A DNA stretch of 64,000 bases, taken from positions 14,358 through 78,357 of the forward strand of contig CAWBDD010000009.1 of NCBI GenBank assembly GCA_963787465.1. Reading direction: 5' to 3'. This stretch comes from an uncultured Thermoplasmata archaeon (GTDB taxonomy: Archaea; Thermoplasmatota; Thermoplasmata; UBA10834). Below are positions 1 through 64,000 of this stretch, in pieces. Positions within the stretch are counted from its first letter, which is position 1. The number at the start of each line of letters is the position of its first letter. The translations under genes and the position numbers were made by a program. The notes beneath the pieces were generated by a model. It was not told the DNA's origin. It ran no database searches and saw only the letters and a list, made by a program, of their open reading frames with translations.

Positions 1-299
1 GATACAGCGCGACATCCAACGCCATCAAGTGGCTCATCCTGTCCGTGTACATCATCGTCGGGTTCATCGTCTTCTCACCACTCGTGATCTCGATGGTCCA
101 CGAGGACCTGGTCTACATCGCCTTCGCGCTCGCCATAGTAGTGATGATCGTGTTCGCACTGCGCAGCTCCATCCGCAGCATAGACTCCAGGCTCACCGAG
201 GCGCTCGAGAGCGGGGGCATGCCCGAGGCGGCCGAGACCTCCAGGGACCTCGTCGAGATCGAGGAGATCATAGCTGAGATGGAGCGTGAGAGGCGTTGA
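1..299 (+). CDS. Small membrane protein, 5'-truncated by the window edge
   Basis: The frame is open from position 3 (YSATSNAIKWLILSVYIIVGF...). Two hydrophobic helices and a charged C-terminus; TGA overlaps the TTG start of mre11. Confidence 0.6.
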   Translation, partial: YSATSNAIKWLILSVYIIVGFIVFSPLVISMVHEDLVYIAFALAIVVMIVFALRSSIRSIDSRLTEALESGGMPEAAETSRDLVEIEEIIAEMERERR

Positions 300-1414
300 G
301 GATAGTCCATCTCTCCGACACGCACCTCGGCTTCTCGGCGTACTCCAAGATCGACCCGGCAGACGGCGTGAACATGAGGGAGAAGGACTTCTACCGCGCC
401 TTCGAGCAGGCGATCGACAAGACGATCGAGCTCAAGCCGGACGCGGTCGTCCACGCCGGGGACCTCTTCGACGTCCCCCGGCCCACGAACAGGGCAATAG
501 TCTTCGCACAGAGGCAGCTGATAAGGCTCTCCGATGCGGGGATCGAGACGGTCCTCATATCCGGCAACCACTCGACCCCCAGGCTCTCCGAGTCCGCGAA
601 CATCTTCAGGCTGTTCGAGCCGTGGAAGCACATCCACCCGGTCCATGAGCCAGGGATACGGACCATCACCGTAGGGGACCTGACCGTGCATGTCGCGCCC
701 CACTCCACGGAGCCGCCCCTCGCGAGGCTGGTCACCGAGATGCACCCCTCCAAGGACACCAGGTACAACGTGGCGGTCCTGCACATCGGGGTGATCGACC
801 CCAGGAACAAGTTCATGATGGACGAGTTCAACGAGCAGTCGGTCCGCAGGGAGGACCTGCCGAGGGACTTCGACCACGTCGCCCTCGGGCACTTCCACGG
901 GGTGAAGGACCTGGGCGCGGGGAATGTCTGGTACTCCGGATCAACAGAGAGGTTGAGCATCACCGAGCACGACCAGGAGAAGGTCATACTCGAGGTCGAC
1001 CTCGCCAAGGGGAAGGTCACGAAGCACCCCCTGAGCGTCAGGCCCATGATGGACCTCCCGAAGGTGGAGGCGAAGGGGATGACCGCGACCGACGTGCTGG
1101 CCGCCGCCCGGGAGAGGGTCAGCGCCGTGGACATCCCGGACAAGATCGTGCGGCTCGTCATCACCGACGTCCCAGGGGAGGCGTACAGGGCGCTCGACGC
1201 CCCCGCGATAAGGCGGCTTGGCAGGAGCGCGATGTTCTTCGACCTGCGCATCGAGAGAGCCGACGCGCCCACCAGGAAGGAGGCGGAGGGGAGCCAGATA
1301 GGTTCCCTCCCGCACGAGTTCGAGAGGTTCGTGTCGGCGATGGACGCGCCCGAGCCCAGGAGGAGGATGCTCACCGACCGGGGGCTCCCGTACTTCGCAA
1401 GGGGTGAGGAATGA
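296..1414 (+). CDS. mre11: Mre11/SbcD DNA double-strand-break repair nuclease
   Basis: Phosphoesterase motifs HLSDTHLG, HAGDLFD, ISGNHST and LGHFH; overlaps the downstream Rad50 gene (ATGA). Confidence 0.92.
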   Translation: MRIVHLSDTHLGFSAYSKIDPADGVNMREKDFYRAFEQAIDKTIELKPDAVVHAGDLFDVPRPTNRAIVFAQRQLIRLSDAGIETVLISGNHSTPRLSESANIFRLFEPWKHIHPVHEPGIRTITVGDLTVHVAPHSTEPPLARLVTEMHPSKDTRYNVAVLHIGVIDPRNKFMMDEFNEQSVRREDLPRDFDHVALGHFHGVKDLGAGNVWYSGSTERLSITEHDQEKVILEVDLAKGKVTKHPLSVRPMMDLPKVEAKGMTATDVLAAARERVSAVDIPDKIVRLVITDVPGEAYRALDAPAIRRLGRSAMFFDLRIERADAPTRKEAEGSQIGSLPHEFERFVSAMDAPEPRRRMLTDRGLPYFARGEE

Positions 1415-3834
1415 GGATCTCGTCCCTCCGGGTCAGGAACTACCGGAGGTTCAAGGAGCTCGACCTCGAGTTCCCGGACGGGGTCGTGGGGATCCTCGGG
1501 CAGAACGGGGCGGGCAAGAGCACTATCATCGAGAGCATAGCCTGGGCGCTGTTCGGGAACGTGGAGGAGGCGACCAGGACCGACAAGGAGAGCATCAAGA
1601 GGGTCGGGGCCGCGGCCGACGAACCCTGCTCCGTCACCCTCGAGTTCGAGCTCAACGGGGTCGAGTACAAGATCGAGCGGGAGATGAGGGGGAAGAACCT
1701 CACCCCGAAGGCCACCCTCAGGACGAAGGAGGCGGTGATGGCCAGCAGCGAGAAGGACGCTACCGCCAAGATAGAGAAGCTCATCGGCATGGACTACAAA
1801 TCGTTCTTCACAAGCGTCTTCGCCAGGCAGAAGGACCTGAGCGCGCTCCAGGACGCGCAGCCGGGCGAGAGGAGGAAGACCATCCTGAAGATGCTGAGGA
1901 TAGATGCGGTCGACGCTGTCCTGCAGCTCGTCAGGGACGACCGGCGGGACGTCTCCAGGCGCATAGAGTGGGCCCAGAAGCAGCTCCTCGACGAGGACGG
2001 CAGGGACAAGGAGGAGGTCATCAGGGCGGGCATGCCCGCGCTGGAGGCCGCCACGGAGGAGGCGGCCAAGAGTCTGAAGGCCTCGTCGGAGAGGGAGGGG
2101 AAGGCCACTGCCGAGGCCGAGGAGGCCAGGAAGCGCAGGGACGACCTCAGGAAGGACTACGAGGGCTACAACCAGGCGCTCTCGGAGCTGACGGCGAAGA
2201 GGGCCGCACTGACGGCCTCGAAGGAGAGGATGGGGCGGACCGGGAAGAGGATCGCCGAGGTCGAGGAGCGGCTCAAGCGGATGCCGGAGCTCGACAAGGC
2301 CGAGACCGCGTGGAAGGACGTGGTCGCCAAGAAGGAGCGGCTCGACGGCGAGAAGCTCCGGGCCGAGAAGGCATCCCACATCAGGAAGGACATCGCCGAC
2401 ATCATGAAGGAGTCCGACGCCACGAAGAAGGACCTGGACGAGTCGCGCGGCGCGCTGAAGGGGACCGCGGGGCTCGAGGAGGAGCTGAGCCAGTCCGACA
2501 GGCAGCGGGAGGAGAGCATCGCCGAGAGGACGAGGCTGTCCTCCAGGATAGGGGAGCTGAGGGCGGGCGTCTCAGAGCGCAGGTCCGCTGCCGCGAAGGA
2601 CCGCAAGAAGCTCGACGAGATCTCGACGGCGGGGAGGGACGGCATGTGCCCGACGTGCGAGCGCGCGCTCGGGGATGCTTACGCGCTCCTGATAGAGAAG
2701 CTCGGGGAGTCCGCCGCGGCGGCAGATAAGGAGGCGGCGGCCAAGGAGAAGGAGGCAGCCGACGCCGAGGCGGCCGTGGCATCGGCCGTCAAGAGAGAGG
2801 AGGCCCTCGGGAAGAGGAGGGCGGTGAAGGAGAAGGAGCTCGCCCAGATGAGGCGCACGGAGGCGTCCGTCGCCGAGAAGGACAAGAACCTGGCGAGGCT
2901 CACTGAGAGGATCAAGCTCAAGACGCAGGAGCTCGCATCGATAGGCGAGACGGGCTTCTCCGATGACGAGTACAAGGTCACCAAGACCGAGCACGACAGG
3001 CTCCGGCCCCTGCACGACGAGTACATCCGGCTCAAGGGGACGGAGGAGGAGCTAGGCCGCCTGAGGCACGACCTAGCCGACGCGAAGGAGCAATCCGACC
3101 GCGTCGGACGCGAGGAGGAGGTCGTCGCCGGCATGGTCGCGGTGCTTGAACCAAAGAAGGCCCAATACGATGCCGCATACAAGCAACTTGACCAGAAAAT
3201 GGCAGAGCTGAACGCGGCCAAGGACGAGCGTCACAAGGCGGCGACGGCCAAGGAGAAGTCGGAGCACGGGCTCGTTCAGGCTAGGCAGGAGATCGAGCGG
3301 ATCGACAAGACCAAGAAGAGCATCGAGTCCGACAGCCGGTCGAAGGACGAACTGGCCGACCTCGAGGAGGTCCTGCTCGCCTTCAGGGACAACCTAGTCG
3401 CGCGCGTGGCCCCCGCGCTGGCGGAGGCGACCTCCGTCCTGCTGAAGGAGATGACCGGGGGCAGGTACGACGCGGTCGAGCTGAGCGACACCTACGAGAT
3501 GAGGGTCCACGACCAGGGGCAACCCTACGAGCTCAGGCGGTTCTCCGGAGGGGAGGGTGACATCGCGAACCTGGCCCTGAGGCTGGCGGTCTCGCGCACG
3601 ATAGCAGACCGCGCGGGCGCGACTCCCGTCAACCTCCTGGTCCTGGATGAGATCTTCGGCTCCCTCGACAAGGGCCGGAGGGAGAGCGTCATGCGCGCCC
3701 TGAACGCGCTCTCTGGCAACTTCAGGCAGATCCTCCTGATCACGCACATAGAGGAGGTCAAGGAGCTCTTCGGGCCGGTCATCCGGGTCGAGGAGGGCCC
3801 CGAGGGCTGGAGCGTCGCCAAGGTCGAGCCGTGA
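1411..3834 (+). CDS. rad50: Rad50/SbcC SMC-family ATPase
   Basis: Walker A GQNGAGKS, long coiled coil with central zinc hook CPTC, signature FSGGE, Walker B/D-loop VLDEIFGSLD, H-loop ITH. Confidence 0.93.
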   Translation: MRISSLRVRNYRRFKELDLEFPDGVVGILGQNGAGKSTIIESIAWALFGNVEEATRTDKESIKRVGAAADEPCSVTLEFELNGVEYKIEREMRGKNLTPKATLRTKEAVMASSEKDATAKIEKLIGMDYKSFFTSVFARQKDLSALQDAQPGERRKTILKMLRIDAVDAVLQLVRDDRRDVSRRIEWAQKQLLDEDGRDKEEVIRAGMPALEAATEEAAKSLKASSEREGKATAEAEEARKRRDDLRKDYEGYNQALSELTAKRAALTASKERMGRTGKRIAEVEERLKRMPELDKAETAWKDVVAKKERLDGEKLRAEKASHIRKDIADIMKESDATKKDLDESRGALKGTAGLEEELSQSDRQREESIAERTRLSSRIGELRAGVSERRSAAAKDRKKLDEISTAGRDGMCPTCERALGDAYALLIEKLGESAAAADKEAAAKEKEAADAEAAVASAVKREEALGKRRAVKEKELAQMRRTEASVAEKDKNLARLTERIKLKTQELASIGETGFSDDEYKVTKTEHDRLRPLHDEYIRLKGTEEELGRLRHDLADAKEQSDRVGREEEVVAGMVAVLEPKKAQYDAAYKQLDQKMAELNAAKDERHKAATAKEKSEHGLVQARQEIERIDKTKKSIESDSRSKDELADLEEVLLAFRDNLVARVAPALAEATSVLLKEMTGGRYDAVELSDTYEMRVHDQGQPYELRRFSGGEGDIANLALRLAVSRTIADRAGATPVNLLVLDEIFGSLDKGRRESVMRALNALSGNFRQILLITHIEEVKELFGPVIRVEEGPEGWSVAKVEP

Positions 3835-3837
3835 TGG

Positions 3838-4731
3838 TCAGGTGAACCCGCCGAGGGTCATCTGGTCCTGGATGTCGATGTCCTTCTCCTCGTGCGGGAT
3901 GCCGAGGACGTCCATCATCTGGAAGGCGTTCTTGACCGCCTTCGCGCGGCCGTGGTTGTTGAAGTATATCCAGGCGTTCTCGCAGTTGGAGATCATCTCG
4001 GAGAGCCTGGGCTCCCACGAGGAGAGCTGGTCGTGGTCGTAGAGGTAGTCGTACCTGTTTATGCGGTAGTCGTCCTCCTTCTCGTCCTTGAACCATATGT
4101 CGTAGTTGCGGCCGTGGAACCTCACGTACGCGTGCTTGGCCGTCAGCGAGCGGGTCATGGGGAAGCCGGGACCGTCGATGATGACATTGGCCACCTTGAA
4201 CTCCTGGAGGACCTCGATGGCATCGGATGTGATCTCGTTGCCGCGCTCGTTGAGCCAGCTCCTGTGCCTGAACTCGATGGCGTACCTGTGCGCGTCCGTG
4301 TCGAGCATCTGGAAGAGCGCCCTGAGCCGGCCGAGGCTCTCCCTATCGGTCATCTTGAAGTAGGGTGAGAGCTGGATCAGGACACCCCCGAGCAGGCCCG
4401 CCTCCGCCAGGGGCTTGACGCAGATGGCCTCGAAACTCGACGCCTGTGCGACCGCCTTCTCGGCGGAGTCCTTCAGGATCGACTCGTGAGTGATCATCTG
4501 GGGCAGCTTCACGGAGAACTCGAAGCCCATGCGCTGCCGCGCCTTCTCGATCCACGATTTGACCATGAACTCGTTCGGGATGTGGTAGAAGGTGGAGTTG
4601 ACCTCGACCGTGCTGAAGTACCTCGAGTAGTAGGAGAACCAGTCGCCCTTCTTCGCGGCCATCTCGTTAGGGTAGAACCTGCCCACCCAGTCGTCGTAGG
4701 ACCACCCAGAGCAGCCTACCTGAGCCGCCAT
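3838..4731 (-). CDS. DUF72 (YecE-like) TIM-barrel protein
   Basis: N-terminal GCSGWSYDDW plus VEVNSTFY, FSVKLP, EFRHRSW, YVRFHGRN and YFNNH motifs. Confidence 0.9.
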   Translation of the reverse strand: MAAQVGCSGWSYDDWVGRFYPNEMAAKKGDWFSYYSRYFSTVEVNSTFYHIPNEFMVKSWIEKARQRMGFEFSVKLPQMITHESILKDSAEKAVAQASSFEAICVKPLAEAGLLGGVLIQLSPYFKMTDRESLGRLRALFQMLDTDAHRYAIEFRHRSWLNERGNEITSDAIEVLQEFKVANVIIDGPGFPMTRSLTAKHAYVRFHGRNYDIWFKDEKEDDYRINRYDYLYDHDQLSSWEPRLSEMISNCENAWIYFNNHGRAKAVKNAFQMMDVLGIPHEEKDIDIQDQMTLGGFT

Positions 4732-4790
4732 CGAGTTTTCAGATTACCTGTGGCTATAAGAACATTGGCTCAGGCGGCCGGGAACTGGGC

Positions 4791-4803
4791 AAAGCAATAT
4801 ATC
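4791..4803 (+). promoter_or_regulatory. BRE/TATA-like promoter for the H/ACA RNA
   Basis: AAAGCAATATATC lies ~25 nt upstream of the first hairpin (4827). Both flanking protein genes are on the minus strand, so no protein gene explains it. Confidence 0.55.
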
Positions 4804-4826
4804 CTACGGGAGGGCTAGTACCAGAC

Positions 4827-5033
4827 GCCTGGAAGATTATGCTGCTGACCTCATGATGCAGTGTTCCGACGCCAGGCTACAGTGCGCCGATTATGGGTCC
4901 CTCTACGAATCTTCGGTGAGACACCGTGACGTGTGTGGAGGACAACCCGGCGCTCAACACAACCCCCAGGAGGGTCAGGGCGGTGAGTGTGCGTGGGCAC
5001 GCCTGTGAACCGCGCTGTTACGCCTGGGGGACA
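4827..5033 (+). ncRNA. Box H/ACA pseudouridylation guide RNA with three hairpins
   Basis: HP1: GCCUGG/CCAGGC lower stem, pocket, AUGCUG/CAGUGU upper stem, K-loop CUGA-CCUCAU-GAUG, ACA at 4879. HP2: 4882-4955, followed by ACA at 4957/4959. HP3: CCCCCAGG/CCUGGGGG, pocket, K-turn (GA...UGUGA), ACA at 5031. In HP1 and HP3 the upper stem ends 14 and 15 nt before ACA. Confidence 0.8.
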
Positions 5034-5734
5034 ATCCAGGTCCCGGCCCGACCCTTCTTCGACCTGGCGAGCTTCGTGAGCCAGCCCTCCGCGTCCTTGT
5101 ACATCGAGAAGGCCCTCTCCCTCTCCCTGAACTCCTTCGTATGATGGATCCGCCTCGTCGGGCTCCCCTTCGCCTCCATCACTCCGTGAAGAAGCTCATG
5201 GTAGACGACGAACTCGAGCACGAACCTGGGGACCTTCTCCGAGTCGAGGACCTTGTTCACGGCCAAGAGGCTCAGCGGCTCGAAGTAGAATCCGAGCCTC
5301 GCCGCTGGGGACTCCTTCGCCCATGCCAGGTCCGGGCTCCTGATCCCGCCCTCAAAGTAGCACGCGTTCACGTAGTCGAAGACCGGCCTGAGATCCCTCG
5401 CCTCACCCCTCGCCCTGAACGAGAGGTTCCTCGCGCGTGACATGTACGTGTCCTTCTTCGGGACCCAGAGCTCGCGCGACCTCGCGTACCCGAGGTACTT
5501 GTCTGCCATGGCCTCCGGGCACTCCTTCTCGTACGCCCTGCAGAGGATGTACCAGGCGAACGCCTCCGCCACATCGTCTGGGGCGTGGTCCAGGTAATCG
5601 CTGACCCTCAATGTCAGGTGGCCACCTCGCCTCCTCCACGTGTGCTTGAGCTCGCTGTAAGGGTGGAACGAAACGGTGAGCCGCCCGCCCCCGAGCTGCT
5701 TGTTCACCGGCTTGAAAAAGGCATCCAGGTCCAA
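5018..5734 (-). CDS. SprT/YgjP-like zinc metalloprotease domain protein
   Basis: FVVYHELLH (HExxH) followed by HTKEF; RLGFY motif; TTG start. Confidence 0.75.
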   Translation of the reverse strand: MDLDAFFKPVNKQLGGGRLTVSFHPYSELKHTWRRRGGHLTLRVSDYLDHAPDDVAEAFAWYILCRAYEKECPEAMADKYLGYARSRELWVPKKDTYMSRARNLSFRARGEARDLRPVFDYVNACYFEGGIRSPDLAWAKESPAARLGFYFEPLSLLAVNKVLDSEKVPRFVLEFVVYHELLHGVMEAKGSPTRRIHHTKEFRERERAFSMYKDAEGWLTKLARSKKGRAGTWIVPQA

Positions 5735-5802
5735 GGCGGCGGAGTATGGCTCAAGCTACATATATGGTTGACCGCCAATCAGCCGGAGGGACGAGGACAG
5801 GG

Positions 5803-6909
5803 ATGCCCGTGGAGAGTTCTGTTCGACGGATGTCTGGACGTGTGGCACTTGCGGCCCTGACCGTGGTCGCCCTGCTCGTGTCGGCATCTCCACTAGTAGG
5901 CGCGGAGGCGTCCGCAGATGGGCCGTCGGAGGCAGTGACGGCAGTCTCCTCGGAGAACATCGAGGAGACAATATCCTATCTTGAGTCCCTCGGCACCAGG
6001 GAGTTCCACACAGAAGGGGCGTCGCTGGCAGCCGAGTACATCTACGACTCGCTGTCTGAGCTCGGACTCGATGTCGAGTACCAGGAGTTCGAACTGGACT
6101 CCGTCACTATCAGAAACGTCGTCGCGACGACTCCCGGCACACCCGTGGAAGAGGGCGTCTACCTCTTAGGCGCCCACTATGACTCCGAGAACAAGCTGGT
6201 CGACACGTACGACGAGGCAGTGACGATCCCCGCACCGGGGGCAGACGACGACGCGTCCGGAGTGGCAGCTGTCATCGAGATCGCGAGAGTGCTCGGAACC
6301 AGTGGCCTGCAGTTGCAGCACACACTCAAGTTCGTGGCCTTCGGGGCCGAGGAGATGGGCTACAACAACATGGGTGGCCTCGCTGGGAGCGCGTACTTCG
6401 TCGAGCAGGAGGTCGCCGCAGACGTCCAGTACGCCGGGACCGCCATACTGGACATGATCGGCTACAGGAACGGGACCGAGAACGTCGTCTCGCTGATCGA
6501 GGACGATGGCAGCCACACGCTCGCAGACGCGATGGTCGAGGCGGTCGACGAGCATGCCCTCGACCTCAGGATAGACCGGTACACGGCCGCTTGGGCGACC
6601 TACAGCGACCACTCCTCGTTCTGGAGCGCGGGCTACCCGAGCGTCCTCGTCATAGAGGAGATGGAGCCTCTCGAGCTCATGCCCCTCAACCCGAACTACC
6701 ACACCTCGGGGGACACCCTGTCTACCCTGTCGATGGACCAGGTCAAGGCCGTGAGCCAGGCGCTCGCAGGAGGCCTGCTCGAGCTCACCGCGCCCGAAGA
6801 TGAAGGAGGCGGGATCCCGACCGAGGCGGTGGTCGCGGGCGTCGCCGCGGGGACAGGAGGAATAGCGGTCGCAGCATTCTACATCAGGCACAGGAGGTCG
6901 GAACGATGA
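5803..6909 (+). CDS. M28-family peptidase with signal peptide and C-terminal membrane anchor
   Basis: GAHYDS, GADDDASG, FGAEEMG, LDMIGY, SDHSSF and YHTSGD motifs; hydrophobic C-terminal helix. The start could be 5746, 5803 or 5830. Confidence 0.88.
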   Translation: MPVESSVRRMSGRVALAALTVVALLVSASPLVGAEASADGPSEAVTAVSSENIEETISYLESLGTREFHTEGASLAAEYIYDSLSELGLDVEYQEFELDSVTIRNVVATTPGTPVEEGVYLLGAHYDSENKLVDTYDEAVTIPAPGADDDASGVAAVIEIARVLGTSGLQLQHTLKFVAFGAEEMGYNNMGGLAGSAYFVEQEVAADVQYAGTAILDMIGYRNGTENVVSLIEDDGSHTLADAMVEAVDEHALDLRIDRYTAAWATYSDHSSFWSAGYPSVLVIEEMEPLELMPLNPNYHTSGDTLSTLSMDQVKAVSQALAGGLLELTAPEDEGGGIPTEAVVAGVAAGTGGIAVAAFYIRHRRSER

Positions 6910-7361
6910 CGGACCACGGAACCAACAAGGTCAGGAGAGAGTACCCGGACGCCCCGCTCGTAGGCGTGGGCGCCGTCGTGATCAAGAGCGGCAAGATACT
7001 GCTGATCAAGCGGGCCTTCCCCCCAGGGGAGGGCAAATGGAGCATCCCTGGTGGCCTGGTCGATGTCGGGGAGACGCTCTCCACGGCCGTCGAGCGGGAG
7101 ACCGAGGAGGAGACCGGCGTGAAGGTCAAGACCCTCGAACTGATCAACGTCTTCGACATGGTCGACAGCGACCCGGACGGGAGGGTCAGATACCACTACA
7201 TCCTCGTCGACTTCCTGGTGAAACCCGTGGGCGGCAAGGAGGCCGCGAGCGAGGAGGTCACGGAGATGAAGTGGGTCGCCTGGGACGAGGCGAAGGGCAT
7301 GGACCTCACGAAGACCGCCCGCAAGGCGCTCGAGGAGCTGTTCGGCGGCTCCGTCGGCTAG
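6906..7361 (+). CDS. NUDIX hydrolase
   Basis: Nudix box GGLVDVGETLSTAVERETEEETG. Confidence 0.92.
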   Translation: MTDHGTNKVRREYPDAPLVGVGAVVIKSGKILLIKRAFPPGEGKWSIPGGLVDVGETLSTAVERETEEETGVKVKTLELINVFDMVDSDPDGRVRYHYILVDFLVKPVGGKEAASEEVTEMKWVAWDEAKGMDLTKTARKALEELFGGSVG

Positions 7362-9644
7362 GGATCCCCTGACATGTGCAGCGCCGGCATCGCGTGCTGG
7401 GGCGGCACGTTTCTCGTCCTCGTCGTCCTGATGACCATGACGGGGGTCTCCACGGACCGTATGATCCTGTCGTAGACGTTCCCGAAGAGGACGTTGCTCA
7501 AGTCCGCCCTCCTGGCCAGCGCCCATGACGAGGAGGTCGTGGTGCGCGGCTTGTTCCAGGACCGTGTTCACGAGGGACTTCGAGCGCATCGTGTGGACCT
7601 CGCACTCGACCTTGACGCGCTCGCACATCTTCCGCAGGCGCTCGGCGTTGCCCCTGGACAGCTCCAGGGTCTTCTCGTCGGTGATGACGTTCAGGATCTC
7701 GACCTTGGCCCCGTACTCCCTCGCGAGGGGCAGCGCGAGCAGCAGGGCCTTCCTGCTCTCGAAGTAGCCGCCCGAGACCAGCAGGATGTTGTCTATGTTC
7801 TTGTTGAGCCGCTTCGTCTTGATGATTGCCATGTCGCACGGCGCCTTCCGGACCACCTCATCGAGGTTCCTGCCGAGGATGGTCCTCCCGAGCCTCTTGG
7901 TCCCCTTCCATCCGACCACGAGCAGGTTCGCCGCGTCGTGATGGACCTGGTCCAGGATGGCGCCAGCGATGTCATACGAGACCGAGACCACCGGCCGCAC
8001 CCTGACCGTCGACGGGGCGACCTTGGAGACCTTCTTCAGCCCCATGGAGAGCTCGTCGATGTAGTCCTTGCCTATCGCCTCCAGGGGCATGGCCCTCGGG
8101 ACCTCGACCACTGTGTTTATCGTGAGCTCGCCCTTGAAGTACCGCGCGAGGATGCCAGCGGCCTCGACGAGCCTGAGGTCGCCCAGGTCGCCGAGCGCGA
8201 GGAACACCCTGTACCTCTCGACCTCCTCCTTCGTGAGGGGTTTCTGTGGCACCCTCTTCCTGTGGACGATGGATTCCGTGGCCTCTTCCGACGGGCGGGC
8301 GAACGCGGACAGGGCTAGTCCGATGGCGATCCATATCGCTGCGATGTACCACGCCTCGGGCATGAACCACCACATGTACGCGGCCATGCCGAGGGTCGAG
8401 ACGAGCCCGACCGCGGGGAAGAGGGGGAACATCGGCGTCTTGAAGGCGAGGTCGATCTCCGTGAGCCGGCTCCTCAGGCGGAGCGAGGCAAGGTTGGCCA
8501 GCGCGAACAGGAGCAGGAACATTATCGACGTGGCGCCGACTATGAGTTTGAGCGGGAAGAAGAGCGCCATGACCAGCATGATCGTGCCGGTTATGATTAT
8601 CGCCTTGTGCGGGACCCGGCGCAGGCTGTGTATGGACCCGAATATCTTCGGGAGGGAGCCGTCGCGCCCCATCGCGAAACTGACCCTGGACGACGAGAAG
8701 ACGGTCGCGTTCAGCGCGGCCATGGCCGAGAGTATCCCCCCGAATATCACCAGAGGCGCACCCACGTACGGTATCATCTCCCTGCCCGCGTCTATGACGG
8801 CGTTCTCCCCCGCGGCACCCACCCATCCGGGTGAGAAGTTCGCCAGGCACGCGAAGGCCACGCAGACGTAGAGAAGGGCGGCGACCAAGACGGAGATGAA
8901 TATCGCCCTCGGGATGTTCTTCTGGGGGTCCTTGACCTCCTCGCCGCACTGGACTATGATCTCGTATCCCTCGAAAGCGATGAACGTGAACCCCATCACC
9001 ATGAAGATCGTCGGGAACTCGTCGCCGGAGGGGAGGATGTCCTGGAAGCTGTCGAGGAAGTCTATCCCGCGCATGTCGAGGGCGTAGAGGACCGCGAAGG
9101 AGACGAAGAACGCCACTATCATGATCTGGACGATGGTGACCATGTCACCGGCCTTACCAGTGGCCCCGACGCCCAGGTAGTTGACCCCTACGAAGAAGAA
9201 GATGGCCACGGCCGCGAAGAGCTTGATGATGGCGCCCTCGCTGAGCCCGAACAGGTCGACCTCGAGCACCGAGACCAGGGCGAACATCGCATAGCCCATG
9301 CCCAAGGCGTAGTAGCTGCAGGCGACGGTATGGCCGAACCACGACATCCAGCCAGACATGAACGCGGCAGGGTTGCGCAACGCCTTCTTCGCCCAGAGAT
9401 AGCCTCCTCCCGCTTCTGGGAATGTCGAGCCGAGCTCGGCATACGTGCCTGCGGTGAACAGGGCGACGAAGCCGTTGAGGGCGAAGACCAGAAGCACAGC
9501 TGAACCGACCTCGTTCGTGATCACCCCTATGAGGACGAAGATGCTGGTGCCGATCATCGCGCCGACACCGATCATCGTGACATCGAAAAGCCCCAGGTCG
9601 CGTCTAAGGGTGACCGTCACAGGCTGGCTGCTAGGACCCGACAT
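7358..9644 (-). CDS. APC-family amino acid permease fused to two C-terminal universal-stress (USP) domains; one apparent frameshift near 7514
   Basis: LGLFDVTMIGVGAMIGTSIF, GGGYLWA and AFEGYE permease motifs, then USP-like LLVVGWKG...VVRKAPCDM. The +1 frame continues RRADLSNVLFGNVYDRIIRSVETPVMVIR to TAG at 7358, which overlaps the NUDIX stop. Confidence 0.85.
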
Positions 9645-9851
9645 ATCTGGGTCCAAGTGATGATACGAGGACCGTATAAGCCTTTTCGATAGGCGTGCGG
9701 AAGCTGCTCGGAAAATGCCAGTCAGTGACCTCTTGGTCAGTCAGACCGAGGAGGCACCACGGTTGTACATCCAGGAACGGATGTGGGCACTTCGATGGCA
9801 ACGTCGTTATAAATACCTTTATGCCCGGCCGTCGCATTACCAGCTTCGGGC

Positions 9852-11555
9852 ATGAGGGGCATCACTCAATTCGGGAGCTTAGCTGAGGCACTAACGGACG
9901 AGGTCTTCAGCTGGGACCCTGTGTACTCCACTCAGCTTGGGTGGAGGAAGTACGACAACCTCCTAGGCGACCCCTCGGACGACGGCTTCAGACAGCAGGT
10001 CGAGCGGATGAAGGCCCGCATGGTCGAGCTCAAGACCATACCCGACAACGAGCTCTCGCCCGACGAGGACCTCGACCGGGACCTCGCGATCCACATCTTC
10101 GAGAACCGCGTGTTCGAGCTCGAGGAGCTCAGACAGCACGCCCACATGTCGATCGGGCCCGGGAAGCTCGCTGACGGCATCTTCTTCCTCTTCGTCAGGG
10201 AGCACATGCCCCTCGAGGTCCGGTTCGATGCCATCACCGCAAGGCTGGAGAGGGCGCCTGAGTTCCTTGAGAAGGCCAAGATGGCCGTGACGGACCCATA
10301 TGCCGTATGGAACTCGACCGCCCTCGACACGGGCGAGGGACTGATACACTTCTTGGACCTGGTCGTGGCCACGGCGGAGACGAAGCTGGGGCCATGCGCG
10401 AGGACTTCCAGGCTGAAGGCCGCTGCGAAGAAGGCATCCGAGGCCATCAGACAGCACAACGACTGGCTGAGACGGTCCCTGGCCGATGGGACGCGGTCGT
10501 CGCAGGCCCTCGACCCCGCACGCTTCGAGAGGCTCCTGGCGCTGAGGAGGTTCGGCGTCAACGCCGACGAGGCTCTCAGGATCGCAGAGATGCAGCTCGC
10601 CGCCGCGAAGGCGATCCGGGAGGATGTCGCCCGGAAGATCTCCCCTGTTGGAGGGCTGGACGGGGCCATCAAGGTCATGCGCGCGGACCACCCATCGAGC
10701 TTCGAGGAGATCATCAAGGCCTACAGGGAGTCGATCTGCAAGGCGCGAGATTTCGTCGTCGCGAAGGGTCTCGTGCTCATACCCGAGGGCGAGAAGCTCC
10801 TCGTCATGGAGACCCCGCACTTCATGAGGAAGAACGCGCCCTTCGCGGCGCAGTTCGAGCCCGCAAGGTTCGCGAACGACAGGACGGGGCTGTTCCTTGT
10901 CACGCCAGACGGTGGAGACCCGGCCGCGCTCATGGAGCACAGCTACCCAATCATAACCAACACGACGGTGCACGAGGCGTACCCGGGGCACCACCTGCAG
11001 GGCGTCTGCGCTGTCACCAACCCCTCCATGATAAGGGCGCTCTGCGGCTCGGCGGACTTCGCAGAGGGATGGGCGCTGTACTGCGAGGACCTCATGATCT
11101 CCGAGGGGTACAACGCCACGGACATGGGGAGGCTCGCCCAGCTCAACGACCTCATATTCAGGATCGTGCGGGTCATAGCCGAGGTCAAGCTCTCGAGGTG
11201 CGAGATGACCGTCGAGCAGGCGGCCGAGATGCTCTCGAAGGAGACCGGCATGGACATGAAGCCCGCGATGGACGAGGCAAGGAGCTACACCCACTCGCCG
11301 ACATACTACATGGCCTACTACATCGGCAAGCTCGCGATCATGCAGCTCAGGGAGGACGCCGAGAGGGCCCTCGGTGGCAAGTTCACACTCGAGTTCTTCC
11401 ACACGACTCTCGTCACGGCCGGATGCATGCCCATGACATTCATGCGGAGGGCGCTCGCCCTCAGGATGAAGGAGAAGTACGGCGTGGACCTCGGCCCCCA
11501 GAGGGAGCCGCTCGTCCAGTTCACGACCAGGATGGCCTCGCAGGGACGGGTCTGA
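9852..11555 (+). CDS. DUF885 family protein (putative metallopeptidase)
   Basis: HEAYPGHHLQ and EGWALYCE motifs, YYIGKLAI, FFHTTLV. No signal peptide seen. Confidence 0.85.
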   Translation: MRGITQFGSLAEALTDEVFSWDPVYSTQLGWRKYDNLLGDPSDDGFRQQVERMKARMVELKTIPDNELSPDEDLDRDLAIHIFENRVFELEELRQHAHMSIGPGKLADGIFFLFVREHMPLEVRFDAITARLERAPEFLEKAKMAVTDPYAVWNSTALDTGEGLIHFLDLVVATAETKLGPCARTSRLKAAAKKASEAIRQHNDWLRRSLADGTRSSQALDPARFERLLALRRFGVNADEALRIAEMQLAAAKAIREDVARKISPVGGLDGAIKVMRADHPSSFEEIIKAYRESICKARDFVVAKGLVLIPEGEKLLVMETPHFMRKNAPFAAQFEPARFANDRTGLFLVTPDGGDPAALMEHSYPIITNTTVHEAYPGHHLQGVCAVTNPSMIRALCGSADFAEGWALYCEDLMISEGYNATDMGRLAQLNDLIFRIVRVIAEVKLSRCEMTVEQAAEMLSKETGMDMKPAMDEARSYTHSPTYYMAYYIGKLAIMQLREDAERALGGKFTLEFFHTTLVTAGCMPMTFMRRALALRMKEKYGVDLGPQREPLVQFTTRMASQGRV

Positions 11556-11556
11556 A

Positions 11557-14500
11557 CTAGCCCTGCTTCTCCAGTATGTCGACCCACTCCTCTTCGGCCA
11601 TGCCCTCGCCCTCCTCGACGGTCCACGAGCCGGGCTTGTACGCGCTGGTCATGTAGGCCTGGAGCATCTGCTCGACGCCCTTGAGCGCCTTCATCGTGCC
11701 GTTCCACTTCTCGATGCGGCCCTTGAAGCGCTCCTCGACGTCCCTGAGGAGCATGGTCAGCCCCTCCATGACGTCCTTGGACGGCCAGCCGGAGTAGATC
11801 ATCGCGAGGTAGGCGCTCTGGCCCTTCTCGATGACGACGTTCTTGTCGCCGATCTCAAGCTTCTTGAGGCCGACCTCGCCCTGCTGGAACGAGTCCTTCA
11901 CGAACTCCTGGACGGCCGTGAACATGGCGCTCACGACGTCCTTGTCTATGATCGTGTTCTCCAGCTTGGTCACGTGCGCGATCAGCCTCCCGTCGTTGTG
12001 GATCAGGAACAGGTTCTCGAGCGTGTACGGCCTCGGGATCATGCGCGCCGCGAAGTAGCCCGCGACGGCGGCCGCGAGCAGCACGAGGGGGAGGGTGTAC
12101 GGATAGCCGATCAGCTCAGCCATCGTCTTCGAGACGCCCACGCGGAACGTCACGATGTTGGAGTCGAGCCCCTCCTCGTCCTGGGCGTAGACGGTCACGG
12201 TTATGACATCGACCCCGTCCGGGAGGTTGAAGTAGAGGTTGCCTCCGACGACCGCGACGTTGGCGTCCGGCGCGGCTATGACCGCGAGCATGTCGACCGG
12301 GGTCTCCGCGTCCGTGAAGTAATCCAGTATCGGGAAGTGGCCGTTCCTCGGCCCTCCCCTCACGATCGTGTCTGGTATGTTCTGCACCATCGGGGCGTCG
12401 TTGACCGGGAGGACCACGACGGTCGCCTGCCACGCGGCCCACGCACCGTGCGGGTCCACAGCCTTGAAGACGATGTCCTCGCTCCCGGACCAGTTGGCGG
12501 CCGCGGTGAAGTTCACGATACCGCTGTCGTAGATCGTCGCGCAGATGTTCGTGCAGCCGTCCGCCCTGAACTGCAGGTCGCTGTCGTCCTGGTCGTAGAA
12601 CAGGATCGAGAGGTCGATCGAGCCGTTCAGGTAGGTGTCCTCGGAGAAGGAGATGAGGTCATAGTATGGGGCGGGGTCGACGACCACGGGCGCGTAGTCG
12701 TCGCTGATGATCACCTGGAACTCGGCGGGAGGGTCGTTGGACGCGTCCCACGGGTCCGTCACGGTCATCTCGACGTCCACGATGTACGGGTCCGTGAAGG
12801 CCCCGCCGCTGAGGTTCGCGGGGAAGAGCATCTCGATCCGGCCGTCCGAGTACATCACGTGCGGATCGTCGAACTCGAAGGACAGGACATCCAGCGCGTC
12901 GTCCGGGTCGTAGACGTAGAGGGATGCGTCGAAGTAGGCCGGAGAGTCGTACCTGATGTGGAAGGCCTCATCCATCCCCGTGACAGATGGCGCGTCGTTG
13001 ACCGCTATCACGGTCACGACTATGGTGTCCGTCTTTATGGCACCGGTCGTGTCCCTCGCAGTCAGCGTGCCCTCGGTGGATCCGGACCATTCCGAGAGGG
13101 CACTGATGTTGACGACATGGGTCGCCGGGTCGGGATCAATGACGACATCGTGGAACCCGGCGCTGTAGACCAGGTAGTCGCCGTCGATGTCGATGAAGTA
13201 GTCGTCCAGGTCGAAGGCCTGCACGGTCTCCCCCTCCAGGAGGGTGACATCGGGGAGCGACTCGGTGAGGTCTGGCGGCGTGTCGTCGGTCACGTAGACG
13301 ACAAGGCTCATGTGGTCCGAGTTGCTGCCGTCGGCCTGCGTGATCGACTCTGCGTCCGTGACGGTCACCTCCACGATCTCGAAGTAGTCGGTGTCGGGGG
13401 TTACCTCGGGGAACATGAAGCTCGCGAAGAGGCCGTCGAACAGCAGGTTGTCCGGGAAGTCGGACCCGAACACCAGGTCCTCCCTCGCCGTGTCCACGTC
13501 CTGGACATAGTAGGTGTAGTCGAAGGTGTAGAGCAGGTCGAACTTGACGTACAGCTCGGTCGGCGGGGAGTTGACGAACTCGGGACGGTCGTCCACTGGC
13601 TGTATGCTGACCGAGATGTCCTGGTAGGTGGAGAATCCGTCCGGGTCCCTGACCCAGAGGCGGAACGTGTCGCTGCCGAACGCATCCGGCTGCGTGATGA
13701 AGTGCATGATTGCCAGCGAGTCCGCGTCGTGGGTTATGATGTAGAGCGATGAGTCGACTCCCTCGACGTACCACCTGAGTATGCTCGTCCCGTTCGTGTG
13801 ATGCCAGTACACGGCGAGGCTCAGGTCCCAGTTGGTGTCCTCGGCGGCAATCTGCGTCGGGATCGTGTTGAGCCACGGTCCGCTGAGGGCGTTGATGACC
13901 TCGACCTCCGCGGAGGTGCTCACGCTGCCGACGGAGACCTCTACGGTCCCGCTCTCGGGTATGAAACCGGCCGTGTAGGTCGCGGTCGAGCCTATGCCCG
14001 AGATGGATCCGGAGGTGTCGGTGGTCCACAGGGCGCCAGGTATCGCGACCGGATTGCCGAGCAGGTCGTATCCCGTCGCGGTGAATGTCTGGGTCTCCCC
14101 TTCGCGCACGGTCACTGGGCCCGGCGGGACCATGACTATGCTCGTCAGCTCACCAGCGGTCACGGTGATGTCCACTAGCGCGTAAGACCCTGTCTCCGGG
14201 TCTGAGCAGTTCAGAGTGCCGGCGCCGATTCCTGTGACTGTCAGCGTCGCCGAGAGACCGTCCGGTTCGAGGGTCCCGATGTCGCCATCGATGGACCACA
14301 TCGGCGTCCAGGTGGTGTTGACCAGGCCGAGGGCATCCGTGCCGACGGCGTCGAACTCCTGGTCGGCGCCGGCCATCAGGGACAAGGGCCCAGCGGGGTC
14401 CACCGACACGGTCAAGACAGGGCCGGAAGTGACGACGACTGGCCCGCTCCAGCCCACGTGTGAGCCGGACACGACCATGATCGTGATGGTCTCCTCCGCG

Positions 14501-15762
14501 TAGTCGTAGCTCTGGGACGCGATCACAGCCTGTCCGTCAGTCCAGCCATCGGAGGCGACCGCGTCGACGGCGAGGCTGCCGACGGCGGGAGTAACCATGT
14601 CATCCTTGAACGGAGTGAGCGTGAGGGGGCCAGACCAGCCGGTCAGGACCTCGTACGAGGACCCGAGGGCCGTGACCGTCATGATGAAAGACTGTCCGGC
14701 GACGATGGCCGATGGCGTGTCGACCTGGAAGTAGCTCACCTCGATGACCGAGAACTCGCATGACAGCCAGGACGGCGTGCCCTGCGTGTCGTACGCCCAG
14801 ACGGTCGCTGTGAAGCTGCCGTTCCCGAGCCGCGGGAGGTCGTAGCTGAAGGTCTTCCACGACGAGAGCAAGGAAGGGTCCGTCGAGACGAGGCCCATGC
14901 CCGCATTCGGAACGACCATGGTCATGTTGCCCGAATGCGCCACCTCGACCTGGGCACCCACTATGTCGTACGAGCCGAACGGGTCCGAGATGTTCGCCCA
15001 GACAGTGACCGTGTCGCCGTCCGAGAACGAGACATCGGGTGAGGCGAGCGAACCGGTCGCCGCTTCGTCCACCGAGACGAATGTCTCAGTGGCCACGACG
15101 ACGTAGGAATCGTACAGGTTCTGGTCGTACATGACGATGAGGCCGTCGTTGACCGAGTCACCACGCTGGATCGTGGCCACGAATGTGTGGTTCGTCGCGA
15201 GGGTGTAATCGATCCCGGTCACGGTGCCGTTGTACGCCTTGAACTCAGAGTAGACGGGGCCTGTCAGGGCCACATCCACGGAATCGATGGTCGTCCAGGC
15301 ATCAGGGTCGGCGATCTCGCCTGGGGCGGCATCGGAGAATGTGATCCTCATGGTCCCGGACTGGTTGTCCCTCGAGCGGGCCTGGATGACCGCGCTGATG
15401 TCGCCCAGGATGTGGACGTCCTTGTTGACCGCGGGGTCGAGGACGAAGAACTGCCTCCAGTGCTCGGAGGGGTTCCACTTCTTGATCGTGATGCCCATAA
15501 GGCCGTCGCTGTCATAGTCGGAGTATGACGGGTTGTACGGGTCGGATGAGTTGAGCCAATCGTAGTAGCTGGAGGATATCGTGGCTCCTTCGTGCAGGTG
15601 GAAGACCCGGTTCCATGACGGGAGCGAGGCCGCGTCCGCGGACATGCCCGCGGGCCGAGGCATGAAAGGTGATGCGAGGATGACCACAGCGAGCAGGATG
15701 GAGAGCGACCTGACGGTGGATTGAACTCCCTTCCGCCTATGCGCGCTGTCAGGGTTTACCAT
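11557..15762 (-). CDS. Large single-pass surface protein: Ig-like and cadherin-like repeats, TM helix, cytoplasmic longin/roadblock-like domain
   Basis: Signal peptide (SILLAVVILASP); two Big_2-like repeats; cadherin-like repeats ending PVDDRP, AVNDAP and PVNDAP; TM YPYTLPLVLLAAAVAGYFAA (~12040-12115); tail FLIHNDGRLIAH...SAMFTAVQEFVKDSF...LKKLEIGDKNVVIEKG...LLRDVEERF. Confidence 0.8.
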   Translation of the reverse strand: MVNPDSAHRRKGVQSTVRSLSILLAVVILASPFMPRPAGMSADAASLPSWNRVFHLHEGATISSSYYDWLNSSDPYNPSYSDYDSDGLMGITIKKWNPSEHWRQFFVLDPAVNKDVHILGDISAVIQARSRDNQSGTMRITFSDAAPGEIADPDAWTTIDSVDVALTGPVYSEFKAYNGTVTGIDYTLATNHTFVATIQRGDSVNDGLIVMYDQNLYDSYVVVATETFVSVDEAATGSLASPDVSFSDGDTVTVWANISDPFGSYDIVGAQVEVAHSGNMTMVVPNAGMGLVSTDPSLLSSWKTFSYDLPRLGNGSFTATVWAYDTQGTPSWLSCEFSVIEVSYFQVDTPSAIVAGQSFIMTVTALGSSYEVLTGWSGPLTLTPFKDDMVTPAVGSLAVDAVASDGWTDGQAVIASQSYDYAEETITIMVVSGSHVGWSGPVVVTSGPVLTVSVDPAGPLSLMAGADQEFDAVGTDALGLVNTTWTPMWSIDGDIGTLEPDGLSATLTVTGIGAGTLNCSDPETGSYALVDITVTAGELTSIVMVPPGPVTVREGETQTFTATGYDLLGNPVAIPGALWTTDTSGSISGIGSTATYTAGFIPESGTVEVSVGSVSTSAEVEVINALSGPWLNTIPTQIAAEDTNWDLSLAVYWHHTNGTSILRWYVEGVDSSLYIITHDADSLAIMHFITQPDAFGSDTFRLWVRDPDGFSTYQDISVSIQPVDDRPEFVNSPPTELYVKFDLLYTFDYTYYVQDVDTAREDLVFGSDFPDNLLFDGLFASFMFPEVTPDTDYFEIVEVTVTDAESITQADGSNSDHMSLVVYVTDDTPPDLTESLPDVTLLEGETVQAFDLDDYFIDIDGDYLVYSAGFHDVVIDPDPATHVVNISALSEWSGSTEGTLTARDTTGAIKTDTIVVTVIAVNDAPSVTGMDEAFHIRYDSPAYFDASLYVYDPDDALDVLSFEFDDPHVMYSDGRIEMLFPANLSGGAFTDPYIVDVEMTVTDPWDASNDPPAEFQVIISDDYAPVVVDPAPYYDLISFSEDTYLNGSIDLSILFYDQDDSDLQFRADGCTNICATIYDSGIVNFTAAANWSGSEDIVFKAVDPHGAWAAWQATVVVLPVNDAPMVQNIPDTIVRGGPRNGHFPILDYFTDAETPVDMLAVIAAPDANVAVVGGNLYFNLPDGVDVITVTVYAQDEEGLDSNIVTFRVGVSKTMAELIGYPYTLPLVLLAAAVAGYFAARMIPRPYTLENLFLIHNDGRLIAHVTKLENTIIDKDVVSAMFTAVQEFVKDSFQQGEVGLKKLEIGDKNVVIEKGQSAYLAMIYSGWPSKDVMEGLTMLLRDVEERFKGRIEKWNGTMKALKGVEQMLQAYMTSAYKPGSWTVEEGEGMAEEEWVDILEKQG

Positions 15763-15870
15763 TTCCGTTCTACCCCTGCTCTCTTCTCGCAAGGGGAATT
15801 TATAGCCCCTGCTGGGGTTATAAGCGTTCTCAATCTGTTATCACATCTGGGAACGGCATACTGGCTAGGC

Positions 15871-16416
15871 TCATTCAGAGGACATCTTGTCGGCCATCGC
15901 CTTCCCGAGGGCCTTGAACATCGCCTCGACGTTCTGGCCGGTCTTGGCAGATGTCAGGAATGCGACGGACTTGTACTTGGAGGCCAGCTCCTGAAGGTCC
16001 TCCTCCTTGACCGCCCTCTCGTTCTCCATGTCCGCCTTGTTGCCCGCGAACACGACGGGGACATCGCCCGCGACATCGGTGAGGGCCTTGATCCAGTACC
16101 TGAGCTCCTCGAGGCTCTCCTTGTTCGTTAGGTCGCAGACCGCGATGGCACCATGTGCCCCGAAGAAATAGGCCTCCCTCAGGAGCTCCCTGAACCCCTT
16201 CTGGCCCATGATATCCCAGACCAGCATCATGACCTTCACGGTCTGACCAGGCCCCGCGGGGACCTCGACGATCTTCTTGGTCACCTTCGTGCCGATTGTG
16301 GCGATGTATCTGTCATCGAAAACATCGAGGACGAACCTCTTGATGAGGCTGGTCTTGCCGACGCCGGCGTCTCCAATAAAGCATACTTTGACTTTCATCA
16401 GGTCGTCTTCGTTCAT
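15871..16416 (-). CDS. Rab-like small GTPase (Ras superfamily)
   Basis: G1 GDAGVGKT, G2 ATIG, G3 WDIMGQ, G4 NKAD, G5 TSAK; 181 aa with no other domain. Confidence 0.92.
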   Translation of the reverse strand: MNEDDLMKVKVCFIGDAGVGKTSLIKRFVLDVFDDRYIATIGTKVTKKIVEVPAGPGQTVKVMMLVWDIMGQKGFRELLREAYFFGAHGAIAVCDLTNKESLEELRYWIKALTDVAGDVPVVFAGNKADMENERAVKEEDLQELASKYKSVAFLTSAKTGQNVEAMFKALGKAMADKMSSE

Positions 16417-16535
16417 CGATGTACCCTCCCGCGAAGGGATGTGGTCCGGTCTCTTCAGGTGAATTACCTAGATGGCTTTTAAGCCTTTGGTAATGCCTGG
16501 CACAGGCCAGCATGCGGTGCCGGAGTGACCCAGCT

Positions 16536-17543
16536 TCACTCGTGCTCCGCACAGCCGAGGTTGATGGCGATCTCCGCGATGTCCGCCGAGTACAGTGCCG
16601 TCCTCTCCAGGCTCTCGATCATCAGAGCGAGAGGGACGGCGTGTTTCCCCTTCTGCTCCATCAGCAGCCGTATGATCGGCTCCCTGCTCGACCGGATGTT
16701 CTCCGCCTCGTCGACGACGGTGTTCGCGGTCTGGAGGTCCCTCTTCAGGAGCGATTCGATGGACCGGTCCAGGACTGACGTCACCGTGGCGCTGTACGCG
16801 TGCATCTCGGTGAGCACCTTCTCCGGGACCCGCTCGCCCGTGAGCGTCTGGACCCTGAGCGCTATCCTGGCTGCGTGGTCCGCTATCCTCTCCATCGCCT
16901 TGGCGGCCTGGAGGTAGAACGAGGCCTCGGTCAGGCTCACGCCCATCTTCCTCGCGAGGACTGGGTCGCGGACCATCATGCTCTGTTGCTTCGAGATGAA
17001 CCAGTACAGCCTGTCGACCTCGTCGTCCCTCGTCACCACGTCTCCCGCGAGCTCAGGGTTGCCCTCGGCAAGCGCCTCCATGGCGTCGGCGTGCATGGAG
17101 CGGGACATAAGGTGCATCCGCTTCAGGATCTTCCTCATGTCCAGGTGCGAATGGTCTGCGACGTCCTGGATGGTTATCGCCACGCCGCTCTCGTCGACGA
17201 TCTGGGGGCCGATGACCCTCCTCGTGAAGTCCCGGACCGCTTTCCTGATGTCCGGCTGGATCCTGGTCCTCGACCGGATGACCATCTCGAAGTATCCGGT
17301 GATGTACAGCCCGATCAACCTTCTCAGGAAATGGTGCGGGACTTCGTCATCCTCAACGAACACCTCGACTTTGGCAGTGGGTCTCCTGCCTCCGAGGGTC
17401 GGGTCGATGGACAGCAGCCCGCTGTTGTCGATCGTGATCGCTACTGGGTCGCCCTCCTTCAGCTTGGACGCCGTCACCCAGTACTTGGGCAAGGAGACTG
17501 TGTAGGTCGAACCGCCGGTCTTCTGCAATTTCCTGGTCTCCAT
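16536..17543 (-). CDS. Archaeal phosphate-uptake regulator (AbrB/MazE N-terminus plus two PhoU domains)
   Basis: RKLQKTGGSTYTVSLPKYWV; RDDEVDRLY; MERIADHA; LERTALYS. Confidence 0.9.
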   Translation of the reverse strand: METRKLQKTGGSTYTVSLPKYWVTASKLKEGDPVAITIDNSGLLSIDPTLGGRRPTAKVEVFVEDDEVPHHFLRRLIGLYITGYFEMVIRSRTRIQPDIRKAVRDFTRRVIGPQIVDESGVAITIQDVADHSHLDMRKILKRMHLMSRSMHADAMEALAEGNPELAGDVVTRDDEVDRLYWFISKQQSMMVRDPVLARKMGVSLTEASFYLQAAKAMERIADHAARIALRVQTLTGERVPEKVLTEMHAYSATVTSVLDRSIESLLKRDLQTANTVVDEAENIRSSREPIIRLLMEQKGKHAVPLALMIESLERTALYSADIAEIAINLGCAEHE

Positions 17544-17767
17544 CTAAAACGCACCCCTAGCTAGACTGAATTCAGGCGAGATATCACTACATAGACAATC
17601 CGATTATTAATCCATTTCTATATAGTCTCCATACTAGCATGGTGCTTTGGGATGTCCCCGCAATTGCCAGCAACGAGGTTACGGCATCTCAATAGTTACG
17701 GACAGTTACGCCGAAACATCAATATATACGGTGTTTAATGAAGGTGTGCAAAGGAGATACGACAGAC

Positions 17768-17869
17768 ATGAGCAACAAGCGTTGCGATGTCGAGGTCGAT
17801 ATTGACATCGAAAAACTATTCGATGACGACCTCGTAGAAAATCGCTGGCTCGACTTCAAAGACAAGTGA
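17768..17869 (+). CDS. Putative 33-aa acidic small protein
   Basis: MSNKRCDVEVDIDIEKLFDDDLVENRWLDFKDK. RBS AAGGAG at ~17751 and TATA-like AATATATA at 17721. Below the ORF-track cutoff. Confidence 0.45.
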   Translation: MSNKRCDVEVDIDIEKLFDDDLVENRWLDFKDK

Positions 17870-17985
17870 AGTCAGCAAGTAGGAAGAAGAACGAACAAAC
17901 CTCTTAAACAAGCACCCCACCGCCCTAGCAAGACCGTGGGGATGCCACATGGCTTTTATCAAAGCTTGACGGTGCAGCATACGCC

Positions 17986-18750
17986 ATGGATGCCGACGGG
18001 TTACTCAGAGCATTGGATGATTCCACGATCGAGGCCCTCGGCGAGGAGAGAAAGGCGGCTGTGGCTTACTCCGGTGGGATCGACAGCGCGCTCGTCGCCG
18101 CGGTCGCAGGAAGGCACTGCAACATCACGCTCTACACATGTGGCACCGACGACTCGAAGGACCTGAAGGACGGCGCCGCCACGCCCAGCGGGGCGCGAAG
18201 GACGCTCATCCGCCTGGGCGACCACGATGTGAAGAGGCTCGCGTCCCTGGCGGGCACTGTCCTCGACACCACCGCACCAGCCCCCATCTCGTACACCGTC
18301 CCAGTCCTTTCCGTGCTCGAGGCGGCCGATGAGGGGCTGGTCCTCGTGGGCAGCGGGGCGGACGAGCTGTTCGCGGGCTATTCGAAGTACGCATCGATGG
18401 CCGACCCGACGTCGGCGATGAGGGCGGACCTGGTGAAGATGATGGCCGAGATGAAGAGGTTGCAGGAGCATCTGCGCCCGACCGGGAGGAGGCTCGCGGC
18501 CCCGTTCGCAGGAAGAGCGGTGGTCGACTTCGCGAACGGGCTCCCCCTCGACCAGAAGATCGGCCCGGCCGGGAGGAAGCTGGTCCTACGCGGAGCGGCG
18601 AAGCGGCTAGGGCTGGAGGCGCACGACCGCCCCAAGAAGGCAGCGCAGTACAGCTCGGGCGTGCTGAAGGCGATGGAGCGCATGGCGAAGAGCGACGGGG
18701 TGACCCTGTCGCAGTGGACCGCCGATCTCAGGGCCCGCACAAGTCCTTAA
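17986..18750 (+). CDS. Asparagine synthase C-terminal (PP-loop ATP pyrophosphatase) domain protein without a glutaminase domain
   Basis: AVAYSGGIDS, VLVGSGADELFAGY, RPKKAAQYSSG. Confidence 0.82.
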   Translation: MDADGLLRALDDSTIEALGEERKAAVAYSGGIDSALVAAVAGRHCNITLYTCGTDDSKDLKDGAATPSGARRTLIRLGDHDVKRLASLAGTVLDTTAPAPISYTVPVLSVLEAADEGLVLVGSGADELFAGYSKYASMADPTSAMRADLVKMMAEMKRLQEHLRPTGRRLAAPFAGRAVVDFANGLPLDQKIGPAGRKLVLRGAAKRLGLEAHDRPKKAAQYSSGVLKAMERMAKSDGVTLSQWTADLRARTSP

Positions 18751-18774
18751 TACCGAACCTCTGTTTTCCCTCCG

Positions 18775-20088
18775 ATGTCCTATTCAGAGCTCACGGACTG
18801 GATGTTCAACCTCGAGAGGTTCGGCATCAAGCTCGGGCTCGAGAACATGACGGAGTTCCTCGGCCGGATAGGCGACCCGCACAGGGACTTCAGGTCGGTC
18901 CATGTCACGGGCACGAACGGCAAGGGCTCCACCTGCGTCTTCACCGCGAACATCCTCAGGGAGCACGGCCTCAAGGTGGGACTCTACACATCCCCCCACC
19001 TGGTCGACTTCAGGGAACGGATCAAGTTGGACGGCACGGACATCCCCGAGGACGACGTCGTGAGGATAGGCTCCGCGCTCAGGGGCGAGATGGAGTCCAT
19101 GGCCCGTGAGGACTCGGAAGCGCAGCTCACGTTCTTCGAGTTCACGACCGGGCTGGCCTTCAAGTACTTCAGCGAGCAGAAGGTCGACATCGCGGTCGTC
19201 GAGGTCGGCATGGGAGGGAGGCTGGACGCGACCAACGTCGTATCGCCAGAGGTCACGGCGATAACCCGCATAGGGCTCGAGCACACGAACTACCTCGGGA
19301 GGACCATCCAGGAGATCGCCCGGGAGAAGGCCGGCATCGTGAAGGACGGCATCGAGCTGGTCACCTGCGAGAGGGACCCGGAGGCGCTCGCGGTGATCGA
19401 GGGGGTCTGCAGGAGGAAGGGCGCCCCCGTCAGGAGGCTCGGCAGGGACTTCTCGGTCGCGGACATCAGACAGGGGCTGGACGGGACCGGTTTCGGCTAC
19501 TCGGGCGAGACGAGGCATCTGGGGCTGAGGACGAAGCTCCTCGGCGAGTACCAGGCGGAGAACGCGGCCACCGCCATCGCCATCGTCGAATCGCTCGGGA
19601 GAAGGGGTGTGCGCGTCGCCGAGGCAGAGATCGCCTCTGGGATCGCGAGGACCGAGTGGCCCGGGAGGCTGGACGTGGTCTCCACGGAGCCGTTCATCAT
19701 GTTCGACGGGAGCCACAACCCGGACGGGATACGCAGGACAGTCGAGGTCCTCAGGAGCCTCGATGTCGTGCCGCTCACCTACGTGCTCGGCTGCATGGAC
19801 GACAAGGACGCAGAGGGGATCGTCAAGGCGATCGCGCCCACCGCAGCCAAGGTGATCGTCACCCAAGTCGATTTCAAGCGCGCGCTCCCGGCGGACAGGT
19901 TAGCCGAGGTCGTCCGGAGGAATGTGCGTGTCCCGGTCGAGGTCGTCCCCGACGCGTCGGATGCCATCGAGGCAGGTCTCTCTGGCACATTGGGGAAAGG
20001 GCTGTGCGCCATAGGCTCCTTGTACCTTGTCGGTGAGGCCATGAGATGGAGGAGCCACACTGGGTCAGCGGCGCCGCACAAGGTATAA
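18775..20088 (+). CDS. folC: Folylpolyglutamate synthase / dihydrofolate synthase
   Basis: HVTGTNGKGST, GLYTSPHL, EVGMGGRLDATN, EKAGI, WPGRL and DGSHN motifs. Confidence 0.93.
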   Translation: MSYSELTDWMFNLERFGIKLGLENMTEFLGRIGDPHRDFRSVHVTGTNGKGSTCVFTANILREHGLKVGLYTSPHLVDFRERIKLDGTDIPEDDVVRIGSALRGEMESMAREDSEAQLTFFEFTTGLAFKYFSEQKVDIAVVEVGMGGRLDATNVVSPEVTAITRIGLEHTNYLGRTIQEIAREKAGIVKDGIELVTCERDPEALAVIEGVCRRKGAPVRRLGRDFSVADIRQGLDGTGFGYSGETRHLGLRTKLLGEYQAENAATAIAIVESLGRRGVRVAEAEIASGIARTEWPGRLDVVSTEPFIMFDGSHNPDGIRRTVEVLRSLDVVPLTYVLGCMDDKDAEGIVKAIAPTAAKVIVTQVDFKRALPADRLAEVVRRNVRVPVEVVPDASDAIEAGLSGTLGKGLCAIGSLYLVGEAMRWRSHTGSAAPHKV

Positions 20089-20120
20089 ATGGCCCCTGTG
20101 TATTGACGCTCACAACCGAT

Positions 20121-20194
20121 GCGATGGTAGTGTAGATTGGTTATCACTTGAGCTTGCCAAGCTCAAAACTCGGGTTCAAATCCCGACCATCGCA
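20121..20194 (+). tRNA. tRNA-Gly (anticodon GCC), no encoded CCA
   Basis: Acceptor stem GCGATGG/CCATCGC plus A, anticodon arm TGAGC-TTGCCAA-GCTCA, T arm TCGGG-TTCAAAT-CCCGA; TATAAAT box at 20084. Confidence 0.97.
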
Positions 20195-20229
20195 CTCGCC
20201 AATCTTCTCGTGACACCGCCATAGGGCTG

Positions 20230-21728
20230 TCACCTCGCGCGAGGGGGGCGGCCATGCCTGTCCGGCCAGACCATTGTGAAGTAGTACGCAGCCGATATCG
20301 CCGCGGAGGCACAGGTGACGACGACGAATATCACCATCCACGGCTCCCATCCATAATCGGTCACACTCGAGACGTCGAACGTCATGGAGACCTCGTACGA
20401 GTTGCCAGGCACATCGTAGACGACTATGGTCAGGACGTGAGTGCCGCTCTTCAGGCCTGGGACGGTGACATTCGTGGTGTCGCCGTCATAGACCATGGGG
20501 CCGTCCCCGTCGTAGAAGACCTCGAAGCGATCTACCCCATTGACGTCCGAAGCGTTTAGCTGGACCGTGAGAGAGTCCGAGGGCATCAGATGGTCTTGAA
20601 GCGGAGAGACCTGGAGTGATGGCGCGTCGACATCCACGGACGCCCTGCAGGAAAACGGGCTCTCCTCGTTCCCAGCCACGTCGACCGAGTAGTACTCTAT
20701 CGAGTATTCCCCCGTCGCCTCGAGGACTATCGGAGAGGTGTAGTCTGCCCAGTCCCCGCCGTCGATCCTGAACCTGGTGACGAGCGCCCCACTCCCGTAG
20801 TCATGGGCCGACAGGATGACCTCAGCCTCCGAGGACGTTACCATGATTCCTCACCGCGCTCCGCTATGACCTGAACTGACGAGATCGGGGATATCGTGTC
20901 GATCTTGACCTCCACGGTCTTCACTTCCTCGGCGTTGCCCAACAGATCGACAGAGTAGTAGGATAGGTTGGTCCAGCCGTCATCGCTGAAGTATGCGTAG
21001 GTCCCCTCGGCCCATTCGCCATCCCCGATCCGGATCATGGTGCTGTACACACCGGACCCGTTGTCAATCGCATACAGGGTGTATGAGACCGGGCCAAGCG
21101 TCCATCCGTCTGTGCCGACCGGCGAATCGCTCCTCAGAATCAGGGTTGTGCATGGGGGTTCGTTATCCTCCTCGAGCACCGCTATCACACAGATGTCGAT
21201 GTCGACGAGGCCTTGCGAATCCATGACCTCCAAAGTGACCGCGTAGACGCCGCTTGCGGAGTATATGTGATTGGAGACGCTCTCGGCAGACCAGTCAGAA
21301 TCCCAGATGCCGTCCCCCTCCCAGTCCCACCGGTACTGGAGGTCGATGCCATCCTCCGGGTCGGTGGACAAGGAGGCGTTCGCGATGAATTGATCACCGA
21401 TGACGGCCCAGCCGGGGTTCACAGTGAAATCGGCGTGAGGTTGACCAGCTTCGGCGAGCCCGATTACCCGGACGACCGCGCTGGTCACGGATCCAACTAC
21501 GAGCTCGTCCGCCCCGTCCAAGTCCAAGTCCCCAGTCGCCATGGACCTGGTACCGGTATCGAATGAATCAGACACCCATTCGACCGAATACGCCCCACTG
21601 GTGAATCCGCCGACTTCGATCACGCTTTCGACTACGCCACTGCTGAACAAGTACATGGCGCTCGCGACTATGATCTCAGGGGCGCCGTCGCCATCGAGGT
21701 TCGTCCCTTCATTTCTCTGCTGATTCAA
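20230..21728 (-). pseudogene. 5'-truncated surface protein (FG-GAP-like repeats, PKD domain, Ig-like repeats, C-terminal TM) split by a frameshift at ~20839
   Basis: NLDGDGAPEIIV and GDLDLDGADELVVG repeats; PKD-like YRWDWEGDG...HIYSASGVYAVTLEVMDSQG; two Ig-like repeats (YYSVDLLGNAE, YYSVDVAGNEE). Adding one base at TGG-TA-ACG joins the two ORFs. No signal peptide. Confidence 0.65.
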
Positions 21729-22675
21729 TGACCCGCCTGCCGCTTCGGGCGGGTGGGACCGAGAAGCACCTCGAGATTCCTCGGGAAGACCGTGAGTTCG
21801 AGACCGATCCTCCGCAGTCTCCGTCCCATCAGCTTGGACTTCTGGCCGGAGAACTTGCCTCCGAGAAGGTATGCCGTCTCCTTCTCTGTGAAGGACCCTC
21901 CCTCCTTCCTCAGACCCAGCACGTCACGGTTGTATGGGCACGCGACCTGGCATTTCATGCAGCCCACGAGGGCGTTGTGCCAGGATGGCGATATCCACCC
22001 GGGGAACGGGTGCTTCGCCGTCCGTTCGTTGTACCTGGTGATGCATCGCTCGGCCTTCACGAGGAACCTGTCGGCGCAGACCGCACCCGTCGGGCATGCC
22101 TTCACGCACGCCCTGCAGGTCCTGCACTTGGGCAACGGCGTCATCCCGCCGAGCTCTTCCCCGTCCGGCTCGAGATCCGTGTACATGGCCCCGAGCCTCT
22201 GGAAACTCCCGTTGCCTTCGACGTAGGTCACGTTGTTCCTGCCGTATCGGGCGAGGCCGCTCCTGACGCCGAGGAGCTTCAGGGGCACGACAGCCTTGGC
22301 GACGTAGCAGTCGGATCTCCCGGTCGCCTGCTTGACCCGCCCCCTCACGACCGACACGGACTTCCAGTAATCATGGTAGGACGGCGGGACGACCAAGTCG
22401 ACCGTCCTGCCTTTCCATCCGAACCCGACGTGCAGAGGGGGTGACGGCCACGAGTAGATGAGAACGGACCGCGCCCTGCGGACATTCTTCGGCAGCGAGT
22501 GGTCCATGTACTTGCGGATCCACTCCTGGTAGATGCCGTCATCGACGGCCCCGTCCCGGTGCAGGGTCCTGACCTGCTCCCTGGCCGACTCCGCGTCCTC
22601 AAGGGAGACTAGCCGCGCCCTTATCCCGCTCCTCCCGAGGTGCCCGATGAGGTCCTTACCCGCCCCTCCAGTCAT
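21725..22675 (-). CDS. Epoxyqueuosine reductase (QueG)-like 2x[4Fe-4S] protein
   Basis: RSGLARYGRNN, CRTCRACVKACPTGA, CITRYNE, GCMKCQVACPYN. Confidence 0.78.
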   Translation of the reverse strand: MTGGAGKDLIGHLGRSGIRARLVSLEDAESAREQVRTLHRDGAVDDGIYQEWIRKYMDHSLPKNVRRARSVLIYSWPSPPLHVGFGWKGRTVDLVVPPSYHDYWKSVSVVRGRVKQATGRSDCYVAKAVVPLKLLGVRSGLARYGRNNVTYVEGNGSFQRLGAMYTDLEPDGEELGGMTPLPKCRTCRACVKACPTGAVCADRFLVKAERCITRYNERTAKHPFPGWISPSWHNALVGCMKCQVACPYNRDVLGLRKEGGSFTEKETAYLLGGKFSGQKSKLMGRRLRRIGLELTVFPRNLEVLLGPTRPKRQAGH

Positions 22676-22767
22676 GTCGAAGGAGTAACGACAAGCAGAG
22701 AGATAAGGGCGAGCCCGCCTCGAAGAGGACGCCAGCTAGGATTATGCAGGAGTAACTGCATCGGGGG

Positions 22768-24396
22768 ATGACTGGCATGACACCGAACATGAAACGGGTC
22801 CTCGCGTCCCTGGACCGGGACATCGGGACCTGGATGAAGGCCTACGACATCCCTGGCATGTGCATCTCCGTCACCGACAGGAAGGGCACGCTCAGGACCT
22901 CGGAGTATGGTCTCTCGGACCTGGCTGCGAAGAAGCGCGTCAGGAAGGACACCATGTTCCAGATAGGTTCCATCAGCAAGTCGTTCACTTCGATCTGCGC
23001 CCTCCAGCTGGCCGAGGAAGGGCTCCTCGACCTGCGCCGCCCCGTCAGGGACTACATCCCCTGGTTCGAGGTGAGGTCGAAGCACGGGCCGATCACGCTC
23101 CATCACCTCATGACGCACACGGCGGGCATCGTGATAGGGACCGAATCCCTCATACGTGCCGTCCCAGAGGTCTACGCTCTGAGGGACACGGACACATCGG
23201 CCCCGCCCGGTGAGCACTTCCACTACTCGAACGTCGGATACAAGGCGGTGGGACTGGCCCTGGAGAACGTGACAGGGAAGAGCGTCGCCGACCTCGTCCG
23301 CGAACGGGTCGTGGAGCCGCTCGGGATGAGATCCACCACGACGACCATCATCAACGACGTGCGCGAGAAGCTCGCCGTCGGCTATGCTGAGCTCAAGGAC
23401 GACAGGCCCAGACCGCTCAGGAACGGGCTGGCGCCAGCGACGTGGAACGAGAGCGACACCGGAGACGGGTCCATCTGCTCGACCGCGGACGACATGGCCA
23501 GGTACGTGCGCCTGCTCCTGAACAGGGGGAAGGGGCCGAAGGGCAGGGTCCTCTCGGAAGACTCCTTCGCGCTGATGACGAGCAGGCACATCGCCACGGA
23601 GGACGGCGAGCACTACGGCTACGGCTTGGGGTCGGTCGACGTCGACGGGCATGTCCACATCCAGCACACAGGCGGGATGGTGGGATACCACTCATCGATG
23701 GTCATGGACATGGACCTCGGCATCGGGGTCTTCGCCTCGGTGAACGGGCCTGGAGAACCGAGCAAGGCCACATCGTTCGTCCTGGCTTCGCTGCGGGCGG
23801 CTGTCGAAGGCAAGAAGGCGCCATCAGTCGTGCCAAGGCTGCCCGAACCGTACCTCATCAAGAACTCGAAGGACTACGCCGGCGAATTCGTCTGCGGGGA
23901 CAGGACCCTGAGGTTCACGGCGTCCAGGGACGCGCTCCACCTCGTCAAGGGGAGGAAGAAGAAGGTGAGGATGGACCTGCGCGGGCCGGACGAGTTCTTC
24001 GCGGACGACCCGGCCCACGACAGGTTCCTGTTCAGGTTCATCAAATCTGGGGAGACGGTCACGGAGGTGGTCCACGGCCCGGATGGCTTCAGGAGGCCTG
24101 GCACCAGCGCATCCTCCGAGGGGCTGCGCCCCAGGGAATGGGAAGCGTTCGTCGGCCACTACAGGTCGTACAACCCGTGGCTATCCAACTTCAGGGTCGT
24201 GCCTAGGGAGGCGGGGCTGGCGGTCATCTATCCGTGGGGTGTCGAGGAGCCACTGACGCACCTCGGAGGGAACAGGTTCAGAGCGGGCAAGGACCCGCTC
24301 TGCCCGGAGACGATCGCCTTCGAGCTCGTCATCCACGGGGAGGCGCAGGTCGCGCGGATCTCGTGGGGCGTCTACACCAGGACCTTCACTCCGTGA
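22768..24396 (+). CDS. Serine hydrolase, beta-lactamase/AmpC-like family
   Basis: SxxK (IGSISKSF), LMTHTAG, YxN (HYSNVGY), HTGG; extended C-terminus. Confidence 0.88.
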   Translation: MTGMTPNMKRVLASLDRDIGTWMKAYDIPGMCISVTDRKGTLRTSEYGLSDLAAKKRVRKDTMFQIGSISKSFTSICALQLAEEGLLDLRRPVRDYIPWFEVRSKHGPITLHHLMTHTAGIVIGTESLIRAVPEVYALRDTDTSAPPGEHFHYSNVGYKAVGLALENVTGKSVADLVRERVVEPLGMRSTTTTIINDVREKLAVGYAELKDDRPRPLRNGLAPATWNESDTGDGSICSTADDMARYVRLLLNRGKGPKGRVLSEDSFALMTSRHIATEDGEHYGYGLGSVDVDGHVHIQHTGGMVGYHSSMVMDMDLGIGVFASVNGPGEPSKATSFVLASLRAAVEGKKAPSVVPRLPEPYLIKNSKDYAGEFVCGDRTLRFTASRDALHLVKGRKKKVRMDLRGPDEFFADDPAHDRFLFRFIKSGETVTEVVHGPDGFRRPGTSASSEGLRPREWEAFVGHYRSYNPWLSNFRVVPREAGLAVIYPWGVEEPLTHLGGNRFRAGKDPLCPETIAFELVIHGEAQVARISWGVYTRTFTP

Positions 24397-25174
24397 CCTT
24401 CCGGAGGCCGCTCTCCCGCTCGAACCACTCCGTCGCCTGGCGGTACTTGGAGCGCAGTTCCTCCGGGGACGCGATGAACGACAGGCGCACCAACTTCCGG
24501 ACGATATCGTCCGGCAGCTCGTCATGCACGTACCTGGTCCCGAAGTCGTAATGCACCGGGCCATGCCGCATGCGCAGGACCTCGAGGAGAGCGCCCAGCG
24601 TGACCCGTTGGTACAGGTCCACAGCTTCGATCCAGTGGTCCCGGTTTATCTCCTTCTGGACGAAGCAGTTGAATATCCGGAAACGGTCGACGACCCTCTG
24701 CCGCCTCACTTCCATCGCTTTGGCGTGGGAAGTGGCGTCGAACGGCTTCGCATTCACCCGTCCGGCCCTGTTGAAGTGGAAGACCGATCGACCGTGGACC
24801 TCCGGCTCCAGGAAGTACGTGTCGCTGCTGACCTTGATCACGGCCATGTCGACAGCCAGGTACTCGCTCGCGCGCTCGAGCCTGAAGAAGGACTGTGTTA
24901 GACCGGGCCAGTGCGGGTCCGGGACGTACTCCTGCTCGATGGGGGAGACAGAGCTCAGGGCGGACCTCACGACGTCCATGGTCGCGTCTAGCTTGTCGTC
25001 GTCCACGACCGCGTACCCGTCGATGTCCGACCACTCGTCCAGCCTCCCGTGCGCCATCGCCCCGCCCTCGTAGAACGCGTGCACGAAGGGCAGCGGCTCC
25101 AGCGCGCGCACGAGCGCATCGATGATCATTCCCCGGTCGACAGTCGGCTCTCGGTCGTCTCGCATATGGTCCAC
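24386..25174 (-). CDS. Pol-beta-superfamily nucleotidyltransferase domain protein
   Basis: GGAMAHGRLDEWSDID (G-x-A...D-x-D) followed by a helical C-terminal domain. Confidence 0.72.
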   Translation of the reverse strand: MDHMRDDREPTVDRGMIIDALVRALEPLPFVHAFYEGGAMAHGRLDEWSDIDGYAVVDDDKLDATMDVVRSALSSVSPIEQEYVPDPHWPGLTQSFFRLERASEYLAVDMAVIKVSSDTYFLEPEVHGRSVFHFNRAGRVNAKPFDATSHAKAMEVRRQRVVDRFRIFNCFVQKEINRDHWIEAVDLYQRVTLGALLEVLRMRHGPVHYDFGTRYVHDELPDDIVRKLVRLSFIASPEELRSKYRQATEWFERESGLRKVTE

Positions 25175-25181
25175 CAGATCG

Positions 25182-25811
25182 TCAGGGCTTCCTCATCAGC
25201 AGTCTGAGCAGGTCGCGCTTCCCCGCCACGGCGCCGAAGGTTATCCTCCGGACCGAACCGATCTCCTTCAGGCGCACGAGCCCGTGGAAGAGCGACGGGG
25301 CCTCGCCCTCCTGGAAGTAGTGAGTGAGTATCCCGTTCCCCCTGAGGAAGGATGCGCCCTCGACCTCCTCCCCCTCGCCGTAGCGTATGTCGCCTCTGCC
25401 GAAGACCTCGACGAACAGGTATCCGCCGCTCTTGAGCACCCGGCCGACCTCGGAGGCGGCAGTCGCCCGCTCGCCTTGCCGCATGTGTGAGAGGGTGTGG
25501 ACGCATGTGACGATGTCGAACTTTTCCGATTCAAAAGGAAGCTTGAGTATGTTGCATTGTACCAAATTCACCTTATGCTCAGGGTCCCGCTGCGACCTGA
25601 GCCGGACGAGCGCTTCGCGGGAGAAATCGCATCCGACCACATCGCACGTGCGCGCAAGAGGCTCCGTCGTCTTCCCGTCGCCGCAACCCGTATCCAACGC
25701 GAGCATGCCCGCGCGCAGATGTGGTTGCAGGAGTCCGAGCTCGCCCGTGCCCCCGTACTGGAGTCCGCGCTTCGAGTAGAGCTTCTCCCAGGCCTGTCTC
25801 TCTCCGGTCAT
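25182..25811 (-). CDS. Class I SAM-dependent methyltransferase
   Basis: ALDTGCGDG, GCDFS, FDIV, VLKSGG; ATG at 25811 preferred as start. Confidence 0.85.
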   Translation of the reverse strand: MTGERQAWEKLYSKRGLQYGGTGELGLLQPHLRAGMLALDTGCGDGKTTEPLARTCDVVGCDFSREALVRLRSQRDPEHKVNLVQCNILKLPFESEKFDIVTCVHTLSHMRQGERATAASEVGRVLKSGGYLFVEVFGRGDIRYGEGEEVEGASFLRGNGILTHYFQEGEAPSLFHGLVRLKEIGSVRRITFGAVAGKRDLLRLLMRKP

Positions 25812-26121
25812 GCCGCTCCGTCCCCCTGATAGTGCGGTAAGCATTCAAATACGGTTCTGTCACAAATCGGGTGGCAGCCCTTCGGGCTCCTCGACTGTGT
25901 GTCTCGACCCATTCGGGAATATGGATTTCTCCCACACGTCGAGGGCGATCCGCTGCCATCTGGCGGGCCGACCGTGACGGCCTGCACGTGTGCCTGCGTG
26001 GGCATCGAGATCCGGACGGTGGCCAGAGGTCTTCATGATTCGCAATACAGGTACCACCCGACAATGCAACAGAACCAAATACTAAAAAGGTCTAACTCGG
26101 GCCGTCTTAAAGCAAGGAAGA

Positions 26122-27534
26122 ATGGTTGAAATGCAGTTCGACGCGATAGTATCGAACCCTGACATACTCAGGGCGATAAAGGACATGGAGTGGGAGGAGC
26201 CCACACCGGTCCAGGAGAAGACTATCCCGCTCGCGGTCGCGGGTAGGGATGTCATGTCCCAGGCCCAGACGGGCACTGGCAAGACGGCGGCGTTCGCGAT
26301 ACCGGTCATCGGCAAGCTCGAACGCACGAAGAAGATACAGTGCCTCGTGCTCACGCCGACGCGCGAGCTCGCGGTGCAGGTGGCCGAGGACTTCGACGAG
26401 ATGGCCAAGTACTCGCATGTCAAGGCGGTCCCCATCTACGGCGGGCAGTCCATCACCGTCCAGGTCGAGAAGCTGAGGCGCGGGGCTGAGGCTGTCGTCG
26501 GCACCCCGGGCAGGCTGATGGACCTGATGAGACGGAACGAGCTCAACTTCAACGGCGTCAAGTTCCTGGTCCTGGACGAGGCGGACAGGATGCTGGACAT
26601 GGGGTTCATCGACGACATCGAATGGATCCTGCAGCGCGTCCCGAAGGACCGGCAGACCATGCTGTTCTCGGCGACGCTCCCCGAGACGATCAGGGACCTC
26701 GCGCAGCGGTACATGCGCAACCCCGAGCTCGTCATGATCAGCTCGGAGACGCTCACCGTCGACAACGCCGAGCAGAGCTACATGAACGTCGGCAGGAAGA
26801 ACAAGCTCTGGGCCCTGTGCAGGATCATAGACACGGAGAGGCCCCAGCTGATGATGGTCTTCTGCTCCACGAAGCGGATGGTGGACCAGCTCGCGCACAA
26901 GCTGCGCGCGTACGGCTACGCCGCAGACGGGCTCCACGGCGACATGTCCCAGACATCCAGGGACAAGGTCATGGGGAAGTTCAAGGACGGGAAGCTCAGG
27001 ATACTCATCGCCACGGACGTCGCAGCGAGGGGGTTGGACATCGACGACGTGTCGCATGTCGTCAACTACGACATCCCCGAGAACCCAGAGGACTACGTCC
27101 ACAGGATCGGGCGCACGGCCAGGGCCGGGAAGACCGGGAAGGCCATCACGTTCGTGTCCAAGGAGGAGCAGTACCTGGTCAAGGCCATAGAGCGCTTCGG
27201 CCGCACGACGGTCGAGGAGGCCGACGTGCCGGAGGCGCACGGCCGCGACACGGTCAAGAGGCAGCTCGACTTCGACGAGTACGCGGACAACTTCGGGATG
27301 GTCCCGTTCGTGCTCAACCTGGGCAAGAGGGACGGGGTCAGCATGATCAACCTGACGTCGTTCATCGAGCGGAAGGCCCGGATCACCGAGCACCTCATCG
27401 GGCACGTGGAGATCGGCGAGGACTCCAGCATGGTCCAGATCCACAAGTCCGTCGCGTTCGGGGTCATGAAGGACCTCGAGAGGACCTACGTCGCGAACAA
27501 GAAGGTCCAGATCGACTTGATGAGGCGACGCTAG
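26122..27534 (+). CDS. DEAD-box RNA helicase with C-terminal DbpA-type RNA-binding domain
   Basis: Q motif, AQTGTGKT, PTRELA, TPGRL, DEAD, SAT, ARGLD, HRIGRTARAG. Confidence 0.95.
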   Translation: MVEMQFDAIVSNPDILRAIKDMEWEEPTPVQEKTIPLAVAGRDVMSQAQTGTGKTAAFAIPVIGKLERTKKIQCLVLTPTRELAVQVAEDFDEMAKYSHVKAVPIYGGQSITVQVEKLRRGAEAVVGTPGRLMDLMRRNELNFNGVKFLVLDEADRMLDMGFIDDIEWILQRVPKDRQTMLFSATLPETIRDLAQRYMRNPELVMISSETLTVDNAEQSYMNVGRKNKLWALCRIIDTERPQLMMVFCSTKRMVDQLAHKLRAYGYAADGLHGDMSQTSRDKVMGKFKDGKLRILIATDVAARGLDIDDVSHVVNYDIPENPEDYVHRIGRTARAGKTGKAITFVSKEEQYLVKAIERFGRTTVEEADVPEAHGRDTVKRQLDFDEYADNFGMVPFVLNLGKRDGVSMINLTSFIERKARITEHLIGHVEIGEDSSMVQIHKSVAFGVMKDLERTYVANKKVQIDLMRRR

Positions 27535-27809
27535 GCGTTCAGCTGCCTGTTTATCTCGTCGGCGCGCACGTGCCCTACGACCTTGACGTCGCAGCGCTTC
27601 ACGCCGTCGATCGAGAGGACCTGGTCGCGTATCGCCTTGGCGAGTTCAACGCCGACGGGGCAGAATGGACTCGTGGGCATGAAGGTGAGGCTGACGGAAT
27701 CCTGCGAGACGATGATGTCAGAAATGAGGCCCATGTCGTAGACGCTGACGCCCGTGTGCGGGTCGAGGACCCCACGCAACGCCTCGACCACGAATTCCTT
27801 GCGGTCCAT
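27531..27809 (-). CDS. Fe-S cluster assembly protein (DUF59/PaaD family)
   Basis: VLDPHTGVSVYDMGLI and TSPFCP motifs; 92 aa. Confidence 0.85.
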   Translation of the reverse strand: MDRKEFVVEALRGVLDPHTGVSVYDMGLISDIIVSQDSVSLTFMPTSPFCPVGVELAKAIRDQVLSIDGVKRCDVKVVGHVRADEINRQLNA

Positions 27810-27934
27810 GTCCAGCAGACAATCGCTGTCGCGGTATTTATTACAGGCTGTCCCTCGGACCCGACCCATGGTGACGTGAGCGGCCATGCGCAGAAGTGGA
27901 ATGACATGCGTCCCTGTGACGGCGGAACCCATGA

Positions 27935-30553
27935 TCACTTGTACAAGAGCACCGTCAGCCCGGCGACGGCGACGGATTCCAGCTCGCCCCGCTCCGAACT
28001 CATCTTCCTCTCGAGCTCGTAGAACTCCGGCTTCAGCTCGATGGTCCTGCCGTCGCCCATGTCCAACACGATCCCGTTTTCAAGACCGACCAGCTTCTCA
28101 GCCGGCAGCCCGGAGAGCCTCTCGGCGATGACCTTCGCGTCCCTCTTGAACGCCGGGCCCAGCTTGGAGTGCACGGGCTTCACGCGGGAGACCGTCTCCT
28201 TCATGTCGACCCTGTCCATGAGCCCGAGCTCCGTGGCCCTCACCGTGGCCTTGATGTCATCCTCGGATCCGGCCATCAGTCCGACCGCGTTGACGCCTAC
28301 GACCTCGATCCTCGTGACAGGGGCGTTCAGGGACATGCCCTTCCCGGCCTTCCACGTGCGCACGGCTGCGACCAGTCCCTTGACCGCCTCGCCCTTCGCC
28401 TCCGCCGGATCGTCCGCGGGCGGCGCCTCGGGCCATGACGACACGTGTATGCTTACGGCCTCCTCGAACGCCCTGAAGTTGGTCTGGTACGCATCCTCCG
28501 CCATGTGCGGCAGGATGACGGAGATCATCTTCAGCAGCCCCAGGCCGACAGTGTAGAGGATGTAGCGCGCCCCCTTGTCGTCCTCGACGTACGCCCTGTG
28601 CTTGACCAGCTCGATGTAGTGGTCCGCGAACTCGTGCCACAGGAAATCCTCGATTAGAGAGGCGGCCTTGTCGAACTGGTACTCCTCGCAGCGGGCCCCG
28701 ACATCGCGCACCAGCCTGCCGTACTTGCTCAGTATCCAGGCGTCGACGGGCATGAGGGTGGGCGGTGCCGCAGGCCTCTCCTTGCACGCGCTCCCGACCA
28801 TGCGCATCACGTTCCACGCCTTGGTCGCGAGCCTGTTCCCGCGCACCAGCTCCGGCTCCTTGAACGCGTGGTCCATGCCGAGCGCGCAGGTCGCCGCGTA
28901 GTAGCGCATCGCGTCCCCGCCGTACTTCTCCAGCAGCGGCATGGGGTCGATCACGTTGCCGTCGGAGGTGTGCATCGGGCGCCCGTCCGGCGCCATGATG
29001 AAGCCGTGTATCATGACCTCGTCCCAGGGCTTCTTCCCGGTGAGGTGCATCTCCCTGAGGATCGTGTAGAAGGCCCATGTGCGTATGATGTCGTGGCTCT
29101 GGGCCCTCATCGTCATGGGGTAGAGCTTCGCGAACATGGCCTCGTCCCTGAGCCAGAACGAGTTGTACAGGGGGGATATGCTCGAATCCATCCAGGTGTC
29201 GAACACGTCCTTGCATCCGACGTACTTCCCGCCGCAGGAGCAGGCCCCCTTCGATGGCGACTTCACGAGCGGGTCGACGTAGCAGTCGGACTCCTCCGGG
29301 AGCAGCACGTCGCCGCACCTGTCGCACTCCCAGAGCGGGATGGCGGTCGCGAAGTACCTCTGCCTCGAGACGACCCAGTCCCATGCGAGGGAGTTGATCC
29401 AGTCCTTGATCCTGACCTTCATGAACTCCGGCTTCCAGACGATCTCGTCGACCATCTTGAGGACCTGGTCCTTGTAGTCGACGGTCCGGATGAACCACTG
29501 GGGGACCTTGAGGAACTCTATCGGCGTGTGGCACCTCCAGCAGGTCCCGACGTTCTGCTCCAGGGGCTCCTGCTTGACGAGCAGCCCCGCGGTCCTCATC
29601 TGGTCGATGATGGCCTCGCGTGCCTCCTTGATGGGCATCCCAGCGTACTCGCCGGCGACGGAGGTCATCATCCCGGCCTCGTCTATCCCCTTCTCGAGCG
29701 GGAGGTCGTACTTCATGATCCACTCGAGGTCGTCCTTGTCACCGATGGAGCAGATCATGACCGTGCCCGTCCCGAACGCTGGATCGACCTTGGGGTCGGC
29801 TATGACCTTGACGCGCTTCTCGAACACGGGCGTGACGAGCTCCTTGCCAACGAGGTCCGCCTTCGACTTGTCGTCCGGGTGGACGGCGACCATGAGGCAG
29901 GTGCAGAGCAGCTCCGGCCTCGTCGTCGCCACGAGCACCTCCTTCCCCGTGTCCGCGTCCCTGAACTTGATGAAGTTGAGCTTCGTGTGCCTCTGCTCGT
30001 AGTCGACCTCCGCGTCCGCGAGCGCCGTGCCGCAGCGCGTGCACCAGTTGACCGGGAAGTGCCCCTTGTACACGAGGCCTTTCTTGAACATGCGTATGAA
30101 CGATATCTGGGTGAGCCGCCGGTAGTACTCGGCGTCCGTCTGGTAGTAGATGGACGGGTCCATGCTGTGCCCGAGTATCTCGAACTGCCGGGTCATCTCC
30201 CCTATGTGCTTGTTCGCGAACTCGCTGCACATCTTGACGAACTCGGCCCTCGGGACCTCCGAGGCCTTGATCCCCTTCAGCTTCTCGACCCTGACCTCGA
30301 CGGGCGTCCCGTTCACGTCGAAGCAGAGGGGGAAGAAGATGTTGAACCCCTTGAGCCGCTTGTACCTGGCCGCGAAGTCGATCACGGTGTAGCCGTAGGC
30401 GTGACCCAGGTGGATTGCGCCGGACGCGTACCTGGGCGGGTTGTCTATGCTGAACACGGGCTTGGACGAATCCTTGTCGAAGGTGTGGACTCCCCACTCC
30501 TTCCACTTGGCCTGCCACTTCGGCTCCGCCTCCCGCCATTCGTACTGGGCCAT
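27935..30553 (-). CDS. valS: Valyl-tRNA synthetase (archaeal type)
   Basis: DNPPRYASGAIHLGH, WVVSRQRYF, FDTWMDSS, HDIIRTW. The KMSKS position reads PMHTS. Confidence 0.95.
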   Translation of the reverse strand: MAQYEWREAEPKWQAKWKEWGVHTFDKDSSKPVFSIDNPPRYASGAIHLGHAYGYTVIDFAARYKRLKGFNIFFPLCFDVNGTPVEVRVEKLKGIKASEVPRAEFVKMCSEFANKHIGEMTRQFEILGHSMDPSIYYQTDAEYYRRLTQISFIRMFKKGLVYKGHFPVNWCTRCGTALADAEVDYEQRHTKLNFIKFRDADTGKEVLVATTRPELLCTCLMVAVHPDDKSKADLVGKELVTPVFEKRVKVIADPKVDPAFGTGTVMICSIGDKDDLEWIMKYDLPLEKGIDEAGMMTSVAGEYAGMPIKEAREAIIDQMRTAGLLVKQEPLEQNVGTCWRCHTPIEFLKVPQWFIRTVDYKDQVLKMVDEIVWKPEFMKVRIKDWINSLAWDWVVSRQRYFATAIPLWECDRCGDVLLPEESDCYVDPLVKSPSKGACSCGGKYVGCKDVFDTWMDSSISPLYNSFWLRDEAMFAKLYPMTMRAQSHDIIRTWAFYTILREMHLTGKKPWDEVMIHGFIMAPDGRPMHTSDGNVIDPMPLLEKYGGDAMRYYAATCALGMDHAFKEPELVRGNRLATKAWNVMRMVGSACKERPAAPPTLMPVDAWILSKYGRLVRDVGARCEEYQFDKAASLIEDFLWHEFADHYIELVKHRAYVEDDKGARYILYTVGLGLLKMISVILPHMAEDAYQTNFRAFEEAVSIHVSSWPEAPPADDPAEAKGEAVKGLVAAVRTWKAGKGMSLNAPVTRIEVVGVNAVGLMAGSEDDIKATVRATELGLMDRVDMKETVSRVKPVHSKLGPAFKRDAKVIAERLSGLPAEKLVGLENGIVLDMGDGRTIELKPEFYELERKMSSERGELESVAVAGLTVLLYK

Positions 30554-30649
30554 GGTCCTTCAGCATGCGAAAAGTGTGTCTGTAGATAAAGGTTGTTGAG
30601 GCGTCTGGCATGGTCCAGCTTAACTTTTAAGTAGCCAGTAGGACTACGT

Positions 30650-30994
30650 ATGGACAGCGGAGAGGTATTGTTGGTCGCGTACAGCAGGGGTTACAGGGGC
30701 AAGCGGAGGGCCGAGCCGAGGGCGCGGAACCCCCGAGACAGCGAGAGGACCGTGATGCTGAACAGGAACAGGCTGACCTCGTTCAGGTACGACTTCAAGC
30801 AGATCATGGCGTTTCACAAGGTCGACGCGTCCCAGGCAACCTCGATCATCGCGAGCGTGACGGCCAAGGCCTCGAACATATCCATCCAGGCAGCGGTCGA
30901 CTACGTCCAGGAGCAGGAGAAGGAGGGCATCGTCCCGAAGGGCGCCGCGGACGACATAATCGACCTGCTGGACAGGTCCTCGAAGCTCAGATGA
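30650..30994 (+). CDS. Hypothetical helical protein
   Basis: Clean ORF with host-like codon use; the true start may be ATG 30755. Confidence 0.6.
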   Translation: MDSGEVLLVAYSRGYRGKRRAEPRARNPRDSERTVMLNRNRLTSFRYDFKQIMAFHKVDASQATSIIASVTAKASNISIQAAVDYVQEQEKEGIVPKGAADDIIDLLDRSSKLR

Positions 30995-31003
30995 GCGGCG
31001 GGC

Positions 31004-31547
31004 TCACTTCCTGGGCCGGCCTTTCTTGAAGACGTTGGCCATTATCAGGTCCCCGGCCTCGTTCGTCATGGGCCCCTTCCATTCCTTGAGCGTGAAGAGG
31101 CCCTCCGACAGGCAGCGGACCAGGGTCGCCATCTGGTGGATGCAGAAGTACTGCTTCTCCCTGGCGTCGACGCACTCGCATGCGGTGTCGACGTCCCTCG
31201 TCGTCTGGTTCACGAACCTCACGTTGTAGACCTCGTACCCGTCCGACCTGCGCATCGTGAACACGGCGTTCACCATGCTGTCGTCGCTCTCGGGGTCCAT
31301 CTCGATTATCTTCCTGCTCGTGGACCACTTGATGGCCTTGGCCATGTTCTCCGACGAAGTAGATGTCCTCCTGCTGCGCGCAGAATTCCTCGAGCGCGTC
31401 GGGGTCGACGTTCTCGAGGCAGAAGGTCACGAGGTCCTCCTTCAGCAGGTTCGAGCCGCCCGGGACCTCCTGGGCGTCGCACAGGTTCCTGAGGCTCTGG
31501 ACCGTCAGTCTCGAGAGCCTCAACTCCATGGGGAGATCGCTCTGCAT
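31004..31547 (-). CDS. SWIM zinc-finger protein with an N-terminal SAP/HeH-like helical motif; frameshift at ~31351
   Basis: LSRLTVQSLRNLC...LLKEDLV, then CECVDAREKQYFCIH (CxC...CxH). Removing one G from GTCGGAGAAC fuses the two frames. Confidence 0.72.
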
Positions 31548-31624
31548 GTTCCCATCCTTGGGTGGCATAGGATGCGAAAGGTGATTAAGATGACGGTGGG
31601 GATGCGCGCCGGCGCGAGCATCTC

Positions 31625-32179
31625 CTAGGACCAGTGCTCGAACCCGCCCTTGACCCGGCCTCGCCTCGGGCCGTAGCACAGCGTGTCGTTCACGCGGTCG
31701 AAGGCGCCGACAGATGTGAACCTGTGGTGGAGCATGAGATAGTAATAGGTCATGTACCAGATCGCCGCGTCGTCGTACCGGACATCCTTCCTCGGGGCGA
31801 TGACCGCCTTCGCCCCCGTCGCGTCCATGAAGGGCTCGATGAAGTCCCTCCTGGAGAGGCCGCAGGCGGAGAGCGCCACCCTCTTCCCCTCGAAGCAGGA
31901 ATCCGGGAACTCATCTGGCCCGACCCATCCGAAGGGCAGCTCGAAGGCACAATGCTTCGGGTCGCCGTGACCGGAGAGGTGGATGAAGTTGAACCGCTCC
32001 AGGTTCCGCTTCCTGCGCAGATATCTCAGGAACTCGGTCTTGGTCGTGAACACCTTCACCGCGATGTCCTTTGGGTCCGTCATCCGGAGGAACTTGTACA
32101 GGACGTCCCCCTCCTCGTACTCGTCGGACCTCGGTATGCACTCCATGATGAACAGTCTGGGTCTCCTCAGGGCGAACAT
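31625..32179 (-). CDS. Stand-alone CHAT / caspase-HetF-like cysteine protease domain protein
   Basis: Putative catalytic His in FIHLSGHG and Cys in VALSAC; 184 aa. Confidence 0.68.
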   Translation of the reverse strand: MFALRRPRLFIMECIPRSDEYEEGDVLYKFLRMTDPKDIAVKVFTTKTEFLRYLRRKRNLERFNFIHLSGHGDPKHCAFELPFGWVGPDEFPDSCFEGKRVALSACGLSRRDFIEPFMDATGAKAVIAPRKDVRYDDAAIWYMTYYYLMLHHRFTSVGAFDRVNDTLCYGPRRGRVKGGFEHWS

Positions 32180-32342
32180 GAACCGACCTCGCGTGTCTGT
32201 TGAGCGAGGTCATGGACATGTGCTCATATCATCTCATGCACCGTCGATGGGGAGGGCCTCGTCCTCACGAACATGACGTCCAGACCGATGTCGGTCGGAC
32301 GAGAATTCATGTAAGACATGGGCGATTCCGTCCGCAGGAGGG

Positions 32343-33815
32343 GTGACCAGGATGGAAGGGATCAAGCTCAATCCGAACCTGCGGCTCAAGGTCCTGACCG
32401 ATGACCAGGTGGAGACGATCCACGAGGCGTCGCTGAGGATACTGGAGAGGACGGGGGTCCGGTTCGACAGCGAGGACGCCAGGCAGAGGCTGCTGCGCGC
32501 AGGGGCCTCGGACCATCCTTCCAGGAAACGGGTCGTCACGTTCCCCCGGTCGATGGTCGAGGAATCGATAAGGAAGGTGTCGCGCCGCAGAGTCTTCCCC
32601 GCACGGGACGCGAGGTGGGACATCAGGTACGACGGGGAGCACCTCTTCCCCTACGCGGGCGGCGGTGACCCCAAGATCATCGACCTGGACACCGGCGGAT
32701 CCCGCCACTCGACCTACGCGGATGTCGAGATGGCCGCGAGGCTCGGGGACGCGCTGGAGAACAATCACTTCGCATCGAGCCTGGTGGTGGCGAACGACGC
32801 CCCGCCCGGACTCGTCGTCCTGAAGACCATGGAGGCGGCGATGAAGAACTCCGGGAAGGCCGTCACGGGCTACGCCCAGAACGAGGACATGGTAGACGCG
32901 ATGGTCAGGATGTGGGCCTGCGTCTCCGGAGGCGCGGAGGAGCTCAGGAGGAGGCCCATCTTCAGCCTCGGCGGCTCCCCCAGCAGCCCGCTGACATACG
33001 GCGAGCACAGCTGCGACGTGCTCCTGAGAAGCGTCGAACACGGTATCCCCTACACGATCATGCCCTGCCCCATATGCGGCGAGACGGGGCCGGTCTCGTT
33101 GGGTGGCGTCCTCGCGCTGCAGAACGCAGAGCGGTTGGCGGGGGTGATGCTCATCCAAAGCGTCACGACCGAGCTGCCGACGACCTATTGCGGGTATGTC
33201 TGTCTGATGGATCCCAGGACGGGCAGGGACCTGTGGGGGACTCCCGAGGTGGGCCTCGCCTCGGCAGCCCTGGTCCAGCTGGCCCGCAGATACAAGATGG
33301 TCGCCGACACGAACGGCATGTCGTCGGACGTGACCAGATGGGACCTGCAGATGGGCCACGAGCAGACGATGACCGGACTGATGCCCGCGCTCGCCGGGGC
33401 GGACAGCATCTCGGGCATCGGTGCTGGTTGGGACGGGGCGAGCAGCCTGGAGATGATGGTCATCAACAACGAGGTCATGAACGACTTCGCTAGGATCTTC
33501 GGCGGGGTGAGGACCGACGACGACGCGCTCGCCCTGGACCTCATCGACAAGGTCGGGCACATGGGGAGCTTCATAGGGGAGAGGCACACGATGAACGGCC
33601 TGCGGAAGGGCGACATACGGGTCTCGACGCTCTGGGACAAGCGCGGCCTCGAGAAGGCGACGAAGGAAGGGGCAAGGCCCATCCACGAGGTTGCGCGGGA
33701 GCGGGTGAGGAAGCTGCTGAAGGAGCACGTCCCCGAGCCGCTGGACAGGGACGTCGCCGCGGCCGTGGACCGGGTCGTGAAAGAGGAGACGAAGACCGCC
33801 CTCAGGAGGCAGTAG
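32343..33815 (+). CDS. Trimethylamine methyltransferase (MttB) family protein, non-pyrrolysine
   Basis: LTDDQVETIHEASLRILERTG, SPLTY, LALQNAE, DLQMGHEQTMT, ALAGAD; no in-frame TAG. Confidence 0.88.
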   Translation: MTRMEGIKLNPNLRLKVLTDDQVETIHEASLRILERTGVRFDSEDARQRLLRAGASDHPSRKRVVTFPRSMVEESIRKVSRRRVFPARDARWDIRYDGEHLFPYAGGGDPKIIDLDTGGSRHSTYADVEMAARLGDALENNHFASSLVVANDAPPGLVVLKTMEAAMKNSGKAVTGYAQNEDMVDAMVRMWACVSGGAEELRRRPIFSLGGSPSSPLTYGEHSCDVLLRSVEHGIPYTIMPCPICGETGPVSLGGVLALQNAERLAGVMLIQSVTTELPTTYCGYVCLMDPRTGRDLWGTPEVGLASAALVQLARRYKMVADTNGMSSDVTRWDLQMGHEQTMTGLMPALAGADSISGIGAGWDGASSLEMMVINNEVMNDFARIFGGVRTDDDALALDLIDKVGHMGSFIGERHTMNGLRKGDIRVSTLWDKRGLEKATKEGARPIHEVARERVRKLLKEHVPEPLDRDVAAAVDRVVKEETKTALRRQ

Positions 33816-33928
33816 CGCGGGGACGGTCAGATGCGGGACGCCGGTCGCATCCAGCGACGCTATCGGACCGGATAATCGCAAGGAAACAAATATGAGACAG
33901 GATTCCCTCGTAAGGACGGAGTGAGACC

Positions 33929-34318
33929 CTGCGGTGTCCGAAGTGCGGCGCGGAGATTCCCGACGTATCCCGCTTCTGTCTCAGCTGTGGAAACCCGGTC
34001 CCACCCCCGGTGGCCGTCTCCGTCCAGCAGCCCGTGGACCCTGACCCCAACGGATTCGCGATGCTGTTCTTCGGCCTCTCGTTCATGGTGTTCTTCTTCT
34101 CGCTGGTGCCCATCGTCCTCGGGTTCTGGATCGGCGCCGTGGTGATGGCGTGCATCGGCATGGCGCTCGTGGGCATCGGTCTCCACATGATCAGGACGAA
34201 CAAGCGCGCCATCGAGACGGCCAAGCAGGAGGCGCTGGTGAAGATCAAGTGCCGGTACTGCGGGAGCCTGAACGACCAGCACGCACAGAGATGCATCTCC
34301 TGCGGGGCGACCCTCTGA
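33929..34318 (+). CDS. Two-TM membrane protein with N- and C-terminal zinc ribbons
   Basis: The frame of ORF 34010 extends upstream to LRCPKCGAEIPDVSRFCLSCG; C-terminus is CRYCGSLNDQHAQRCISCG. Start is CTG or lies behind an upstream indel. Confidence 0.72.
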   Translation: MRCPKCGAEIPDVSRFCLSCGNPVPPPVAVSVQQPVDPDPNGFAMLFFGLSFMVFFFSLVPIVLGFWIGAVVMACIGMALVGIGLHMIRTNKRAIETAKQEALVKIKCRYCGSLNDQHAQRCISCGATL

Positions 34319-34545
34319 AGTGATCCCGCGATACGGTCTCCAGCAAACGTTATAAGCCGCCAGGCCGATGACGCGGGTGCCGAGCGTCGACCGTTTGGCT
34401 CTGGAGCGGGGTGTCGAGGATGGGACCATCTTATCTCGACCGAGAAGCACACATCGACTAGCGGAGGCTCATGAACCGCAGCCCGCCATCGAGCCAGCCC
34501 TTCGATGCCTGACCAAAACCATTCATTGGACGTAGGAGGAAGTGG

Positions 34546-35355
34546 ATGACGAGGAAGTCCGAGGGAGCATCCGCGAGGGTGCTCCGGGGAAGGCGCTACG
34601 GTGGCGCGGCAGGGACTGTTGCCGTGGTCGCCCTGTGCGCATCGCTTGTGGGAATGGGACTGCTTGCAGTCGCAGAGGACGGCGTCAATCTGGTCGAGGG
34701 GACCGATGCGAACCAGTGGAGGGTGCTGGACAGGTATGTCGTCAACGAGGACTTCGTGGGATGGAGCGGGAATTCCCTGTGGTTCGATGACGATGACTAC
34801 AACCTGGAGTCGTGGCACCACCGCAACCCTGCGGTGCTCCCTGACGGCGGGATATCGTTCCCGTTCAACGACGCGGCGACCAACGAGTACACGACATACC
34901 TGGTGACATACCAGTCGACGGACCTCTCGGGCATGAGGATCGTCGCCCAGATGAGGGTAGTTGACGATGGGGCGACGAGTCTCGCCTTCGAGGCGCGGGA
35001 ATCACCCGATGCGGCGCCGTTCGTCCGGCTGTTCTTCCAGTCGACGACCTCGCAGGGATGGTCCCCCATCGACTACTGGTGGTCGAACGGGGTCGAGTGC
35101 TCTGCCATGCTGGTCGACCTCGTCGGAGACGGGCTGACCATTTCCGTGCCGCTCGACCCAGCATACTGGTCGGATGTGGACGGTCACATGGGGACCTACA
35201 ATGCTGCGCACATCGCAGGATTCGCAGATGCAGTGGCCGACGCGCAGGAGATAGGTCTGTCATTCGGTGGCGGCAGCTGGTTCGCCAACGGAGTGGTGCT
35301 GACCTCCGGAGAGGCGACCTTCGAGCTGCTGAGCTACTGGATCGGTCCGGCTTGA
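34546..35355 (+). CDS. Secreted hypothetical protein (aromatic/Asp-rich, probably beta-sandwich)
   Basis: Basic N-region and hydrophobic signal (VAVVALCASLVGMGLLAVA); coding-like composition. Confidence 0.62.
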   Translation: MTRKSEGASARVLRGRRYGGAAGTVAVVALCASLVGMGLLAVAEDGVNLVEGTDANQWRVLDRYVVNEDFVGWSGNSLWFDDDDYNLESWHHRNPAVLPDGGISFPFNDAATNEYTTYLVTYQSTDLSGMRIVAQMRVVDDGATSLAFEARESPDAAPFVRLFFQSTTSQGWSPIDYWWSNGVECSAMLVDLVGDGLTISVPLDPAYWSDVDGHMGTYNAAHIAGFADAVADAQEIGLSFGGGSWFANGVVLTSGEATFELLSYWIGPA

Positions 35356-35426
35356 AGAAGGAGCCACCCCAGCGTACCAAACCCGACCGCGGGATGGCCT
35401 CCGTGGCCTCCCGCAAGCAACATTTC

Positions 35427-36212
35427 TCAGCTCGGCCAGTTGGTCCCCCCGAACACCAGCCACGCCAGCGCCGTCTTCGCCGTCAGGCTCAGCACGATGT
35501 ACACCTTCTCTCCGTACAGGTAGTCCGCCCACTTTCCCTTCCGACGGTACTGCATGACCATGTTGATGGCGAACACGTTGAAGAACGCGGCCAGCATGAA
35601 GTATATCGCGTACACGAAGGTCGGGACGTTGTCCGACTGGTCGAGGATGGCCGCGAAGAAGTAGACGCCGATCACGAGCCACGGTATGAAACCGGCGAAG
35701 CAGCCGATGACGAACGCGGTCCAGTCCGTCCTCTTCGTGGTCTGGTTGTGGACCTCCATCATGAGTCCCATCATGTTCATGGTCGCGTTCAGGGCGAACA
35801 GCAGGATGAGGCTGGACAGCTCGAAGATTCCGCAGAGCATTGCGATGACTATGATCATGATCGACGAGCTGACCGCGTACTCGAACCAGCGGGCGTAGTT
35901 GATCCCCTTCTGGAGGTTCTTGACGTACCAAGGGTAGCCCCAGGGAGAGGCCACGGAGAAGTGCGCGACAGCCGACGCCAGCAGGAACAGGGAAACCATC
36001 AGCCCGAGGGGGAGGCTGAAGAGCACGTTCTCATAGGCCGTGGATATCGGCGGAGTCCCCCCCGGCGTGTACCTCAGGAAGCTACCGTACACGTCGAATG
36101 TCGATCCAGAGAGCAACGACAGCATCAGGACGAACTGCGCTAGGTGCAGCACGCCCATCACCATGTTGAACTTCCTCAGGCCCACGAACTTCGGTTCCTT
36201 AGTGGCATCCAC
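35427..36212 (-). CDS. Heliorhodopsin
   Basis: Basic N-terminus with LRKFN, GVLHLAQ, AVAHF, RWFEYAVSS (counter-ion Glu), GLMMEVHN, and SLTAK (retinal Lys). GGAGGAG RBS before GTG 36212. Confidence 0.93.
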   Translation of the reverse strand: MDATKEPKFVGLRKFNMVMGVLHLAQFVLMLSLLSGSTFDVYGSFLRYTPGGTPPISTAYENVLFSLPLGLMVSLFLLASAVAHFSVASPWGYPWYVKNLQKGINYARWFEYAVSSSIMIIVIAMLCGIFELSSLILLFALNATMNMMGLMMEVHNQTTKRTDWTAFVIGCFAGFIPWLVIGVYFFAAILDQSDNVPTFVYAIYFMLAAFFNVFAINMVMQYRRKGKWADYLYGEKVYIVLSLTAKTALAWLVFGGTNWPS

Positions 36213-36293
36213 CAAAAGACTCCTCCTCCAGCCTGATGGACGGGGCTGGCGGGATATGATAGTTTCTCCGAAGACGAGCAATGGCGAGGTCGG

Positions 36294-37616
36294 TTAGAGC
36301 GAAGAGGATTCCGGGGCGTGCGACCTCCGCAGGACGAGGATGTGGTCCTTCTCGATCCTGCTGTCGTTCCAGCGTGGGATGTCCAGGTGCCTGTTTATGA
36401 CATCGAAGACGAAGACATCCTTGAGCTCGAAGCCGGCACCCGCCGCTATCTTGGCCAGTATGGCGTAGGTCGGTATCCTCACGCGCTGGAACGAGTTCTC
36501 CCCGACGACGACGCAGTAGTTGCCGTGCCTCTTGAGGACCCTGTTCACCTCACAGAGGTTGCGGCGCATGTCCTCGAAGTACTTGTACACGATGTAGGCG
36601 CTCTTCTTCTCCTTCTCCATGAGCTCGTCGAGGACCACCTTGAGCTCAGGCACCCTGGTCTTCGGCTCCCACGGCCTGTACTCTGCGACGTACGCCCTCG
36701 ACGTCCCGACGATCCTCCCGTCGAGCTCCGCGAGGTCCTTCAGGAGCCCGAGCCAGTACATCTCCAGCTTGTGGACGCTCGCATAGTGCACGGCACTCGC
36801 GTAGGGAGGGGACGTGACGGCGAGGTCGACCGAATCGTCCTCGAGGTCTATGTCCCTCGCGTCCCTGCCGATGATCGATATCGAAGGCGGCGACCGGAAC
36901 AGGGCCTTGGCCTCGTTCGAGAGGTGCCACAGCTCCTCGGCGTCGACAAGTTTGTTCCTCACGGCGTTCTCGAACTTGCCCAGCACGTCCGTGGAGGTCT
37001 TGCCCTGCTCGTCCAGCTTCTTCCTGAAGCTCGTGACCTCCGGTATGAGTGAGTCGCTGTCCGAGTTGGACATCTTCCTGATGATCGACGAGAAGCAGAT
37101 CTTGAAGAAGTCCTGCTCGGGGCCCTTGCGCATCGCCCAGACGTGCTTCTTCACCGTCGCGAGGTCGCGGAGTACCTGAGGTTTGAACCAGTGGTCCCTG
37201 TTGGGGATGTCGGGTATCCACTCCGAGTTGTCCGCACCGTCCTCTCGGACATCCGCCAGCAGCCTCTCCGAGAGCCTCTCGAACCGCGCTGGGTCCACCG
37301 GCGTGGTCTTCACCTTGGCGATCAGCCTCGCGAGCGGGTGGATGTCGACTCCGAAGCTGTCCCTGCCCGTCATGTAAGCCTCGAGGAGCGTGGTCCCCGA
37401 GCCCATGAACGGGTCGAGGACCGTGTCCCCCCGCTTCGAGAGCGAGTCTATGCAGAACCTGGGGATCTGGGGGATGAATTTCGCGGGGTACCGGTGGATG
37501 CCGTGGGTCGCGTAGCTGACCTGCTTGCCGATGTACTTCCCCAGCTCCTCCGACAGGTCGACTGGCCTCGAGAGTGTGCCGCCTCGCCTGCATGCCATCG
37601 GGGTCTGTGACTGCAT
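36294..37616 (-). CDS. Amino-DNA methyltransferase, probably N4-cytosine (SPPY), with no adjacent restriction endonuclease
   Basis: THGIHRYPAKFIP, motif I DPFMGSGTT before motif IV VTSPPY. Confidence 0.85.
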   Translation of the reverse strand: MQSQTPMACRRGGTLSRPVDLSEELGKYIGKQVSYATHGIHRYPAKFIPQIPRFCIDSLSKRGDTVLDPFMGSGTTLLEAYMTGRDSFGVDIHPLARLIAKVKTTPVDPARFERLSERLLADVREDGADNSEWIPDIPNRDHWFKPQVLRDLATVKKHVWAMRKGPEQDFFKICFSSIIRKMSNSDSDSLIPEVTSFRKKLDEQGKTSTDVLGKFENAVRNKLVDAEELWHLSNEAKALFRSPPSISIIGRDARDIDLEDDSVDLAVTSPPYASAVHYASVHKLEMYWLGLLKDLAELDGRIVGTSRAYVAEYRPWEPKTRVPELKVVLDELMEKEKKSAYIVYKYFEDMRRNLCEVNRVLKRHGNYCVVVGENSFQRVRIPTYAILAKIAAGAGFELKDVFVFDVINRHLDIPRWNDSRIEKDHILVLRRSHAPESSSL

Positions 37617-37638
37617 CTGCCTTCAGGGTCTCCTTGAC

Positions 37639-39333
37639 TCACAATCCATCGAGGGCTTTGAGCCCCTCGCCAGCCACGAGCCTGGCCACGGCGACCGGGA
37701 CGTTCTCCTTCCTGACCCGGACCTGCTCCGAGCTGTCCCTGTCCCTGACGGTGACCGTGCCCTTCTCCTTCGTCTCGTAGTCGACCGTGACGCAGCACGG
37801 GGTGCCGACCTCGTCCATCCTCGCGTAGCGCCTGCCTATGGACCCGCCGTCGTCGTAGAACGCCTGGGTCCCGGCGGCCGCGAGCTGGTCGTACAGACCC
37901 ATCGCGATGTCGTCCAGGCCGTCCCTGGACATGAGCGGGAACACGCCGACCTTGACCGGCGCGACGCGCCCCTTCAGCCTGAGGGTGATGTAGTCGTCCT
38001 TCTTCTGGTACGCGTGCTCCAGGACGGCGTAGAGTATCCTGTCGACGCCGTACGCCGGCTCGATGACATGGGGGACGACCTTCCTGCCCGAGACCTTCTC
38101 CTTCCTGAGGACGACCTCGAAGCAGCTGGAGGGGACCTTCACGGCCTTGCCGTCCACGGTCAGCTCGACCTCGGCCTTGCCCTTCGCGTCCTCGGGCCTG
38201 AGCTTGGCCAGCGCCTCCGCGACCTTCTTGGTCTCGCCCTTGAAGAGCTTGCCCATGACGTCGAACTTGACCTTGACGACCTCGGCCTCGACCTCCTTCG
38301 GCTCGTCGAACTTCTCGAAGGCCGAGAGGTCGGCGCCTGAGTGCTTGATGTGGGCGGAGAGGTCGTAGCAGCCCCTGTCCGCGATCCCGACGAGCTCGAT
38401 CCAGCCGTACCCGAGCTCCGCCTCCAGGTCCCAGCAGTCGCTGGCGTAGTGGGCCATCTCGTCTCGCTCGTGCTGCCGGAAGCGCATGCGCTTCGGGTCC
38501 AGGCCGACATCGAGGGCGAACCTGTGTGTGAGCCAGATGAAGTACGCGAGCACCTCGTTGACTATGACACCCTCCTTGACCGCCTGCTCGAGGGACATCT
38601 CCCTCGGCGCGCCCTTGTTGGGCACCAGGGAGAGGACCTCGTGCTTCACCTTCGGGTACCTGGGCCATGTCTTGTCATCCGGGTGCACGAACAGCTCGGC
38701 CTCCATCTGGTGGAACTCCCGCAGGCGGATCAGGCCCTGCCTGGGCGAGATCTCGTTCCTGAAGGAGGTCCCGACCTGGACCGCGCCGACGGGGAGCTTG
38801 TCACGGCCGTACCTGTAGACCTGCTCGAAGTTGACGAACATCCCCTGCGCGGTCTCCGGCCTGAGGTAGCCCACCTTGGCCTTGCCCGCGCCTATGGATG
38901 TCTTGAACATGAGGTTGAACCGCTTCGGCGCGGTAAGCTCGCCCTTGCACGCCTGGCACTTCACGCCGTTCTCCTTCAGGAGCGCGCCCAGCTGCTCCTC
39001 GTTCAGGGTGGCCGGGTTCGCGTGCATACCGGTCGCGAGGTGGTCCGCGCGGTACACCTCACCACAGCCGACGCACTCCACGTACATGTCGGAGAATGTG
39101 TCCAGGTGGCCCGAGGCCTTGAAGACAGGCTCTGGCGCGACGATCGGGCAGAAGATCTCCTGGAAGCCCTCCTGGAGCACGTACAGGCGCCTCCAGTGGT
39201 TCTCGATGTTGTTCTTGAGGGACACGCCCAGCGGGCCGTAGTCATAGAGTCCAGCGACGCCGCCGTAGATGTCGTAGGCGGGCCATAGGAATCCCCTGCG
39301 CTTGCAGAGGGAGAGCAGTTCCTGAGGATCCAT
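37639..39333 (-). CDS. glyS: Glycyl-tRNA synthetase (homodimeric archaeal/eukaryotic type)
   Basis: YDYGPLG, FNLMF, YLRPETAQG, FRNEISPRQGLIRLREF, EMAHYA, VIEPAYG; anticodon-binding C-terminus. Confidence 0.95.
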   Translation of the reverse strand: MDPQELLSLCKRRGFLWPAYDIYGGVAGLYDYGPLGVSLKNNIENHWRRLYVLQEGFQEIFCPIVAPEPVFKASGHLDTFSDMYVECVGCGEVYRADHLATGMHANPATLNEEQLGALLKENGVKCQACKGELTAPKRFNLMFKTSIGAGKAKVGYLRPETAQGMFVNFEQVYRYGRDKLPVGAVQVGTSFRNEISPRQGLIRLREFHQMEAELFVHPDDKTWPRYPKVKHEVLSLVPNKGAPREMSLEQAVKEGVIVNEVLAYFIWLTHRFALDVGLDPKRMRFRQHERDEMAHYASDCWDLEAELGYGWIELVGIADRGCYDLSAHIKHSGADLSAFEKFDEPKEVEAEVVKVKFDVMGKLFKGETKKVAEALAKLRPEDAKGKAEVELTVDGKAVKVPSSCFEVVLRKEKVSGRKVVPHVIEPAYGVDRILYAVLEHAYQKKDDYITLRLKGRVAPVKVGVFPLMSRDGLDDIAMGLYDQLAAAGTQAFYDDGGSIGRRYARMDEVGTPCCVTVDYETKEKGTVTVRDRDSSEQVRVRKENVPVAVARLVAGEGLKALDGL

Positions 39334-39339
39334 CTTAGA

Positions 39340-40182
39340 TCACTTGGTGAGCGTGGATACGACATCTAGGTCATAAATCATGGCAACGAGGTTGTCCTTC
39401 GAGTCGCGCACGGGCAGCTGCCCGAAGTCGTGCTTCCTCATCGTCCTCGCGGCGTCCCCGACCAGCGTCTTCCTGAAGACGGTCATCGGGTTCTTGACCA
39501 TGATGTCCTTGACGGTCAGCTTCGGCAGGTCGACCCTCGAGACCTCGTACCAGAGCTTCATTACGTTCCTGATGCCCTCCCAGGTCCAGTTGTCGTCCTC
39601 GTCGCTTATGCCCAGGTCGCTCATGACGACCGACCTGTCGACGACGGTCCTGTTGAATATGTCCCTGTCCGTCAGGATGCCCACGAGCTTGGCCTCGTCG
39701 TCCAGCACGGGGAGGGCCATTACCTTGGCCGCCCTGAAGGTGGCCAGCGCCACGATGAGCGGGGCCGAGTGGTAGATGGGTATGCACGGCGAGCGCACGA
39801 TCTCCTCCACCGCGACCTGCGGGTTCTCCTTCTCCACGACGATCAGTAGGTCCGTCGGCGTGAGTATCCCGACGAGTTTCCCCTTGTCCACGACCGGCAG
39901 GTGCGCGAGGTGCTGGTCTATCATGATCCGCGCGGCGTCTTTGACGCTCGCGTTCGGCCCGATGTTGGGGTAGTCGCGCCTCATGACGAGGGCCAGCTGC
40001 TCCTCCTCGGGCTTCGAGAAGATGTCCTGACGGGTGACGAACCCCGCCAGCATGCCGTCGCTGGACTTCACCACAGGCATGCCTGTGACGTTGTGCTTCA
40101 CCAGGCACTTCAGCACGTCCGTGCGGGTCCCCGGGAGCTCCGCCACTATCGGGTTCTCCGTCATGACCTCCTTGACCTTCAC
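39340..40182 (-). CDS. CBS-domain protein (four CBS motifs)
   Basis: Repeated LPVV...GKLVGILT and MPVV...GFVT motifs. Confidence 0.9.
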   Translation of the reverse strand: MKVKEVMTENPIVAELPGTRTDVLKCLVKHNVTGMPVVKSSDGMLAGFVTRQDIFSKPEEEQLALVMRRDYPNIGPNASVKDAARIMIDQHLAHLPVVDKGKLVGILTPTDLLIVVEKENPQVAVEEIVRSPCIPIYHSAPLIVALATFRAAKVMALPVLDDEAKLVGILTDRDIFNRTVVDRSVVMSDLGISDEDDNWTWEGIRNVMKLWYEVSRVDLPKLTVKDIMVKNPMTVFRKTLVGDAARTMRKHDFGQLPVRDSKDNLVAMIYDLDVVSTLTK

Positions 40183-40186
40183 CGAT

Positions 40187-40624
40187 TCACCTCTTCTTGC
40201 TCCTCACGACCAGGACGGGGCACGGGGCGTATCTCGTGACCCTCTCGGCCACGCTCCCCATGAACAGCTTGGATATGGCTGACCTGCCTAGTGTGCCCAT
40301 GACGACGAGGTCCATGTCGTGCGCCGTCTCGACGATCTTCCTCGTCGGCGACCCCTCGACCATGACCGGTGTCACCTTGACCCCCATCGCAGCCCCCTCG
40401 GCAGCGACGTCGTCCACCGCCTTCTTGCCCTCGTTCTCGAGGAGAGAGTAGACGCTGACGACGGACGAGTCCATGGGGAAGCTCACGAAAGAGGTCTGGT
40501 CCACGACGTAAAGAGCGGTGACCTCCGCTCCCAGGACCTTGGCGAGCTTCAGGCCGTAGGTCACGGCCTCCTTGGTGTACTCAGAGCCGTCGGTCGCTAT
40601 CAGGATCTTCTTTATCTCGTCCAA
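40187..40624 (-). CDS. Universal stress protein
   Basis: KKILIATDGS and VVMGTLGRSAISKLFMGSVAERVTRYAPCPVLVV; GGAGG RBS before TTG 40624. Confidence 0.9.
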   Translation of the reverse strand: MDEIKKILIATDGSEYTKEAVTYGLKLAKVLGAEVTALYVVDQTSFVSFPMDSSVVSVYSLLENEGKKAVDDVAAEGAAMGVKVTPVMVEGSPTRKIVETAHDMDLVVMGTLGRSAISKLFMGSVAERVTRYAPCPVLVVRSKKR

Positions 40625-41697
40625 TTTTCCGGCCTCCGTAACCTTCCTCCGTGGATGACCGCTGAGATGCTCGACGAACCCGCGGACGTCACCACCTCCC
40701 CGAGGGGATCCAACCCTCTGACGTCCAAGACCACGAGGTCGTCTGGAATTCCGATTCCAGTTGTTATCTTCCGCTTCGCACTTAATACTTTGCGCCCTCC
40801 GAACGTCGCCAGATGTACCACCTGGGCCGGGGAGAGCGCGCCTGCTGAGAGCCTGTGGGCGGCCTGCAGCTCGGCTAGCATGTCCGGACGTGCGATCATC
40901 CCGTTGTCCGTCCCGAGAGCGACATCGACGCCCGCCGCGAGAAGACGCGGGATCCTGGGTTCCAGGCCGAAGAACTCGTTCGACCGCGGGCATACGACCA
41001 CGGGGACGCCCTCGTCCGCACAAGCCTGGACATCGTCGTCGTTCGCCGCCGTCATGTGGACCAGGAAGTTGGGGTGGAGGTCCAGTATCGCGTCGATGTC
41101 CTCCCTGACAGCCTCGCTCGCGTGCAGGGCGAACATCCGGCCGGAGGACCTGGCCTTCTCCGCCATCCTCCGCGCCTGCCCCGGGTCCGTGTCCCTCAGG
41201 GCGCTCAGCCCGATGCCGTCGCACCCAGCCAGGACCTCCTCGAGCTCGTTGTCCGTCGGCGGGACGCCGATGGGACGGCCGAGCACGACGGGGAGGGGAA
41301 TGTCCGACCTGACCGCGGACAGCATTTCCATCACCCCGGCGAGGCCCTCCTCCCGGAAATCGATGAATGTGGACGTGCCAGTAGCTGACATGACCTCGAC
41401 CGCGTCAGTCATCGCGGAGAGCTTTGCCTCCCTGGAGACGGTCCTGAGCATCCTGTGCTTGTATCCGCCCGGTGGCCCGACCACGTCCTCGACGCTGCCC
41501 TTGGGGGCCGGGAAGGCGAAGGAGTCTCCGATATGGGTGTGGGCGTTCACGAAGCACGGGAGGACGACGGACTTCGACGAATCCGACGGCGGGTCCCCGT
41601 AGCAGACCTCGACTAGCAGGCCCTCCTCAAGCCGGAGGCACCCCTTGGTGAGTCCCTCGGGCGTGAACAACCATCGGCCTACGTGTGACGCTTTCAT
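40612..41697 (-). CDS. Metal-dependent amidohydrolase / deaminase family protein
   Basis: NAHTHIGD, LHASE, VHMT, VCPRSN, LGTDN. Confidence 0.88.
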   Translation of the reverse strand: MKASHVGRWLFTPEGLTKGCLRLEEGLLVEVCYGDPPSDSSKSVVLPCFVNAHTHIGDSFAFPAPKGSVEDVVGPPGGYKHRMLRTVSREAKLSAMTDAVEVMSATGTSTFIDFREEGLAGVMEMLSAVRSDIPLPVVLGRPIGVPPTDNELEEVLAGCDGIGLSALRDTDPGQARRMAEKARSSGRMFALHASEAVREDIDAILDLHPNFLVHMTAANDDDVQACADEGVPVVVCPRSNEFFGLEPRIPRLLAAGVDVALGTDNGMIARPDMLAELQAAHRLSAGALSPAQVVHLATFGGRKVLSAKRKITTGIGIPDDLVVLDVRGLDPLGEVVTSAGSSSISAVIHGGRLRRPENWTR

Positions 41698-41900
41698 GAG
41701 CTCGACGATGCGAATGACCGCACACGGCTAATAGCCTGTCGAAGGTTTGCGGTTCCAGGGCGCGCACTCGGTCATCTTGACTGATGCCAGATTTTGATTC
41801 ATGTGTTCGAAAATAAATCTAACGGCAACGGGTTCGGTCAAGAAGATTTATATGGAGGGAGGCAATCACGAAAAACCAAGGATCCACGGAGGTCTTTCAG

Positions 41901-42077
41901 ATGCCAGCCAAGATCAGCAAGGACGAATGCGTTGCCTGCGGAGCCTGTGTAGATGTCTGCCCCGAGGGGGCCATCACCTGCGAGGACGTCGCGGTCATCG
42001 ACGAGAAGAAGTGCCTCGACTGCGGCGCTTGCGTCGACGAGTGCCCGAACAACGCGATAAAGCTCGAGGAAAAGTAG
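41901..42077 (+). CDS. 2x[4Fe-4S] ferredoxin, 58 aa
   Basis: CVACGACVDVCP and CLDCGACVDECP; GGAGG RBS; TTTATAT box at 41847. Missed by the ORF track. Confidence 0.95.
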   Translation: MPAKISKDECVACGACVDVCPEGAITCEDVAVIDEKKCLDCGACVDECPNNAIKLEEK

Positions 42078-42088
42078 GGATTCTACGA

Positions 42089-42105
42089 GGCGCCGTGACG
42101 GCGCC
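42089..42105 (+). terminator. GC hairpin downstream of the ferredoxin gene
   Basis: GGCGCCG-TGA-CGGCGCC inverted repeat 12 nt after the stop; no U-tract. Confidence 0.3.
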
Positions 42106-42191
42106 CTCCCGAAACCCTTCAAACCCAATCCCATGATTCTGACCTGCCAATGTTGAAATAAGCTGACGCAGCTGTCTGCGCCGGTGCTCCC

Positions 42192-42953
42192 ATGGAACCG
42201 TGGATGATCGACGTCCTCATACTGCTCGCCGTGGCATTCGTGCCGTCGGTCCTCTACCTGGTCTGGATAAGGAACACCGAGCGGTTCTCGAGGGAGCCCT
42301 ACGGACGGCTCCTGAGGGTCTTCGCATACGGCGCGATCCTCTCGGTCGTGGTCGCCGTGGTCCTCGAACTGCTCCTGATGGCGCTCTACAATCAGAACCT
42401 CGAGCGCGTCTACAGCTATTTCGGCGAGAACCCAAACCTGACGACTCTGGTCCTCGTGTGCGTCATCGCCCCGTTCGTCGAGGAGCTAACGAAGTCGCTG
42501 GGCGTCTTCAGGGCCAGAAGGATGATGACCGAGATCGAGAACGGCATAGTCTACGGCGCCGCCGCCGGCCTGGGCTTCGCCGCCACCGAGAACCTGCTCT
42601 ACGAGGGGACAGCCCTCCTCGAATCCGGGACGGAGGCGTTCATCGCCACCGCGGTGGTCCGCAGCCTCTCGTCCGCGCTCCTCCACGCGAGCGCGTCATC
42701 CGTCTTCGGTCTCGGGATCGCGAAGAGCACTCTCAACGGGAGCAGCTGGATACCGTACTATCTCCTCGCGGTCCTCATGCACGGGGCGTTCAACTTCTTC
42801 GCGTCCTTCGGCGAGATATTCTACGATCAGCTCGGCGACACCGCCTACCTCATCGGGCTCAGCGCGGCATTCATGATCGCCATCGGGGGCATCACGGCAG
42901 CGAGGGCGAAGATACGCGCCCTCGACAGGCGCGGCTGGCGCAAGCGCCGCTGA
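42192..42953 (+). CDS. PrsW-family intramembrane glutamic protease
   Basis: APFVEELTK, GLGFAATEN, LHAS and MHGAFN motifs; multiple TM helices. Confidence 0.88.
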   Translation: MEPWMIDVLILLAVAFVPSVLYLVWIRNTERFSREPYGRLLRVFAYGAILSVVVAVVLELLLMALYNQNLERVYSYFGENPNLTTLVLVCVIAPFVEELTKSLGVFRARRMMTEIENGIVYGAAAGLGFAATENLLYEGTALLESGTEAFIATAVVRSLSSALLHASASSVFGLGIAKSTLNGSSWIPYYLLAVLMHGAFNFFASFGEIFYDQLGDTAYLIGLSAAFMIAIGGITAARAKIRALDRRGWRKRR

Positions 42954-42988
42954 CACCAAGGAAAGGAATAAGCCAGGGAGGGGGATTC

Positions 42989-43555
42989 GTGGTCGTGAGG
43001 TTCAGGGCGTTCATCTCCGCAGACATCGAGCCCAGCGAGCAGCTCGTGGACATGCTCAGGGAACTCCAGCGCACGGGCGCTGCCCTGAAGACCGTCAAGC
43101 CCAGGCTCATGCACGTGACCCTCAAGTTCCTGGGGGACACGGACGAGGCGCTCGTCGACGACATCGCTGCGGCCACGGCCGAGACGGCCGGCTCATGCGC
43201 TCCGTTCACGGTCCGCCTGAAGGGAATGGGGGCGTTCCCATCCATGTCCAACATCAGGGTCGTCTGGGTCGGGATGGAGGATGGGGGGATGCTCTCGCGC
43301 ATCGCGTCCGGGCTGGACGACCGCCTCCTGCGCCACGGCTTCGCGAAGGACGACAAGGGCTTCAAGCCGCACCTGACCGTCGCGCGCGCAAAGAACGGCG
43401 AAGGGATGGCGCGCGTCCAGGAGCTCATACGCCAGAACGCGGTCACCGTCTACGGCGAGCACACGGTGGACAGGATCCTTCTGAAGAAGAGCGTGCTCGG
43501 ACCCCACGGTCCGGTCTATTCTACAATCAGAGAGGTCCGGCTGACAGGCCCGTGA
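42989..43555 (+). CDS. thpR: RNA 2',3'-cyclic phosphodiesterase (2H family)
   Basis: RAFIS, HVTLKFLG and PHLTVAR (two HxT motifs), GPVY. Confidence 0.9.
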   Translation: MVVRFRAFISADIEPSEQLVDMLRELQRTGAALKTVKPRLMHVTLKFLGDTDEALVDDIAAATAETAGSCAPFTVRLKGMGAFPSMSNIRVVWVGMEDGGMLSRIASGLDDRLLRHGFAKDDKGFKPHLTVARAKNGEGMARVQELIRQNAVTVYGEHTVDRILLKKSVLGPHGPVYSTIREVRLTGP

Positions 43556-43558
43556 GCC

Positions 43559-45560
43559 TCATCTCTTGACGGACCTCGCAAGGAGGTCGACCAGGTCCAC
43601 GACCTCCAGGGCGCCATCGGCACTCTGGCATTCCCTCAGGCTCTGGACGCACCACGGGCAGGAGGTGACGATGGTCGCCGCCCCCGCCGCCTTCGCCATC
43701 GCGACGCGGTCCGAGGCGATGGACGACGCGAGCTCCGGGAACGCGCTCCTGACACCGGACCCCGAGCCGCAGCAGGCGCTCTCGGCCCTCGTCCTCGCCA
43801 TCTCGACGACCTCGCCGCCCACGGCCGCGGCCACGAGGCGCCTCGGCTCCTCGTAGACCCCGAGCTCGCGCCCGAGGTCGCAAGGGTCGTGGAACGTCAC
43901 GGGGCCCTCGACGGCCGCCTTCGCCAGGGAAGAGAGGTCCAGCCTCTCGGAGAGGAACTGCGTGATGTGCTGGACCTTGATCCCCGAAGCCTCGATGAGG
44001 TCCTTGTGCCGGCTCAGCGCTGACGCGCATCCTGGGCACGAAGTCACGACGACGCGCGCACCCGCAGCCTTGAAGTCCGCGAAGCACGCCTCGGCCTTCT
44101 CGCGCGCGAGCGTGACGTCCCCGAGCTTGTGCACGGTCGACCCGCAGCATCTCTCGCGCGGGCCCAGGACGGCCGGCTCGACGCCTGCCGACCGGATGAG
44201 TCCGACAGCGGAGGTAGCCGTCTCGTGGAACAGGAGGGATGTCGAGCAGCCGGCGAAGTACAGGACTTCGCCTTTGTCCTTGAGCCCGAGCCCCTTAGCC
44301 CACCTCCCCTTCTGCGCCCTCGGGACCTGCCAAGGATTGTCGTAGTTCCTGACGCTGGAGGCGACCGCCGAGTGCTCCGGGAGTATGCCCTTTTTATCAG
44401 CATATCCCTTGACCCTTACATTCATGATTCCCTTTTTGGTGTCGATGGTCGCCGGACAGACCTCCTTGCACGCACCGCACGAGGTGCACAGGTACGAGCC
44501 CGCGTCCGACGCCTCGTCCAACTTGCCCGTCGAGCCCGCGAGGTACACACCGATCCCGCCCATGTGCCCCGCGCCGCCGAAGACCGGGCCGACCACGTTG
44601 TACACCGGGCATCTCAGGAGGCACATGCCGCAGCCGATGCAGTACATCGCCTCCCTGTCCTCGGCCGCCAGGCGGCCATCGTCCACGAGGACGATCACGA
44701 CCTCCTTGGGGCCGTGCATGCCCTTGTACACCTTCTTCTCGATGTCCGCGGTGTAGCTCTGGCCGGTGATGATGTTGATGTACGAGCTGATGATCTTGCC
44801 TGTGGAGAGGTAGGTCTGGAGCTTCGTGACGTTGATAGCCTCGTCGAGGTCCGGGACGACCTTCTCCGGCGTCGTGACGATGATGTGCTTCCCCGGGACC
44901 ATGGCGCACTTCGCGGCGTTCCCCTCGTTGTGGACTATGACGACCGCGCCCTCCCTGGCGGCGATCGCGTTCGCGCCCGTGATGCCCGACCTTCGCCCTG
45001 GCGATGTAGTCGGCGATCTCGTCGCGCATGATGGATGTGAGCTCCGCCGGCTCCTCGGAGACCTCCCTGCCGAAGTGGGATGTGAACAGCCGTGCGATCT
45101 GACCCCTTGTGAGATGGCACGCCGGCCCCGTGGGGTGGGCGGCCGCACATCCCGCGAGCTGGACGATCCTGTCGCCCAGGTCGGTCTCGACGACCTCTAT
45201 GCCCTGGGCCGCGAGGTGGTCGGCCAGATGGAGTTCCTTGGTGACGTTGGACTTGGACTTCACGACCAGGTCGTTCCCCTTGACCTCGTCGGCTATGACC
45301 TTCCTGGCGCTCTCGGCACTCTTCACGAGCAGCACCCTGAAGCCGTTCGCGCGCAGGGTCGCCATGGCCTCGGACAGGAGGCGCTCGTCCCCGACCGTCG
45401 CCTCCTTCGTGCGCCTCAGCCTCTCCTTGCGCGCCTGCAGGTCAGGTATGCGGCCTGCGTTCTCGCGCTGCCGCTCCTCGATTGTGTTGAAAGACCTGCG
45501 CATCCCCTCGAGGGATTCGCGCTCCCCGACCGCTTTCCTGACGCGCTCCCTTAGCTCCAT
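43559..45560 (-). CDS. LUD/LutB-type Fe-S protein fused to CCG-domain oxidoreductase; frameshift at ~44986
   Basis: VKSKSNVTKE, ETDLG, HPTGPACH, GITGANA, CIGCGMCLLRCP, CTSCGACKEVCP, CCGS, FHDPC, CCGSG. An extra G in GTCGGGCATC breaks the frame. Confidence 0.82.
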
Positions 45561-45605
45561 GTGAGAATGAGCCTCCGGCGAATACCGCCAGGACCTGGCG
45601 GCGCA

Positions 45606-45977
45606 TCAGGGTTGGATGGTGGTGAGCTTGTCGAAGTCGACGGTGTGCGCTACGCCAGCCTTCTTCAGGATCTTGCTGAGGCGCTCCGCGACCCTCACGA
45701 TCTCCGCGGTCTTCGAATCGGCCCTGATGTAGAACTCCTTCTTGCCGCCGAGCGGGAAGACCATCCTCATCCTCCCGCGCCTGTTGAAGCCCTCGGGCTT
45801 CCTGTTCTTCTCGAGGTCCATCTTGTTGATGCGGAGGAACATCTGGAGGACCTCCGCGTCTTCTGGCTTCTGGTCGGTCTCGTCCAGGAAGGCCACGAGC
45901 AGCTCCTCGAACACCTCGTCGAGGTCCTTCCACTTGAACTTCTCCTTGAACACGATGTGACCAGACTCGGCTTTCAT
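45606..45977 (-). CDS. Hypothetical protein
   Basis: 123-aa ORF with host-like codon usage, upstream of the LUD gene. Confidence 0.65.
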   Translation of the reverse strand: MKAESGHIVFKEKFKWKDLDEVFEELLVAFLDETDQKPEDAEVLQMFLRINKMDLEKNRKPEGFNRRGRMRMVFPLGGKKEFYIRADSKTAEIVRVAERLSKILKKAGVAHTVDFDKLTTIQP

Positions 45978-46081
45978 GGCAGCCGTTCTGATTGGCTAAC
46001 GCATATTTAACGATATTCAACGGCCCTGGCCAGACGGGCATTGCACAAGTGATTTATCAGGCGTTGCCCATCAAGTGGCCG

Positions 46082-47401
46082 ATGGCCAACGCCCTCGCAA
46101 TCGCTGGCTCGGATTCTGTGGGTGGGGCAGGGCTCCAGGCCGACCTCAAGGCCTTCGAGGCGGTGGGTGTCCACGGCTGCTCCGCGGTCACATGCGTCAC
46201 ATCCCAGAACACACGCCGCGTGTCTGCTATCTACCCTATTCCGCCGGACCACATAGCTATGCAGATCGGCTCCGTGCTCGAGGATGTCCAGCTCGACGCT
46301 GTCAAGACAGGCATGCTCTACAGCTCGGAGATCGTCAAGACCGTCTCCGCAGCCCTCCGCGGCGTAGAGGCACCCATAGTGGTCGACCCTGTCATGACGG
46401 CGACGACCGGGAGCGAGCTGCATCTCGCAGGGTTCGTCGAGACCCTGATCTCGAAGCTCCTGCCGATGTCCGCGCTCGTCACCCCGAACCTGGGCGAGGC
46501 CGAACGGCTGTCCGGGATCAAGGTCAAGGACGAGCGCACGGCCAAGAGGGCTGCGCTCGAGATACTCGAGCTCGGGCCCGAGGCCGTGCTGCTGAAAGGG
46601 GGGCACCTCGACGGGCCGGAGGCGGCGGACTACCTGTGCATCGACGGGAAGGTCACCAAGCTGTCGTCCCCGAGGGTCGATGCGGACGTGCACGGGACCG
46701 GGTGTGCGCTGGCTTCACTGATCGCGGGCAACATCGCCGTTGGCATGGAGCTCGAGGACGCGGTACGCAGGTCCAAATCGATGATCTACAAGGCCATCCT
46801 CGCCAGGGAGACCGTCGGGAAGGGCGTACCTTGCGCCAACCCGCTCGCGGTCCTCAGGATAGAGGCTGGGAAGGCCGCCATGCTCGGCGAGCTCGAGAGG
46901 ACGGCCGTCCTGCTCGAACGCCTCCTGGACCCGGGACTGATACCCGAGGTCGGGATGAACATGGGCTACGCGGTCCTCGGCGCGCTGGAGCAGGAGGAGG
47001 TGGCGGCCTTCGACGGCAGGATAGTCCGCGTCGGGCAGAGCGCCAGGAAGATCGGCGTCGCGAGGTTCGGCGCCTCCAAGCACGTGGCGAGGATAGTGCT
47101 GGCGACCTCCTCGCGCGACCCCGACTTCAGGTGCGCGATGAACATCAAGTACTCCGAGGAGAACGTCGACGCCTCGAGGAGGGCCAAGCTGACGGTCGCC
47201 TCCTTCGACAGGGCCAAGGAGCCCAAGGGGGTCTCATCGATGACCTGGGGGGTCCTGAACGCCATGGAGAGGTACGGTGGCGTCCCGGACGTCATATTCG
47301 ACAAGGGAGGGCACGGGAAGGAGCCGATGATACGCCTCCTGGGACGCACGCCAGAGGACGTCCTGTCCAAGCTGAGAAGGCTTGCGTCCAAGCGCGGATG
47401 A
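46082..47401 (+). CDS. thiD: Bifunctional HMP(-P) kinase / thiamine-phosphate synthase ThiDN
   Basis: [39 protein letters not shown]; C-terminal ThiN domain ([21 protein letters not shown]). Confidence 0.92.
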
Positions 47402-47411
47402 GGTGGTCTCG

Positions 47412-48560
47412 TTGAAGGTCGCTATGTTCACGGACTCGTTCCACCCCGCCAAGGACGGGGCCCTGGCCGCGATGGAGATACAGGCGAGGGGACTCGAGGC
47501 GCGCGGGCACGAGGTCGTCGTCGTCGCGCCCGACACGTCGCCGAGGCCCGACTACCCGAGGAGGGTGCACTACCTCCCGTCGATAGGATTCCGATGGTAT
47601 CCAGGATACAGGATCGCGGTCTCCTCCTCCGACATGATGGAGTTCGTGCGAGAGGTGCGACCCGACGTGCTCCACTGCCACGGGATCGCGTCGATGGCGA
47701 TACTCAGCCTCACCGTCGCTCGGGCGGCCAAGATACCGCACGTGCTCACATTCCACACCATGGCCAACGAGGCCGTCAAGTACTACAGCCCTCTGTCCGT
47801 CCGCGACGACCTCCTGGTCCCTCTCGTCTGGGTCTACCTCCGGAACATGATGAGGAGGGCAGAGGTCGTGATAGCGCCGTCGCAGCCCATCAAGGACGAG
47901 CTGGAGGAGAACGGCGTCCGCATGCAGGCGTGCGAGGTCGTCCCCACCGGGATCGACAACTCCCTGTACACTCCCGCCAACTTCGACAAGGACTTCCCGG
48001 GCAGGTACGGGCTCCAGGGCAAGAAGGTCGTGCTGCACGTCGGGAGGCTCTCGATGGAGAAGAGGCTCGACATAGTCCTGAGGGCGATGACGGAGCTCGC
48101 GAAGGACGAGCCGGACCTGAGGCTGCTCGTCGCTGGCACGGGCCCTGCGGCGGGGTTCTACGCGGACGAGGCGAAGAGGCTGGGGGTCTCAGACCGAGTG
48201 GTCTTCACAGGGTTCATGCCGGACGCGGAGCTGCTGAAGGCGTACGCGAGCTGCGAGATGCTCGTCCTCGCATCGACCTTCGAGACACAAGGGCTCGTCG
48301 TCCTCGAGGCGATGGCCTCAGGGACCCCGGTCGCCGGCATGCGGTGCAGGGCGATCCCCGAGTTCATCCATGAGGGGAAGAACGGCTGCCTCTTCGACGA
48401 GGACTCCTGCGCCGAGGGCATGAAGAGGTGCCTCTCCAGGGCCAGGACCATGAAGCTCAACGCGGTGGCCTCCGCCAGGGATTACTCGATCGAGTCGTGC
48501 ACCCGCAGGCTGGAGGCCGCATACGGCCTCGCGGCCGAGGTGCTGGCCAGGACCCACTGA
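47412..48560 (+). CDS. Glycosyltransferase family 4 (GT-B)
   Basis: MFTDSFHP, HVGRLSMEK, FETQGLVVLEAMASG. Confidence 0.9.
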   Translation: MKVAMFTDSFHPAKDGALAAMEIQARGLEARGHEVVVVAPDTSPRPDYPRRVHYLPSIGFRWYPGYRIAVSSSDMMEFVREVRPDVLHCHGIASMAILSLTVARAAKIPHVLTFHTMANEAVKYYSPLSVRDDLLVPLVWVYLRNMMRRAEVVIAPSQPIKDELEENGVRMQACEVVPTGIDNSLYTPANFDKDFPGRYGLQGKKVVLHVGRLSMEKRLDIVLRAMTELAKDEPDLRLLVAGTGPAAGFYADEAKRLGVSDRVVFTGFMPDAELLKAYASCEMLVLASTFETQGLVVLEAMASGTPVAGMRCRAIPEFIHEGKNGCLFDEDSCAEGMKRCLSRARTMKLNAVASARDYSIESCTRRLEAAYGLAAEVLARTH

Positions 48561-48626
48561 CAGGACGACTGGCCCGCCAACGGCAAAGTTATTTCTATCG
48601 GCCGGCCGAATGAGACCTCCGACCCC

Positions 48627-49475
48627 ATGTCGTTCTCCTACCCGGTGTTCATCGTGCTCTACGCAGCATCCATGCTCGTCGGGGTGTTCCTGGGGCTCCT
48701 CGTGACTGTGGGGTGGAAGGACCTCTACTGGAGAAAGGCCCTGGCGAGCGCGAGGTTCAACGTCCTGTACGTCGCCCTCGTCATCGGCCTGCCTCTCGTC
48801 GCCCTCGCTGAGAACCTCATCCGGGACCCTGAGGAGGCGACCAGGGAGATCGTCTACACGAACTGGATCTTCCTCATGGGCGGGGACGCCGTGAGGATCC
48901 TCCAGGACCGGCTCGACTACCAGGTCATCGCGGACCTGTCCATAATCGTCTACGTGTGGGTGTTCACATACATCATCTACTTCACGCCGCTGCTGATCCT
49001 GGCCAAGGACGACAGGAGCACGTTCAGGAGGTACGCCATCGCGATCCTGTTCAACTTCGTCGTGCTCCTCCCGTTCTATGTGTTCTTCCCGGTCACGGTC
49101 ACCGGGTTCTACGCCGAGTCCGGGGTCACCCCCCTCCTCTACATCGACACCAACTGGGGGCGGATGGTGACGGGGATGGATCCCCTGAACAACGACTTCC
49201 CGAGCGGGCACGTGAGCCTGATGCTGACGGCTCTGCTCGTCCTGAGCACGGCGAAGGAGGACTACAGGATCTACTACAGGTTCCTCATCGTCGCGTGCGC
49301 CGGGATAGTCTTCGTGGTCCTGTACCTGGGCGTCCACTGGCTCGCGGACGTCTTCGGCGGGTTCGCGCTGGGCATCGGAGCCTACCTCGCGTCTGGGAAC
49401 GAGCGCGTGCAGATGACCCTGGACTGGTACATCAGGGCGGCGACGCTGAGGCTGTTCGGCGAGGAACGGGGCTGA
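48627..49475 (+). CDS. PAP2 / AUR1 (inositol-phosphoceramide synthase)-like membrane phosphotransferase
   Basis: FFPVT, DFPSGHV and LYLGVHWLADV motifs; several TM helices. Confidence 0.8.
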   Translation: MSFSYPVFIVLYAASMLVGVFLGLLVTVGWKDLYWRKALASARFNVLYVALVIGLPLVALAENLIRDPEEATREIVYTNWIFLMGGDAVRILQDRLDYQVIADLSIIVYVWVFTYIIYFTPLLILAKDDRSTFRRYAIAILFNFVVLLPFYVFFPVTVTGFYAESGVTPLLYIDTNWGRMVTGMDPLNNDFPSGHVSLMLTALLVLSTAKEDYRIYYRFLIVACAGIVFVVLYLGVHWLADVFGGFALGIGAYLASGNERVQMTLDWYIRAATLRLFGEERG

Positions 49476-49483
49476 GCCGCGAA

Positions 49484-50425
49484 TCAGGCCGGCGTCACGG
49501 CGACGACCCATATCTCGAAGAAGAGGGTCCTGCCGGATATCTCCGCGTTGTAGCCAGTGTTCGAGTCGCTCCTGTGGATCTGGAACGTGTTGTTGGCCTC
49601 GTCGAAGGCCCAGAGGATGAACTCCGTCCCGTCGTACGAGGTGCCCTTCACCTCGTAGACATCGGACTCGGTCAGCATGTTCCTGATCGTGATCTCGCCC
49701 TGGCCGCCGTCCGCATCCCAGTCGTAGGCATCCACGGCGACTGCCCATCCTGCGGGGTCGTCGGCCGTCGGGTCGCCGTACGGGTAGACGATCTGGCCGA
49801 CATCGGGTATGCTCTTGAAAGTGACCATCCCGGAAACGATGCTGGTGACCATGACGTCCCAGTCCCACAGGTAGTGGGACACGACCGCCATCTCGACCGC
49901 GGCGGTGCCGAACAGTGAGCTGAAGTCGCTCTCGGACATCGTCTCCGTCGCCGGGATCGTGTCCACGATGGATATGTTCGCGAGCTTGGCCTCGTCGATC
50001 GCGTATCCCTCGTCAGGGGCGATCTCTATGACCCTGTGATCCCCCGCCTTGAGTCCGAGTACGCCCGTCGCGAAGCCCTCGATGGTGCCGCCCGACTCGC
50101 CGTACAGACCCGCCACCATGTCGAAGGTCACGTAGCTCTCGTTGTCGCGGAGAGCGAATGTCAGTGACTTCGGGTAGAGCGCGTCGTCCTGGGCGACATT
50201 GAGCAGGCTCGTGTCGAAGACCCAGCCGTTGTCGTATCTGCCGATGTAGTTGAGGGTGACCGTGTCGCCGTCCACTATAGGCTCAGAATCGTCGGACGAC
50301 CCGAGGCTGTTGTCGTATATCACGTACCCGATAAGGCTCACGGAGACCACGATCACGGCGGCTAGTATCACCATGATGATGTTCAGCGGGTCTCTCGGTT
50401 CCTTGGCCTGGGACGAGCTCTCCAT
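49484..50425 (-). CDS. Membrane-anchored long-type FKBP peptidyl-prolyl isomerase
   Basis: N-terminal TM; GDTVTLNYIGRYDNGWVFDTS, IEGFATGVLGLKAGD, IAPDEGY, SGRTLFFEI. Confidence 0.82.
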   Translation of the reverse strand: MESSSQAKEPRDPLNIIMVILAAVIVVSVSLIGYVIYDNSLGSSDDSEPIVDGDTVTLNYIGRYDNGWVFDTSLLNVAQDDALYPKSLTFALRDNESYVTFDMVAGLYGESGGTIEGFATGVLGLKAGDHRVIEIAPDEGYAIDEAKLANISIVDTIPATETMSESDFSSLFGTAAVEMAVVSHYLWDWDVMVTSIVSGMVTFKSIPDVGQIVYPYGDPTADDPAGWAVAVDAYDWDADGGQGEITIRNMLTESDVYEVKGTSYDGTEFILWAFDEANNTFQIHRSDSNTGYNAEISGRTLFFEIWVVAVTPA

Positions 50426-50605
50426 CTTGAACTCCTGGGGCGCGGTTATGGCCTGACCCGATATAAAGGTTATCGAGTTGCGGCCCCGCCTAGACATAGG
50501 GCGTGACACGCATCCCGGAGCATCGACGGCATCAGGCCAGTCGACCTCATGAGGCAGAACATGGCGTACGCGCGGGTCGCCGCCCGGAGGGACGCGGGAC
50601 CTCGT

Positions 50606-50878
50606 TCAGCCTCCCGACACGGGCGGGAACAGCGCCACCTCGTCCCCGTCCGCGAGCCTGGTCGACCAGGACTCATGACGCGCGGCCCTGCCGTTGACGA
50701 GGACGACGATCATCTCCGGGGCCATCCGGGCCCTGGACAGCTCGGAGGCGAGGGCGCCTCCGCAGGTGCGGGAAAGCTCTGCGAAGAGGGACAGGATGTC
50801 GTCCGCCTCCGCCATCATCAGGTCCGTTCCAGCCGCCTCGCGCAGGCTGGCGTACAGGCGCACGGTTATATCCGCCAT
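50606..50878 (-). CDS. MoaD/ThiS/SAMP ubiquitin-like sulfur carrier
   Basis: VRLYASLREAAG, VLVNG, DGDEVALFPPVSGG (C-terminal GG). Confidence 0.9.
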   Translation of the reverse strand: MADITVRLYASLREAAGTDLMMAEADDILSLFAELSRTCGGALASELSRARMAPEMIVVLVNGRAARHESWSTRLADGDEVALFPPVSGG

Positions 50879-51329
50879 CTTCCCGGAAGAGCATCGCGGT
50901 CGGGCTAGATAAACCGACCCAAGAGGGAGTGGCCACGGGCCGACCACAAGTGGCCGACTAGGGCATCAACTGTGTCCGCGCATATTATGGTCCGAAGAGC
51001 GGGGACAGACCCCAGGGAGATGACGAAGATGATATTGGCGATCGTGGTGAACGCGGTGTCGGGCAAGAGGAAGGCGGAGTCGATTACGGCGGAGCCCCTT
51101 CAGAGGGGCTGTGGGATGCCGTTCGACAGGGTCCCGATTCCACTCTCAACAAGACTATTATCCTAGTGATGCGCACTTTTATGCTCGCAATCAACCCCCC
51201 CTAAACCCCTTACCCATTCTTCTGCGGGTTCTCGCCCGGACGACAGGGACAATCCATATCTCCGGCTAGGTCATAGTCGATGACCGGGGACGCGAGACGT
51301 CGAGGGGGAAAGGCGAGGGGGCACACGAC

Positions 51330-53755
51330 GTGGCCGAAGCATCGGTGAGGATAAAGGGGATGCACTGCGCGACGTGCACCGGCGCCGTCAAGGACGCGCT
51401 GCTCGGGCTGGAGGGGGTCTCAGGGGCATCCGTCAACCTGGCAACGGAGAGGGCGACCGTCGTCTACGACCCCGCCGTCACCGACATCCAGTCGGTGGAG
51501 GAGGCTGTCAGGAGCGCCGGGTACGAGGTCGCCAAGGACGAGATCTCGCTCACCATCGCGGGCATGCACTGTGCCACCTGCGCAACGGCCGTCAAGGAGG
51601 CGCTCGAGAGCGTCCCAGGCGTGACGGGCGCGCGCGTGAACTTCGCCCTCGGGAGAGCCGCGGTCGAGTACGACTCGAGGCTCGAATCGCGGACCGGGCT
51701 GAAGCGCGCCGTGGAGAAGGCAGGGTACAAGGTCCTCGAGATCGAAGGGGTGATGGCGGAGAAGCTCGCGAGGCAGGAGGAGCTGCGCGACGGGCTCAGG
51801 GCGCTCTATGTGGCGGCCGTGTTCGCCATCCCGGTCGCGGTGATCTCCATGACCTACGACCTGCTCCTGATGGACGTCCTTGATACTGGCGTGAGGAACA
51901 TCATCCTGCTCGCCCTGGCTACCCCGGTCCAGTTCTACGCGGGCCTGAGATACTACCGCGGCGCATACCGGGCCCTGCTGAACAAGCGCCCCAACATGGA
52001 CACGCTGGTGGTCCTCGGGACCTCCGCCGCGTTCATCTACAGCCTCATCGCGACCATCGACCCCTCGCTCACGGGGACCCGGACGTCTACTTCGACACCT
52101 CCGCGGTCATCATCACGCTCGTCCTGGCGGGCAAATACCTCGAGCTGCGCTCCAGAGGGGCCACGTCCGAGGCGATCGTCAGGCTCATGAACCTCCAGCC
52201 GCCGCGCGCGACCGTGGTCCGGGACGGCGTCGAGGTCGAGCTGGGCGCCGAGGAGCTGGTCCAGGGGGACGAGGTGGTCGTGAGGCCCGGCGAGAGGATA
52301 CCCGTGGACGGCAGGGTCGCCTCGGGCCATTCCGCCGTCGACGAGTCGCTCGTCACGGGAGAATCCATCCCGGCGGAGAAGGGCCCCGGTTCCGATGTCA
52401 CCGGCGGGACGGTCAACATAGCCGGCATGCTCAGGATAACGGCGACGCGCGTCGGGAAGGACACGACGCTGGCGCAGATAGTCCGGCTTGTCGAGGAGGC
52501 CCAGACGACCAAGGCCCCCATCGAGAGGCTGGCCGACACCGTGGCGGCGTACTTCGTGCCCGGCGTCCTGTCGGTCGCGGTCGCCACATTCGCGTTCTGG
52601 TACCTGGTCGGGGCAGGCATGTGGGACGTCGGCGACGCGCTCGCGTTCTCCATGACGGTCTTCGTCTCGGTGCTGGTCATCGCATGTCCCTGCGCCCTTG
52701 GCCTTGCCACACCGACCGCGATCGTGGTCGGGACGGGCCGGGGAGCCGAGCTCGGCGTGCTCATCAAGGACGCCGCCGCCCTGGAGCTGGCGCACGAGCT
52801 CACGGCCGTGGTCTTCGACAAGACCGGGACGCTCACGGTGGGCCAACCCCGTGTCGTCAGGATGGTCCTCGGGGAGGCGCGGGACGAGGCGGAACTCCTC
52901 ACGCTGGCAGCATCCGCCGAGAGGGGGTCCGAGCATGTCCTGTCGAGAGCTGTCATAGGCGCGGCGGAGGCGAGAGGGCTCGCTCTCGAGATGCCTACGC
53001 GGTCGACCGCGGTCCCCGGTGAGGGGGTCACGGCAGAGCTGGCGGCGCGCACGGTCTCCGTGGGCAACAGGCGCATGCTCACCAGGATAGGCGCCGACCT
53101 CGGCGCGCTGGGCAAGGACATGGAGAGGATGGAGGCGGAGGGCATGACCGTCATGGCCTGCTCGTCCGGAGGCAGGGTCCTCGGGCTGATAGGCGTCGCC
53201 GACACGCTCAAGCCAGGAGCTGGCGCGGTCGTATCCCAGCTCAAGGCGCTCGGGCTCAAGGTCGTGATGATGACGGGGGACAACGAGCGGACCGCTCGGG
53301 CGGTGGCCGTCCAGGCGGGGATCGACGAGTTCAGGGCGGGGGTCCTGCCCCAGGACAAGGCGAGCACGGTCAAGGCGCTCCAGGGCGCCGGGGACGTTGT
53401 CGCGATGGTCGGGGACGGGATCAACGACGCGCCAGCACTGGCCCAGGCGGACATAGGCATCGCCATAGGCGGTGGCACGGACATAGCCCTGGAGAGCGGC
53501 AACATCGTCCTGGTCGGCGGGGAGCTCAAGGGCGTCGTGACGGCCATACGGCTGAGCAGGAGGACTTTCAGCAAGATACGCCAGAACCTCTTCTGGGCCC
53601 TGGCCTACAACACCGCCGCGATACCCGTCGCGGCGGGGATCCTGTACCCATTCACCGGATGGCTCCTGAGCCCCATGGTCGCGGCGGCCGCGATGGCGTT
53701 CAGCTCGGTCTCAGTCGTCACCAACGCGTCCCTCCTCGGGAGATTCAAGCCGTGA
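51330..53755 (+). CDS. copA: Cu(I)-translocating P1B-type ATPase with two HMA domains; frameshift at the G run 52073-52076
   Basis: GMHCATC twice, [25 protein letters not shown] and MAFSS. Adding one G restores [15 protein letters not shown]. Confidence 0.9.
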
Positions 53756-53902
53756 CCGGGCCAGGGCACATCGCGCCGCTCGCCGAGCCGCAGAAAAGGT
53801 TATCATGACCTCAGGCGATAACAACCGACGATACTGGAACGCAGGGCGTGTGCCCTGCGTGCGAAGACCCGTCTCGCGACATCCCCCGTCGGTTGTGGTC
53901 TG

Positions 53903-56143
53903 ATGTTTGGAAAGAAGCTGCTCAAAGGATTTCTGGTGGACGTCAACGGAGTTCTCGTGAAGGAGTTCCTCTTCAGCCCGAAGGCCGACGTGACCTTCGA
54001 GGAGACCAGGACGGCATTCCAGGGCAAGGGGAACCTGGCCACCCTAGGCGCTTTCGAGGTAGGGAGGTTCGTCGGGACCGTCGTCAGGGGAGACAAGCTC
54101 CATTTCATAGCCGTCGGCAGGGACGTGCTGGAGGACGAGGACGTCACGTTCGTGAAGGAGATCCTCACGACCGTCGAGAAGTCCTTCGACGCCAGCCTGG
54201 ACTCGAAGCTGGGCACTGTCGCCAACTCCGAGCGCATCGCCAAGGAGGAGCAGGAGAAGGCCAAGCAGGCCATCGCCGCGATGAACTCCGAGAAGGCGGA
54301 GCTCGGCCAGGAGGCCGGCGAGCTGGAGAACCTCAAGAACGAGCTCGACCGGCTCAGGTCCGAGACCGAGAAGTGGCAGGAAGAGCTCAAGGAGTTCGAG
54401 GCACAGATCAACGATAGGCACGGCCAGATCAACGAGAGGGTCACGCTGCTCCTGGAGCGCGAGCAGGCTCTCGTACGCAGCCAGCAGGCCTTCGAGACGA
54501 TGGTGGAAGCGAAGCGCGAGCTGGTGCGGAAGATCCAGGGAGGCGTCGCTGCCTCCGTTTCCGAATACGAGGTCGGTTACTCCAAGCTCGTGACGGAGAG
54601 GAACGACCTCGCCGCCAGGACGGCGCAGTTCGAATCCGACCGCACGAAGTACGGCGAGGAGAGGGCCGCCTGGGAGAAGGAGGTCGAGGAGACCAAGGTC
54701 CGCATCGCCAGCCTGGACATGGACAGGGAGGCGCTCAAGGTCCGCGTGGACGACACGGACGCCAAGGAGCGGACCCTGAAGGAGCTCGATGGGAGGCTGG
54801 CCGCGAGGAAGCAGGACCTCGACGCGGCCGCGACGCAGCTGGAGGCGGACAGGACCTCGCTCTCGCAGGAGATGGACACGGTCAGGGCCGACATCGCCGA
54901 GATGGAGGCACGCGTCACCGAGCGCGAGGCGAAGGTGGCCCAGCAGGAGGCGGACCTCACCGCCCGCATCCAGGAGCACGAGAAGGCCTTCGCGGAGCTC
55001 AAGCCGAGGAAGGACATGCTCGCCGCCCAGGCAGAGGAGATCAACTCACGCATAGCCTCCCTCGAGGAGAGGGAGCAGGCACTCACCAAGGAGAAGGAGG
55101 AGCTCGAGAAGAGCACGGCCAGCACGCGCAAGGGGTTGGAGGAGCAGCAGGCCGAGATGTCCGACGTCCTCGCGAAGATAGGCAAGGACAACGAGGCCCT
55201 CGCGAGCAAGGCGACCCAGCTCGAGACCATCGAGAAGGCGCTCCAGGAGCGGGACGCCAAGGCGGTCGAGGCGGAGAAGCGCGTCGAGGAGCTGCTGAGG
55301 GAGCAGGACAAGAAGGAGAAGGAGCTCGAGAGGAAGGAGAACGTCCTGCGCGACGCGATGGCCGGCAGCGAATCGACGGTCAAGCAGCTCGCCGAGCGCG
55401 AGGCGACCCTGTCGACGCGGGAGGTCCAGCTCAAGGGCAAGGAGGGCGACCTCGCGGAGCTCACGGCCAAGCTCGACGAGAGGGCGGACCACCTCGCGAA
55501 GGCGAAGGTGGAGCTCGAGGCGGCCAAGGTCGAGGTCGCGAAGAGGGACTCGGTTGCCTCGGAGCAGGCGCGGGGTCTGGACGAGCGCGAGTCCGAGGTA
55601 CACAGGTCGGAGGAGGAGACCTCCAGGCGCGTCAAGGAGCTCGACGAGGCGAAGGCATCCGTCGAGGAGAGGACCAAGGCGCTCGCGGAGAGGGAGAGGA
55701 CGATCCACGACGAGGTCACCAAGGCCAGGACCGAGGTGGCCGATGAGATGACAAGGCTCGAGGCCGAGAGGAAGCACACGGCCGACAGGATGGCCGAGCT
55801 CGACGACAGGGCGAAGCTCCTCACCGAGAAGGAGGAGGCCACCTCCAAGGCGCAGGAGGACATCTCGAGGCGGGAGACCGCGTTCAGGGAGAAGGTCCAG
55901 GAGATGGAGGCCAGGAAGGCCAACATAGCCGCGGAGATGGACAAGCTGGCCATCGAGAAGGCCCGGGTCGAGAAGACGAGGGAGACCCTCGACAAGCGGA
56001 AGGCCGTCATAGGCGAGCAGGTCGACAGCATCTCGGAGATCACCAAGAAGCTCGAGGAGATCCGCGCGAGGTCGAAGCGCAGGGCCGAGGAGGCGCAGAA
56101 GGAAGCGGCCTCACAGGGCCAGAACGCTGAACAGAAGCAGTGA
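53903..56143 (+). CDS. Soluble protein: N-terminal longin/roadblock-like domain plus ~640-aa coiled coil
   Basis: First ~100 aa are alpha/beta (FLVDVNGVLV...FEVGRFVGTVVRGDKLHFIAVG...VKEILTTVEKSF), then continuous E/K/R/A-rich heptads. No Walker motifs and no TM. Confidence 0.7.
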   Translation: MFGKKLLKGFLVDVNGVLVKEFLFSPKADVTFEETRTAFQGKGNLATLGAFEVGRFVGTVVRGDKLHFIAVGRDVLEDEDVTFVKEILTTVEKSFDASLDSKLGTVANSERIAKEEQEKAKQAIAAMNSEKAELGQEAGELENLKNELDRLRSETEKWQEELKEFEAQINDRHGQINERVTLLLEREQALVRSQQAFETMVEAKRELVRKIQGGVAASVSEYEVGYSKLVTERNDLAARTAQFESDRTKYGEERAAWEKEVEETKVRIASLDMDREALKVRVDDTDAKERTLKELDGRLAARKQDLDAAATQLEADRTSLSQEMDTVRADIAEMEARVTEREAKVAQQEADLTARIQEHEKAFAELKPRKDMLAAQAEEINSRIASLEEREQALTKEKEELEKSTASTRKGLEEQQAEMSDVLAKIGKDNEALASKATQLETIEKALQERDAKAVEAEKRVEELLREQDKKEKELERKENVLRDAMAGSESTVKQLAEREATLSTREVQLKGKEGDLAELTAKLDERADHLAKAKVELEAAKVEVAKRDSVASEQARGLDERESEVHRSEEETSRRVKELDEAKASVEERTKALAERERTIHDEVTKARTEVADEMTRLEAERKHTADRMAELDDRAKLLTEKEEATSKAQEDISRRETAFREKVQEMEARKANIAAEMDKLAIEKARVEKTRETLDKRKAVIGEQVDSISEITKKLEEIRARSKRRAEEAQKEAASQGQNAEQKQ

Positions 56144-56178
56144 CCGGCGCCCGCCAGGCGACCGGCACATCACCTTTC

Positions 56179-56907
56179 TCAGGCCAGCCTGGGCCAGGAC
56201 CGGGCGATCCCCTGGGCCGCCTGCTCGAAGGGCCGTCTCAGCATGGGCCTGCCCTGGCAGGCGAGCCTGAGCTGCCTGGCGACGAACGGACGGACGCTCT
56301 CGACGACCTCCATCCCCGCGATCTCCTCGTACGACTCGAGCAGCCGCCTGCAGAGGTCGAACTTGATCGGGATGAAGTACGGCTCGGTCGCGAGGATGGA
56401 CGTCACGAGCCGGCCCACGTCGTCCAGCGGGTCGCCTGGCCCCACGTCCTCGAGGTCGAACCCGAAGATGCGGCCGTCGTGGAGGACGAAGTTGGACAGG
56501 ACCGTGTCGACCATGACCAGCTGCTGGCCCTCCGAGAACGCCTCGTGGAAGGCGGCGAGCCACACCCCGAGCCGCTCCACGACCTCCCCGCTGAACATCA
56601 GGTTGACCAGCGGGTCGCAGGGCTCCCCGGGTATGTACTCCATCACGACGAAGTCGTCGTGCATGTAGAGCGGGAGAGGCACGTCCAGCCCCTTGCCCCT
56701 TGCCTTGAGTAGCGCCTCGAACTCGTGCGGCGCCCTGTGAGAGAGGGATTTCTTGACGACGACGGACCTCACATCCGTCTCGACGACCCAGACGCGGTTC
56801 CTCTTGCTGGGGATGAGCCAGCTCTTGGAGACTATGACTCGCTGGTTGAGGGCGCGCTTGATCGCCTCCCAAGCGCGCGGGTCAAGCTCGGTGAGGTCCT
56901 GGTCCAT
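56179..56907 (-). CDS. Protein-kinase-like / aminoglycoside phosphotransferase-fold protein
   Basis: VVVKK, HEFEAL, VPLPL...VMEYIPG, DTVLSNF (catalytic loop), FDLE. Confidence 0.75.
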   Translation of the reverse strand: MDQDLTELDPRAWEAIKRALNQRVIVSKSWLIPSKRNRVWVVETDVRSVVVKKSLSHRAPHEFEALLKARGKGLDVPLPLYMHDDFVVMEYIPGEPCDPLVNLMFSGEVVERLGVWLAAFHEAFSEGQQLVMVDTVLSNFVLHDGRIFGFDLEDVGPGDPLDDVGRLVTSILATEPYFIPIKFDLCRRLLESYEEIAGMEVVESVRPFVARQLRLACQGRPMLRRPFEQAAQGIARSWPRLA

Positions 56908-56954
56908 CGCCTCCGCTATCCTCAAACTCTGATAAGAATCCTCCCACCAGGGTC

Positions 56955-57866
56955 TCAGCGCGATGACGGGAACTGCGGTTCGTGGACGGCGGACGAGTCC
57001 TTACCCCACAGGGCCGAGTCCTCCCTGAGGATGTCCAGAAGCTCCTTGGTGAGCCTCAGGGCGTCGTCGGTGTTCCCGGAGTGCAGCGCCCTCATCGCTT
57101 CCTTCATGCGCACCAGGTACTTCGACACGTCCACGCCCATGGCCTTGCCCTCGACGAGGTTCTCCCTCGCCCTGGAGAGCTCGGACCTCACGAGGTCGGG
57201 GATGCTCGGGGCCATGATCTCCTCGGCCTGCCGCGCGAGCGTGGAGACCAGGTTCCAGTCGCCGTCCCTGCACGCCTCCCAGGCGCTGCAGACGAGCCTC
57301 CTGGCCTTCGTCGTGTCGTTCCCCAGCGCGCTGACGTCGGAGACGAGGTGCTCAAGATCCTCGATCAGCCTGGCCGACCCCGCGAAGCCGCGGGCGGCCT
57401 CCTGGTAGAGGAGGTCCTTCGACCTGGACCTGCGGCCCACCATGTCCCAGATGTCGACCATCGTCGGGCGGGACGGCGGCTCGTCCGGCTCTTGGACTCC
57501 GCCGTCCACCGGCTCCTCGGCCCCCTCGGAGCCCGTGACGCTGTCTGCGAATATGGCGCCGCAGAACGGGCAGTACGGGTCGGATCCCTTCACGACCATG
57601 TCGCACTCGGTGCACTGGTACTGCACGCCCTCGTCCGGGGAGGCCGAGGCAGGTATGAGCAGCTTGGGCGAGAGGGACGCGGCCTTCTGCTGGCCCCCTA
57701 TCGGCGCGCGTCCTGGGCCTTCCTGAGCCCCTGGACCATGAGGGTCGTTCCCGGGGTTCTTGAGGGCCCTCTGGAACCGGCGGCGAGTGTGCTCTAGTTC
57801 TGTCTCGCCGTTGACGGCCACGTCGGCCCTGCCGGAAGCGCCACCGCGGGTGTCGTTTGGACGCAT
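56955..57866 (-). CDS. Hypothetical protein with a zinc ribbon and two helical-hairpin repeats
   Basis: CTECDMVVKGSDPYCPFCG; repeats GNDTTKARRL...GDWNL and GVDVSKYL...GNTDDAL. Start uncertain. Confidence 0.6.
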   Translation of the reverse strand: MRPNDTRGGASGRADVAVNGETELEHTRRRFQRALKNPGNDPHGPGAQEGPGRAPIGGQQKAASLSPKLLIPASASPDEGVQYQCTECDMVVKGSDPYCPFCGAIFADSVTGSEGAEEPVDGGVQEPDEPPSRPTMVDIWDMVGRRSRSKDLLYQEAARGFAGSARLIEDLEHLVSDVSALGNDTTKARRLVCSAWEACRDGDWNLVSTLARQAEEIMAPSIPDLVRSELSRARENLVEGKAMGVDVSKYLVRMKEAMRALHSGNTDDALRLTKELLDILREDSALWGKDSSAVHEPQFPSSR

Positions 57867-57979
57867 CTTGTTCCCACTCCAGCTACCTTTGCCTGCACCA
57901 TATACTTCCGCATTCTAGGTATTTGAAGCCGGCGACCGTGGCTATCAGGTCGTGCAAGTATCTGGGTGCGGCGGGCCGT

Positions 57980-61708
<3,729 letters not shown>

Positions 61709-61990
61709 GCCCGCCACCATGGAGTGTTGCCCGAATCCGTACAAACTGGAATAAGGGTTTGCATCGACGAGGTCCGGCCAATTCAGTCAAAGCCATCGGC
61801 GGAAGGTCGCATTCGATAGGATGCAATCGCGATGAGCCGGATTTGGACTTTGAACACTGGCCAAATTTCAATTTCGCGATTCTAGCACCGAGCTAGACCC
61901 TTGTTCTCTTTCCTTGATTGCAGTTCTCATTACGATTTCTTGAGGGAACACTCAGATACGCTTAAGTCATCCGAGCGTCTCCCCTGGCCG

Positions 61991-62962
61991 ATGACAGGGC
62001 AGACGGCCTCTAATGAGAATCCGATACACGTCTCAGCTAGAGATGTGTCCGTCAGCTTCGGGACGGTGACGGCTCTCGACGGGTTCACTGCGGATATTCC
62101 TCGAGGAATCGTCGGCCTCTTGGGACCGAACGGGGCGGGAAAGAGTACCTTCATCAAGGCTTCTCTGGGACTCCTCACCCTTGACAAAGGAACTATATCA
62201 GTCGGCGGACTGGACTCCCAAGTCCAAAGCCTCCAGATTCGAGACAGCATCGGCTACATGCCCGAACATGATTGCCTGATATCCTCCGTCAACGCGGTGG
62301 AGCTAGTGTCCTATCTGGGAATGATCTCGGGCATGGAGTCCATTGACGCGATGCAGCGCAGCCATGAGATGCTGGATTTTGTAGGGATCGGTGAAGAGAG
62401 GTACAGACCGATCAAGTCTTACTCCACTGGCATGAAGCAGAAGGTGAAGCTCGCGCAAGCGATAGTCCACGATCCCAAGCTCATGTTCCTTGACGAGCCG
62501 ACCAGCGGCATGGACCCTCAGGGACGGGAGGAGTTGCTCGCCCTTGTGAAGAAGATGGCGTCATCCGAGAAGACGATCATAGTCTCGTCTCATGTTCTTC
62601 AGGAGGTCGAGCGGATCTGCGACTACGCAGTCATAATCGACAATGGAAAGCTGGTCCGTTCCGGTGATATGAAGACTCTCCTGACCGGCGAAGAGGGAGT
62701 CCAGAGCCTTACCATTCGAGGCAGCGCGCCGGCTTTGACGCGATATATCCAGGCTCTGGAGCAGGTCTGCCATATAGTCGACAGGGAGGACGAGTCCGGA
62801 GATCAGATCACTTTGCTGGTCCGAGGGTGTGAGGACGGGAAGAAGGTCTTTCTATTGGCAGCAGAGAAGGGAGTCCAGGTGAGAAGCTTCCACCTGGAGA
62901 TGCTGGACCTCGAAGAGGTGTTCCTGCGCGCTTTCAAAGGGGGCGAGAGAGATGGGCATTAA
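61991..62962 (+). CDS. ABC transporter ATP-binding protein
   Basis: GPNGAGKST, YSTGMKQK, LDEP, SSH. Confidence 0.92.
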   Translation: MTGQTASNENPIHVSARDVSVSFGTVTALDGFTADIPRGIVGLLGPNGAGKSTFIKASLGLLTLDKGTISVGGLDSQVQSLQIRDSIGYMPEHDCLISSVNAVELVSYLGMISGMESIDAMQRSHEMLDFVGIGEERYRPIKSYSTGMKQKVKLAQAIVHDPKLMFLDEPTSGMDPQGREELLALVKKMASSEKTIIVSSHVLQEVERICDYAVIIDNGKLVRSGDMKTLLTGEEGVQSLTIRGSAPALTRYIQALEQVCHIVDREDESGDQITLLVRGCEDGKKVFLLAAEKGVQVRSFHLEMLDLEEVFLRAFKGGERDGH

Positions 62963-63773
62963 CCCTATCGAGTATCGCCCCTGGAAGGGTGAAAGGACCG
63001 CCCAGAACCTTCGATTCTACGTCATCGCTAGAAGCATAATCAGACACAAGGTCAGGTCGCTCGGCGTGATCGTTCTCCTCGTTCTCGGGTTCCTGCTCGT
63101 CCATACGCAGTACCTGATAATGATTGTCCTCGTTTCTCACGAGAGTCTAACTGCCTCCGACATGAGCACCTACCTGGGCAGCGGCTTCTTTGCGATTTTC
63201 GCGATGTTGCTGGCCGCCATCGTGACCTCCGACCTCATAGCGGAGGACTTGGCGAGCAGATCGTTCGTGCTGTACTTCTCGAGAGCGCTCAAGATCAGAG
63301 ACTATCTGGCCGGCAAGACTGTTGGCGCGCTGGCCGTGATGAGTCTCCTGTGCGCGATTCCCCCGGTCATCGTCGCTTTCGTGTCGATCGCGACCCAGAC
63401 CGGCAACGACTACTCGGACAGCCTCGGGATCCTGGGTAAGACCGCATTGGTCGGAGCCTTCGTCACCGTGTTCTTCGTGCCGTACGGCCTAATGATATCG
63501 TCCTTCACCAAGAGGAAGAGCTACGCGGCGGTCGGCACCTTCATGTCGTTCTTCGTCCTGGCCATAGTCGCGACCCTGTTCTCCGAGTTCGCCCAGGGAT
63601 GGAGAGTCATCAGCCCGATCGATTCGCTGTCGTTCCTCTTCCAATGGGTGTTCGAGGGAAGTGTTCCCAGCTATGTCGATGAGGGAGCCCTTGTAGCGAT
63701 CCTGGCGTCCCTGATCATCGTTCCGGCCGCCGTTGTCTACTTCAGACTGACCAGGCAGGTGGTCGGCAAGTGA
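62952..63773 (+). CDS. ABC transporter permease (ABC-2 type exporter)
   Basis: About six TM helices and YFSRAL...YLAGK motif; overlaps the ATPase gene. Confidence 0.85.
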   Translation: MGINPIEYRPWKGERTAQNLRFYVIARSIIRHKVRSLGVIVLLVLGFLLVHTQYLIMIVLVSHESLTASDMSTYLGSGFFAIFAMLLAAIVTSDLIAEDLASRSFVLYFSRALKIRDYLAGKTVGALAVMSLLCAIPPVIVAFVSIATQTGNDYSDSLGILGKTALVGAFVTVFFVPYGLMISSFTKRKSYAAVGTFMSFFVLAIVATLFSEFAQGWRVISPIDSLSFLFQWVFEGSVPSYVDEGALVAILASLIIVPAAVVYFRLTRQVVGK

Positions 63774-63785
63774 CGGCCCAGGGGA

Positions 63786-64000
63786 ATGATGATCGCGCCC
63801 ATCATTCAGGCGTCTGACCTCAGCAAATGGTACGGGCAGGTCATCGGCCTAAACAAGTTCGCGCTCAGAGTCATGCCGGGCATAACCGGCATCGTCGGCC
63901 CCAACGGTTCCGGCAAGAGCACCTTCTTCAAGGTCGTCTTGGGCCTGATCAAGCCAAATGCGGGCAGCATCACCGTCCTCGGCCAGAGCCCATGGAAGAA
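63786..64000 (+). CDS. Second ABC ATP-binding protein, 3'-truncated by the window edge
   Basis: SKWYGQVIGL...GIVGPNGSGKSTFFK. Confidence 0.85.
   Translation, partial: MMIAPIIQASDLSKWYGQVIGLNKFALRVMPGITGIVGPNGSGKSTFFKVVLGLIKPNAGSITVLGQSPWK

Follow-up and report, generated by a model that had tools for sequence, protein, structure and literature searches.

The closest described counterparts of the RNA analysed here are Pab40, Pf7 and Pho40 of Pyrococcus and Thermococcus (Rfam family HgcG, RF00064), box H/ACA sRNAs with three tandem hairpins and a promoter of their own. Transcription of Pab40 is reported to begin with the first base of motif 1 (PMC4652768), and motif 3 of this RNA makes the pseudouridine Psi2016 in helix 69 of the P. 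abyssi 23S rRNA in vitro (PMC2377435). Afu-4 of Archaeoglobus fulgidus, compared here through its published description, is likewise a three-hairpin H/ACA sRNA, and the targets proposed for its motifs 1 and 3 are the same as those of Pab40 (PMC2377435). The sRNA sR-h45 (HVO_2651s) of Haloferax volcanii has two hairpins, homologous to stems II and III of Pf7, a correspondence by which homology of the family across the Euryarchaeota was noted earlier (PMC2584109). The family has accordingly been documented in Thermococcales, in Archaeoglobus and, in a two-hairpin form, in haloarchaea. Experiments on Pyrococcus H/ACA RNAs have provided rules for such guides, with an upper-stem helix H2 of 5–6 bp and the ANA sequence placed 14–15 nt from the target U (PMC2377435, PMC4652768).

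The DNA examined here (the window) is a stretch of 64 000 nt from an uncultured member of the Thermoplasmata. We consider it very highly probable that positions 4827 to about 5036 of its plus strand form the functional gene of a box H/ACA guide sRNA that has three hairpins and a promoter of its own. The preliminary description had reported an unannotated RNA with three consecutive plus-strand hairpins, each followed by ACA (4827–5033), and all of these features are present. The Infernal/Rfam search that it proposed gives a significant full-length match to the three-hairpin H/ACA family HgcG (model positions 1–276, window 4769–5038, plus strand, 40.2 bits, E = 7.5e-10). The score is about half the curated HgcG cut-off of 77 bits, so that the locus is formally outside RF00064, and a default scan of the window at gathering thresholds consequently passes over it and reports only a tRNA. 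That tRNA lies at 20121–20194 on the plus strand (64.5 bits) and is the sole gathering-threshold Rfam match in the window. A second Rfam family, Pab160, matches hairpin 3 weakly.

The locus and Pab40 are collinear over the HgcG model, and share three tandem H/ACA hairpins and a promoter of their own. The pocket sequences of Pab40 motifs 1 and 2 are similar to those of the locus (GGGUCCC, ACAACC-like), and motif 3 shares with hairpin 3 its 3′ guide, UGUUAC, and its target in helix 69. In contrast, the stems are unrelated in sequence and the host is an uncultured Thermoplasmata archaeon. sR-h45 differs from the locus in having two hairpins with a long spacer, without stem I. The comparison indicates that the RNA is a distant, sub-threshold orthologue of Pf7/Pab40/Afu-4 (HgcG) and no new RNA class. 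A literature search found no H/ACA sRNA of Thermoplasmata, which is weak evidence as ‘H/ACA’ could not be matched as a string.

The extent of the RNA (4827–5036, about 207–210 nt) is drawn from the HgcG match, the limits of conservation and the covariation. A DNA search of 40 relatives finds the locus once in each of 24 genomes of the same family, which represent four genera, with 78–87% identity. The conserved block starts at about 4825–4827 in most of the matches and ends at about 5033–5039 in all of them. These limits coincide with the ends of the RNA, and the conserved block therefore contains little else. The 3′ end probably lies about 3 nt beyond the last ACA.

All three hairpins are built on the same plan. 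Each comprises a lower stem (6, 8 and 8 bp in hairpins 1, 2 and 3 respectively), an asymmetric internal loop that forms the pocket, and six to seven upper-stem pairs, above which there is a non-Watson–Crick pair and then tandem G.A positions. Starting at the 5′ end, hairpin 1 (4827–4881) has the lower stem 4827–4832/4872–4877 (GCCUGG/CCAGGC) and the upper stem 4839–4845/4858–4864. Its predicted pocket strands are 4833–4838 (AAGAUU) and 4865–4871 (UCCGACG). The upper stem leads into a K-loop at 4846–4857 (UGA...UGAU), in which C-G is followed by U.U, G.A and A.G (4845–4858). The hairpin proper (4827–4877) is followed by one U and the ACA at 4879–4881. Both the K-loop and the 14-nt distance to ACA are as described previously.

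Hairpin 2 (4882–4959) has the lower stem 4882–4889/4948–4955, the upper stem 4900–4906/4935–4941 and an apical stem at 4914–4918/4922–4926. The predicted pocket strands are 4890–4899 (AUUAUGGGUC) and 4942–4947 (ACAACC), and the ACA at 4957–4959 follows the hairpin (4882–4955) and one A. Its K-turn is a variant, with G4907-A4908 opposite G4933-U4934, and was rightly called less canonical: UGU is found where UGA is expected. This A-to-U change, in the second of the sheared pairs, occurs in all 24 family members, and other families of the class have AUGA. It may weaken the binding of L7Ae. The K-turn of motif 2 is unusual in Pab40 as well, where the P. abyssi RNA has a point substitution (PMC2377435).

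Hairpin 3 (4963–5033) has the lower stem 4963–4970/5023–5030 and the upper stem 4978–4984/5009–5016, with G5014 bulged. The predicted pocket strands are 4971–4977 (AGGGUCA) and 5017–5022 (GUUACG). The K-turn contains a tandem G.A/A.G, formed by 4985–4986 with 5007–5008, and its GA/UGA sequences are invariant in 24/24 genomes. The ACA at 5031–5033 directly follows the hairpin (4963–5030). The perfect 8-bp lower stem and the tandem-GA K-turn of the preliminary description are both borne out, but the spacing to ACA, given there as 15 nt, is 14 nt and becomes 15 if U5016 is counted.

The distance from upper stem to ACA is therefore 14, 15 and 14 nt in hairpins 1, 2 and 3, and an L7Ae-type K-loop or K-turn is present in hairpins 1 and 3, with the variant form in hairpin 2. 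This geometry fits the Pyrococcus H/ACA sRNP rules and the ‘10/5/9’ and ‘10/6/9’ fold families of PMC4652768. By analogy with the solved Pyrococcus RNPs, L7Ae would bind the K-loop or K-turn of each hairpin, and Cbf5–Nop10–Gar1 would bind the lower stem and the ACA box. The pocket strands would then pair with 23S rRNA on both sides of an unpaired U-N, placing the U, about 15 nt from ACA, in the active site of Cbf5 where it would become pseudouridine. The mechanism is taken from published structures and reconstitutions of the family (see PMC4652768, PMC2377435 and PMC7075261), and we infer that the present RNA is transcribed, assembles into RNPs and directs the modifications.

The fold favours the plus strand. 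The minimum free energy structure of the plus strand (−94.6 kcal/mol) has the three hairpins and lies below that of shuffled sequences (z = −2.36), and the minus strand folds no better than its shuffles (z = −0.90). In an alignment of the 24 family sequences 93.6% of cells are paired in the H/ACA structure. Both sides are changed in 16 pairs, compared with 6.9 ± 1.6 in column shuffles (0/500) and 3–5 in controls in which the partners were slid by 1–3 columns. Compensatory changes are found in seven of the eight named helices. RNAalifold, given 17 sequences and no imposed structure, arrives at these three hairpins as well and shows 11 compensatory pairs. Covariation, which had been suggested as a check, is thus present. 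Many G.U and U.G pairs are invariant (for example columns 80/105, 81/104, 150/177 and 226/267) and would become A.C on the minus strand; the earlier argument that G.U pairs favour the plus strand is upheld, and the z-scores agree with it.

These data bear on a different reading of the hairpins, in which they act on the minus strand, as the 3′ end or terminator of the mRNA of a neighbouring HExxH-protease-like ORF or the leader of a DUF72 gene, or in which the region encodes small ORFs. The region does follow one minus-strand gene and precede another, and short ORFs exist on both strands (4853–5008 plus and 4851–5000 minus). However, the loss of the conserved G.U pairs and the poor fold on the minus strand speak against it, and the plus strand is the one indicated by the ACA boxes, by the polarity of the K-loop and by the Rfam match. 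The substitutions follow the pairing of the stems and not codon positions, and indels of 1, 2, 4 and 5 nt among the relatives exclude the short ORFs of both strands. We regard this reading as extremely improbable, and describe the locus further as a plus-strand H/ACA gene.

The RNA is located in a gap of 286 nt (4732–5017) flanked by two minus-strand genes. The divergent neighbour (3838–4731) encodes a DUF72 protein (PF01904, 194.5 bits) and lies outside the RNA. The convergent neighbour (5018–5734) is an HExxH metalloprotease-like ORF. It had been named SprT; the HExxH motif is present, but there is no Pfam match at E ≤ 1e-3. The final five codons and the stop of this ORF run into hairpin 3, giving a convergent overlap of 16 nt (5018–5033). 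Its TAA stop is the complement of the UUA within the invariant guide element GUUAC of hairpin 3.

A BRE/TATA promoter, AAAGCAAUAUAUC, is predicted on the plus strand at 4791–4803, comprising a purine-rich BRE (AAAGC) and the TATA element AAUAUAUC. It is found where the preliminary description had put it, about 25 nt before hairpin 1. The pattern AAA..TA.A is invariant in all 24 family genomes, including the genus g4, and positions 1–57 of the Rfam HgcG model, which correspond to the promoter region of Pab40, align to the TATA region of the locus. The centre of the TATA element is about 26 nt 5′ of G4827, and this spacing predicts a start at the first base of the first hairpin, as in Pab40. The TATA sequence AUAUAU (4797–4802) is palindromic and lies 66–71 nt 5′ of the start codon of the divergent DUF72 gene (4731). 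It might serve both directions, that of the DUF72 gene and that of the RNA.

Within the family the stems vary, while the G.A dinucleotides of hairpins 1 and 3 and both pocket strands of hairpins 2 and 3 are invariant. The pockets of hairpins 2 and 3 remain unchanged while the stems covary, both in the 24 family members and in about 25 members of the class. ACA follows all three hairpins in genera g1–g3, but only hairpins 2 and 3 in g4. In the six genomes of that genus in which hairpin 1 has lost its ACA, the K-loop is also missing in four.

Losses of this kind raise the question of whether the locus could be a relic, an H/ACA gene in decay that has ceased to be transcribed or to function in the genus. 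Hairpin 1 has lost its ancestral guide (see below) and, in g4, its ACA, and the K-turn of hairpin 2 is degenerate. In addition, Cbf5 was not found in this metagenome-assembled genome (G000) or in G001, both of which are about 68% complete. Against this, four genera share without change the promoter, the G.A pairs and the ACA boxes and pockets of hairpins 2 and 3, and the stems keep their pairing by compensatory changes, a pattern of purifying selection on an RNA.

Of the protein partners, this genome contains Nop10 (76 bits) and L7Ae (98 bits). A Gar1-like ORF gives a weak match of 21.5 bits, similar to the match in the 98%-complete relative G010; the Gar1 matches are under the Pfam cut-off in 3/3 genomes searched. 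Cbf5 is found in eight of the nine other family genomes searched, namely in G010 (>370 bits) and in seven of eight more, including the congener G002, and the Cbf5-bearing genomes cover all four genera. The two assemblies of about 68% completeness from this genus are both without cbf5 and 16S and both have nop10 and the H/ACA RNA. Since they are incomplete and also without 16S, the missing Cbf5 is probably an assembly gap, a binning gap around ribosomal regions shared by the two. With Nop10 retained in G000 and Cbf5 present in the congener, we judge the relic reading very improbable and retain that of a functional guide gene.

Pocket complementarity to 23S rRNA on both sides of an unpaired U-N is found for hairpins 3 and 2, and is absent for hairpin 1. 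The organism’s own 23S gene, located on contig C17, was used (positions in it are given as own-LSU). The pocket of hairpin 3 pairs with 5′-GUAAC[U]A UGACCCU-3′ (own-LSU 1975–1988) in the loop of helix 69. The pairing comprises 5 + 7 = 12 pairs, a number reached by none of 1000 shuffled pockets, though the duplex of the 3′ guide is only 5 bp (−4.1 kcal/mol). The pocket elements GGGUCAG and CUGUUA of this hairpin are conserved throughout the class. In E. coli helix 69 has the sequence Psi1911-AAC-Psi1915-A-Psi1917, and from alignment of the motif we take the unpaired U of the hairpin 3 duplex (U1980) to be the equivalent of U1915. It is highly probable that hairpin 3 guides modification of U1980, as predicted from the pairing. 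A4977 of the guide pairs with the second U of helix 69, and so only the U1915 equivalent is predicted as a site. A second modification in helix 69 is possible.

The helix-69 pseudouridines of H. volcanii are guided by SL2 of sR-h45, with dependence on Cbf5 shown in vivo (PMC7075261). There SL2 leaves UNUN unpaired and modifies U1940 as well as U1942 (PMC7075261), whereas hairpin 3 presents a canonical UN and a single predicted site. Guidance of helix 69 by the eukaryotic RNAs snR191 and U19 is cited in the same paper (PMC7075261).

The pocket of hairpin 2, AUGGGU(C)/ACAACC, pairs with 5′-GGUUGU[U]C GCCCAU-3′ (own-LSU 2612–2625), in the A-loop. There are 6 + 6 pairs (a score of 11.5 pairs, attained in 5 of 1000 shuffles), with −6.1 and −7.3 kcal/mol for the two duplexes. 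Throughout the class, AUGGGUCC and ACAACCC(C) are conserved in the pocket. The U left unpaired, U2618, corresponds to E. coli U2555 when counted from Um2552/G2553. In yeast snR10 guides Psi2923 in the A-loop region; its E. coli counterpart, U2554, immediately precedes this site. snR10, snR191 and U19 thus guide modification of the same functional centres of the large subunit, although they have a two-hairpin H-ACA architecture without K-turns, unlike the locus. With moderate confidence we predict that hairpin 2 guides modification of U2618.

The comparison with the known systems offers another target for hairpin 2. For stem II of Pf7 and Afu-4 the target has been argued to be the counterpart of E. 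coli U2586, which is Psi2621 in H. marismortui, Psi2605 in H. volcanii and position 2678 in P. abyssi. Homologues of stem II have been assigned to this U by Grosjean 2008 (PMC2584109) and Muller 2008 (PMC2377435), and SL1 of H. volcanii sR-h45 makes Psi2605 in vivo (PMC7075261). By eye, the hairpin 2 pocket is complementary, through AACC(C) and GGUC, to GGGUU[U]A GACC of the own 23S rRNA. However, this gives only about 4 + 4 pairs, with the 3′ guide two nucleotides out of register, and the U would be 13 nt from ACA, outside the 14–15 nt rule. The duplexes, at −2.1 and −5.4 kcal/mol, are less stable than those with the A-loop, and the 3′ guide that is conserved class-wide, ACAACCCC, makes 8 pairs with GGGGUUGU of the A-loop. 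The U2586 equivalent is therefore an unlikely target, and here hairpin 2 would differ from SL1 of sR-h45. It would also differ from motif 2 of Pab40, which acts at position 1932 of 23S rRNA, since hairpin 2 fits the A-loop best. The predicted A-loop position of hairpin 2 is the one first proposed for motif 2 of Afu-4 (A. fulgidus U2601, equivalent to P. abyssi 2647; PMC2377435). Structural rules later cast doubt on that assignment (PMC2377435), but the pairing of hairpin 2 (15 nt to ACA, 6 + 6 pairs) does comply with them.

Hairpin 1 differs from the other two. Strict and flexible bipartite scans of the 23S rRNA give no target above chance (258 of 1000 shuffled pockets do equally well), and bipartite scans of the 16S rRNA of the relative G010, of 28 tRNAs and of the whole genome give none either; the 16S of G010 was used as the own 16S is missing from this assembly. 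A 10-bp match of the 3′ guide near position 765 of the G010 16S was rejected, having no U in register and no pairing of the 5′ guide. The 3′ pocket strand UGUUCCGAC is invariant in genera g1–g3 (UUCCGAC(R)), and the 5′ strand is variable apart from GGAA.

In other families of Thermoplasmata hairpin 1 has the pocket CGAAG/(U)GCAAG, found in 14 of 24 sampled genomes. The guides of hairpin 1 in family f8 and in the window’s own family differ from CGAAG/GCAAG, and those of hairpins 2 and 3 are fixed throughout. CGAAG/GCAAG would form duplexes of −6.8 and −9.6 kcal/mol with 5′-CUUGC[U]A CUUCG-3′ of the own 23S rRNA, around U2559. This U corresponds to E. coli 2496 and to the site of Pab40 motif 1, as reckoned from its offset to Psi2865 of yeast and Psi2588 of P. 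abyssi (PMC2377435). The pocket of hairpin 1 in the window, AAGAUU/UCCGACG, gives −1.4 and 0.0 kcal/mol with CUUGC[U]ACUUCG, and the target feature of motif 1 is absent. The motif-1 target of Pab40 (the P. abyssi U2588 equivalent) is thus unmatched by hairpin 1, yet still matched in other Thermoplasmata families. The ancestor of hairpin 1 would have guided modification within CUUGC[U]ACUUCG; replacement of the 3′ guide in this family would have left the hairpin an orphan, possibly retargeted.

One candidate for a new target was found. The new 3′ guide, CCGAC(R), together with GGAAG, which has been retained, could form duplexes with UGUCGG-C[U]-CUUCC around own-LSU U2574. This U, the equivalent of E. 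coli U2511, lies 15 nt 3′ of the ancestral site U2559. The pairing is atypical, having an extra unpaired C 5′ of the U and looped-out guide bases, and requiring the lower stem to be partly opened. At the U2511 equivalent yeast has Psi2880 and P. abyssi has Psi2603, the latter made without a guide (PMC2377435). We put forward this retargeting, as opposed to loss, of hairpin 1 as a tentative and rather improbable proposal. If true, it would, together with a guided U2555, amount to guide switching between neighbouring sites of the peptidyl transferase centre. In any case the locus provides a case study of a multi-hairpin guide in which one hairpin drifts or is retargeted and the other two are fixed, with no new principle or mechanism.

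The RNA extends well beyond this family. An exact-pattern scan of GTDB genomes with the 5′ half of hairpin 3 returned 42 contigs, all from metagenome-assembled genomes and labelled Thermoplasmata, Thermoplasmatota or ‘Methanobacteriota/Euryarchaeota archaeon’ (e.g. RBG_13_57_23, UBA10834 and UBA9653). The HgcG model finds a single match in each of 60 of the 151 genomes in a sample of the class (34/66 genera) and 62 of the 201 in a sample of the phylum (37/112 genera), with one above the cut-off in each sample; these counts are lower bounds, as the stricter filters used missed even the window’s own copy. The RNA is thus widespread and under-annotated in the Thermoplasmata and the wider phylum. 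The Pf7/Pab40/Afu-4 guide accordingly extends to uncultured Thermoplasmata and much of the phylum, with nearly all of the copies lying under the Rfam cut-off and so missed by Rfam-based annotation. Guided pseudouridines at helix 69 and the A-loop are testable predictions in a lineage without cultured members.

A repeated motif, CGUCGGAAGGCUACA, was also considered as an RNA and rejected, being part of a duplicated coding segment of an ABC-transporter ATPase. The segment (GPNGSGKST..., Walker A) is present in two near-identical copies, at C9:78242–78642, just past the 3′ end of the window, and at C17:51011–51411. The pair results either from a recent duplication or from an assembly artefact of strain variants.
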